Part shown: positions 1-7,271 of the stretch, one piece after another
Layout of the letters: the number at the start of each line of letters is the position of its first letter
How positions within the stretch are numbered: position 1 is the stretch's first letter
IMG/VR virus record: IMGVR_UViG_2548876942_000003
Coordinates: 1 to 7,271 of that record
Reading direction: 5' to 3' (one strand)
Source: a virus
Taxonomy: Duplodnaviria; Heunggongvirae; Uroviricota; Caudoviricetes
DNA: 7,271 nucleotides
Made by a program: the position numbers and the translations under genes
The notes under the pieces: generated by a model
The model's database searches: none
Told to the model about the DNA's origin: nothing
The model's input: only the letters and a program-made list of their open reading frames with translations

Positions 1-345
1 ATTTTTCTTTCCAAAATCAGACCCCACATTTAATAAGACAGCATGATTTATTAATTATCTAAAAATCTCTGCAATGATATTGTATTACATAAATCTTCAA
101 ATAACATTAATCATTCTATCTTGAAACTTGTCTTAAACAAGATTACCTCTTTACTCTGCTGAGTCAAACAGCCTAGCCCACTCACTTGTATCACTCATCT
201 TTAACATCGCAGCGTAGTTTCTAACTGGAGCATACCGAATATGACCGCTATTAACATTATGCCGTAACTGCATATTTAGATATTGGATTAGGGGCATCGC
301 GCTGACAGAACTCAAATGCGGGCTCTTTGCCGCCCGCCCCCGCAG

Positions 346-389
346 AATCACGCTATCCGACGCAACCAGCTGCGACGGATAGCGTGATT
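346..389. terminator. Strong stem-loop 5 nt beyond the gene A stop codon; possible terminator or RNA-stabilising hairpin
   Basis: Seen in sequence: perfect 14-bp inverted repeat AATCACGCTATCCG (346-359) / CGGATAGCGTGATT (376-389), with an inner 4-bp stem CGCA/TGCG (361-364/371-374) and 6-nt loop. On the + strand it is followed by TTAATTCATTCTTT (moderately T-rich); on the - strand it is followed by G/C-rich sequence, so a U-tract exists only for rightward transcription. Function is inferred. Confidence 0.4.
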
Positions 390-393
390 TAAT

Positions 394-3006
394 TCATTCT
401 TTAGGGTAGCGACCTTCCGCACCCGCCAGCATTTTTTGATATTCCCCGACCGGATCAAACCGCAGGTGCGTGGCATCAATGCCGTGGTTATCCCGTAAAT
501 GTTCCCATAATTTATTCACCGTCCGTGACTCATTAGGTAATTGACGCGTTATCAACTGGCCGCCAGCACTGGCTTGATAAAATTTCCCGCCAATCTCCAG
601 ACGGCTCCCCATTAACAGCGAAACGGCCTGAATCTCTGAAATCTCAACCAAACACAACGCCGCATCAGCCAGCAGACTGGCAACCGCAGGGGCAAGCGCT
701 GCCCGCCTGGCTTTATCAGCCACCGATCTGGCCTCGGTTTTTTCCACGGCAGAACGCCAGGCAACATCTAATTCGCTCCCTGGTTCATAAGGTGATCCGC
801 TGTGCCGCCTTTTGAATGGTGCTTCACGTAGTCGCCGTATCAATTTGCGCCGCGTTGGCTGGTCCATATTTTCAAAATCGACGATTTCCTCTTCTGATTC
901 TTCTGTAATACCCTCCACACCAGGCGAAAAATCGGTGATTTTTTCGTCTTCCGTAGAGTTATTGACAGAACTCCAAGCGTCGCCGGTTGGCGACGGCAAA
1001 AGGTCAACCCCCAAACCGGGGCCGCTTTTGGCCCCAGTGACGGTTTTGGATTTGGCTCGAATTTTCCACTTAACCAGACGGGTGCAAATACGGGAGGCAT
1101 CCCCCAGACGCGGCGACCAGACCCCGAAAACCTTTTCGGGGATCTCACAATAAGCATTCATTTCATCAGCGGGCTGATAGGCCAGACGTACGACATAGTT
1201 TTCTCGCGGGATCAAAACACCACCCTGGCGGATGATGTAAGTAGCAAAGCATCCGACATCGGCAGCGGCGCAAACCGCATCCATTGCAGGATCCACAAGC
1301 AATGGCGCACCACGTTTGAAGGTACTGTCAATTTTCTGTCGGGTCGTGATCTGATTACTAAGTTTGCGCAGCTCGCGGTAAACCGATATGGGCGGCTGTC
1401 CGATGGGCTGAAACTGGCGGATACGGTGAAGCGATGCCCAGGCCATTGCATATTTGGCGCTTTCATTCAGCGGCTTGCCGCTTTCGTCGTCCAGTTCACC
1501 GGCCAGCGCGTGGCCGTCGATATTCTTCGAAATGTATTTAGCGATGTATGCCGTTGCTGACCCTTTCCGTGGGTCCATTTTTTTTGACTTGAAACGAGCG
1601 CCGGTATTGCGGCCCAGCTCGTCGCGGTCTTCCGCAATGAAGTAGGTGCGAAGGATCGCAACCGTGGCTTTGACTTGCTCTTGTGGCATAAACAGCAACG
1701 CGTGCCAGTGTGGTGTCCCATCGTGATGCGGCTCGGCGACACGGAAGCCATAAGGGCGCAAATCTTCGCGTTTCAGTTTGGCGGTTGCCCGGTTCCACAC
1801 ACGGCATAAATAGCACTGCGCCTGGGCGACGGTGGAATGATTCCATTTGGCGTTATGGTGGCCGGATGCAATATTACTGTGATATTTCGACGGGCAAGTG
1901 ATTGTCAGGAAGATGCCAACATCGCCGCGACTTTGGGCAACAAGCTCAACCCCAGCCATTCGGGCCATAAGCTCATGGCGACGAATAGCCGGGTTTGACG
2001 TGGATTTATTAATCATGTCCTCAAGTGAGGAAACGTTGCCGTCTTCGTCTACCAGTTCATGACTTTTGAAAAAATCCCGGTTTTTACGGCGCTGTTCCTG
2101 CCACTCGATCAGGCTGGAAGCGCTAACGTATGCGTGCGCTTTTTTATTTACCGCGCCAACGGCTCGCAGCTGGTTTTCGCGCCAGTCACAACGCAGGCGC
2201 CAGATTTTGCGCCCCCACCAGTCAGGCGAAGCCATACGCAAAATGGCCGTACATATCCGATCACGTTCCCACGGCGCATACCATGCAGGCGGCACAATGC
2301 GAAGCGCCAGCATTTCGCGGCCCAGATGACAATAAAGCCAGTCCAGTTCTTCGACGTTCATGTCGGAAACATTCTGTCCCAGGGCTTCGCATTCCGTCCC
2401 CAGCATTTCAGCCATGCGGCTGGCGATCTCATTAGCGGCGCTTAGTGCTTCCCGCTTTGTGAAATCAGCCAGCCGTTGCCAGCGCCCGAACCAGTACGCG
2501 GCCAGTTCGCCGGTGATATCAGGCGAAACACCTTGCCTTGTGCGCACAACATCAAGACGCAGCAATGATTTTTTCACTGTCCCCATAAGAAAATCATTGG
2601 TGTGTCTGGTTTCACGGTTGACCCGTAACCACTCAATTTTTTTACGCCAGACTTCACGAATGAAGAACGGCTCTGATAATAAACGTGCTTCGACACCTTC
2701 TGGCGTATTGGCCCAGGCTGCCGCCGTGGCTTTAGCGGCTTCCATTTCTTGCCGGATTATATTTTGATGGGCGGCCAGTGGCAGGCCGCATGGTTCGTAC
2801 CTGTCCAGCGCCTGGATGAGCGCATCACGGTCACGAACTTCGGCGGGATTGTAACCGGCACGTTTGAAGATGTGATCGATATGTTTTTTTACGGCAGGAT
2901 GATGCGCCACCGCCCCAGCAAGCGGGGCGATTTTTTTCGGTTCATAGATGTACGGGCCAACAGCTGGACGCGGTGCGTTCCAAGGCCATGCGAAAGCGTT
3001 AGTCAT
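394..3006 (-). CDS. A: Phage replication initiation endonuclease gpA (HUH rolling-circle initiator, P2 gene A family)
   Basis: 870-codon ORF with ATG at 3006-3004 and TGA at 396-394. The translation contains a HUH-type metal-binding motif (PHWHALLF, encoded about 1700-1713) and a paired-tyrosine active-site motif (YIAKYISK, encoded about 1534-1548) of the phiX174 gpA / P2 gpA type. Position at the end of the cox-led early operon matches P2 gene order. The ORF is longer than the P2 gpA length I recall (about 760 aa), so the exact start is less certain than the identity. Confidence 0.9.
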   Translation of the reverse strand: MTNAFAWPWNAPRPAVGPYIYEPKKIAPLAGAVAHHPAVKKHIDHIFKRAGYNPAEVRDRDALIQALDRYEPCGLPLAAHQNIIRQEMEAAKATAAAWANTPEGVEARLLSEPFFIREVWRKKIEWLRVNRETRHTNDFLMGTVKKSLLRLDVVRTRQGVSPDITGELAAYWFGRWQRLADFTKREALSAANEIASRMAEMLGTECEALGQNVSDMNVEELDWLYCHLGREMLALRIVPPAWYAPWERDRICTAILRMASPDWWGRKIWRLRCDWRENQLRAVGAVNKKAHAYVSASSLIEWQEQRRKNRDFFKSHELVDEDGNVSSLEDMINKSTSNPAIRRHELMARMAGVELVAQSRGDVGIFLTITCPSKYHSNIASGHHNAKWNHSTVAQAQCYLCRVWNRATAKLKREDLRPYGFRVAEPHHDGTPHWHALLFMPQEQVKATVAILRTYFIAEDRDELGRNTGARFKSKKMDPRKGSATAYIAKYISKNIDGHALAGELDDESGKPLNESAKYAMAWASLHRIRQFQPIGQPPISVYRELRKLSNQITTRQKIDSTFKRGAPLLVDPAMDAVCAAADVGCFATYIIRQGGVLIPRENYVVRLAYQPADEMNAYCEIPEKVFGVWSPRLGDASRICTRLVKWKIRAKSKTVTGAKSGPGLGVDLLPSPTGDAWSSVNNSTEDEKITDFSPGVEGITEESEEEIVDFENMDQPTRRKLIRRLREAPFKRRHSGSPYEPGSELDVAWRSAVEKTEARSVADKARRAALAPAVASLLADAALCLVEISEIQAVSLLMGSRLEIGGKFYQASAGGQLITRQLPNESRTVNKLWEHLRDNHGIDATHLRFDPVGEYQKMLAGAEGRYPKE

Positions 3007-3893
3007 TCACATATGCCCGTAGAAGTCGCAACCTTGAGAATACCGATCACCTCACTGGCGGCCCCTCGGGTAATGGCGTTCGCGCTGACAGAACGGTTAA
3101 CGCTAATTTCCTGGAAGTTGAAAGAGCGATAAATCTCGCAGGTGGCTGGGGTGTCGCTATTGGACAGGATCACCGGCGAACCAGTAAGGCGGTTAATATC
3201 CAGCAGAGCGGCAGCTAACTGGCGATGCTCTTTAATCCCAAACGGGGCGGTGTGGTATTGGGTGAAATTAGCGGTTTCGCTTGTTGGCAGGTATGGCGGA
3301 TCGCAATAGATAACCGCGTCACTACCAATCATGATTTTTAACGTGCTCTGGAAATCGCAGCACACGAAAATAGCTTTCGTGTCGTTAGCTTTTTCAGAGA
3401 ATAAACGGATTTGTTCTTCCGGGAAGTAAAGCGGGGTTTTGTGACGCCCAAAGGGAACGTTATATCCACCCTGTTGGTTGTAGCGTACTACGCCGTTATA
3501 TCCGTGACGGTTCAGGTAAAGAAATTGTGCTGCACGAAGAATCTTGCCCGCGTCCGGCCCATCTTCAAACACACTGCGCAATGACAGTAGGTCACGGGCG
3601 CGGGCGTTGAAATCATCGCGGATCCACTTATAGCCGTCTTTATCGCCGTACACTTTAAACAGTGGGCGAGCAGCGTCGATCACCGCATCAGGCCAGCGGG
3701 TTATCTGGCGATACAGGTTAATTAAATCTGGGTTGATATCACCCAGGATATAACGGCGATATTCAGTATTGAGGAAAACAGAAGCACCGCCGACAAACGG
3801 TTCCACCAGGCAATCGGCTTTCGGCAGAATCGGCAGCAAATCAGGCATAACGCGGCCTTTACCACCGGGCCATTTAACGAGAGATCGAATCAT
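3003..3893 (-). CDS. dam: DNA adenine methyltransferase, Dam family (N6-adenine, likely GATC-specific)
   Basis: 296-aa ORF with ATG at 3893-3891. N-terminal WPGGK motif, SAM-binding EPFVGGASVF (FxGxG) and catalytic DPPY motif (VIYCDPPYLPTS), plus extended similarity to E. coli Dam as recalled from memory. Shine-Dalgarno GGAGAAAG lies upstream. The stop codon overlaps the gene A start (ATGA, 3003-3006), implying translational coupling. GATC specificity is inferred from family membership. Confidence 0.9.
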   Translation of the reverse strand: MIRSLVKWPGGKGRVMPDLLPILPKADCLVEPFVGGASVFLNTEYRRYILGDINPDLINLYRQITRWPDAVIDAARPLFKVYGDKDGYKWIRDDFNARARDLLSLRSVFEDGPDAGKILRAAQFLYLNRHGYNGVVRYNQQGGYNVPFGRHKTPLYFPEEQIRLFSEKANDTKAIFVCCDFQSTLKIMIGSDAVIYCDPPYLPTSETANFTQYHTAPFGIKEHRQLAAALLDINRLTGSPVILSNSDTPATCEIYRSFNFQEISVNRSVSANAITRGAASEVIGILKVATSTGICE

Positions 3894-3963
3894 TTTTACT
3901 TTCTCCAGGGTGCAAGAAGCCCGACGCGTTAGCGCCTGTTTCTTTTTTGTGGGTAGTTAGTTG

Positions 3964-4353
3964 TTAATTTACTGCGTTATCTGGCGCGGGTGGTTTGTCG
4001 CGTATCGCCTGAATTTCGGCGCGTGGTGCGGCGTAGTCCTCAAATTCCCACGGCATTGATGCTGCAAATTCGGAAAGGCGCTTAATGCCCATCAAAAGGC
4101 ACGTTTGCTCCTTTTCGGTTAGATTTTCGTAAGTACAACCCAGCTGTTTGGCGGTCAGCTTCGGCATTCCGGCTATGTATCTGGACGCATCGTTTGCCAG
4201 GATGAAAATCACCTTTTTACAGGCATCATCCAGGCGGTTAAAACGGGTTGCAGTGTCGTTCACGCGTGAGACGTTCAAACTTGCTTGCAGTCGAGCCCGT
4301 TGCTCTAAGAACTGGCGACGGCCTGGCTGTTGTCCTGTCTTATCCATCAACAT
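3964..4353 (-). CDS. Hypothetical early-operon protein (about 129 aa), function unknown
   Basis: ORF in the early-operon orientation. The ORF track begins at a GTG (4359); I prefer the ATG at 4353-4351, which is preceded by GGGGAGGTGG with good spacing. Tightly packed, 15 nt after the stop of the upstream ORF. No motif I can recognise. Confidence 0.55.
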   Translation of the reverse strand: MLMDKTGQQPGRRQFLEQRARLQASLNVSRVNDTATRFNRLDDACKKVIFILANDASRYIAGMPKLTAKQLGCTYENLTEKEQTCLLMGIKRLSEFAASMPWEFEDYAAPRAEIQAIRDKPPAPDNAVN

Positions 4354-4368
4354 AACCACCTCCCCGAA

Positions 4369-4662
4369 CTACGCAAAGATGCCCATTAAGCGGGAAAACC
4401 AGCGGCGCTTATTACGCGGGCGCGACATAAACGGTACACGGCAGTTTTTAACAAATTGAACATCTGCCGCTTTAGGCTGGAAGAACCGCCCGTCCGGGGT
4501 TTCAATCCAGCCGCGTTGATGCTGACGGTGGGTGATCTGCTGGCCGTGGGTGAGCAGGCTGGCGAGTGAAGGGCACTGTGTTAAGTCCATGTTGATCTCC
4601 GTCATATTGAAAAGATGCCGGGATATAACCCCACGCCCGGCACGTGTTTCCTGTGATAACAT
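4369..4662 (-). CDS. Hypothetical small early-operon protein (97 aa from ATG 4662; alternatively 73 aa from ATG 4590)
   Basis: ORF in the early-operon orientation. The ATG at 4662 has only a weak AGG upstream; the internal in-frame ATG at 4590-4588 is preceded by GGAG with a 6-nt spacer and may be the true start. Basic, Arg-rich C-terminus (RPRNKRRWFSR). No recognisable domain. Confidence 0.45.
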   Translation of the reverse strand: MLSQETRAGRGVISRHLFNMTEINMDLTQCPSLASLLTHGQQITHRQHQRGWIETPDGRFFQPKAADVQFVKNCRVPFMSRPRNKRRWFSRLMGIFA

Positions 4663-4728
4663 CGCTATGCCTGTGTAACTTTGAGCAGTGAATCAGGCAT
4701 AACAATCACCAACACAGAAGGAGTTGTA

Positions 4729-5208
4729 ATGAAATTCAATGTGTTTTTTAAAAAAGACCACGGATCACACTGGGTACTTTCCGATGGTTCCCCCCTCTTT
4801 GAAAGTCCACTATTTGAAACAAGACCTAAAGCCATTGATGACCTTGAGAACTTTGTAGGCCTTATGGAATCGCCAATTTTTATTAAGGCTGGTGACGATA
4901 TTAATTCTGGCGATACAGAAAACTGTCCATCTGTAGTTATTTCTTTAAAACAGCATGAATCGCTATGGGGCTGGGAGTTATTTATCTCAAAAAATGGACA
5001 ACTGTCTAAAGTTACCGAAAGTTCAGGTAATGGCTTTGACTCATTAGAATTAGCAAAGCAAAGTGCCCAGTTTTTTATTAATGCCATTATCGACGCTCCT
5101 ATTCTGGATCAAGCCGATGTCGCTATCCCCGGTATGCACTTCTCAAAATCTTTCGAGGAAACGCACCACATTGGTGACATTCACCCATCCAGTAAATGGT
5201 TCAAATAA
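4729..5208 (+). CDS. Moron-like protein with tandem YegP/DUF1508-like repeats (159 aa), encoded antisense to the early operon
   Basis: The track ORF 4681-5208 starts at TTG; the in-frame ATG at 4729 is preceded by a strong Shine-Dalgarno (GAAGGAG, 6-nt spacer). The region is visibly AT-rich (about 37-40% G+C by hand count of a sample) versus more than 50% in A and dam. The translation shows two repeats whose hydrophobic pattern resembles the YegP/DUF1508 repeat as I recall it (KFNVFFKKDHGSHWVLSDGSPLFESP...AIDDLENFV and WGWELFISKNGQLSKVTESSGNGFDSLELAKQSAQFFINAI). The family assignment is from memory, not a search. Confidence 0.55.
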   Translation: MKFNVFFKKDHGSHWVLSDGSPLFESPLFETRPKAIDDLENFVGLMESPIFIKAGDDINSGDTENCPSVVISLKQHESLWGWELFISKNGQLSKVTESSGNGFDSLELAKQSAQFFINAIIDAPILDQADVAIPGMHFSKSFEETHHIGDIHPSSKWFK

Positions 5209-5212
5209 TCCA

Positions 5213-5560
5213 TCACTGCGGCGTTATCGTTTTTCTTGTGCGAGGTGGAACATCTCGCACGGTTTCTTCATCAACCATCAACTCATAAATTCTGATGCTG
5301 TTATCACCGTTTGATACGTCATCAAATACCTGAAAAAGAAAACTCATGAACTGCTCATAAGTGACGCTAGGTTCAACATACCCACCAGTAACCTCAATTA
5401 ACGGTGTTAGCCCTGAATTATCTGCTAAAGAAACGCAGTCCAACTTATCCAAACGGAAAAAGTAATTACCGCAAGGCGTTCTTTTGTCCTTAATCCGTAT
5501 AAATACATTTGATAACGCTGTATGACTATCTGAGAGCTTAAAGATTTTTGCCGTGTCCAT
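5213..5560 (-). CDS. Hypothetical AT-rich early protein (115 aa) immediately downstream of cox
   Basis: ORF with ATG at 5560-5558, 22 nt after the cox stop codon, same strand as the early operon. AT-rich like the neighbouring plus-strand gene. No recognisable domain, signal peptide or transmembrane segment in the translation. Its stop (5213-5215) lies 4 bp from the stop of the convergent plus-strand gene. Confidence 0.5.
   Translation of the reverse strand: MDTAKIFKLSDSHTALSNVFIRIKDKRTPCGNYFFRLDKLDCVSLADNSGLTPLIEVTGGYVEPSVTYEQFMSFLFQVFDDVSNGDNSIRIYELMVDEETVRDVPPRTRKTITPQ
5238..5268 (+). terminator. Candidate intrinsic terminator for the plus-strand moron gene
   Basis: 7-bp GC-rich inverted repeat GTGCGAG (5238-5244) / CTCGCAC (5254-5260) with a 9-nt loop, followed by GGTTTCTT. 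It begins 30 nt after the TAA of the 4729-5208 gene. A T-tract is present only on the + strand. Short stem and interrupted T-run, so weak. Confidence 0.3.
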
Positions 5561-5582
5561 TTTATTCAGCCCTGTAAGTTGC

Positions 5583-5858
5583 TTATGATGGATTGCCCAG
5601 ACCCAACCACATTAACCACCCTTCCCTAATTTCCTTGGGACGACTCTCATACGCCATTTTCATTCCGTTGTTCCAGGCTGGGAGGTAGACCCAGTACTCA
5701 CCTGCCCGCCCTGAAGTTGATTGCGGATCAGTCATCTCAACTACGGGTAGCTTTCCTTTTTCAATCATTCCCCTTACTGCTGCCGGTGTTTTGCCGATCA
5801 GTTTTGCAAACTCCTGGTACGGGACAGCATCACTAATACTGACAACTTGTTTGCTCAT
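5583..5858 (-). CDS. cox: Cox-type excisionase / lytic-switch repressor of Pc (P2 Cox family)
   Basis: 91-aa ORF, the same length as P2 Cox, with close similarity to the P2 Cox sequence as recalled (PYQEFAKLIGK...GKLPV..MTDPQS.SGRAGEYWVYLPAWNNG...YESRPKEIR.GWLMWLGLG). Shine-Dalgarno GAGGT lies 7 nt upstream of the ATG at 5858. Divergent from the C repressor gene, as in P2. Confidence 0.9.
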   Translation of the reverse strand: MSKQVVSISDAVPYQEFAKLIGKTPAAVRGMIEKGKLPVVEMTDPQSTSGRAGEYWVYLPAWNNGMKMAYESRPKEIREGWLMWLGLGNPS

Positions 5859-5981
5859 CTGCTAACCTCGTATCTAGATCTAACCAATGGGTTTCAAAGT
5901 TCTTTAATGGGCTTTGATGCACATTGACAACATCTAAAACCACATTAGAGAGTTTCGATAATATTAGAGGATCTTGATAAC
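5859..5981. promoter_or_regulatory. cox-C divergent intergenic switch region (Pe/Pc, operator region)
   Basis: 123-bp spacer between the divergent cox and C start codons. Besides the Pe elements it contains a plus-strand perfect TTGACA (5924-5929), a plus-strand TTTAAT (5903-5908) that could serve as the Pc -10 in a face-to-face arrangement, overlapping palindromes ATCTAGAT / TAGATCTA (5873-5883) that include a GATC, and one Cox-box-like TTAAAG on the minus strand (about 5902-5907). Pc cannot be placed uniquely from sequence alone. Confidence 0.6.
5944..5969. promoter_or_regulatory. Direct repeats ATTAGAG flanking the Pe -10 region; candidate C-repressor operator half-sites
   Basis: ATTAGAG occurs at 5944-5950 and 5963-5969 (extended ATTAGAGAG / ATTAGAGGA), 19 bp apart. 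One copy overlaps the candidate Pe -10 and the other lies just downstream of the predicted start. P2 C is known to bind direct repeats flanking the Pe -10; the assignment here is by analogy. Confidence 0.4.
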
Positions 5982-5988
5982 ATGTCAA
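5954..5988 (-). promoter_or_regulatory. Candidate early promoter Pe (sigma70-type) driving cox and the early operon
   Basis: Seen in sequence on the minus strand: perfect -35 TTGACA (plus-strand TGTCAA, 5983-5988, overlapping the first codons of C), a 16-bp spacer, and -10 TAATAT (plus-strand ATATTA, 5961-5966). Predicted start is near 5954, giving a leader of about 95 nt to the cox ATG. A GATC (5970-5973) sits in the spacer. Assignment as Pe is by analogy to the P2 switch. Confidence 0.5.
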
Positions 5989-6281
5989 CGCCCATAAGCG
6001 AAAAACTAGCGTTAGTTCGTGAGTCTGAGCGACTAAACCGGAAGCAATTCGCTGAAATAACAGGAGTTCCTTACAGTTCTCTAACTTATTATGAGAGCGG
6101 AAGAACTACGCCCCCCACTGACGTAACAATGAAAATTCTCCAGCACCCCAGATTTAGCAAATACACGTTGTGGTTTATGACCGATCAGGTTGCTCCCGAA
6201 GCCGGTCAGATAGCACCGGCCCTCGCACACTTTGGGCAAGATGTAACAACATCGCAGCACTCAGACCAAAAGATTGGTTAA
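5982..6281 (+). CDS. C: Immunity repressor C (P2 C family, 99 aa)
   Basis: 99-aa ORF, the same length as P2 C, with strong similarity to P2 C as recalled (ISEK..L.R.SE.L.R.Q.A..TGVPY..L.YYESGR.TPPTDV.M.ILQ.P.F.KYTLWFMT.Q.APE.GQIAPALAHFGQ). Shine-Dalgarno AGAGGA upstream. Divergent from cox and followed by int, as in P2. Confidence 0.9.
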   Translation: MSTPISEKLALVRESERLNRKQFAEITGVPYSSLTYYESGRTTPPTDVTMKILQHPRFSKYTLWFMTDQVAPEAGQIAPALAHFGQDVTTSQHSDQKIG

Positions 6282-6318
6282 CCATTCACCAGGCGCATCT
6301 TTATTACAAAATTTGTTT

Positions 6319-6350
6319 ACTTGTTGCCAAATACAACAAGCACAACAAGT
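6319..6350 (+). repeat. Inverted plus direct repeats in the C-int spacer (possible attenuator or protein-binding site)
   Basis: ACTTGTTG (6319-6326) is the reverse complement of CAACAAGT (6343-6350), an 8-bp stem with a 16-nt loop. ACAACAAG is directly repeated at 6333-6340 and 6342-6349. Followed by a short TTTGTG. Lies in the 145-bp A/C-rich spacer between C and int. Confidence 0.3.
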
Positions 6351-6426
6351 TTGTGAAATCTAAGCGCAAGGGAAAATTAACAGCAGCAAAGAAAACACAA
6401 CCTAGCACCATTCATTTGGGGGTCTT

Positions 6427-7233
6427 ATGACAATTAAGAAACTCGATGATGGTCGTTATGAAGTGGACATCAGACCTGCAGGGCGCAACGGAAAGCGCAT
6501 CCGCAGGAAATTTGACAAGAAAAGTGAGGCTGTAGCTTTTGAGAAACACACTCAATACAACCATCACGATAAAGAATGGTTGGCTAAACCGACAGATAAG
6601 CGGCATCTGTCTGAATTAACGAAAGTCTGGTGGGATCTGAAAGGCAAGCATGAAGAACACGGAAAATCTAATTTGGGTAAGATTGAAATCTTTACCCGGA
6701 TCACTGATGACCCTTGCGCGTTCCAGATAACCAAAGCGCTTATTAGCCAGTACAGCATGACTCGCAGAGGGCAAGGCATAAAACCGGCCAGTATTAACCG
6801 CGATCTTACCTGCCTGAGTGGTATGTTTACTGCGCTAATTGATGCGGAATTGTTCTTTGGTGAACATCCTTTCAGAGGGATGAAAAAGCTCAAGGAGCAG
6901 AAACCAGAAACCGGCTATCTGACGCAGGAAGAAATAACATTGTTGCTTGCCAATCTTGACGGGGACAACAAGAAAATCGCGATTCTCTGTTTAAGTACCG
7001 GCGCTCGATGGGGTGAGGCCGCGAAACTGAAAGCTGAGAACGTAATACAGAATCGGGTGACGTTCGTTAAAACAAAGACGAACAAACCGCGTACTGTCCC
7101 TATCTCTGAGGAAGTGGCTGTAATGATTGCGGGTAAAGGTTATCTGTTCCCTGATGCCTCATACCCGAAGTTCAGGCGAACAATGAAAGATGTAAAACCA
7201 GATCTACCGGACGGGCGTAAGCGTACAGCCTGA
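6427..7233 (+). CDS. int: P2-type tyrosine integrase, N-terminal 268 codons only; the C-terminal catalytic region (HxLRH box and active-site Tyr) is not encoded before the in-frame stop, so likely truncated or disrupted
   Basis: ATG at 6427. The translation matches the P2 Int N-terminal and core-binding region as recalled (MTIKKLDDGRYEVDIRPAGRNGKRIRRKFDKKSEAVAFEK ... LSTGARWGEAAKLKAEN ... VTFVKTKTNKPRTVPIS) up to ...KPDLP (about 7213). It then diverges and hits TGA at 7231-7233. P2 Int is 337 aa, and none of the three forward frames after 7210 encodes an HxLRH-like motif. Confidence 0.75.
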   Translation: MTIKKLDDGRYEVDIRPAGRNGKRIRRKFDKKSEAVAFEKHTQYNHHDKEWLAKPTDKRHLSELTKVWWDLKGKHEEHGKSNLGKIEIFTRITDDPCAFQITKALISQYSMTRRGQGIKPASINRDLTCLSGMFTALIDAELFFGEHPFRGMKKLKEQKPETGYLTQEEITLLLANLDGDNKKIAILCLSTGARWGEAAKLKAENVIQNRVTFVKTKTNKPRTVPISEEVAVMIAGKGYLFPDASYPKFRRTMKDVKPDLPDGRKRTA

Positions 7234-7271
7234 ACCGTCTGGTCAGAATCTGACGAATTAGACAAAGTGGT

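Follow-up and report, generated by a model that had tools for sequence, protein, structure and literature searches.

A conserved two-hairpin module and the remnant of a second gene A at the gene A edge of the gpA-gpQ hotspot in an Irrigatiovirus-like prophage

What lies between the end of a phage replication gene and the variable cargo beside it, and where did that cargo come from? We addressed this question in a stretch of DNA of 7,271 nucleotides (hereafter, the window), which corresponds to the 7.3-kb early/replication arm of a P2-family (Irrigatiovirus-like) prophage. Gene A (394..3006, minus strand, 870 aa) was present in the ORF list, is annotated in RefSeq as 'replication endonuclease' and its product matched PF05840 (Phage_GPA) in a Pfam search (E 3.2e-107). 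Its final codons are …AAA GAA TGA, with the stop codon at 396..394, and genes for a Dam methylase, a Fil homolog, cox, the repressor and the integrase lie to its right. The nearest sequenced phages were the Salmonella phages SI7, SW3 and SW5 (Peduoviridae, Irrigatiovirus), with 94% identity across window positions 314-4575. Positions 1-393 were found at an identity of at least 99.5% in 19 out of 5426 complete E. coli genomes, in a single copy and chromosomal every time; because all 19 genomes carried the same cargo with this A allele, the comparison within E. coli was uninformative. In strain JB2, the prophage adjoins yegR, and the terminase, portal and ogr-like genes (all on the plus strand) are followed by a 925-aa hypothetical gene and gene A (both on the minus strand).

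At the other end of the window, the final 55 bases (7217-7271) were identical to an insertion sequence annotated as ISEc8 in Stx phages, the integrase ORF (6427-7233) was shortened to 268 aa compared to 335 aa in JB2, and the int/IS junction occurred in no complete E. coli genome of the collection. Therefore, the source prophage was probably immobilised through an IS insertion, or else the contig ends in an IS. In the fil-cox interval (~4600-5580), we observed a second AT-rich block (GC 0.37-0.45) with two convergent ORFs, 4729-5208 on the plus strand (159 aa) and 5213-5560 on the minus strand (115 aa), neither of which had a Pfam or PADLOC match. The homology to SI7 ended at this block, at position 4575, and the block looks like a second, smaller variable slot of the early region.

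The GC content of the DNA beyond gene A was 25.3% at 1-150, 43.6% at 151-313 and 58.8% at 314-393, compared to 53.7% in gene A. Two remarks of a preliminary description made from the sequence were thus correct, namely that positions 1-150 are very AT-rich and that every plus-strand frame entering from the left ends by position 62 (stops at 31-33, 44-46 and 60-62). Its view of the region as mostly non-coding held in part: there was no plus-strand ORF of at least 30 aa in 1-393 and 30-393 contained no intact gene, but ~140 nt constitute the fossil of a gene (see below). It had also placed the cargo to the left of the window. One AT-rich gene of 925 aa is indeed located there, although it starts inside the window, where its first codons occupy 1..14 on the minus strand. 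This cargo is a single ~2.8-kb gene with 30.8% GC, which lies on the same strand as A, runs leftwards out of the window and encodes a predicted membrane protein (WP_249940998.1; RefSeq CDS, 12237-15014 of locus L001).

The proposal that this region is the edge of a P2-family locus that varies beyond A was supported by the comparison of 36 related loci, in which the distance from the A stop to the ogr stop was 46, 127, ~325, ~375, ~965, ~1100, ~1560, 1784-2561, 3265 or 3423 bp, and by the recognised defence genes that relatives carried there. The slot is flanked by A on one side and by the portal gene Q on the other, with an ogr-like gene between the cargo and the portal (L001), and the order portal-ogr-cargo-A was shared by more than 30 related loci. 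More than 12 cargo types were found among the relatives, while portal identity was 87-99% in most loci. The hotspot ORFs occurred in either orientation, most large inserts had 32-36% GC and in some relatives the slot was empty. Recognised systems in the slot of the relatives included PDC-S20/KAP NTPase, NsnA/PD-T4-2 (cargo like this being GmrSD_N plus RiboL-PSP HEPN pairs), PDC-S06 (AAA_13) and a type II MTase; further cargo comprised an Apea-like HEPN protein, a PemK-like toxin, an endonuclease/exonuclease/phosphatase protein, DNA methylases and proteins of unknown function. The 925-aa gene of the window itself had no PADLOC match. A variable gpA-gpQ hotspot of P2-like phages has already been described (Rousset et al. 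2022, PMC9122126), as the preliminary description stated for the P2 locus beyond A, and window positions 1-393 are the gene A edge of this known hotspot, of which they are an ordinary example.

We then considered the GC-rich stretch adjoining gene A. The strong hairpin reported at 346-389 was confirmed. This hairpin (HP1, minus strand) is formed by an inverted repeat (346-364/371-389) with 19-nt arms, giving a 19-bp stem with one U·U mismatch and the 6-nt loop GCUGGU. It folded with ~-31 kcal/mol on both strands (z = -7 to -8), an energy that none out of 200 shuffles reached. The distance between HP1 and the A stop (394-396) is 4 nt instead of the 5 nt originally given, and no U-tract follows the stem on the A-sense strand. 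The T-rich tail TAATTCATTCTTTAGGG, which had been taken as the sign of a plus-strand terminator, is largely the reverse complement of the last codons and stop of A; being antisense to the end of this gene, it is conserved as coding sequence. On the minus strand, a U-rich tail belongs to a second hairpin, HP2 (317..338, minus strand), which consists of the stem GCGGGC/GCCCGC with the 8-nt loop GGCAAAGA and is followed by the U-rich tract AUUUGAGUUCU (316..306). A scan of positions 1-600 reported HP2 as the only terminator-like site (337..318, minus strand), followed by AUUUGAGUUC; the scan output for this hairpin was GCGGGCGGCAAAGAGCCCGC plus ATTTGAGTTC. HP2 thus presents a GC-rich stem-loop directly before a U-rich tract, the sequence criterion of an intrinsic terminator, and we infer that it acts as the terminator of the A operon. 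Many relatives carried GCCCGCGUUUUU after HP2 (GUUUUU, a U5 run). The U-tract of the window is interrupted and weaker than those of the relatives, so that some read-through into the cargo is possible. The minimum-energy fold contained a window-specific alternative, in which the G-run pairs with GCCCC at 295..291.

In order to place these hairpins among relatives, we collected 44 loci whose products include relatives of the A C-terminus and took the sequence following the A stop codon in each of them. A module of 80 nt comprising HP1, a linker and HP2, delimited in the window by homology and a covariance model (314..393, minus strand), was present after the A stop in 27 sequences (26 distinct), across A identities of 67-100%, and similarity collapsed right after HP2. 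The homology to SI7 also begins at position 314. The edge of the backbone on the A side is therefore the foot of HP2 (~314-317), and on the other side it is the conserved ogr terminator. The covariance model (R1) recovered 314-393 on the minus strand with 98.4 bits and gave one match per locus, always just past A. It found no match in P2 (NC_001895) or in other P2-like lineages, and a search of Rfam 15 with both strands of window positions 1-600 returned no match with E up to 1.

Covariation analyses of the 26 distinct sequences revealed that 91.6% of the cells were standard pairs and that changes on both sides had occurred at 13 out of 26 pairs. None of 500 shuffles reached any of the five measures used and, when the 3′ partners were slid, pairing was 30-44%. 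The helix of HP1 was 92.7% paired, with both-sided changes in 10 out of 19 pairs; its base and apical part were conserved while the mid-stem covaried, and the apical sequence CGCA-ACUGGU-UGCG was nearly invariant among relatives. The helix of HP2 was 88.6% paired and included three compensatory pairs. The structure was also biased to one strand. G·U wobbles accounted for 81 cells on the A-sense strand versus 9 on the other; they recurred at 16 pair positions, while the 9 A·C cells were singletons (four degenerate outliers). Paired cells amounted to 91.6% on the A-sense strand versus 80.9% on the plus strand, and the mean energy of HP1 was -28.5 kcal/mol in the A-sense orientation versus -21.0 kcal/mol in the antisense one, with the A-sense hairpin being more stable in 22 out of 26 sequences, although the P values of these strand tests are only indicative because the sequences are related. 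The covariation and the G·U asymmetry between strands therefore indicate that the structure belongs to the A transcript. Judging from these patterns, the module most likely acts as a 3′ stabiliser plus terminator of this transcript. HP1 is probably the stabiliser, as an exonuclease barrier, or a processing site, this being the weakest step of the model; its invariant apical sequence suggests a sequence-specific recognition that a simple exonuclease barrier would not need.

The module was absent in L022, L032, L033, L003, L004 and L039, in which the last ~10 A codons had been replaced too. In these relatives (including L037, grouped with L004), the match to the window A ended at residue 289/299 and gave way to 1-9 unrelated codons and then to AT-rich cargo. 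Therefore, the 3′ end of A is itself a recombination zone, and cassette exchange can swap the last codons of an essential replication gene. In L035 (~6950-6972) and L005/L040 (just after the A stop), the end of A, at which it meets antisense cargo or ogr, carried a symmetric terminator (U-run, GC stem, A-run). These terminators look bidirectional, in contrast to the one-sided arrangement of the window.

In the preliminary description, the 346-389 hairpin was read as a stop for plus-strand transcripts that come in from the left and head towards A. The HP1 stem of the window contains no wobble pairs and is thus equally stable on the plus strand (-31.1 kcal/mol), where the T-rich sequence TAATTCATTCTTT follows it; moreover, old-tin is convergent on A in P2 itself and the antisense cargo of several relatives ends ~90 nt from the A stop. 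Against such a convergent terminator, the neighbouring gene is on the minus strand and leaves A, so that it starts, rather than ends, beside the hairpin. As this gene runs leftwards, no plus-strand transcription reaches the hairpin from the adjoining left; ogr, the closest gene on the plus strand, lies at a distance of 3.4 kb and is followed by a terminator of its own. In addition, the stem has been kept on the A-sense strand, its plus-strand version showing up to 10 mismatches in the relatives and averaging 7.5 kcal/mol weaker; the T-rich tail is A coding sequence; and the terminator scan did not report this hairpin, though the scan may not tolerate the internal mismatch of the stem. We consider a convergent terminator very unlikely. 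The preliminary description was a right pointer to a known hotspot, but it placed the hairpin mechanism on the wrong strand.

The two hairpins could also act as DNA, either as a cos/packaging site, as a single-strand hairpin for A during rolling-circle replication or as a recombination site for cargo insertion. The hotspot is said to be adjacent to cos in P2 and P4, the GC-rich linker and HP2 loosely resemble the GC-rich P2 cos region, and the asymmetry of the G·T wobbles would be equally compatible with a hairpin formed by one of the DNA strands. Furthermore, the cargo junctions lie exactly at the module edge and the A-ogr interval of 'empty' relatives consists of the module and the ogr terminator alone. 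However, a search of the 30-kb locus of this Irrigatiovirus-like phage for a P2-type cos, with up to 3 mismatches allowed, was negative. L022, L032 and L033 have no module in their 12-kb loci, yet their portals are 93-97% identical (the portal being the gene compared), and the module is therefore dispensable for packaging with essentially the same portal. On these two grounds, the cos hypothesis for the GC-rich module was rejected as unlikely. The P2 ori is inside gene A rather than after it, and the covariation, with a stem sequence free to change, speaks against a palindrome that a protein binds as double-stranded DNA. Altogether, we give a role as DNA little credence. A further option is that the module has a regulatory role in the 3′UTR, for instance as an RNase III site through which the amount of the cis-acting A protein is set, or as an sRNA of ~80 nt ending at HP2. 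The 19-bp stem of HP1 is within the size range of RNase III substrates, its apical loop and closing pairs do not vary whereas the mid-stem does so with covariation, and the module has been retained in 27 sequences with A identities of 67-100%. Typical Hfq-type sRNAs consist of a hairpin, a linker and a terminator hairpin with a U tail, a layout that the module matches. The lack of an Rfam match and of the module itself in the close relatives L022, L032 and L033 speak against this option, which we regard as unlikely. The stabiliser plus terminator of the A transcript remains our preferred reading of the module.

Leftwards of the module, the DNA has a different origin. Positions 135..276 (minus strand) hold a fossil 3′ gene end, derived from a P2-like gene A other than that of the window. 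It comprises the last ~40 codons, the stop TAA (153..151), the SD-like AGAGG and, from the gene that came next in the donor, the first two codons (TTG TTT, 140..135). The peptide of the minus-strand ORF at 151-351 matched residues 796-834 out of 837 of the A protein of L052 (blastp, E 2.6e-14) and aligned weakly with the C-terminus of the window's own A (blastp, E 4e-4). By tblastn, this ORF showed 59-68% aa identity over 37 aa to the A genes of L051-L053 and to the A remnant of L054, an island (E 5e-13-6e-12). At the DNA level, the fossil was 74-77% identical to these sequences over 87-111 nt (blastn), and a DNA alignment spanned the donor stop, the SD and the first two codons of the next gene, to ~135. 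In donors L051-L053, homologs of the window cargo (56-58% identity) are located just downstream of A, behind a 182-aa Cys-rich gene. Cargo homologs with 33-58% identity were found directly downstream of Phage_GPA in other P2-likes, the distant ones (33-36% identity) lying ~140 nt after A in Klebsiella and Serratia P2-likes. The fossil and the donors with cargo homologs after A therefore indicate that the cassette was imported, together with an A tail, from another P2-like phage. This cassette was joined beyond the resident predicted terminator, and its source was a P2-like phage in which the cargo gene family directly follows A. Small pieces of core genes left between the genes of P2 defence loci have recently been reported as traces of intense recombination (bioRxiv 10.64898/2026.02.27.708500). 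The junction stretch between the module and the fossil (277..313, minus strand) aligned poorly with the donor A genes and was matched by identical prophages only; this stretch may belong to the fossil and have decayed further. When the fossil peptide and the cargo were searched against the phage collection by tblastn, no match was obtained.

The ORF at 151-351 (66 aa from GTG or 48 aa from ATG 297), whose fossil nature was overlooked in the preliminary description together with HP2 and the minus-strand start of the cargo, might alternatively be a real small gene accompanying the cargo. Its frame is open up to a stop homologous to the donor A stop, and a 93-aa ORF of the same origin has been called upstream of a Citrobacter cargo homolog. 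Nevertheless, the sequence of its first 18 codons would be shared with the conserved hairpins, ATG 297, 273 and 207 all lack a preceding Shine-Dalgarno, it matches only the extreme C-terminus of A proteins of 820-870 aa, and it has neither a Pfam, PHROG or PADLOC match nor a RefSeq annotation. A functional small gene is extremely improbable, and a role as cargo partner was discarded, both this ORF and the Citrobacter 93-aa ORF being fossils of the gene A C-terminus. The ORF is also unrelated to the 182-aa gene found between A and the cargo in the donors.

This latter gene encodes a Cys-rich protein of 181-183 aa (CRKCG…CNKCKG) in L051 (4365-4916), L052/L053 (4443-4991) and L054 (3410-3955), an AlpA island. 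In each case, it sits between A, or its remnant, and the cargo homolog with operon-like spacing, and it had no Pfam or PADLOC match. The Cys-rich protein may act together with the large membrane protein. The window retains only the RBS and first two codons of this gene. An AT-rich palindrome, CTTGT-TTAAG-ACAAG (127-141, minus strand), lies just after the fossil stop and covers the remnant start of the gene that came next in the donor; on the basis of its sequence, it could be a weak hairpin or an operator.

Next to the fossil, an AT-rich leader (15..134, minus strand, ~23% GC) precedes the cargo gene and is the presumed site of its own promoter. A strict promoter scan of this leader found none (versus 1.7 expected by chance), and there was no promoter with 9/12 consensus matches at normal spacing. 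A relaxed scan gave only weak sigma-70 candidates with 8-9/12 matches, for example TTGTTT 140..135/TAGAAT 118..113 and ATGTTA 107..102/TACAAT 84..79. As no good promoter was found in the leader, the cargo could be expressed by read-through instead. No homolog of 15-134 was detected; a MAFFT alignment of 30-134 with the 3′ end of the donors' 182-aa gene was suggestive, but nothing significant was obtained by blastx or blastn and we do not claim homology. In donors L051-L053, A, the 182-aa gene and the cargo are packed in an operon-like manner, which would fit lytic co-expression as well as lysogenic defence. Regarding the cargo start, the N-termini of homologs and a conserved TTG start with SD favour TTG 14..12 (SD-like GGGG at 25..22), the in-frame ATG 29..27 giving 930 aa.

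The cargo family comprises 53 clusters (90% identity) in Enterobacterales, all 'hypothetical' and none with a Pfam domain, and sits in P2-like hotspots and small islands; the cluster of the window cargo contains 1192 member sequences. The cargo protein had no PADLOC, Pfam, NCBIfam or PDB-sequence match and no informative fold match, its PHROG matches were families of unknown function only, and a literature search by accession retrieved nothing. Its AlphaFold model (mean pLDDT 85.3) consists of long N-terminal helices (~14-211), a small α/β domain, a long helical-repeat region and a β-rich C-terminal domain; according to this model, residues ~14-211 would be a membrane anchor. From its location and composition, a role in defence or exclusion is plausible, though unproven. 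As a more speculative proposal, which we hold only tentatively, the cargo would be an undescribed single-gene anti-phage or superinfection-exclusion system, and HP1 might in addition be a sequence-specifically recognised RNA that tunes A.

Taken together, we propose a model that we consider probable as a whole, in which the A edge is followed by a structured A 3′UTR, the HP2 terminator, an imported cassette with a fossil, and leftward cargo. Read on the minus strand, after the A stop, HP1 (389..346) would provide a 3′ exonuclease barrier or a processing site, and HP2 with its U-rich tail would end the early/replication transcript and insulate the hotspot content. The backbone stops at the HP2 foot (~314-317), everything leftwards being the imported cassette. 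This cassette opens with the last ~40 codons of a foreign A, its stop and the downstream RBS (~276..135), continues with a 23%-GC leader and the TTG start (14..12), and proceeds leftwards into a 31%-GC gene for the predicted membrane protein.

While the hotspot was known already, the placed junction, the 80-nt motif, the fossil and the unannotated cargo candidate are new, if modest, additions. The locus constitutes one more instance of the P2-family defence hotspot, in a little-studied Irrigatiovirus-like lineage, with the boundary between backbone and cargo fixed within a few bases, at the foot of a conserved predicted terminator. The fossil is a concrete trace of cassette movement and agrees with the claim that intense local recombination leaves core-gene remnants. 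In addition, the 925-aa gene with its ~300 bp of native upstream sequence offers an abundant, unannotated cloning candidate for phage-defence screens, and the two-hairpin module represents a covariation-supported RNA motif absent from Rfam.

HP2 resembles the intrinsic terminators of operon ends, including tandem hairpins, in its GC stem of 6-7 bp, its 8-nt loop and its U-rich tail on the sense strand, and HP1, directly upstream, resembles 3′ stabilising stem-loops. HP1 differs from intrinsic terminators in its unusually long 19-bp stem, its invariant apex and its lack of a U-tract, and the U-tract of the window is interrupted. To our knowledge, no antitermination system is known for the P2-family early operon. 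In the long-stem terminators resistant to processive antitermination (PMC10325885), a very long stem likewise ends a mobile-element operon with genes to insulate beyond it, but there the U-tract directly follows the long stem, unlike in HP1, and the resemblance is no more than a lead. The orf91/tin junction of P2 (NC_001895) occupies the equivalent position, joining the end of the A unit to the start of cargo; in P2, however, orf91 extends over the A stop and lies 38 nt from the convergent tin, and the HP1-HP2 model finds nothing. The cargo of the window is co-directional with A, whereas old-tin of P2 is convergent and transcribed from near cos toward A/orf91. Our locus further differs from the P2 hotspot by the ogr/Delta-like gene between cargo and portal, by belonging to a 30-kb Irrigatiovirus-like phage and not to a Peduovirus, by having no P2-type cos sequence found adjoining it, and, compared to the gpA-gpQ defence hotspot, by a cargo family without known defence annotation. 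Features shared with the gpA-gpQ (old/tin) hotspot of P2-like phages (Rousset et al. 2022; Moura de Sousa et al. 2026 preprint) are a slot between A and the portal whose content is hypervariable among near-identical phages, known defence systems in the slot of relatives, AT-rich cargo and small core-gene fossils from recombination.

Follow-up and report, generated by a model that had tools for sequence, protein, structure and literature searches.

As shown in Table 1, the interval between the fil and cox genes of this viral sequence, a P2-like prophage of E. coli (the window, that is, the whole stretch of 7,271 nucleotides analysed), holds two convergent genes, ORF159 and ORF115, whose stop codons end at 5208 and 5213 and leave 4 bp between them. 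The initial annotation had described this arrangement, with a 115-aa ORF co-oriented with the early operon and a 159-aa gene on the opposite strand carrying a strong Shine-Dalgarno of its own, and each of these elements was recovered. Both ORFs are annotated in RefSeq and are real genes. Among their neighbours, dam was identified by Pfam as a D12 methylase (PF02086), and fil by PF10893 (E 4e-12) together with phrog_816. Reading fil as 97 aa, with the ATG at 4662 as its start, probably extends the gene too far; the shorter start, giving the 73-aa product, is the choice of RefSeq and is also favoured by alignment with the Fil protein of Salmonella phage SI7. A 140-aa ORF antisense to ORF159 (4665-5087, minus strand) was rejected as a further gene. 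Although its frame is free of stops over 120-185 codons at many loci, antisense stops were just as few when ORF159 was shuffled among synonymous codons (P 0.03-1.0), and the frame is interrupted in loci L020, L022, L023 and L028. The whole window gave no family match in Rfam (E up to 1).

Table 1. Coordinates of the genes and of the predicted elements around the cox-proximal insert (positions in the window)
Feature	Position	Strand	Remarks
A	394-3006		GPA, PF05840
fil	4369-4590	-	73 aa; Phage_186_Fil; conserved left flank of the slot
Promoter/leader platform	4591-4733	+	Alignable in the window, L105, L157 and L004; downstream cargo differs
H1 hairpin	4617-4646 (element span)	+	GCCGGG 4617-4622 with CCCGGC 4636-4641
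H1' stem	4631-4635 with 4643-4646	+	CCACG with CGTG; overlaps H1, mutually exclusive
Extended -10 element	4652-4662	+	TGTGaTAACAT; TG 4654-4655, hexamer TAACAT 4657-4662
H2 stem-loop	4666-4701 (element span)	+	TATGCCTG 4666-4673 with CAGGCATA 4694-4701
Shine-Dalgarno	4718-4723	+	AAGGAG, 5 nt before the ORF159 ATG; GGA invariant in 14 loci
ORF159	4729-5208	+	159 aa, ATG start
Swapped segment proper	4734-5576	no strand	Lies between the cargo start codon (left) and the cox stop (right)
ORF115	5213-5560	-	115 aa; same orientation as cox, fil, dam and A
Intrinsic terminator	5238-5272	+	9-bp stem 5238-5246 with 5252-5260, then GGTTTCTTCATC; inside the 3' coding end of ORF115
cox	5583-5858	-	PF10743, E 5e-43; conserved right flank of the slot
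int	6427 onward		PF00589

The segment from 4663 to 5582 has a G+C content of 40.2% (39.6% in ORF159 and 40.2% in ORF115), compared with 53.7% in A, 50.7% in dam, 51.0% in p131, 55.9% in fil and 52.9% over the left flank, 394-4590. On the right side the contrast is smaller (cox 48.6%, C 47.0%, int 46.3%); the initial statement that the flanking genes exceed 50% thus holds for dam and A and fails for cox. At third codon positions, GC3 is 35.6% in ORF159 and 38.8% in ORF115, or 36-39% for the cassette, versus 54-65% in the surrounding genes. Low G+C persisted in all 14 loci measured (cassette 0.36-0.44, flanks 0.45-0.55), which come from Escherichia, Citrobacter and Serratia contexts and from unassigned contigs.

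The two genes are present in some relatives and replaced or missing in others. In phage SI7, whose Fil, p131, Dam and A proteins are 93-98% identical to those of the window, cox overlaps fil directly with nothing between them, and nucleotide homology to the window stops at about 4576. The alignment across the flanks that the initial annotation had called for was carried out with locus L105, where blastn gave two blocks (4370-4733 and 5577-7208, 74-81% nucleotide identity) and no homology over 4734-5576; its cox is 92% identical to that of the window despite the different cargo. Locus L157 has the same cox protein and the same platform as the window but a 91-aa cargo, and its recombination junction falls at the terminator hairpin. 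In both loci fil, cox and the 140 nt that precede ORF159 in the window are retained, with genes in between that are unrelated to those of the window. The cassette occurs in 20 of 5426 complete E. coli genomes, while a P2-type A gene is found in at least 1227, and tblastn gave no match to ORF159 or ORF115 in 50,697 isolated phage genomes. Pattern-limited scans of GTDB species representatives recovered no relative, a null result that is partly a limit of the method, and the RefSeq accessions and PHROG ids are mentioned in no paper found in the literature search.

Exchange is also suggested by the comparison of divergences. In the distant backbone of locus L021, A and int are 35% and 32% identical to their counterparts in the window, yet ORF159 is 65% and ORF115 72% identical. 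Conversely, locus L004 shares a 95-100% identical backbone with the window and only 64% identity in ORF159; dS is 0.02-0.17 in the flanks versus 1.2 in ORF159 and 2.2 in ORF115. Accelerated evolution was rejected as the cause, because dN/dS is low and dS itself reaches 1.2-2.2, and the sequences speak in favour of an allele replacement. Both genes are under purifying selection (dN/dS 0.12-0.26 for ORF159 and 0.06-0.15 for ORF115). Judged by these comparisons, the two-gene insert next to cox is horizontally exchanged cargo in a recurring slot, and the earlier proposal of a horizontally acquired, moron-like segment is supported by a variable stretch between conserved flanks whose low G+C recurs everywhere it was measured.

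The region upstream of ORF159 is, by the same alignments, part of the conserved flank and not of the swapped segment. At the place expected for a -35 element it carries two overlapping predicted hairpins, H1 and H1', a structure that is unique in the window and was matched by none of 200 shuffles. Changes on both sides were found at two of the six H1 pairs and two of the four H1' pairs, the arms of H1' covarying as CCATG/CATGG, CCACG/CGTGG, CGCG/CGCG and CCCTG/CAGGG; the mean number of contiguous H1' pairs is 4.76 versus 3.30 with partners shuffled (maximum 4.00 in 1000). An intrinsic terminator was rejected for either hairpin, as a consistent U-tract is absent on both strands across loci, and so was an H-type pseudoknot of the two, for which connecting loops of 0-1 nt do not suffice. 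Being placed at the -35 position, H1/H1' could make expression conditional. The extended -10 motif that follows (TG-n-TA-nnn-T) is invariant, 62-68 nt before the ATG, in all of 14 loci picked by protein homology and hence independently of the motif. No -35 match was found for this candidate promoter, and a consensus scanner missed the -10 element because it requires one; the predicted promoter may be weak or regulated. Control by the C repressor through shared operators was rejected, the sole shared sequence being a chance-compatible 9-mer, TGATAACAT, at 4654 and 5975, and inspection by eye showed no LexA-box-like CTGT-N8-ACAG.

The third stem-loop, H2, begins 3-4 nt past the -10 hexamer, so the ORF159 mRNA is predicted to carry it as a hairpin at its very 5' end. 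Five of its eight pairs changed on both sides, 90% of cells are paired, and it is present in 37 of 51 distinct leaders among the matches listed. Taken together, H1, H1' and H2 show both-side changes at 9 of 18 pairs, a score reached by none of 500 shuffles, while slid controls for the leader structure gave 24-44%. We infer that H2 may act as an mRNA stabiliser. The leader is also CA-rich.

This platform is not confined to the window. At least 74 matches were found in a P2 context, with A on the minus strand to the left and C and int on the plus strand to the right. It lies between A and C/int wherever these markers are present and, among the matches listed, is always antisense to the early operon. 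At least 21 unrelated clusters of small cargo genes stand behind it in P2-like viral contigs; these counts are lower bounds, biased to the motif used in the pattern scans. It also occurs in the isolated phages SEN4 and SEN5, where a 60-aa plus-strand gene is annotated, and in Yersinia phages. The two platform variants searched were found in about 36 of 5426 E. coli genomes, and the slot is a minority feature in this species. The cargo candidates are 46-170 aa long, and no functional annotation was found for any of the families behind the platform. We found no description of the promoter/leader platform in the papers searched, and the section on the BTP5 transcriptome contained nothing relevant.

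At the other end of the unit, the terminator that the initial annotation had proposed for the 159-aa gene is present; it is conserved across 12 loci, 94% of its cells being paired. It is predicted as a GC-rich stem of 9-12 bp (5236-5262, then TTTCTTCATC) located 30 nt past the ORF159 stop. Pair 21-33 is GC, AU or GU, and 8 of the 12 sequences have G.U at pair 23-31, which can form on the plus strand only, the strand that alone carries the T-rich tail. Between the window and L004 the stem changes on both sides from GAG/CTC to GGG/CCC, at third codon positions of ORF115 residues that are unchanged in translation; the conservation as a whole is nonetheless confounded by the coding constraint on ORF115 (TVRD.P.RT motif). 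The antisense gene does have signals of its own, the promoter-like and terminator-like elements being conserved across loci.

With respect to the proteins, the predicted structure of ORF159 (pLDDT 85) points to an acidic soluble protein with two beta-beta-beta-alpha-beta repeats and a YegP/UPF0339-like fold. In its C-terminal segment D150 and P153 are invariant and H152 is near-invariant (a D-x-H-P tail). Single-repeat relatives exist beside the tandem form and could homodimerise, and the family occurs only in early regions of P2-like phages. ORF159 gave no Pfam or NCBIfam match, and thus none to PF07411, the Pfam family of DUF1508/UPF0339/YegP. Among 24 members of its family, one reached PF07411 at E 0.005 (17 bits versus a cut-off of 22) and two more distant members at E 0.08-0.1. 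A profile search of the PDB placed 6q2z first, although at E 0.79, hhalign against a YegP alignment gave a probability of 3%, sequence searches of solved structures found nothing, and Foldseek against BFVD returned no match at E up to 0.001. ORF115 has no recognisable relative in Pfam, NCBIfam, PADLOC or the phage records; a relationship to ORF159 or YegP was rejected on hhalign probabilities of 0.2% and 0.7%. ORF159, ORF115, Fil and p131 were all without a match in PADLOC-DB v2.0.0 (systems to 2023, E up to 1). To our knowledge, the YegP/DUF1508 fold is often found beside immune operons and has never been assigned a function. In the literature, DUF1508 proteins are described as homodimers or tandem pseudo-dimers, a PC4/Whirly-like sensor role has been proposed for DUF1508 in Menshen, and YegP homologues have been found downstream of the immune-operon regulators capK and capS.

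Taken together, our findings make it likely that enterobacterial P2-like phages have a recurrent slot for antisense cargo in the Pe operon, of which 4591-5582 is one allele. We regard the anatomy as highly probable, and likewise the evolutionary status of the segment as cargo that is exchanged behind a conserved platform for expression. The slot would lie directly downstream of cox in the early (Pe) operon. Its platform of about 140 nt would combine a GC-rich double hairpin, an extended -10 promoter of sigma-70 type and a strong ribosome-binding site, with a 5'-terminal stem-loop in most alleles and a CA-rich leader. Homologous recombination in the flanks (the platform on one side, cox or the terminator hairpin on the other) would swap the content behind the platform, here ORF159 and the convergent early gene ORF115, on an AT-rich segment of presumably foreign origin that is also found in very distant P2-like backbones. 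As far as its sequence goes, ORF159 fits a self-contained, moron-like transcription unit with predicted promoter, leader, ORF and terminator. Since it would be independent of the C-repressed Pe promoter, expression from the repressed prophage may be expected, and on balance we consider its expression in the lysogen probable. ORF115, in turn, would be made only when Pe fires in early lytic growth, and its linkage to ORF159 would be mainly physical rather than obligatory.

The product of ORF159 may be a binding protein without enzymatic activity, in which two YegP/DUF1508-like repeats form a pseudo-dimer that bears the D-x-H-P tail. It would serve the lysogen, most likely by interference with incoming phages or satellites, or with stress or nucleic-acid transactions. 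For ORF159 we favour an accessory or exclusion role with expression in the lysogen; an exclusion or defence function of the cargo as such is put forward tentatively, with rather less than an even chance. A broader and more speculative reading, which we think unlikely in full, is that this is a new cargo platform in which a fixed promoter, double hairpin and leader serve dozens of unrelated, shuffled small genes. These would be a reservoir of factors that are expressed in the lysogen and act against phages or satellites, or that modulate lysogeny; ORF159 would then be a YegP-like nucleic-acid or protein binder excluding competitors, and H1/H1' a switch tying cargo expression to prophage state.

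Another possibility is that function resides in the antisense promoter platform and that the ORFs are incidental passengers, convergent transcription or an antisense RNA serving to damp leaky early expression and to stabilise lysogeny. Convergent-promoter interference and the pE/CII transcript of phage 186 have a similar geometry, the platform is far more conserved than the freely replaced cargo and points, among the matches listed, always toward cox, C and int, and the early transcript has to pass about 620 nt that are antisense and untranslated before it reaches fil. Nevertheless, the clear purifying selection on both ORFs and the good predicted fold of ORF159 argue that the cargo is not junk, the strong conserved Shine-Dalgarno argues for translation, and the predicted terminator would halt the plus-strand transcript about 60 nt past the ORF159 stop, well before cox and Pe. 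Moreover, SI7 lacks the platform entirely and the P2 early operon presumably lacks it as well, so it is not a core component of the switch. A platform acting in its own right seems improbable.

It has also a small chance of being right that the cargo genes are counter-defence or host-takeover factors, ORF115 and perhaps ORF159 acting as small acidic early inhibitors of immunity or of P4-like satellites. The anti-defence genes known to be made early usually run in the same direction as the early operon; ORF159 is antisense to it and has signals of its own, and similarities to Acr proteins ranked below the UPF0339 matches and were not significant.

The close association of the two genes could further be read as an obligate two-component system, in which ORF159 would be an exclusion or abortive effector of the lysogen and ORF115 its Pe-made cognate antidote, that is, a prophage defence with self-immunity. 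The genes are convergent within 40 nt in 29 of the 30 loci that hold both, including the distant pairs in L025 and L026, the identity of one protein roughly follows that of the other, and opposite expression logic follows from the anatomy. However, residues 1-108 of ORF115 occur with other cargo in L157 and in the P0022 cluster, and in 11 full loci (L027, L028, L229, L233, L247 and six single-repeat loci) no ORF115 relative could be detected beside the ORF159 family. That the ORF159 terminator lies within ORF115 is a simpler explanation of the linkage. In E. coli, each of the 19 copies has an intact ORF159, and IS3 interrupts ORF115 in 6-7 of them; these copies are nearly clonal, so the pattern amounts to only one or two independent events and shows only that ORF159 is tolerated without ORF115 in lysogens. 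A type II toxin-antitoxin pair would be co-directional and co-transcribed, and loss of the antitoxin would not be tolerated; here the genes form separate convergent units, either occurs alone, and in 7 of 19 genomes ORF159 persists intact beside a disrupted ORF115. We therefore consider a two-component system very improbable.

Finally, the reading of ORF159 and ORF115 as ordinary backbone early genes with an incidentally low G+C, equivalents of the P2 genes orf78 and B that we take to occupy this position in the P2 map, fits the lack of a recognisable B gene in the window and is effectively refuted by the absence of both ORFs from the closely related replication module of SI7, their unrelated replacements in L105 and L157, their rarity among P2-type prophages, the antisense orientation of ORF159 and the lack of homology to orf78/B in Pfam, NCBIfam and tblastn searches of the isolated-phage records (which may not include P2 itself).

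If the slot is indeed a site of cargo exchange, several consequences follow. P2-like prophages are a major and well-mined source of bacterial immune systems, and the mining has focused on two hotspots; the slot would represent a third kind of variable P2-like locus, within the early operon. Its design is unusual, as the phage would retain promoter, leader and ribosome-binding site and the coding cassette alone would be swapped. The platform motif offers a simple sequence handle for the systematic harvest of cargo, the candidates form a compact set for functional screens, and a YegP/DUF1508-like protein is placed where its phenotype is directly testable. Even if the cargo proved neutral or purely regulatory, the slot would still be a clean natural case of cassette exchange at a fixed phage promoter.

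Compared with known systems, the cassette shares several features with the cargo of P2 hotspots and morons: it is AT-rich, variable among similar prophages and apparently exchanged by recombination between conserved flanks, and such cargo often runs against the orientation of its neighbours with its own signals. The established hotspots are old/tin, between A and Q, and Z/fun, between G and FI (PMC9122126, PMC3573123, bioRxiv 10.1101/2024.10.15.618418). Unlike these, the cassette lies inside the early operon directly after cox; it would be driven by a shared conserved platform, where P2 hotspot cargo brings its own promoter, and it belongs to a set of mostly tiny proteins without a match to known defence models. 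The integrase-primase interval has been listed as a minor P2 defence hotspot with 8% of P2 systems (PMC13586616), and the cassette, as variable cargo between int and gpA, falls within it, so that the location, which the initial annotation had called less described, is little described and not undescribed.

The predicted ORF159 structure appears to resemble the YegP/UPF0339/DUF1508 proteins (2K49 SO_3888, 6Q2Z HVO_2922 and 3BID NMB1088) in the order of three strands and then a helix, in the conservation of an aromatic residue in strand 2 and of a small one in the helix, and, according to the model, in a tandem repeat forming a pseudo-dimer. Unlike YegP, it has an extra strand after each helix, no significant sequence match to the family, and, at its C terminus, a conserved stretch of about 35 residues that contains the D-x-H-P positions.

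The classical lambdoid moron, as defined by the Hendrix group, is an autonomous gene with its own promoter and terminator and a deviating composition that is present in some relatives only. ORF159 is like such morons in being present or absent at one position (SI7 without it, L105 and L157 with other genes), in its low G+C (40% versus 53% in the flank) and in its promoter-like and terminator-like signals, the terminator being supported in silico by the conserved stem with T-tract and the plus-strand G.U pairs. It differs in that the predicted promoter is phage backbone, only the coding part and terminator being exchanged, and in that its terminator is embedded in a convergent phage gene. In phage 186, the pE/CII establishment transcript runs antisense to apl, toward cI and int. 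Convergent-promoter interference has been described (PMC5001618). The predicted ORF159 promoter likewise lies within the early lytic operon, antisense to early genes and directed toward repressor and integrase. Unlike phage 186, no CII-type activator site was identified at the ORF159 promoter, and the transcript would encode a protein and end at a strong predicted terminator before cox.

The window comes from an E. coli prophage of the P2-like type (Peduoviridae) that sits between yegQ and yegR, and covers its immunity and early region. Between cox and fil lies a cassette (4663-5582) of two genes, ORF159 and ORF115, with a G+C content of 40.2%, against 52.9% in 394-4590 and 45.4% in 5583-7271, and a GC3 of 36-39% against 54-65% in A, dam, p131 and fil. 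The low-GC island described in the initial annotation is therefore marked toward the replication side, whereas its contrast with cox, C and int is only modest. The accompanying description of two convergent ORFs with stop codons 4 bp apart, a strong Shine-Dalgarno (AAGGAG, 5 nt upstream of the ORF159 ATG) and a terminator-like hairpin after ORF159 was borne out. Both genes are genuine and under purifying selection, since both are annotated by RefSeq, dN/dS is low over six allele pairs (0.12-0.26 for ORF159, 0.06-0.15 for ORF115) and ORF159 has a confident AF2 model (pLDDT 85, pTM 0.79).

Features of the early region, in window coordinates
Feature	Position	Strand	Profile match
A	394-3006	-	PF05840
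D12 dam methylase	3003-3893	-	
p131 (131-aa protein)	3964-4359	-	phrog_7428
fil	4369-4590	-	PF10893
H1/H1' stems	4617-4646		
Extended -10	4652-4662	+	
H2 hairpin	4666-4701		
ORF159	4729-5208	+	
ORF115	5213-5560	-	
Terminator hairpin	5238-5260	+	
cox	5583-5858	-	PF10743
ATTAGAG direct repeats (candidate operators)	5944-5950, 5963-5969		
Predicted Pe promoter	-35 TTGACA 5988-5983; -10 ~5966-5961	-	
C repressor	5982-6281	+	
int	from 6427	+	

The 73-aa form of fil, starting at 4590, is backed by comparison with the Fil of Salmonella phage SI7 and by RefSeq, so that 4591-4728 is intergenic; a 97-aa reading from 4662, which would cross the H1 hairpin and the ORF159 promoter, is disfavoured by the same two sources. 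An ORF of 140 aa antisense to ORF159 (4665-5087, minus strand), in early-operon orientation, is probably a shadow ORF: it is open in most loci because of the amino-acid make-up of ORF159, which has no Tyr. The ATTAGAG repeats, 19 bp apart, overlap the predicted Pe, one covering the -10 hexamer and the other lying downstream of it, and are candidate C-repressor operators. At about 7217 int departs from all its relatives and ends early, at a stop codon at 7233. Of 5426 E. coli genomes, 3406 carry the element that the closing 55-66 nt of the window match, at up to 22 copies per genome; it is found on plasmids too. Most likely an IS element has inserted in int and 7217-7271 is its end; this prophage copy is therefore probably unable to excise. 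The same prophage has further cargo at known positions (window 1-393; L029 10919-11884 and L001 1-1352): a 925-aa hypothetical protein is encoded between A and ogr, its start extending into window 1-14 and 15-393 being intergenic at 40% G+C, and an AbiH-family abortive-infection gene adjoins yegQ at the tail end.

Upstream of ORF159, an extended -10 element (TG-n-TA-nnn-T) was found 62-68 nt before the ATG in all 14 loci gathered by protein homology alone. Two overlapping stems, H1 and H1', immediately precede this promoter, and the H2 hairpin, with both-side changes in 5 of 8 pairs, begins three to four nt downstream of the -10. Taken together, the three helices pair in 90% of cells, with both-side changes in 9 of 18 pairs; their score is matched by none of 500 shuffles, and slid controls pair in 24-44%. 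Placed there, H2 would form a stem-loop at the 5' end of the ORF159 mRNA, which it may stabilise. H1 (GCCGGG/CCCGGC) and H1' (CCACG/CGTG) both covary across loci, are mutually exclusive and lie where a -35 element is expected; candidate roles are those of an operator, of a switch, or of a signal for RNA processing or insulation within the early transcript. As a terminator they are not consistent on either strand, and a pseudoknot is not feasible. About 30 nt past the ORF159 stop codon, a GC-rich stem of 9-12 bp followed by GGTTTCTTCATC forms the predicted terminator, kept in 12 loci (94% paired) with G.U pairs and T-tract on the plus strand only; the both-side stem differences between the window and the Citrobacter locus L004 fall at third codon positions and, by our own translation, leave ORF115 residues unchanged. 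On in silico evidence ORF159 is an autonomous unit of predicted promoter, leader, ORF and predicted terminator. The antisense stretch within the early operon is 620 nt long and might have polar effects on fil, dam and A. That the terminator sits within the coding end of ORF115 offers a straightforward physical explanation of why these genes are so closely linked.

The initial annotation had read the island as horizontally acquired cargo, and this is supported by an empty site, by other genes between the same flanks and by rarity. In phage SI7, whose A, dam, p131 and Fil proteins are 93-98% identical to those of the window, cox directly overlaps fil, and nucleotide homology ends at about 4576. 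L105, a viral contig (92% identity in cox, 81% in Fil, 82% in A), aligns by blastn over 4370-4733 and 5577-7208 and nowhere in 4734-5576, and holds instead a 91-aa gene (plus) and a 63-aa gene (minus). A further relative, L157, whose backbone is almost identical, has the same cox protein as the window, a nearly identical upstream region and, on the plus strand, the 91-aa protein of L105; its ORF115 homologue is joined to a different C-terminal segment just beyond the TVRDVPPRT motif, which the terminator hairpin encodes. Because this junction coincides with it, the hairpin region is suggested to be a joint at which recombination exchanges cargo. On reading the protein sequences, the fusion (L157 8098-8649, in protein cluster P0022) consists of ORF115 residues 1-108 followed by about 70 residues that form the separate 63-aa gene in L105, with the junction mapping to the hairpin. 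The cassette is carried by 19 of the 5426 E. coli genomes at ≥99% identity, plus one diverged allele, while at least 1227 of them have a P2-type A gene; neither protein gave a tblastn match in 50,697 isolated phage genomes, and of 1.84 billion representatives 24 belong to the ORF159 family. Cassette and backbone divergence are decoupled: in L004, dS is 0.02-0.17 in the flanks against 1.2 in ORF159 and 2.2 in ORF115, and L021 has a remote backbone (A 35%, int 32% identical) yet 65% and 72% identity in ORF159 and ORF115. Cassette G+C is 36-44% in every locus, including those with Serratia-type flanks of 54-55%. On this evidence, the cassette is cargo exchangeable between conserved flanks and not backbone; the mapped exchange runs from the start codon of the cargo gene as far as either the stop of cox or the terminator hairpin.

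The two genes might be obligate partners, being convergent and at most 40 nt apart in 29 of 30 loci with both, remote pairs included, but ORF115 is also found with other cargo (L157; the 20 members of P0022), and 11 complete loci have an ORF159-family member without a detectable ORF115 relative. Moreover, ORF115 is split by IS3 in six E. coli genomes and otherwise interrupted in one more, whereas all 19 have an intact ORF159; the interrupted genomes are closely related, so these represent few independent events. Since each gene occurs without the other and ORF115 is interrupted where ORF159 is intact, physical linkage is favoured over obligate partnership. The six genomes are STEC-type, with an IS3-family element, and the seventh, strain RM13322, is interrupted near 5495. 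IS elements have struck the early region repeatedly (L002 6632-7845, equivalent to window ~5252; genomes H31 and H57), and strain SW071610 has an IS1 in the p131/fil stretch (3900-4662).

A motif scan of IMG/VR for the H1 hairpin with the extended -10 indicated that this expression platform (4591-4733) serves many cargos. Among the matches listed, 74 of 120 lie in recognisable P2-like early regions, with A on the minus strand at left and C and int on the plus strand at right, without conflict (all three markers in 41), and the ORFs starting 32-73 nt past the -10 (46-168 aa) sort into no fewer than 21 unrelated clusters, only one of which is the ORF159 family. Ten cargo representatives gave no significant Pfam match, and every PHROG match was of 'unknown function'. 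The H1' arms covary over 51 distinct platforms. The platform is also present in three Yersinia phages and in the isolated Salmonella phages SEN4 and SEN5, where a 60-aa plus-strand gene is annotated behind it; in complete E. coli genomes the two variants searched were found in 19 and 17, so only a minority of coliphage P2 relatives have the slot. Most inspected slot alleles (L062, L149, L151, L256 (SEN4) and others) are convergent pairs in which the platform precedes a plus-strand gene and the facing minus-strand early gene varies (for example 155/202, 60/137, 68/61 and 60/158 aa), and several cargos of about 60 aa look like related helical hairpins with a terminal '..EKYP..' motif. Moron positions of P2-like phages have been described at A-Q and G-FI, as has a hotspot between tail protein and CI and a minor one between integrase and primase (PMC13586616); in this literature we found no description of the present platform. 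The analysis adds three points: the slot recurs, has a conserved expression platform and holds the island as one of its alleles; the boundaries of exchange are mapped; and ORF159 is assigned to a YegP-like class by its predicted fold.

ORF159 (pI 5.0; no signal peptide by inspection) is modelled as two beta-beta-beta-alpha-beta units and a packed C-terminal segment, the last eight residues being disordered. Sequence evidence for YegP/PF07411 is concordant and below threshold, so the protein is called YegP-like in predicted fold and not a PF07411 member. Across its family (24 members, 22-70% identity) W15, D150 and P153 are invariant, with W80, W82 and H152 among the near-invariant residues. 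ORF115 (pI 4.9) gave a poor model (pLDDT 59) and no relatives in structural and profile searches. Because its predicted promoter is independent of Pe, the C-repressed early promoter, ORF159 may be expressed in the repressed prophage, while ORF115 would be expressed from Pe only. ORF159 would work through binding rather than catalysis, and the lysogen may be the beneficiary, via exclusion, defence or stress protection. ORF159 also has relatives with a single repeat (87-91 aa); in IMG/VR contigs L160, L162, L182, L197, L201 and L230 they comprise one YegP-like unit and an 'AGVPID.MHL' segment, and, at least in L160 and L162, 250-265 nt separate the platform from the gene behind it, which may be the second of a cargo unit. 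DUF1508 proteins are described as homodimers or tandem repeats, a dichotomy mirrored by the single and tandem forms of the ORF159 family. DUF1508 has no assigned function; a PC4/Whirly-like sensor role has been proposed in Menshen, and YegP homologues are encoded downstream of capK and capS, which regulate immune operons, contexts that, by analogy, offer leads to the role of ORF159.

Follow-up and report, generated by a model that had tools for sequence, protein, structure and literature searches.

The genes old, tin and Z/fun of phage P2 are lysogenic-conversion or exclusion genes, and an accessory gene is called a moron when it has a promoter and a terminator of its own and a deviating GC content. 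In the sieB/esc system of lambda and P22, a prophage exclusion gene is combined with a self-immunity product of the lytic operon; here, esc is an in-frame internal product of sieB. In Bacillus subtilis, txpA/RatA and bsrG/SR4 are convergent toxin–antitoxin pairs that overlap at their 3′ ends, in which the toxin is a small hydrophobic peptide and the antitoxin is a non-coding RNA.

In P2-like prophages, the interval from int to gpA is a minor defence hotspot, which holds 8% of their systems (PMC13586616). DUF1508/YegP genes have been found downstream of DNA-damage-responsive regulators and beside immune operons (PMC13373217). The tandem DUF1508 has been proposed as a sensor domain in Menshen, and has also been proposed to resemble the PC4/Whirly single-strand binders (PMC12065111). 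Here, we describe ORF159, a gene that points against the early lytic operon of a P2-like prophage. Its initial annotation was that of a tandem-repeat gene of the YegP/DUF1508 kind with the layout of a lysogen-expressed gene; what the present analysis adds to that first reading is a convergent partner gene, a terminator embedded in this partner and a portable promoter-leader that is common to other cargo genes. Our best explanation of the whole is that ORF159 is the cargo of a reverse-oriented, moron-type accessory cassette in the early lytic operon, and we put the chances of this reading at about even.

The window, by which we mean the entire 7.3 kb stretch of DNA that was analysed, forms the end of a P2-like E. 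coli prophage that is nearest the integrase gene. Its plus strand carries the genes for the C repressor (5982–6281) and the integrase (from 6427), and its minus strand those for Cox (5583–5858), Fil (4369–4590; a known cell-division inhibitor family), orf131, a Dam methylase and the replication endonuclease A. The early promoter Pe (5961–5988, minus strand) is near-consensus, with TTGACA at 5988–5983 and TAATAT at 5966–5961 separated by a 16-nt spacer, and its position relative to C and Cox is the layout of the P2 switch. ORF159 (4729–5208, plus strand) is placed between Fil and orf115/Cox and faces Pe, the transcript of which is antisense through ORF159. The segment 4600–5300 is present at full length and 100% identity in 12 complete E. 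coli genomes, and at 99% identity or more in 19 of 5426 complete E. coli genomes, six of these over only 93% of the length; yegR adjoins the prophage in the matching genomes. A cassette found in so few of the complete E. coli genomes (19 of 5426) is accessory and not core.

ORF159 begins with ATG and encodes 159 amino acids (WP_000671519.1, phrog_9021). The same plus-strand gene is called in the NCBI annotation of identical E. coli prophages, where it is listed as the hypothetical protein WP_000671519.1; one carrier of the identical prophage is E. coli GN06156 (NZ_CP095529.1, around 3,029,075–3,029,554). Its Shine–Dalgarno sequence, GAAGGAG (4717–4723, plus strand), ends 5 nt before the ATG and is preceded by a C/A-rich unstructured spacer; AAGGAG or AGGAG is kept in the homologous leaders. 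Comparison with the homologues gave a dN/dS of 0.13–0.23, and the least variable position in the plus frame of the homologous loci is codon position 2. We collected 19 homologues at 52–99% identity. An exhaustive profile search of 1.84 billion protein representatives returned 24 matches, two of which were repetitive false positives, leaving 22 cluster representatives; the length of the homologues is about 150–177 residues. The dN/dS, the constraint on codon position 2 and the 22 cluster representatives bear out the earlier claim that a real gene runs opposite to the early operon, and this pattern of conservation indicates that ORF159 is a genuine gene under purifying selection.

Under the reverse assignment, the genuine gene would be the minus-strand ORF 4665–5087 (140 aa), translated from the transcript of Pe, with ORF159 as its shadow. 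An AGGAG motif precedes the ATG of this ORF (at 5087) by 8 nt, and the corresponding antisense frame forms a long open stretch in seven of eight loci. However, such openness is also produced by synonymous-codon shuffles of the plus-strand gene: across the eight loci, the fraction of shuffles with as few stops in the minus-strand frame was 0.07–1.0. The two frames have their wobble positions in common, and it is position 2 of the plus frame that varies least; the AGGAG is complementary to conserved Ala-Pro codons in ORF159, the minus-strand ORF has no family match, and in locus L009 its frame contains nine stops. The codon-shuffle test rules out selection for the minus-strand ORF, which from these comparisons is a shadow ORF, just as the initial annotation had dismissed it as antisense noise. 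That it is nonetheless the real gene we consider extremely improbable.

Upstream of ORF159, an alignment of 14 diverged loci revealed two hairpins, between which the only invariant columns are T4654 G4655. T4657 A4658 ... T4662. This pattern, TG.TA...T, comprises the key positions of an extended −10 promoter and is kept in leaders that drive unrelated cargo. In the window it reads TGaTAACAT (4654–4662, plus strand), with TG at 4654–4655 and the hexamer at 4657–4662; no −35 match was found upstream of it, and the predicted transcription start is at about 4667–4670. Weak extended −10 elements had been suggested earlier at two places. One of them, at 4652–4660, coincides with the invariant columns and can be retained, while the other, at 4672–4680, falls in a hairpin loop, is not conserved and is dropped.

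Hairpin 1 (helix A; GCCGGG...CCCGGC, arms 4616–4622 and 4636–4642) lies just upstream of the promoter and folds at −12.4 kcal/mol on the plus strand and −15.0 kcal/mol on the minus strand. It is found in all copies of the leader, with 94% of cells paired and one compensatory pair (GC to AU/UA). Helix B (4632–4646) is formed by the arms 4632–4635 (CACG) and 4643–4646 (CGTG), and the 3′ arm of hairpin 1 serves as its loop. Among 21 distinct leaders, the mean Watson–Crick run between the arms of helix B is 4.5 bp when both come from the same leader and 2.15 bp when they come from different leaders, and at least eight distinct arm sequences occur, each matched by its own partner. Since the connecting segment is only 0–2 nt long, A and B cannot coexist; either helix B is an alternative to hairpin 1, or it is a palindrome spanning the −35/spacer region. 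Hairpin 2 (4666–4701, plus strand; arms 4666–4673 and 4694–4701, TATGCCTG...CAGGCATA) is predicted to stand at or near the 5′ end of the ORF159 mRNA. Of its eight pairs, six have substitutions in both arms; pairing is intact in 93% of cells, and the centroid fold retains the hairpin. For the two-helix structure, none of 500 shuffles reached the observed covariation. As to the strand on which the hairpins form, the wobble pairs are split four against four and the comparison of folding energies is mixed; in the window, the region of hairpin 2 folds better on the complementary strand (z = −4.3).

Several other signals were considered for this region. A protein-binding inverted repeat is an unlikely interpretation of hairpin 1, given that both its loop (8–13 nt) and its distance to the −10 element (7–12 nt) vary. 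A LexA box upstream of ORF159 was rejected, as the only CTG...CAG pair has a spacing of 12 nt instead of 10. The 9-mer TGATAACAT is common to 4654–4662 and 5975–5983, which could suggest control by the C repressor; this is likely to be chance, as other loci lack the 9-mer and the direct repeats at 5944–5962 and 5963–5981, presumed to be the C operators, are otherwise unrelated. No Rfam family matched anywhere in the window at E ≤ 10.

Downstream of ORF159 there is an intrinsic terminator (5236–5272, plus strand), in which a 12-bp stem (5236–5262) is followed by TTTCTTCATC. Its z-score is −2.2 on the plus strand versus −0.8 on the minus strand, where the tail is A-rich. The hairpin and the T-rich tail are conserved in nine related loci, with AT/GC exchanges and with G·T pairs that can pair only on the plus strand; distant loci, such as L030, have unrelated hairpins in its place. 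The terminator lies about 55 nt inside orf115, within the last codons of that gene (T-V-R-D-V-P-P-R-T, minus strand), and its arms are the Val-Arg and Arg-Thr codons of a conserved C-terminal motif of orf115; thus, the stretch is under two constraints at once. Read-through from ORF159 into C and int, in the manner of a pE-like establishment transcript, is ruled out by the conserved plus-strand terminator. Taken together, a sigma-70 extended −10 promoter, a structured leader, a strong ribosome-binding site and a one-way terminator would make ORF159 an autonomous plus-strand unit, and this architecture of gene and transcription unit, as deduced from its conserved elements, is in our judgement highly probable.

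The gene that contains the terminator, orf115 (5213–5560, minus strand; 115 aa; WP_000379073.1, phrog_10410), is co-oriented with the early operon, which points to its expression from Pe. A homologue of orf115 is the convergent neighbour of ORF159 in 14 of 15 distinct loci, 11 of which were recognized by BLAST and three more by HMM at E values of 5e-7 to 7e-4. The exception is a 186-like phage (loci L013 and L014), in which the neighbour is cII. The database homologues of orf115 are on the same contigs as those of ORF159, and across the loci the two stop codons range from 20 nt apart to 8 nt overlapping. In L025, ORF159 and orf115 have decayed together and another small gene follows the leader. 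From this near-strict co-occurrence we infer that the two genes form a functional pair. Homologues of orf115 accompany only ORF159-type cargo and none of the other cargos of the promoter-leader module described below, so the link between ORF159 and orf115 is specific and no by-product of the module. Of the pair, orf115 is the more conserved; its model has only a weak PH/PTB-like similarity.

These elements suggest how the cassette may work. In a lysogen, C represses Pe, the cassette promoter would be free to fire and ORF159 would be made. When the strong promoter Pe is derepressed, transcription would pass through ORF159 from the other side and lower its expression by polymerase collision and antisense pairing, and the same transcription would express orf115; the two proteins would thus be made in opposite states. 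ORF159 would then be a lysogen-phase factor, acting in superinfection exclusion, defence or protection of the prophage, and orf115 a lytic-phase counter-factor that lifts its effect when the phage itself has to grow. Lysogen-biased expression of ORF159 appears reasonably probable from the type and orientation of its promoter, and a defence-plus-antidote function of ORF159 and orf115 is put forward tentatively. The published work gives this function indirect backing, through the minor defence hotspot from int to gpA and through YegP-type genes and DUF1508 domains found beside or within immune systems; the lack of a match to defence models, the weak similarity of the orf115 model to PH/PTB folds and the IS3-truncated alleles of orf115 described below speak against it.

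The convergence of the two genes could also be that of an addiction or antidote module, in which orf115 would be a host-toxic early (takeover) protein and ORF159 would neutralize the orf115 made from a leaky Pe, either as a protein or as an antisense RNA in a type I-like manner. The abutting or overlapping 3′ ends, the position of the ORF159 terminator some 55 nt inside orf115, the near-strict co-occurrence, the higher conservation of orf115 and the adjacent fil, with its known cell-division inhibitor family, are all in keeping with such a module. However, orf115 lacks membrane or toxin-like features and had no match among toxin families, and in L025 the decay extends to both genes and is not limited to the supposed toxin. 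Six E. coli genomes have an orf115 truncated by an IS3 element next to an intact ORF159; these alleles are neutral evidence with regard to addiction, and they show that orf115 is unneeded for a lysogen to tolerate ORF159. On balance, an addiction module seems unlikely to us.

Returning to the cassette with a lysogen-phase cargo, its extent can be delimited by comparison with other genomes. The promoter-leader, ORF159, its terminator and the convergent orf115 occupy about 1 kb between fil and cox (4591–5582). The GC content of 4700–5560 is 37–45%, compared with about 52% in the flanking early genes. Salmonella phage SI7 has the fil-to-A region in common with the window, but in SI7 cox is directly followed by fil and there is no cassette; the homology of the window to SI7 ends at about 4575. 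The low GC content, the lack of the insert in SI7 and the pairing with orf115 together identify a cassette of about 1 kb that was inserted into the early operon. The position of the cassette differs between P2-like early regions, as does the type of replication module. In each of the 15 distinct readable loci, ORF159 belongs to a P2-like early region and has the orientation of C and int, opposite to that of cox and the replication genes. Their hosts are E. coli, Citrobacter, Serratia, Proteus and Hafnia, together with several metagenomic contigs, and the family is also present in Kluyvera, Yersinia, Erwinia and Salmonella. Judging by these matches, homologues of ORF159 occur only in P2-like prophages of Enterobacterales. 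The hallmarks of a moron, namely its own promoter (here recognized by conservation), its own terminator, a deviating GC content and presence or absence among relatives, would all seem to be found in the cassette. The layout of a lysogen-expressed accessory gene that had been proposed at first is supported by the conserved extended −10 element, the leader, the plus-strand terminator, the low GC content and a related phage without the gene.

The location of ORF159 invites another interpretation, according to which it takes part in the lysis–lysogeny decision of the phage itself or in prophage maintenance, perhaps by antagonizing Cox or the replication initiator or by binding single-stranded DNA at the origin, and does not act against other phages. 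ORF159 lies on the lysogenic strand in the switch-proximal early region and comes right after cII in 186-like loci; in other phages the module is situated between Pe and cox and reads toward C, and the tandem DUF1508 has been likened to the PC4/Whirly single-strand binders (PMC12065111). Nevertheless, close relatives with a complete switch lack the cassette, which is rare (19 of 5426 complete E. coli genomes), its own terminator separates ORF159 from C and int, and the protein is acidic. A role in the phage's own switch is therefore regarded as improbable.

The promoter-leader is not confined to ORF159. A scan with a DNA pattern gave mostly chance matches, which were filtered with a covariance model of the promoter-leader, and this model found the same module before unrelated cargo in other P2-like contigs. 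The cargo comprises peptides of 28–36 residues with an FHV(P/L)x(K/R)P motif, a 155-aa protein, a 90-aa protein, and a peptide together with a hydrophobic 159-aa protein. The module is always oriented as C and int and against the early operon, including at sites between Pe and cox. The leaders of L008 and L031 are nearly identical, and their proteins are about 34% identical. These matches identify the promoter-leader as a portable module.

Such portability could mean that the cassette is mainly a regulatory brake, with a constitutive promoter and an antisense mRNA that damp a leaky Pe before fil, dam and A and thereby stabilize lysogeny, the protein being secondary. It is established that convergent promoters interfere with each other in the P2/186 switch, which counts for this explanation, as do the orientation, invariant in every locus and for every cargo type, the unrelated cargos of the module, and a promoter-leader that is more conserved than the cargo, as in L008 and L031. 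On the other hand, ORF159 clearly experiences purifying selection and some of its residues are invariant, the one-way terminator ends the plus-strand transcript after ORF159 and before cox, and the specific pairing with orf115 is left unexplained. We consider it rather unlikely that braking is the main function. Combining the portable module with the favoured reading of ORF159 as cargo, we arrive at a more far-reaching and correspondingly doubtful proposal: an undescribed portable module, made up of two mutually exclusive upstream helices, an extended −10 element, a covarying leader hairpin, a CA-rich spacer and a Shine–Dalgarno sequence, may install varied cargo backwards in the early operon, to be on in the lysogen and switched off via Pe. 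ORF159/orf115 would be an example: in this new two-component system, an early-operon partner would disarm a lysogen factor for exclusion or defence that has a diverged YegP fold.

The protein itself had been assigned to the YegP/DUF1508 family at the outset. A Pfam search of ORF159 at E ≤ 1 returned no family, PF07411 included, and PF07411 matched none of 18 ORF159 family members at E ≤ 10, whereas in the positive control the E. coli YegP relatives carry this domain. ORF159 stays below the gathering score of the PF07411 HMM, and a profile search of the PDB sequences with the ORF159 family found nothing at E ≤ 10. The AlphaFold/AF2 model, built from 18 sequences with a pLDDT of 85, consists of two beta-beta-beta-alpha units and a C-terminal extension. 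The two repeats, approximately residues 1–50 and 68–124, each have three beta strands followed by a helix. UPF0339/DUF1508 structures rank at the top in the fold comparison; a Foldseek search of the model against the PDB found nothing significant. When repeat 1–50 of the family alignment was compared with repeat 68–124, HHalign gave a probability of 94.2% (P = 1.1e-7), in line with a tandem duplication of the repeat, and these alignments indicate that the two internal repeats are homologous. We also compared the family with a self-built DUF1508 repeat profile, a small template made from seven repeats of solved structures. Against this small template the whole family scored 58% (P = 1e-4), repeat 1 alone 85% (P = 6e-6, aligned across the whole repeat) and repeat 2 only 3% (P = 0.015). 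Thus, the two repeats of the initial annotation are real and the likeness holds at the level of the fold, but the sequence test with Pfam DUF1508 failed and profile support extends to repeat 1 only. Going by the model, ORF159 is a diverged tandem DUF1508-like protein in its fold, and by sequence it is no recognizable member of the family.

The linker between the repeats (residues ~54–67) is variable and has low confidence in the model. The C-terminal extension (~123–159, about 37 residues) is conserved and specific to the family; it holds D127 and F138, as well as a D-x-H-P motif in which D150 and P153 are invariant and H152 is near-invariant. That the product is a small acidic cytoplasmic protein is strongly supported; its pI is 5.0, and an acidic protein need not share the nucleic-acid binding that has been proposed for tandem DUF1508. 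As with ORF159, Pfam returned nothing for orf115. Neither ORF159 nor orf115 had a match in an NCBIfam scan or a defence-system family in PADLOC-DB 2.0 at E ≤ 1, PHROGs placed both only in families of unknown function, and no homology to toxin or antitoxin families was found for either. With tblastn, the two proteins had no match in 50,697 sequenced phage records, an absence which suggests that the carrier prophages may not all be functional. A scan of genome contigs gave no relative, nor did two single-protein viral scans, and a literature search by protein accessions and PHROG ids found no paper mentioning ORF159 or orf115.

To our minds the most interesting outcome, to the extent that conservation reveals it, is a conserved, portable, backward-facing expression module together with a specifically paired convergent gene. 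Accessory genes of this kind would hide backward inside the early operon, outside the main P2 hotspot between gpA and the portal; only the minor one from int to gpA has been reported. The promoter-leader that they have in common could be used to look for further cargo genes, and the convergent layout would be a compact natural switch, in which Pe being off or on would decide which of the paired genes is expressed. ORF159 would also provide a function-testable case for the DUF1508/YegP fold, which recurs beside immune operons. If none of this holds, ORF159 is an ordinary hypothetical prophage gene.

Of the systems described above, the nearest to ORF159 in fold is YegP/UPF0339/DUF1508 (PF07411; 2K8E, 2K49, 3BID and 6Q2Z), of which YegP and SO_3888 have a tandem repeat, as in ORF159. 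Unlike these proteins, ORF159 is without a Pfam match, its second repeat is too diverged to match DUF1508 and is set apart from the first by a variable linker, it has a C-terminal extension with a D-x-H-P motif that YegP lacks, and it is confined to P2-like prophages. In genetic layout, the cassette resembles P2 old, tin, Z/fun and the morons, being a low-GC accessory insertion with its own promoter and terminator and a patchy distribution among relatives. It differs from old, tin and fun in that it is located within the early operon and oriented against it, outside the gpA-to-portal and tail-gene hotspots; moreover, its convergent partner belongs to the early operon, and there is no homology to old, tin or fun. 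The logic proposed for ORF159 and orf115 would be analogous to that of sieB/esc, with a lysogen factor and a lytic-operon product that spares the phage's own growth, although here two separate convergent genes are involved and there is no relation in sequence or fold. Finally, txpA/RatA and bsrG/SR4 are likewise convergent units with overlapping 3′ ends, in which the terminator of one lies inside the other and antisense pairing is built in; in the present locus, by contrast, both partners are conserved soluble proteins, of 159 and 115 aa, respectively.

The promoter-leader of ORF159, the diverged YegP/DUF1508-like two-repeat gene of the window, is also found upstream of unrelated cargo genes in other P2-like contigs. 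The recurring parts are hairpin 1, an extended -10 element (TGnTAnnnT), hairpin 2, a CA-rich spacer and a Shine-Dalgarno (SD) sequence. We located such copies in loci L102 (10624-10733), L149 (6476-6586), L080 (7069-7185) and L148 (11747-11864), and on the minus strand in L151 (1280-1390), L130 (6784-6876) and L089 (3300-3412); L109 carries three copies inside 1.5 kb (2469-2574, 3062-3171 and 3790-3881). The copies that precede unrelated cargo always run parallel to the repressor gene C and to int, and opposite to the early operon. Four of these loci encode cargo peptides of 28-36 residues that have in common the motif (D/N)xFHV(P/L)x(K/R)PxP with an acidic tail after it, as exemplified by MSDTDKFHVPRKPAPSPEKGKGGEEDED; their genes start at 10731 in L102, at 6584 in L149 and at about 3172 in L109, and extend from 1282 down to 1196 on the minus strand of L151. 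Downstream of its peptide gene, L151 also encodes (710-1189, minus strand) a 159-residue protein that contains hydrophobic segments and is unrelated to ORF159.

An alignment of 21 leaders revealed strong covariation in a further element, helix B (window 4632-4646 and the equivalent positions). Its arms are CACG/CGTG in the window and CCATG/CATGG, ACGTG/CACGT, GCGTG/CACGC, GTGTG/CACAC or CCCTG/CAGGG in other leaders. Helix B and hairpin 1 are mutually exclusive, since the 3' arm of hairpin 1 lies within helix B. In several loci a T run follows helix B, which was flagged as terminator-like in L151. Helix B may act as a switch, an insulator or an operator, on either strand. For the neighbouring gene Fil, a mechanical ORF list gives a 97-residue form (window 4369-4662, minus strand, start at 4662) that would cross hairpin 1 and the ORF159 promoter. 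The annotated form has 73 residues and starts at 4590 with GGAG upstream. The first 30 residues of the longer form, which is probably not used, lie outside the Pfam match (it starts at residue 31).

A different organization occurs in a 186-like Hafnia prophage (L013/L014), as its weak leader copy (6668-6755, 27.8 bits) precedes the start annotated for the ORF159 homologue by approximately 245 nt. This homologue (7001-7495) directly follows cII, and the locus has no homologue of orf115, the convergent partner gene. A decayed copy of the cassette is present in L025 (3646-4600): a different gene, for a 78-residue product, follows the leader, the ORF159 homologue is open only over its last 42 codons and the orf115 homologue is broken into two ORFs.

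The orf115 protein ends in a near-invariant T-V-R...R-T motif (residues 100-108), whose codons form the two arms of the hairpin that terminates ORF159 (GTGCG/CGCAC, window 5236-5262). RNA structure on the opposite strand, and not the protein itself, may account for the conservation of this motif. An IS3-family element lies in this terminator and orf115 3' end in six complete E. coli genomes, where it cuts orf115 to 104 residues and leaves ORF159 intact; in E. coli O45:H2 FWSEC0003 (L002) the element occupies 4695-5908, inserted at window position ~5252, and the shortened orf115 is annotated as WP_000379072.1 (L002 5960-6274).

In L001, the prophage adjoins chromosomal yegR (9099-9416). The likeness of this name to YegP is irrelevant to the YegP/DUF1508 assignment of the initial annotation, since no yegP gene is present in the annotated flank of that prophage or in the window.

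The 9-mer TGATAACAT occurs twice in the window, as the extended -10 element of ORF159 (4654-4662) and at the 5' end of C, where it abuts and partly covers the start codon (5975-5983). This sharing is probably due to chance, because the 9-mer is not conserved in other loci, but control of the ORF159 promoter by C is conceivable. Two 19-bp direct repeats, ATTAGAGAGTTTCGATAAT (5944-5962) and ATTAGAGGATCTTGATAAC (5963-5981), flank the -10 element of the early promoter Pe, and as putative operators they have the layout expected for those of P2-type C repressors.

Follow-up and report, generated by a model that had tools for sequence, protein, structure and literature searches.

The window analysed here, a stretch of 7,271 nucleotides from the virus record IMGVR_UViG_2548876942_000003, comes from a P2-like (Peduoviridae) prophage, of which it is the early/immunity region, and it raises a simple question: what is the small gene that directly follows cox in the early operon? 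A sequence-only reading had taken this 115-codon frame, called X115 below, for a candidate early accessory or anti-defence gene. Our analysis indicates, with a probability of about 0.9, that X115 is a genuine gene and the lytic-strand half, transcribed from the early promoter Pe, of a compact low-GC accessory module of ~1 kb (~4600-5582) between cox and fil, the other half being a convergent gene, Y159. The earlier reading was right in treating X115 as a real early gene but had missed this partner. Among the P2-like (Peduoviridae) prophages of Enterobacterales, a minority carries the module.

Table 1. Features of the window and related elements at other loci (positions refer to the window unless a locus, L number, is given).
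Feature	Position	Strand	Match or remark
Integrase	6427-	+	
C-type HTH repressor	5982-6281	+	
Pe-like promoter	5988->5961	-	TTGACA-N16/17-TAATAT, sigma-70-like, upstream of cox
Two 19-nt direct repeats at Pe	5944-5981	-	ATTAGAG..., resembling repressor operators
cox (excisionase/repressor)	5583..5858	-	Pfam Phage_Cox, E 5e-43; upstream neighbour of X115 in the same operon
Shine-Dalgarno-like AGGG of X115	5570..5573	-	weak; 9 nt 5' of the ATG
X115, 115-aa protein-coding gene	5213..5560	-	phrog_10410; RefSeq WP_000379073.1; first gene after cox in the Pe early operon
GC-rich hairpin	5236..5262	+	10-12 bp stem, 3-nt loop, then TTTCTTC; terminator-like
Y159, convergent 159-aa gene	4729..5208	+	phrog_9021; WP_000671519.1
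Shine-Dalgarno AAGGAG of Y159	4718-4723	+	strong
Inverted repeat upstream of Y159	4661..4706	.	CTATGCCTG (4665-4673) / CAGGCATAA (4694-4702), N20 spacer
Second conserved GC hairpin	4617..4641	-	GCCGGG...CCCGGC, then ATCTTTTC; ~20 nt upstream of fil
fil (phage 186 Fil family)	4369..4590	-	next early gene past the module
h131 (131 aa), Dam methylase and replication protein gpA genes		-	beyond fil
IS3-family insertion	L002 2495-3708 = window 5248-5250		
phrog_6315 cargo, 160-161 aa	L024 5324-5809	-	
phrog_6315 cargo, further loci	L025; L028-L030; L043 2237-2719		
YYxNGxHAGN family	L043 1973-2203; L059 10783-11253		
YYxNGxHAGN family	L151 3001-3645		N-terminal half, = P0042
YYxNGxHAGN family	L008 5001-5552		C-terminal 76 aa of P0003

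Since a sigma-70-like promoter and direct repeats lie upstream of cox (Table 1), X115 is the second gene of the early leftward operon, in agreement with its earlier description as promoter-proximal. The DNA of the window is present at 99.9% identity in 19 of 5426 complete E. coli genomes, where the copies are complete-looking prophages of ~33 kb between yegQ and yegR. When compared with three relatives (L003, L008 and L012), the C repressor is 74-77% identical while int, cox and fil are 92-100% identical, and such low identity amid conserved genes indicates an immunity swap. The X115/Y159 pair in L003 shows a divergence jump similar to that of the repressor.

X115 starts with an ATG at 5558-5560, separated by 22 nt from the cox stop codon (5583-5585), which confirms the 115-aa frame as first read from the letters. 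The ribosome-binding sequence upstream of it has a counterpart, GGGAGAGG, in the relative L007. The GC content of the gene is 0.40, lower than that of cox (0.49), fil (0.56) or the genes h131, dam and gpA (0.51-0.54), which makes it compositionally foreign among the early genes, and the encoded protein is acidic (pI 4.9). Residues 1-115 align with positions 1-115 of the phrog_10410 profile (E 2e-80), which the remote family members P0051 and P0058 match as well, and tblastn found X115 to be 100% identical to an E. coli ORF annotated as WP_000379073.1, "hypothetical protein". A search of 5.8 billion proteins yielded 22 clusters of 64-99% identity from Escherichia, Citrobacter, Salmonella and Kluyvera, nearly all of them 115 aa long; a profile search of 1.8 billion cluster representatives yielded only 15 members of the family, some of which are 23-29% identical. 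The reading frame is retained down to 23% identity, and pairwise dN/dS values of 0.04-0.26 (pairs with unsaturated dS) show that X115 is a genuine gene under purifying selection.

At the same time X115 is an accessory gene. Salmonella phage SI7 lacks it, cox abutting fil with no gene in between, despite a fil-h131 flank that is 96.7% identical to the window, and in E. coli it is as rare as the 19 genomes above imply. When 50,697 deposited phage genomes were searched by tblastn, nothing matched at E <= 0.01, so X115 is not a core early gene of P2 or 186; homology of that kind would have removed the accessory interpretation, which stands. Among 185,579 species-representative genomes there were 71 pattern matches and no confirmed one. 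The family is thus tiny, and it was found only in P2-like early regions; other P2-like phages carry different small genes in the slot after cox. The family itself is already catalogued, X115 matching phrog_10410 over 115/115 positions and being present in RefSeq as WP_000379073.1, but these entries come without function, context or partner, and the pairing and cis elements described below are absent from them. The literature that we searched does not describe the cox-fil slot of P2-like phages or its contents, and full-text searches by accession and PHROG id returned no paper on the X115 or Y159 families.

The stop codon of Y159 lies 4 nt from that of X115, and the two genes thus meet tail-to-tail. 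Y159 is under purifying selection (dN/dS 0.13-0.41), and its family is as small as that of X115, with members on the same contigs. Its candidate fold is a tandem YegP/UPF0339-like one made of two beta-beta-beta-alpha repeats, from which it differs by an extra conserved C-terminal tail (IGDIHPSSKW) when set beside YegP/UPF0339/DUF1508 proteins. There was no match to Pfam PF07411 at E <= 0.1, hhalign against E. coli YegP gave a non-significant probability of 0.3%, and Foldseek found nothing, so the similarity to YegP is unconfirmed by Foldseek or sequence methods. Tandem DUF1508 domains have been proposed to act as nucleic-acid sensors in Menshen (PMC12065111).

At every inspectable locus with a relative of Y159, a relative of X115 lies tail-to-tail with it at a gap of 0-20 nt. 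These pairs come from E. coli, Salmonella (L003-6), Citrobacter (L153), Serratia (L151), metagenomic/IMG/VR contigs (L007, L011-L020, L152) and L101. They include remote ones (L022, L026, L027) in which X is 23-29% and Y 25-33% identical, and whose partners are Y159-like by hhalign (99% and 96% probability). The location of the pair varies: it lies past an extra gene in L007 and past fil in L151, and L152 carries it in another early operon altogether. The pair, the inverted repeat upstream of Y159 and the second hairpin relocate as one unit. In divergent phages the pair (X 56-75%, Y 52-60%) is better conserved than its flanks (cox 37%, gpA 25-46%), while among Salmonella prophages that are nearly identical it has diverged much further (X 76%, Y 63%) than fil (100%) and cox (96%). 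As its divergence is uncoupled from that of the flanking genes, the pair has its own history. A decayed module was seen in L019 (4001-4551), where X115 is split by a frameshift and Y159 is recognisable in its C-terminal 65 residues only.

The gene opposite X115 can be exchanged. Citrobacter braakii keeps X but has a 91-aa gene (phrog_32592), unrelated to Y159, in place of the latter, the breakpoints falling directly past the hairpin and directly past the inverted repeat; X115 is here extended by a new tail into a 183-aa read-through protein. A Moellerella-type subfamily has as partner a membrane protein of 161 aa (phrog_6315), which matches NCBIfam SLATT_4 weakly (E 1e-4, below cutoff). This cargo gene is preceded by a 39-aa ORF in L025/L029 and by a 46-aa ORF in L043. 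X proteins that are 97% identical (to P0055) have a Y-like partner in L101 and the SLATT-like 161-aa partner in L028-L030. Since near-identical X proteins occur beside different cargo, X115 is not strictly Y159-specific, and the idea of a strict Y159-specific antidote is weakened. Inverted repeat and cargo are also found together in P2-like phages in which other small genes replace X115.

Two kinds of morphogenetic-protein fragment were seen in such early operons. In other P2-like phages (Table 1), small proteins of a family marked by the motif YYxNGxHAGN either take the place of X115 or are fused to it, and they match part of the portal protein (phrog_68, E 7e-7 to 1e-5) as well as the prophage's own portal gene (E 6e-6). 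Homology between this family and X115 is unsupported (hhalign probability 2%, E 0.02 over 21 columns). The second fragment is a protein of 139-141 aa encoded directly after cox in some relatives (L007 2018-2437, L151 4132-4557), whose resemblance to the capsid scaffold/protease gpO is confined to the N-terminal part of gpO (Pfam Phage_GPO, E 8e-10, in L007; a precomputed Phage_GPO_N annotation in L151).

The hairpin that had been noticed at the 3' end of X115 is real. It falls within the final 50 nt of the ORF, where the codons specify ETVRDVPPRT, but it looks like a putative one-way intrinsic terminator of Y159 on the + strand and not like one of X115. The 12-pair stem is followed by a U-tract, itself weak, on the + strand only; on the 3' side of the - strand there is an A-rich run, AAGAAAAAC. 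Across nine loci 93% of the cells of the stem are paired, and one pair varies between A-U, G-U and G-C, the G-U pairs being compatible only with + strand RNA. Remote relatives carry non-homologous GC hairpins at the equivalent place. Because a terminator-like arrangement exists on the Y159 strand alone, X115 codons that are conserved (ETVRD..PRT) would double as the terminator of Y159, and since on the - strand the A-rich run follows, transcripts from Pe should read through. The loop of this hairpin is the exact site of an IS3-family insertion, with AAC duplicated, in 7 of the 19 E. coli genomes, among them that of O45:H2 strain FWSEC0003. The insertion replaces the last ~11 codons of X115, leaves Y159 intact and should sever the early operon from fil, dam and gpA. 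Disruption of the frame in close relatives had been named as a sign of a spurious ORF; it is found to a marginal extent, in these seven genomes, but elsewhere the frame bears the marks of purifying selection.

How might the two halves work together? Y159 is co-directional with C and int, from which we infer that its strand is the lysogenic direction and that of X115 the lytic one. We propose that the prophage would express Y159, or another cargo gene of the slot, for as long as Pe is repressed by C. Once Pe fires, upon infection or induction, read-through of the hairpin would yield a transcript antisense to the whole cargo gene, and X115 protein would be made. X115 would then neutralise or switch off the activity of the lysogen-expressed cargo, leaving the phage's own lytic cycle unharmed (self-immunity), and the antisense read-through would be a second layer of cargo shut-off. 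That X115 is the lytic-phase counterpart of a lysogen-expressed cargo gene is the most economical reading and the one we favour among those considered, though tentatively and with the odds somewhat against it. It would account for the constant tail-to-tail pairing, which extends to the remote pairs, for the movement of the module as a unit and for the one-sidedness of the hairpin, and the slot holds cargo of a conflict-system type, including the 161-aa protein with its weak SLATT_4 match. However, neither X115 nor Y159 matches a known defence or anti-defence family; genes 4 nt apart would be co-inherited regardless of any interaction; relatives of X115 live beside SLATT-like or 91-aa partners as well; expression of Y159 in the lysogen is putative, the -10 region of its putative promoter being poor (AATCAC); and seven of the 19 E. 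coli genomes combine a truncated X115 with an intact Y159.

The logic proposed for X115/Y159, a prophage-encoded protein and a counter-factor that acts at the phage's own lytic phase, would be the same as in two known systems. BstA/aba is a prophage defence with self-immunity during the lytic cycle in which aba is a DNA element (PMC8585504); TERi of Listeria phage phi10403S is likewise a prophage defence with self-immunity, and the TerI-like activity apparently comes from different genes of that locus (bioRxiv 10.1101/2025.02.27.640495). The gene orientations fit this type of self-immunity, Y159 being co-directional with C and int and X115 belonging to the Pe operon. There is no sequence or fold relationship to either system, however, and X115 differs from aba in being a candidate protein factor rather than DNA, and in not being tied to a single cargo. 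If the proposed scheme is true, strand and a one-way terminator would provide a compact separation of lysogen protection from protection of the phage's own lytic cycle, and the module would offer a testable handle on the function of YegP/DUF1508-like proteins. The P2 toolbox, which is being mined for defence systems, would also gain a new slot, a new YegP-like cargo and a new family of counter-proteins.

Alternatively, X115 could be a stand-alone early anti-defence or host-takeover protein that acts independently of its neighbour, as the sequence-only reading had it. The gene is the second of the Pe operon, small, acidic, low in GC, patchy and rare, and P2-like phages that lack it can have different small genes at that site behind cox. 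Furthermore, X115 is intact beside three unrelated cargo genes, which implies that its function does not depend on Y159. On the other hand, relatives of Y159 were never seen without X115, and position and size are generic arguments. X115 also bears no likeness to a known anti-defence protein or fold. The earlier remark that it contains no recognisable motif was borne out: no match was found in Pfam, NCBIfam, PADLOC or PDB sequences, and neither the profile search of 1.8 billion representatives nor hhalign against its partner revealed an annotated relative. X115, Y159 and their remote relatives likewise matched no defence HMM of PADLOC-DB 2.0 (E <= 0.1-1). AlphaFold2, given 19 homologues, produced a beta-beta-beta-alpha-beta model of low confidence (pLDDT 59, pTM 0.52), with which Foldseek found nothing in the PDB below E 1.6, and no likeness to characterised anti-defence inhibitors emerged from Pfam, NCBIfam, PDB sequences or Foldseek with this model. 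Longer relatives (P0042, P0047-49, P0052, P0003) have no Pfam domain in their N- or C-terminal extensions, and X115 has no paralogue elsewhere in the same prophage. What supports a stand-alone anti-defence role specifically is position, size and charge only, and we regard it as doubtful. The computation presented here points neither to an anti-defence activity of X115 nor to a surprising function, and should the counterpart scheme fail, X115 would be a real, ordinary orphan accessory gene for which the anti-defence label is unwarranted without experiments.

A third explanation, that X115 regulates its own module by binding the inverted repeat or the RNA hairpins and thereby controls the opposite-strand promoter or relieves termination ahead of fil, draws on the two remaining cis elements. 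The inverted repeat flanks a -35-like hexamer, TTGAGC (4681-4686), of which TTGAxC is conserved, and 6 of its 8 pairs have changed on both sides with the symmetry kept (12 loci; 0/500 shuffles). It recurs in L003, L007, L012, L016, L018, L020, L022, L026, L008, L024, L029, L151 and L152, and may serve either as an operator, bound by a dimeric factor, or as a stem in RNA. The second hairpin marks the far end of the module; it covaries, has its U-tract on the early strand and is overlapped by an alternative hairpin (CACG/CGTG in the window, CCATG/CATGG in relatives), and from these features it looks like an attenuator or terminator that the Pe transcript meets ahead of fil and the genes for replication. 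RNAalifold energies of the inverted repeat and the second hairpin are equal on both strands, and no Rfam family was found in window positions 4200-6400. A conserved repeat that travels with the module, a poor -10 of the kind seen in activator-dependent promoters and a U-tract hairpin with an overlapping alternative in front of fil would all suit a regulator.

Phage 186 offers a precedent: its cII gene lies between apl and fil, and CII activates a promoter on the opposite strand through inverted half-sites that flank the -35. P2 orf78 and 186 cII, each the first ORF after cox/apl in its early operon, are what we take to be the positional counterparts of X115, and in the window, too, a gene on the opposite strand has a -35-like hexamer enclosed by a covarying inverted repeat. 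Unlike CII, however, X115 is an acidic protein with no HTH or other known DNA-binding domain by Pfam. The repeat, moreover, is found whatever the cargo and persists where other genes replace X115 (L035, L043, L059, L068), so X115 is unlikely to be the only protein that reads it; its half-site also stays nearly constant (TATGCCTG) between phages in which the identity of the X proteins is down to 27%. Altogether, a role of X115 as regulator of the module seems unlikely.

About equally unlikely is that X115 is an early lytic helper outside any conflict, acting in replication, the lysis-lysogeny decision or host physiology, with the neighbour an unrelated moron that shares the terminator. Its company of early genes (cox, fil, dam, gpA) would agree with such a role, as would the cargo swaps and the partly independent assortment of the two halves. 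X115 is nevertheless dispensable for this type of phage, given its absence from SI7, and its rarity and foreign composition are not those of a core helper.

That X115 and Y159 form a toxin-antitoxin or addiction pair appears improbable. The pairing is tight, both genes are small, and at the RNA level there is an overlap of their 3' ends, a trait of some type I systems; yet the genes converge instead of forming an operon, and in the lysogen X115 would be under repression. A type II system was rejected on the grounds that the genes are not co-directional and that no toxin or antitoxin domain was found. The truncated X115 beside an intact Y159 in seven of the 19 E. coli genomes argues against Y159 being toxic without X115, and replacement of the cargo is tolerated as well. 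Finally, a spurious ORF in AT-rich DNA, antisense to nothing, would explain the lack of a known domain and the low-confidence model (pLDDT 59) but is ruled out by the full-length PHROG match, the frame kept to 23% identity, the dN/dS values and the conserved start and Shine-Dalgarno sequence.

Returning to X115 as one half of a paired module, we asked how the cox-fil slot relates to known sites of variation. Hotspots of P2-like phages have been described between gpA and the portal gene (old/tin) and in the tail genes (Z/fun), with a minor one between int and gpA (PMC9122126, PMC13586616); of the defence systems recognised in P2-like prophages, 8% lie in the int-gpA interval (PMC13586616), which agrees with the counterpart reading of X115. 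The cox-fil slot shares with these hotspots its low GC, its patchiness, the replacement of cargo between conserved boundaries and the int-gpA location, but none of its genes is recognised by PADLOC. X115 is best viewed as an accessory gene in a phage diversity hotspot, and the architecture of the module could prove to be new if self-immunity were confirmed. A more far-reaching picture, which we consider rather unlikely, is that the cox-proximal slot is an undescribed two-faced mini-hotspot. One strand would carry conflict cargo expressed in the lysogen (YegP-like, SLATT-like and other genes) and the other early-lytic counter-genes (X115 and the small proteins resembling portal or scaffold fragments), the two being insulated by the one-way terminator within the X115 coding sequence and governed by the shared, covarying operator-like repeat. 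X115 would then found a new family of lytic-phase self-immunity or counter-defence proteins without a known fold.

Elsewhere in the prophage, L150 shows a 925-aa hypothetical protein (27584-30361) in the classical gpA-portal hotspot, and window positions 1-350 are the start of the same gpA-proximal region. L150 also carries an AbiH-family gene (4919-5884) between yegQ and the tail-gene end of the prophage, opposite the integrase; together with the 925-aa protein, this gene indicates that the prophage carries other likely defence cargo.

Follow-up and report, generated by a model that had tools for sequence, protein, structure and literature searches.

The closest described system is the lysis-lysogeny switch of phage P2. 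According to the GenBank annotation of P2, the -35 element of the early promoter Pe lies one base into the repressor gene C, and the operators O1 and O2 are 8-bp repeats located 22 bp apart around the -10 element. The start of the opposing promoter Pc has been mapped by primer extension. The recognition helix of P2 C consists of residues 31-39, of which T33 is essential, and the C dimer spans two consecutive major grooves. In footprints, C protects O1, O2, the spacer and a fourth patch located downstream of O2. The Cox boxes follow the consensus TTAAA(G/C)NC(A/C) with a spacing of 10-11 bp (PMC3936717).

Heteroimmune P2-like coliphages use other operators. In W-phi the repeats are 10 bp long at a distance of 34 bp, and in P2 Hy dis they are 8 bp long at 26 bp. 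Within an immunity class the C proteins are at least 95% identical, and the tentative classes VIII-X hold uncharacterised C/spacer types found in E. coli prophages only (Nilsson et al. 2011, PMC3448106). PhiECO4 (class VIII) resides in the O103:H2 strain E22. In the more distant phage 186 the repressor CI has 196 aa and two domains, binds inverted repeats and distal operators, and is accompanied by a CII-activated establishment promoter.

Here, we analysed a 7,271-nt stretch of DNA, below called the window, and found the gene order of P2: cox on the minus strand (5583-5858), C on the plus strand (5982-6281) and int on the plus strand (from 6427). Thus, a divergent Cox homologue heads the early operon, and in the lysogenic operon int comes after C. 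The genes cox and C are separated by a 123-bp spacer, very probably the switch between lysis and lysogeny in a P2-like prophage (Peduoviridae) with an uncharacterised immunity type. The region is ordinary repressor/promoter control of an E. coli P2-family prophage, i.e. a known switch with its own version of the operator, and the mechanism is not new.

The C gene encodes a small HTH repressor of 99 aa (Pfam HTH_3), close to the approximately 100 aa of this group, with 71% identity to P2 C along its full length (70.7% by tblastn). It matches the solved structure of P2 C (PDB 2XCJ/2L49, E=1.2e-44) and phrog_147 (4e-41). [quoted passage not shown] The probable Shine-Dalgarno sequence of the window's cox, GAGG (5866-5869, minus strand), is located 7 nt before the start codon and is kept in the relatives. 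The integrase (6427-7216; Pfam Int_N and Phage_integrase) lies downstream of C as in P2, and is truncated at 7217 by the end of a multi-copy IS66-family element (ISEc8), the same position where divergence from intact relatives begins. For the early-region open reading frames of unknown function, neither PADLOC nor Pfam gave a match. The window also contains a gene similar to Fil of phage 186.

A strong early promoter towards cox is predicted on the minus strand. Pe has a perfect TTGACA -35 element (5983-5988), found by the consensus scan, and, after a 16-bp spacer, the -10 element TAATAT (5961-5966), in total 10 out of 12 consensus matches. An alternative -10 register, AATATT (5960-5965), uses the same -35 element with a 17-bp spacer. 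Apart from these two readings, which overlap, no promoter-like match was found on either strand between 5700 and 6150 (shuffled sequences give 0.6 +/- 0.6 matches). In a position weight matrix (PWM) scan Pe is the top minus-strand match of the window, with 12.9 bits, and is also the top match in all 15 relatives scanned; as a control, the scan recovers the known Pe of P2 at 14.4 bits. We consider Pe to be a strong sigma-70 promoter with a predicted start at about 5954. The first-pass annotation had proposed this promoter with the same two hexamers and 16-bp spacer and placed its -35 element on the C start codon, and both proposals hold. The -35 element is inside codons 1-3 of C and overlaps the ATG (5982-5984) by 2 nt, in the same register as in the annotated P2, and the P2 -10 element, TAGTAT, shares the position of TAATAT. 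The sequence TGTCAA is found in 82 of 83 distinct related spacers (as ATGTCAA or GTGTCAA), always with TCA as the serine codon.

As in P2, direct, non-palindromic repeats are found around the Pe -10 element, and we predict that these are the operators of C. Two copies of the heptamer ATTAGAG, and no more, are present in the window (5944-5950 and 5963-5969; 0.52 expected; at least two copies in 19 of 200 shuffles). It was earlier noted that the two copies flank the -10 element; both are present, but the second overlaps the hexamer by 4 nt. Each copy begins a 19-nt unit, and the two units, 5944-5962 and 5963-5981, lie in tandem and are identical at 14 of 19 positions. When the 123-bp spacer is shuffled, a 7-nt direct repeat within 40 bp is obtained with P ~0.18 and a 14/19 tandem repeat with P ~0.01. 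Such single-window repeat statistics are weak, and the strong evidence is comparative.

We compared 45 distinct spacers from relatives whose C has the same helix 3, with serine at residue 32 (S32). In these, TAGAG is found at three offsets from the C ATG, -17, -36/-37 and -56/-57, i.e. three units, 19-20 bp apart. The proximal copy at -17 is present in 45 out of 45, and TAGAR is present at -36/-37, the middle unit, in nearly all. The first four core positions carry about 1.6-2.0 bits and the fifth 0.8-1.0 bits in the middle and distal units, compared with 0.1-0.5 for neighbouring positions. For the middle unit the fifth position has 0.8 bits, and the positions that flank the core have 0.3-0.4. 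The density of TAGAG is 37.6 per kb in the operator zone versus 0.38 per kb in the flanks, a difference of about 100-fold. The proximal copy overlaps the Pe -10 element and the C Shine-Dalgarno sequence, which are other possible causes of its invariance, so that clean evidence comes from the middle and distal copies only. The fixed positions in the relatives, together with the same layout in the annotated P2, support the earlier suggestion of a P2-like logic in which C binds direct repeats around the -10 element of Pe.

The predicted proximal unit (5963-5981, plus strand, ATTAGAGGATCTTGATAAC) aligns with the O1 region of P2 and covers part of the Pe -10 element and the entire Pe spacer; it also includes the probable C Shine-Dalgarno sequence, GAGG (5967-5970), and a GATC site (5970-5973). 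The middle unit (5944-5962, plus strand, ATTAGAGAGTTTCGATAAT) covers the Pe start and extends to about +10; it consists of the blocks TAGAG and CGATAA. A degenerate third unit is predicted at 5924-5943 on the plus strand; it contains a TTGACA (5924-5929), and the distal TAGAG of the relatives corresponds to position 5925/5926 of the window. The TAGAG and YGAnAA blocks of a unit are about one helical turn apart, which suggests that one C dimer binds each unit. Such bipartite units would fit the geometry of the P2 C dimer and its four-patch footprint. Our repeat search, with a minimum length of 8, missed the known O1 and O2 in P2, so that the absence of repeats in other immunity groups is uninformative.

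The operator sequence follows the recognition helix. All seven sequences in which residue 32 of C is a threonine (T32) have TAAAG instead of TAGAG, and residue 32 of C is the one column, among all those of C and Cox, that separates the operator types. One relative, L030, combines a window-like Cox with a T32 C and TAAAG. For another, L112, the nearest C gene is of the S32 type, which suggests that the T32/TAAAG state arose more than once. The covariation rests on perhaps two to three independent lineages. The invariant block ATCTAGATCTAAC (5872-5884), far upstream, is similar to the P2 half-site as well as to the units and was considered as a fourth C site. It was rejected, since it does not covary: its sequence is the same whether C is of the S32 or the T32 type. 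It may instead be part of the Cox array, of the Pc -35 region or of the cox leader.

Compared with P2 C, helix 3 of the window's C has the substitutions G32S, T33S and S35T. The half-site is TAGAG (plus YGAnAA) and not the P2 ATCTAAAC, of which no pair at 22 bp is found; the repeat spacing is 19 bp versus 22 bp, and the 19-nt unit is bipartite. The repeats are therefore not those of P2 immunity class I, nor is a C identity of 71%. Due to the different half-sites, the three helix-3 substitutions and a C identity of 71%, compared with at least 95% within classes, the window phage should be heteroimmune to P2. The first-pass annotation had read a distinct immunity from the spacing of 19 bp against 22 bp. 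The 22 bp is correct for P2 and the type does differ from P2, but the spacing itself is not diagnostic of specificity, since phages that share one recognition helix have either 19 or 20 bp, and changes in repeat spacing are tolerated by W-phi C.

A comparison with the repeats of P2, W-phi and other types, as had been proposed, places the window in the known pattern, in which the sequence, length, spacing and position of the repeats vary from class to class, and sets it apart from P2. Its C stands far nearer to P2 than to the W-phi type, as judged from a band of phage hits at about 46% identity and not from W-phi C itself. [quoted passage not shown] The switch of phage 186 shares the convergent lytic and lysogenic promoters and a second repressor of the Cox/Apl type that doubles as excisionase; its two-domain CI, inverted-repeat and distal operators and CII-activated promoter are all absent from the window.

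A tblastn search with C against 50,697 phage records gave 74.7% as the best identity (a Klebsiella phage) and 70.7% for P2, and no record reached 95%. The exact protein is however common in bacterial assemblies, with at least 1000 contigs, and 19 out of 5426 complete E. coli genomes carry it. The C type occurs in O103:H2, O45:H2 and O111:H2 strains. It shares the O103:H2 host serotype with PhiECO4 of the tentative class VIII, and its likeness to classes VIII-X is one of serotype and description and not of sequence. We found no description of this immunity type in the literature available to search, and it is apparently uncharacterised.

The position of Pc is less clear-cut, as the first-pass annotation had stated, and we considered three plus-strand candidates. 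Pc is most likely located at TTTAAT (5903-5908), which aligns with the Pc -10 element of P2, TATAAT, and has a predicted start at about 5915 with a weak or absent -35 element. As had been pointed out, this hexamer would result in face-to-face promoters with a transcript overlap of about 40 nt, close to the approximately 35 nt measured in P2; the window spacer is 123 bp long, versus 114 bp in P2. TTTAAT lacks the critical A at position 2, a position that is T, G, C or A across the relatives, and it was reported by neither the consensus scan nor the PWM scan.

The second candidate uses the plus-strand TTGACA at 5924-5929 as the -35 element, with GAGAGT (5948-5953) after an 18-bp spacer and a start at about 5960. 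This would place the two promoters back to back and overlapping, both under the C units, with tight self-repression by C as the result; autoregulation of Pc by P2 C is known. This is the best plus-strand PWM match in the window, at 10.2 bits; with a 17-bp spacer the same reading reaches 11.4 in Kluyvera relatives, and both exceed the mapped Pc of P2 (8.8). The TTG of the hexamer is also retained in eight out of eight close variants. However, GAGAGT matches the consensus at only three of six positions, and the site was not reported by the consensus scan. Among close relatives, the hexamer reads TTGACA, TTGCCA, TTGCTA or CTGACA, varying at positions 4-5 (AC, CC, CT), and a 1-bp indel lies downstream of it; the 26-bp stretch around it is the most variable part of the spacer. 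At this position the approximately 45 wider relatives that share helix 3 carry TAGAG and no TTGACA, and would require a different Pc despite a near-identical upstream block. Further, the P2-homologous -10 element and the Cox boxes are located upstream of it. We consider this promoter unlikely, although it is the better of the two alternatives to TTTAAT. The TTGACA that had been noted earlier is present, but it is more probably the remnant of a third operator unit, and less probably a -35 element.

Still less probable is a Pc partly within cox, with CTGACA (5839-5844), an 18-bp spacer, TAACCT (5863-5868) and a start at about 5875, resulting in a convergent overlap of about 80 nt. In the window, as in most of the relatives that were scanned, the pair is among the top plus-strand PWM matches (8.2 bits), and analogous TTACAA-17-TAC(A/G)(T/A)T matches are found in two other immunity groups. 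But the two hexamers overlap cox codons 5-7 and the cox Shine-Dalgarno sequence, which are under constraints of their own, so the conservation of the hexamers is uninformative, and P2 has no counterpart. The transcript overlap of 82 nt in W-phi is comparable in length; W-phi is nevertheless no precedent, since its spacer is simply longer (152 bp) and its Pc is still inside it.

The Cox boxes are in agreement with a Pc at TTTAAT. A motif scan of the minus strand identified three matches to eight of the nine consensus positions, 5888-5896, 5899-5907 and 5909-5917, spaced 10-11 bp, that cover the candidate Pc -10 element and have weaker boxes on both sides. Their homologues in P2 (587-595, 596-604 and 606-614 of the P2 record, L001) have the same place and orientation. 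The enrichment over shuffled sequences is borderline (P ~0.05), and the array has three to four good boxes, compared with at least six described in the literature.

The TAGAG repeats themselves could in principle be extra Cox boxes, a by-product of the Pe -10 element and the C ribosome binding site, or chance. The ATTAGAG repeat by itself is insignificant in the window (P ~0.18), and the proximal copy does overlap both the -10 element and the Shine-Dalgarno sequence. TTAGAG resembles the Cox-box core TTAAAG, TTAGAGGAT fits six of nine Cox-box positions, and an inverted TTAGAGAAC is present over the Pc region in the relatives. On the other hand, the middle and distal copies are at fixed positions in the 45 spacers with no -10 or Shine-Dalgarno role. 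The TAGAG/TAAAG state tracks C residue 32 and no Cox residue, is uncoupled from the Cox type in L030, and the box over Pc shows no covariation with the C type. In view of the period of 19-20 bp against 10-11 bp, and of an operator state that follows C, we rejected the units as Cox boxes, and we find it very improbable that the repeats are anything other than C operators. Least credible of all is a regulatory hairpin in the cox leader RNA, formed by an inverted repeat (5875-5899/5912-5936) and masking the cox ribosome binding site: the 105-nt leader folds favourably (-26.6 kcal/mol, z=-2.4, with 7 of 200 shuffles as good), but the long hairpin does not reappear across 26 related leaders, for which only nine local pairs are predicted, none compensatory, with a covariation term of about zero.

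We propose that the switch would work as follows. Pe (minus strand, -35 at 5988-5983, -10 at 5966-5961) would drive cox and the early operon. C, as an HTH dimer, would bind the two tandem 19-bp units, 5963-5981 and 5944-5962, each through a TAGAG block and a YGAnAA block, and when bound would occlude the spacer, the -10 element and the start site of Pe, turning the lytic operon off. A weak Pc facing Pe would transcribe C and int, and Cox, bound to the array of boxes that covers Pc (5888-5917 and beyond), would prevent the repressor from being made.

More tentatively, these features can be combined into a proposal that as a whole we regard as possible but not probable. In this branch of the P2 family, the operator would comprise up to three bipartite units of 19-20 bp (TAGAG-N5-YGAnAA) in an array instead of a pair of 8-bp half-sites, probably with one C dimer per unit. 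A single Ser/Thr exchange at residue 32 of helix 3 would retarget C from TAGAG to TAAAG, and different lineages would keep different pairs of units. P2 itself carries a decayed third repeat, ATCCAAGC, 22 bp beyond O2. In the window the third unit would have been replaced by a perfect -35 element, which may create a second, C-repressed C promoter back to back with Pe.

For annotation, the cox-C spacer is ordinary prophage regulatory DNA. For the P2 family, it adds a well-defined, apparently uncharacterised immunity type. It also provides comparative predictions on the reading of direct repeats by a symmetric HTH dimer, namely that the unit is bipartite and 19-20 bp long, that Ser32/Thr32 to G/A is a natural specificity pair, and that most relatives have a third operator unit. 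These predictions bear on the question raised by the crystal structure of P2 C, namely how two identical helices bind different sequences. In pathogenic E. coli (O103, O45, O111), superinfection immunity among P2-like prophages probably differs from that of P2.

The window holds, in the opposite orientation to the usual P2 map, the early and immunity region of a P2-like (Peduoviridae) prophage. Genes on the minus strand include a homologue of the replication initiator A (394-3006), an orphan Dam-like adenine methyltransferase (3003-3893) with a stop codon that overlaps the start of the A gene, a 186 Fil-like cell-division inhibitor (4369-4662), an early-operon 115-aa protein of unknown function (phrog_10410; 5213-5560) located where P2 has orf78 and B, and cox (5583-5858). 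The repressor gene C (5982-6281) and the integrase gene (6427 to 7216) are on the plus strand.

We compared the 123-bp cox-C spacer with P2. The Pe hexamers, the ATTAGAG pair, TTTAAT and a plus-strand TTGACA are all present where the first-pass annotation placed them, and its interpretation of the switch is supported, with refinements. The minus-strand TTGACA (5988..5983), 16 bp from TAATAT (5966..5961), is the sole sigma-70-like match in 5700-6150 besides an overlapping 17-bp register (AATATT). This Pe -35 overlaps the C ATG (5982-5984), and the P2 record is annotated in the same way: turned to the window orientation, it places the Pe -35 one base inside the C ORF, just as here, and the Pe -10 follows after a 17-bp spacer, flanked by O1 and O2 (ATCTAAAC, 22 bp apart). 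The C proteins are 71% identical and the Cox proteins 80%, and the window C matches the solved P2 C structure (E=1e-44). TGTCAA on the C start is kept in 82 of 83 distinct spacers, always with the TCA serine codon. The 22-bp repeat spacing that the first-pass annotation gives for P2 agrees with the record and with the literature, in which 8-bp half-sites are 22 bp apart in P2, and the spacing is 26 bp in P2 Hy dis and 34 bp in W-phi.

TTTAAT (5903-5908, plus strand), a candidate Pc -10, aligns with the upstream P2 Pc -10, TATAAT. The predicted starts (Pe ~5954, Pc ~5915) would give the proposed overlap of ~40 nt; in P2 the transcripts overlap by ~35 nt, with starts mapped by primer extension. 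TTTAAT lacks the critical A at position 2 and its counterparts in relatives vary (TCTAAT, TGTAAT, TTTAAT, TATAAT), therefore Pc is either weak, as the P2 Pc is reported to be, or located elsewhere. A third candidate for Pc is CTGACA-18-TAACCT (5839-5868), which is conserved but shares its sequence with cox codons and with the ribosome-binding site of that gene.

ATTAGAG is found in the whole window only at 5944-5950 and 5963-5969, and both copies start a 19-nt tandem repeat (5944-5962 and 5963-5981, 14/19 identical), the middle and proximal units of the putative C operator. By themselves the repeats are only modestly unusual; in shuffled spacers P is ~0.18 for the 7-mer repeat and ~0.01 for the 19-mer repeat. 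About 160 related loci were taken from genomes, viral contigs and metagenomes, giving the 83 distinct spacers, and the operator was compared in the 45 that have the same C recognition helix (PYSSLTYYESGR) as the window. Counted from the C ATG, TAGAG is present at -17 in all 45. Nearly all have TAGAR at -36 or -37, and every lineage but the window's own has another TAGAG at -56 or -57. The proximal and middle units are 19 bp apart in 26 spacers and 20 bp apart in the other 19. For the distal unit an offset of 20 bp fits best in 45/45, a nominal value for the window lineage, which has no distal TAGAG. In the middle and distal units core positions 1-4 hold ~1.6-2.0 bits and position 5 0.8-1.0, compared with 0.1-0.5 for the neighbours, and the TAGAG density in the operator zone is ~100 times that of the flanks. 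A weaker second block, YGAnAA, follows ~10-11 bp downstream of each TAGAG, so that the unit consensus becomes TTAGAGnATcTcGAaAA. This bipartite unit fits the published P2 C dimer, whose two recognition helices face consecutive major grooves, and the P2 C footprint, in which O1, O2, the spacer between them and a stretch beyond O2 are protected as four patches. In the alignment, the second block is the counterpart of the P2 8-bp half-site.

Most relatives with the same helix 3 have three operator units, not two (L004-L061, L097-L111 and others; -57 to -1). In some lineages (L007, L056, L113) the middle unit has decayed, and the proximal and distal units remain, ~39-41 bp from each other. The P2-type relative L062 (1447-1497) contains three TCTAAA[CT] repeats with 22-bp spacing, and P2 itself (L001 623-630) has ATCCAAGC, with 6/8 matches, exactly 22 bp past O2. 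No description of a third C site was found in the literature that could be examined.

The plus-strand TTGACA (5924-5929) lies exactly at the position of the relatives' distal TAGAG, and what follows it (CATCTAAAAC) is still similar to a unit's second block. We compared the eight nearest spacer variants, whose C proteins share the N-terminal HTH half with the window C. The hexamer is TTGACA, TTGCCA or TTGCTA in these, and CTGACA in one viral contig; a 1-bp indel occurs downstream. No other part of the spacer varies as much as this 26-bp stretch, and the two good units hardly vary at all. Its best -10 partner is GAGAGT (18 bp away here, 17 bp in Kluyvera relatives), and a simple PWM gives the pair 10.2-11.4 bits, above the true P2 Pc (8.8 bits). 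The hexamer is accordingly read as a decayed third operator unit; a functional -35 at this place is unlikely.

In seven sequences C residue 32, in the recognition helix, is Thr instead of Ser, and TAAAG replaces TAGAG in 7/7. Among 44 distinct C/Cox/operator combinations with an extractable cox, four of them T32, no C or Cox column other than this residue separates the two operator types. The T32 phage L030 has a Cox nearly identical to that of the window, i.e. the operator follows C, not Cox. L112 (T32) is nearer to S32 genes than to those of the other T32 sequences, and L009 (T32) uses a different Thr codon, which points to two or three independent events. Within the T32 clade, concerted changes are seen in the distal and proximal units, e.g. 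ATTAAAGAATCTAGA and ATTAAAGGATCTAGA, 41 bp apart.

Three Cox-box matches homologous to the P2 boxes (5888-5896, 5899-5907, 5909-5917), each 8/9 to consensus, share one orientation at 10-11 bp spacing; TTTAAT lies beneath them. The block ATCTAGATCTAAC (5872-5884), in the cox leader/Pc -35 region, is kept unchanged by nearly all relatives of the window's C group, shows no covariation with C type among relatives, and holds overlapping palindromes and a GATC (5877-5880). A second GATC (5970-5973) is inside the proximal unit. Methylation-sensitive regulation at these sites is conceivable, since the phage has a Dam-like methylase gene of its own. A long hairpin in the cox leader was rejected, as it is not conserved among relatives.

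Compared with P2 the early operon is mosaic (methyltransferase, Fil-like gene, 115-aa protein), and some relatives with a near-identical C carry P2 B/RepB-type genes at that place instead. A 175-aa plus-strand ORF (4681-5208) overlaps a minus-strand ORF (4665-5087), antisense within the otherwise minus-strand early operon. Its match to phrog_9021 (E=3e-112) begins at residue 17, which makes a start near 4729 likely, and the ORF looks like a moron-type insert; its counterpart in E. coli 2011C-4251 is annotated as a hypothetical protein. Neither this ORF nor the early-region ORFs of unknown function gave a match in Pfam or in defence-system (PADLOC) searches.

The integrase gene breaks off after ...PDLPDG, and positions 7217 to 7271 belong to the left end (GTAAGCGTACAGCCTGAACCG...) of an IS66-family element, known as ISEc8 in annotations elsewhere. 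Intact relatives read on as QATHALRHSF..., so the window integrase has lost its C-terminal third together with the conserved catalytic-domain motif, and this prophage copy is probably unable to excise by itself. This left end is found in 3406/5426 complete E. coli genomes, the exact junction in none of the 5426. Nineteen of these genomes contain an identical C-cox segment, always in the chromosome, among them O103:H2, O45:H2 and O111:H2 strains. Strain 2011C-4251, with an identical switch, has an IS3-family element (L164 1899-3112) ~50 nt downstream of the homologue of the 115-aa gene next to cox (annotated 11 residues shorter, 315 nt vs 348 nt), between it and the plus-strand ORF, thus prophage copies differ in their IS insertions.

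The exact C protein occurs in at least 1000 contigs, under generic names only, and no C more than 74.7% identical was found in any sequenced phage record. P2 immunity classes are defined in the literature by a C identity of at least 95%. Helix 3 differs from P2 C by G32S, T33S and S35T; T33 is reported as essential for P2 C binding and S35 as placed to contact DNA. With these changes, a C identity of 71% and no P2 half-site pair in the window, the phage is likely heteroimmune to P2, as judged from sequence. The distinct specificity proposed earlier is thus likely, but its original basis, a 19-bp against a 22-bp spacing, is no reliable marker, since both 19 and 20 bp are found with a single helix sequence and W-phi C is reported to tolerate altered spacing. 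The type may be the tentative class VIII (PhiECO4 of O103:H2 strain E22). The switch belongs to the known P2-type C/Cox family and is a new, previously uncharacterised member of it. The comparison gives a sharper operator model, hypothesis-generating rather than surprising, in which the units are bipartite, most relatives have three of them, and Ser/Thr to G/A forms a specificity pair.

What the first reader, a model, noticed from the sequence alone, without database searches (positions are those of the whole stretch)
6427..7271. Integrase reading frame ends prematurely; sequence diverges from the P2 Int pattern after ...KPDLP (about 7213)
The first roughly 262 residues track P2 Int closely. 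Where I expect the region leading into the conserved HxLRH box and catalytic tyrosine, the sequence instead encodes DGRKRTA followed by a stop, and no alternative frame restores an integrase-like sequence in the remaining 38 bp. As encoded, the product would lack the catalytic C-terminus. Possible explanations are a deletion or rearrangement that removed the 3' end of int and the adjacent att site (a grounded, cryptic prophage that still keeps immunity and replication genes), a mobile-element insertion, or an assembly junction. The abruptness of the divergence suggests a junction rather than gradual drift.
Basis: partly seen in the sequence, partly recalled or inferred. Interest (0 to 1): 0.5.

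Follow-up and report, generated by a model that had tools for sequence, protein, structure and literature searches.

The report
Insertion sequence ISEc8 interrupts prophage integrase
The integrase gene of a P2-like E. coli prophage stops early because a common mobile element (ISEc8, IS66 family) has jumped into it, and the window ends 55 bases into that element; this is an ordinary gene disruption.

Summary
ORF 6427-7233 encodes 268 aa instead of about 335. It lacks the HxxR box, the second His and the catalytic Tyr.

The cause is a mobile-element insertion.
- Window 1-7216 is about 99.9-100% identical to prophages in 19 complete E. coli genomes. There the int gene runs on to 335 aa (86.6% identical to P2 Int) and lies next to yegR/yegS.
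- Window 7217-7271 is 55/55 identical to the left terminal repeat of ISEc8 (IS66 family, 2442 bp).

The true breakpoint is 7216|7217, not after KPDLP. Asp and Gly are native residues; only R-K-R-T-A-stop is IS-derived.

The junction is not an assembly chimera. The exact 268-aa product occurs on about 28 contigs from independent assemblies. One contig identical to the window continues 2021 nt into ISEc8 (tnpA, tnpB, tnpC). Every such contig ends inside the IS, as expected for a repeat in short-read assemblies.

I could not find the right-hand junction (IS right end, 8-bp duplication GGACGGGC, int 3' end). A later IS-mediated deletion or rearrangement is therefore not excluded.

Inferred consequence: a catalytically dead Int and a prophage that cannot excise. 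Known kind of event, low interest.

The parts
6427..7216 (+). 5' 790 nt of a P2-type tyrosine integrase gene (codons 1-263 plus the first base of codon 264). It encodes the arm-binding N-terminus, the Int_N core-binding domain and the first half of the catalytic domain, including Arg-I in STGARWGEA.
   Evidence: 100% identical to the int genes of about 20 complete E. coli genomes. 264/268 residues match WP_000152889.1. Pfam Int_N at residues 57-156 and a partial Phage_integrase match at 164-234. Alignment with P2 Int.
7209..7216 (.). Predicted 8-bp target site GGACGGGC. A second copy should flank the right end of the IS if this is a simple transposition.
   Evidence: These are the last 8 bases of int before the IS end. 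The reference ISEc8 copy in phage 1717 is flanked by an 8-bp duplication, GGTTATCG. An 8-bp duplication is reported for IS66 (PMC6778807). The second copy was not observed here.
7217..7271 (+). First 55 nt of ISEc8 (IS66 family), the left terminal inverted repeat GTAAGCGTACAGC... The IS is oriented so that tnpA-tnpB-tnpC read in the same direction as int. The window ends inside the element.
   Evidence: 55/55 identity to positions 14876-14930 of the annotated 2442-bp 'insertion sequence:ISEC8' in Stx2 phage 1717. The identical contig L003 continues 2021 nt into ISEc8 with 1 mismatch and encodes HTH_Tnp_1, TnpB_IS66 and DDE_Tnp_IS66 proteins.
7216..7233 (+). Fusion tail of the truncated ORF: hybrid codon c|gt (Arg), then Lys-Arg-Thr-Ala from the IS terminal repeat, then stop TGA at 7231-7233.
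   Evidence: Read directly from the sequence. Comparison with the intact allele, which continues ...DGQATHALRHS.
5982..6281 (+). C-type immunity repressor gene immediately upstream of int, intact. In P2, int lies directly downstream of C and the annotated Pc promoter. Co-transcription of int with C from Pc is from my memory of the P2 literature, not from the annotation.
   Evidence: phrog_147 transcriptional regulator, E = 4e-41. HTH Pfam hits. Same gene order as the annotated P2 region Pc-C-int.
5583..5858 (-). cox (excisionase/repressor) gene, intact and divergent from C-int. Its excision function has no active Int partner in this prophage.
   Evidence: PF10743 Phage_Cox. phrog_272 Cox-like excisionase and repressor, E = 8e-45. 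The P2 annotation says Cox is required for prophage excision.

Best explanation
A copy of the insertion sequence ISEc8 (IS66 family, 2442 bp) transposed into the int gene of a P2-like (Peduovirus-type) E. coli prophage. It landed between window positions 7216 and 7217, inside codon 264.

The int reading frame runs 5 codons into the IS left terminal repeat and meets a TGA. The product is 268 aa. It keeps the arm-binding and core-binding domains and Arg-I. It lacks the His-x-x-Arg box, the second His and the nucleophilic Tyr, so it cannot cleave or rejoin DNA.

Inferred consequence: the prophage can no longer excise with Int and Cox, or re-integrate, by its own means. It is locked in the chromosome while immunity (C), cox, replication (A) and the other early genes remain intact.

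The window stops 55 nt into the IS because ISEc8 is a multicopy repeat that short-read assemblers cannot cross.

Shown: the identity and exact position of the junction, its occurrence in independent assemblies, and the loss of the catalytic motifs.

Inferred: loss of excision, and the presence of the rest of the IS, an 8-bp duplication and the int 3' end further on.
For: - Window 6427-7216 is 100% identical to intact int genes. Window 7217-7271 is 55/55 identical to the first bases of annotated ISEc8.
- The intact allele continues ...PDGQATHALRHS...LGH...MVYAHF... to 335 aa and is 86.6% identical to P2 Int.
- In 19 complete genomes, window 1-7216 is matched at 99.9-100% with an intact int. In the two examined (2011C-4251 and JB2), int is followed by yegR/yegS. 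The insertion is therefore recent and derived.
- The exact 268-aa product is on 28 contigs from NCBI, Logan and ENA.
- L003 is identical to the window over all 7271 nt and continues 2021 nt into ISEc8, with tnpA, tnpB and tnpC. L004 has 2 SNPs and the same junction. L005 comes from a different assembler and has the same junction.
- Contigs end 55 nt (the window) or 110 nt (L005, contig name k111_) into the IS. For L005 the overlap matches the k-mer size named in the contig.
- The Pfam catalytic-domain match is cut to positions 2-79 of 172.
- ISEc8 is known to disrupt genes in E. coli prophages, for example stx2a (PMC5359411).
Against: - The right-hand junction was not found. This is the IS right end, the 8-bp repeat GGACGGGC and the remaining 218 nt of int.
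- It was absent from 5,426 complete E. coli genomes, from pattern scans of the viral, metagenome and species-representative genome collections, and from exact look-ups of ORFs predicted for it.
- Only 2021 of 2442 nt of the IS are seen contiguous with int.
- Simple transposition with an intact downstream int remnant is therefore assumed, not shown.
- Loss of excision is inferred from the missing catalytic residues and was not tested.
Confidence: 0.93

Rival explanations
1. ISEc8 inserted as above, but a later event removed or relocated the 3' end of int, the att site and perhaps neighbouring host genes. That event would be homologous recombination between ISEc8 copies, or an IS-mediated adjacent deletion or inversion. 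The DNA beyond the IS would then not be the int remnant.
For: The right junction could not be found anywhere. The predicted remnant ORFs of 67, 58 and 49 aa, and the antisense ORFs that would span the junction, are absent from the protein collection. E. coli genomes that match the query carry up to 22 matching places, mostly copies of the ISEc8 end, which gives substrates for recombination. IS66-IS66 recombination deletions are documented (PMC6778807).
Against: The absence is weak evidence. The collections scanned do not contain the draft assemblies that carry this allele. Short remnant ORFs without a ribosome-binding site are often not called. No positive sign of a deletion was seen. To the left, the prophage is contiguous on contigs of 23-124 kb.
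Confidence: 0.15
2. The junction is an assembly or scaffolding chimera. An intact int gene would have been wrongly joined to an ISEc8 end that lies elsewhere in the genome.
For: The window ends a k-mer-like 55 nt into a multicopy repeat. No complete (long-read) E. coli genome in RefSeq has this junction.
Against: The same breakpoint, to the base, occurs in at least three separately assembled data sets made with different assemblers and differing by SNPs elsewhere. The exact fusion protein is on 28 contigs. The break falls exactly at the first base of the IS terminal repeat, as transposition predicts. Int and the IS share no sequence at the join that could mislead an assembler.
Confidence: 0.02
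3. The break is a prophage end. Either the attachment site lies inside int, so that integration splits or re-tails the gene (as in SSV1-type or Mx8-type integrases), or a plain deletion fused int to host DNA.
For: None beyond the abrupt truncation near the prophage end.
Against: The DNA after the break is the terminal repeat of an IS, not host DNA. Nearly identical prophages have a full-length int; in the two examined, it is followed by about 260 bp and then yegR. In P2 the attP core lies about 80 bp downstream of the int stop.
Confidence: 0.01

Closest known systems
ISEc8 (IS66 family) insertions in E. coli prophage genes, e.g. the annotated ISEc8 in Stx2-converting phage 1717 and the ISEc8 within stx2a of O157 isolate 9000 (PMC5359411)
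   Same: The element is the same: 55/55 identity in the window, and 2020/2021 in the identical contig L003. It has the same GTAAGCG... terminal repeat and the same tnpA-tnpB-tnpC set. The outcome is the same, insertional inactivation of a prophage gene.
   Different: The target is the int gene of a P2-like prophage at codon 264. This particular junction is not present in any of 5,426 complete E. coli genomes. The right end and the target duplication were not seen.
Bacteriophage P2 integrase (NP_046786.1) and the intact E. coli prophage allele WP_000152889.1
   Same: Residues 1-263 are identical to WP_000152889.1 and about 85% identical to P2 Int. The C / cox / int gene order is the same.
   Different: The last 72 residues of the 335-aa allele are missing: HALRH, LGH, the Tyr in MVYAHF and the C-terminal tail. 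The 5 IS-encoded residues RKRTA replace them.
Other IS-disrupted P2-type int genes in E. coli (IS256-family 'Transposase_mut' insertions seen in L008 and L010)
   Same: The class of event is the same: an IS inside the 3' part of a P2-type int, leaving a short C-terminal remnant next to the host flank. L010 is at the same yegR locus.
   Different: The IS family and the insertion position differ. In those cases the remnant side is visible.

Membership tests
ISEc8 / IS66-family insertion sequence | Terminal inverted repeat beginning GTAAGCG..., identical to the reference element end | tested here: met
   Window 7217-7271 equals the first 55 nt of annotated ISEc8. The reference element's two ends share GTAAGCGTACAGC as an inverted repeat.
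ISEc8 / IS66-family insertion sequence | Three-gene set tnpA (HTH_Tnp_1), tnpB (TnpB_IS66) and tnpC (DDE_Tnp_IS66) | tested here: met
   Not inside the window. Present directly after the junction on contig L003, which is identical to the window over 7271 nt. tnpC is cut by the contig end.
ISEc8 / IS66-family insertion sequence | 8-bp target-site duplication flanking both ends | not testable with these tools
   No available sequence contains the right end. The reference copy shows the 8-bp duplication GGTTATCG. The predicted duplication here is GGACGGGC. Scans for it were negative.
ISEc8 / IS66-family insertion sequence | Complete element of about 2442 bp with a right terminal repeat | tested here: inconclusive
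   2021 of 2442 nt are seen contiguous with int. All contigs end inside the IS.
P2-type (Peduovirus) tyrosine integrase | N-terminal arm-binding region plus Int_N core-binding domain, with high identity to P2 Int | tested here: met
   PF24624 Int_N, E = 1.6e-24. About 85% identity to P2 Int over the retained part. The intact allele is 86.6% identical.
P2-type (Peduovirus) tyrosine integrase | Complete catalytic set Arg ... His-x-x-Arg ... His ... Tyr | tested here: not met
   Only Arg-I (STGARWGEA) is retained. HALRH, LGH and the Tyr of MVYAHF lie beyond the break. The Pfam catalytic profile is covered at 2-79 of 172 only. As encoded, this is a disrupted gene, not a functional member.
P2-type (Peduovirus) tyrosine integrase | Genomic context: downstream of the C repressor, divergent from cox and the early operon, at the prophage end | tested here: met
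   cox (-), C (+), int (+) in the window. Same order as annotated P2. Intact relatives place int next to host yegR.
Integrases split or re-tailed by an att site inside the gene (SSV1-type, Mx8-type; recalled from memory) | The break coincides with the att core and is followed by host DNA, with the other gene part at the opposite prophage end | tested here: not met
   The break is followed by an IS terminal repeat. Prophages at the same locus have an unbroken int.

The most novel reading that the evidence does not exclude
The truncated Int retains the arm-binding and core-binding domains and Arg-I. It might be kept by selection rather than being debris. It could act as a DNA-binding, catalytically dead competitor at P2-type att sites, blocking integration or excision of related phages. 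Alternatively, the IS insertion might be favoured because it locks in a prophage that carries useful cargo: the orphan Dam-type methylase, Fil, and an uncharacterised 930-aa gene in the variable region next to gene A. The allele's presence on about 28 contigs with small SNP differences shows only that it is inherited, not that it is selected.
Probability: 0.03. Interest if true: 0.4.

Novelty: already known. Interest (0 to 1): 0.07.

Why it matters
It matters little beyond annotation. The int gene here should be annotated as a pseudogene disrupted by ISEc8, and the prophage as probably unable to excise. The case also shows that an abrupt gene truncation at the very end of a contig most often means a repeat (an IS) at which the assembly broke. 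For strain typing, the int::ISEc8 junction could serve as a clonal marker for the lineage that carries it.

Tried and rejected
1. Left junction. I searched for the exact sequence in complete E. coli genomes, species-representative genomes, viral contigs and JGI metagenomes. All were negative. The junction turned up only through an exact look-up of the 268-aa product.

2. Right junction. I scanned for the IS right end, 0-20 nt, then the int 3' sequence in viral contigs (with a fixed 8-bp duplication) and in metagenome and genome contigs. All were negative.

3. Predicted ORFs. I built the hypothetical right junction in silico and looked up every predicted remnant ORF (67, 58, 49 and 36 aa). I also looked up antisense ORFs that would span the junction, including versions cut at the contig edge for k = 55 to 111. 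Only the 36-aa remnant exists. Its contigs are unrelated events, either other IS insertions or contig breaks. This gives no information about the present allele.

4. Source strain. I tried to identify it from the literature by assembly accessions. Nothing was found.

5. Rejected readings: att-within-int split integrase, plain deletion to host DNA, assembly chimera. The reasons are given under the rival explanations.

6. PADLOC scan of the unknown ORFs of the prophage. It gave no defence-system hits apart from the methyltransferase.

Full report
**Observation**

The window contains an ATG-initiated ORF at 6427..7233 on the + strand. It encodes 268 aa and ends ...KPDLPDGRKRTA*. The start codon is the same as the RefSeq-annotated int start in related genomes.

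**What lies on each side of the break**

- A megablast of 6427-7271 against 5,426 complete E. coli genomes splits the query cleanly. Bases 1-790 of the query (window 6427-7216) match 'phage integrase' genes at 100% in about 20 genomes.
- Bases 791-845 (window 7217-7271) match thousands of places in 3,418 genomes.
- Against the phage collection, only bases 791-845 match. They are 55/55 identical to the first 55 nt of a feature annotated 'insertion sequence:ISEC8' (2442 bp) in Stx2-converting phage 1717.
- A three-way alignment puts the switch exactly between 7216 and 7217. The intact gene continues ...CCG GAC GGG CAA GCA ACT CAC GCA TTG CGT CAC... (PDGQATHALRH). The window continues ...GGG C|GT AAG CGT ACA GCC TGA, where GTAAGCGTACAGC is the ISEc8 terminal inverted repeat.
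P2 has Met where this lineage has Asp after KPDLP. Asp and Gly are native residues.

**What the gene is**

- The intact allele (WP_000152889.1, 335 aa) is 86.6% identical to bacteriophage P2 Int over its full length.
- The truncated product is identical to that allele over residues 1-263.
- Pfam finds Int_N (57-156) in both proteins. The Phage_integrase catalytic profile is covered at 2-169 of 172 in the intact protein but only 2-79 of 172 in the window's protein.
- In the alignment with P2 Int the window product keeps Arg-I (STGARWGEA). It lacks HALRH (His-x-x-Arg), LGH, and the Tyr in MVYAHF.
- The P2 record describes Int as acting through a covalent phosphotyrosine intermediate.
- Established knowledge of tyrosine recombinases says such a protein cannot catalyse strand exchange. 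This is an inference and was not tested here.

**Surroundings**

The rest of the window is a standard P2-like early region:

| Coordinates | Strand | Gene or product |
|---|---|---|
| 394-3006 | - | gene A replication endonuclease |
| 3003-3893 | - | Dam-type orphan methyltransferase |
| 3964-4359 | - | unknown function |
| 4369-4590 | - | Fil-family cell-division inhibitor |
| 4729-5208 | + | unknown function, 159 aa |
| 5213-5560 | - | unknown function, 115 aa |
| 5583-5858 | - | cox |
| 5982-6281 | + | C repressor |

- Window 1-7216 is 99.9-100% identical to prophages in 19 complete E. coli genomes. The best match is strain JB2, with 3 mismatches.
- In all 19 the match stops at 7216, over a feature annotated as an integrase. 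None has the ISEc8 junction.
- In the two genomes examined in detail, 2011C-4251 and JB2, int is complete at 335 aa. It is followed after about 260 bp by the host genes yegR and yegS.
- The interrupted allele is therefore a recent derivative of an otherwise unchanged prophage.

**Is the junction real?**

- No complete genome has the junction. Exact-pattern scans of three other collections were also negative.
- An exact look-up of the 268-aa fusion product found it in 45 blocks of the assembly collection and on 28 contigs from NCBI, Logan and ENA.
- Contig L003 (GCA_015912685.1, VXDK01000078.1) is identical to the window over all 7271 nt. It continues 2021 nt into ISEc8 with one mismatch. There it encodes HTH_Tnp_1, TnpB_IS66 and DDE_Tnp_IS66 proteins in the same orientation as int.
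- L004 differs from the window by 2 SNPs. L005 comes from a different assembler. Both have the same junction, to the base.
- An assembly chimera is therefore very unlikely.
- All these contigs end inside the IS. The window ends 55 nt in. L005, whose contig name carries k111, ends 110 nt in. This is the usual signature of a short-read assembly breaking at a multicopy repeat, and it explains why the window ends where it does.

**What is not shown**

- IS66-family elements make 8-bp target duplications. This is reported for IS66 (PMC6778807) and seen directly for the reference ISEc8 copy, which is flanked by GGTTATCG on both sides.
- The predicted duplication here is GGACGGGC (7209-7216).
- I could not find the right-hand junction. 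Pattern scans were negative.
- Exact look-ups of all ORFs predicted on an in-silico right junction were negative, except for a 36-aa remnant. The contigs carrying that remnant turned out to be different events.
- Those events include IS256-family ('Transposase_mut') insertions in related P2-type int genes. One of them is at the same yegR locus.
- A secondary IS-mediated deletion or rearrangement, of the type documented for IS66 in PMC6778807, therefore remains possible. I rate it at about 0.15.
- The negative results are weak evidence, because the searchable nucleotide collections do not include the draft assemblies that carry this allele.

**Mechanism and consequence**

- ISEc8 transposed into codon 264 of int. 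The frame reads Arg-Lys-Arg-Thr-Ala from the IS terminal repeat and stops at TGA 7231-7233.
- The product has DNA-binding domains but no active site.
- P2 prophage excision needs Cox (P2 annotation). That it also needs Int is established knowledge of P2-type excision, not stated in that annotation. On this basis the prophage is expected to be locked in place.
- Immunity, cox and replication functions remain coded. This last step is inference.

**Comparison with the known**

- The element is ISEc8 by sequence identity. The gene is a P2-type int by sequence and context.
- IS disruption of prophage genes in E. coli is documented. An example is ISEc8 in stx2a, with IS629 in a prophage excisionase, in O157 isolate 9000 (PMC5359411).
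- Other IS-disrupted P2-type int genes turned up here by accident.
- The reading that an att site inside int splits the gene (SSV1- or Mx8-like, recalled from memory) fails its defining test. The break is followed by an IS end, and sister prophages have an unbroken int.

**Verdict**

This is an already known kind of event of low interest. The only open point is whether the int 3' remnant still lies beyond the IS.

Noticed in passing
window 1-29 (start of the gene); L003 811-3603 (-): A 930-aa ORF begins at the left edge of the window. It lies between gene A and an ogr/portal block. From memory, this is the position of the variable cargo region of P2-like phages (tin/old in P2). It has no Pfam hit and no PADLOC hit, and matches only PHROGs of unknown function (phrog_10073, phrog_18005). 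It could be an uncharacterised accessory or defence gene.
   Followed up: partly
window 3003-3893 (-): A Dam-type orphan DNA adenine methyltransferase (296 aa) sits in the early operon, overlapping the start of gene A by 4 nt. Hits: PF02086, PADLOC oMTase at E = 5e-87, phrog_56. From memory, P2 itself has no such gene.
   Followed up: partly
window 4681/4729-5208 (+): A 159-aa ORF (175 aa from an upstream TTG) of unknown function (phrog_9021) reads opposite to the surrounding early genes. This is a moron-like arrangement. No PADLOC hit.
   Followed up: partly
window 4369-4590 (-): A Fil-family (phage 186 Fil) cell-division inhibitor homologue, 73 aa (PF10893, phrog_816), lies in the early operon.
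   Followed up: no
L001 1555-2768 (NZ_CP027388.1); also H42, H50 and H43: Sister prophages with an intact int carry other IS insertions in the same early region. An IS3-family element lies next to, and shortens, the 115-aa ORF in strains 2011C-4251, RM13322 and FWSEC0003. An IS1A is present in SW071610. This prophage family is a frequent IS target.
   Followed up: partly
L008 1781-4111; L010 1-412: Independent IS256-family ('Transposase_mut') insertions lie in the 3' part of related P2-type int genes and leave the same 36-aa C-terminal remnant. One is next to clpA/clpS, the other next to yegR.
   Followed up: partly
L009 1170-3764 (+): An 864-aa SIR2_2-domain protein lies directly upstream of an int 3' remnant at the clpA locus in a Logan contig. 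No phage genes were called in between. It may be a defence gene left in a decayed P2-like prophage.
   Followed up: no
window 394-3006 (-): The gene A replication endonuclease here is 870 aa. It aligns to phrog_91 over almost its full length. From memory, this is about 100 aa longer than P2 gpA (761 aa). I did not check that figure.
   Followed up: no
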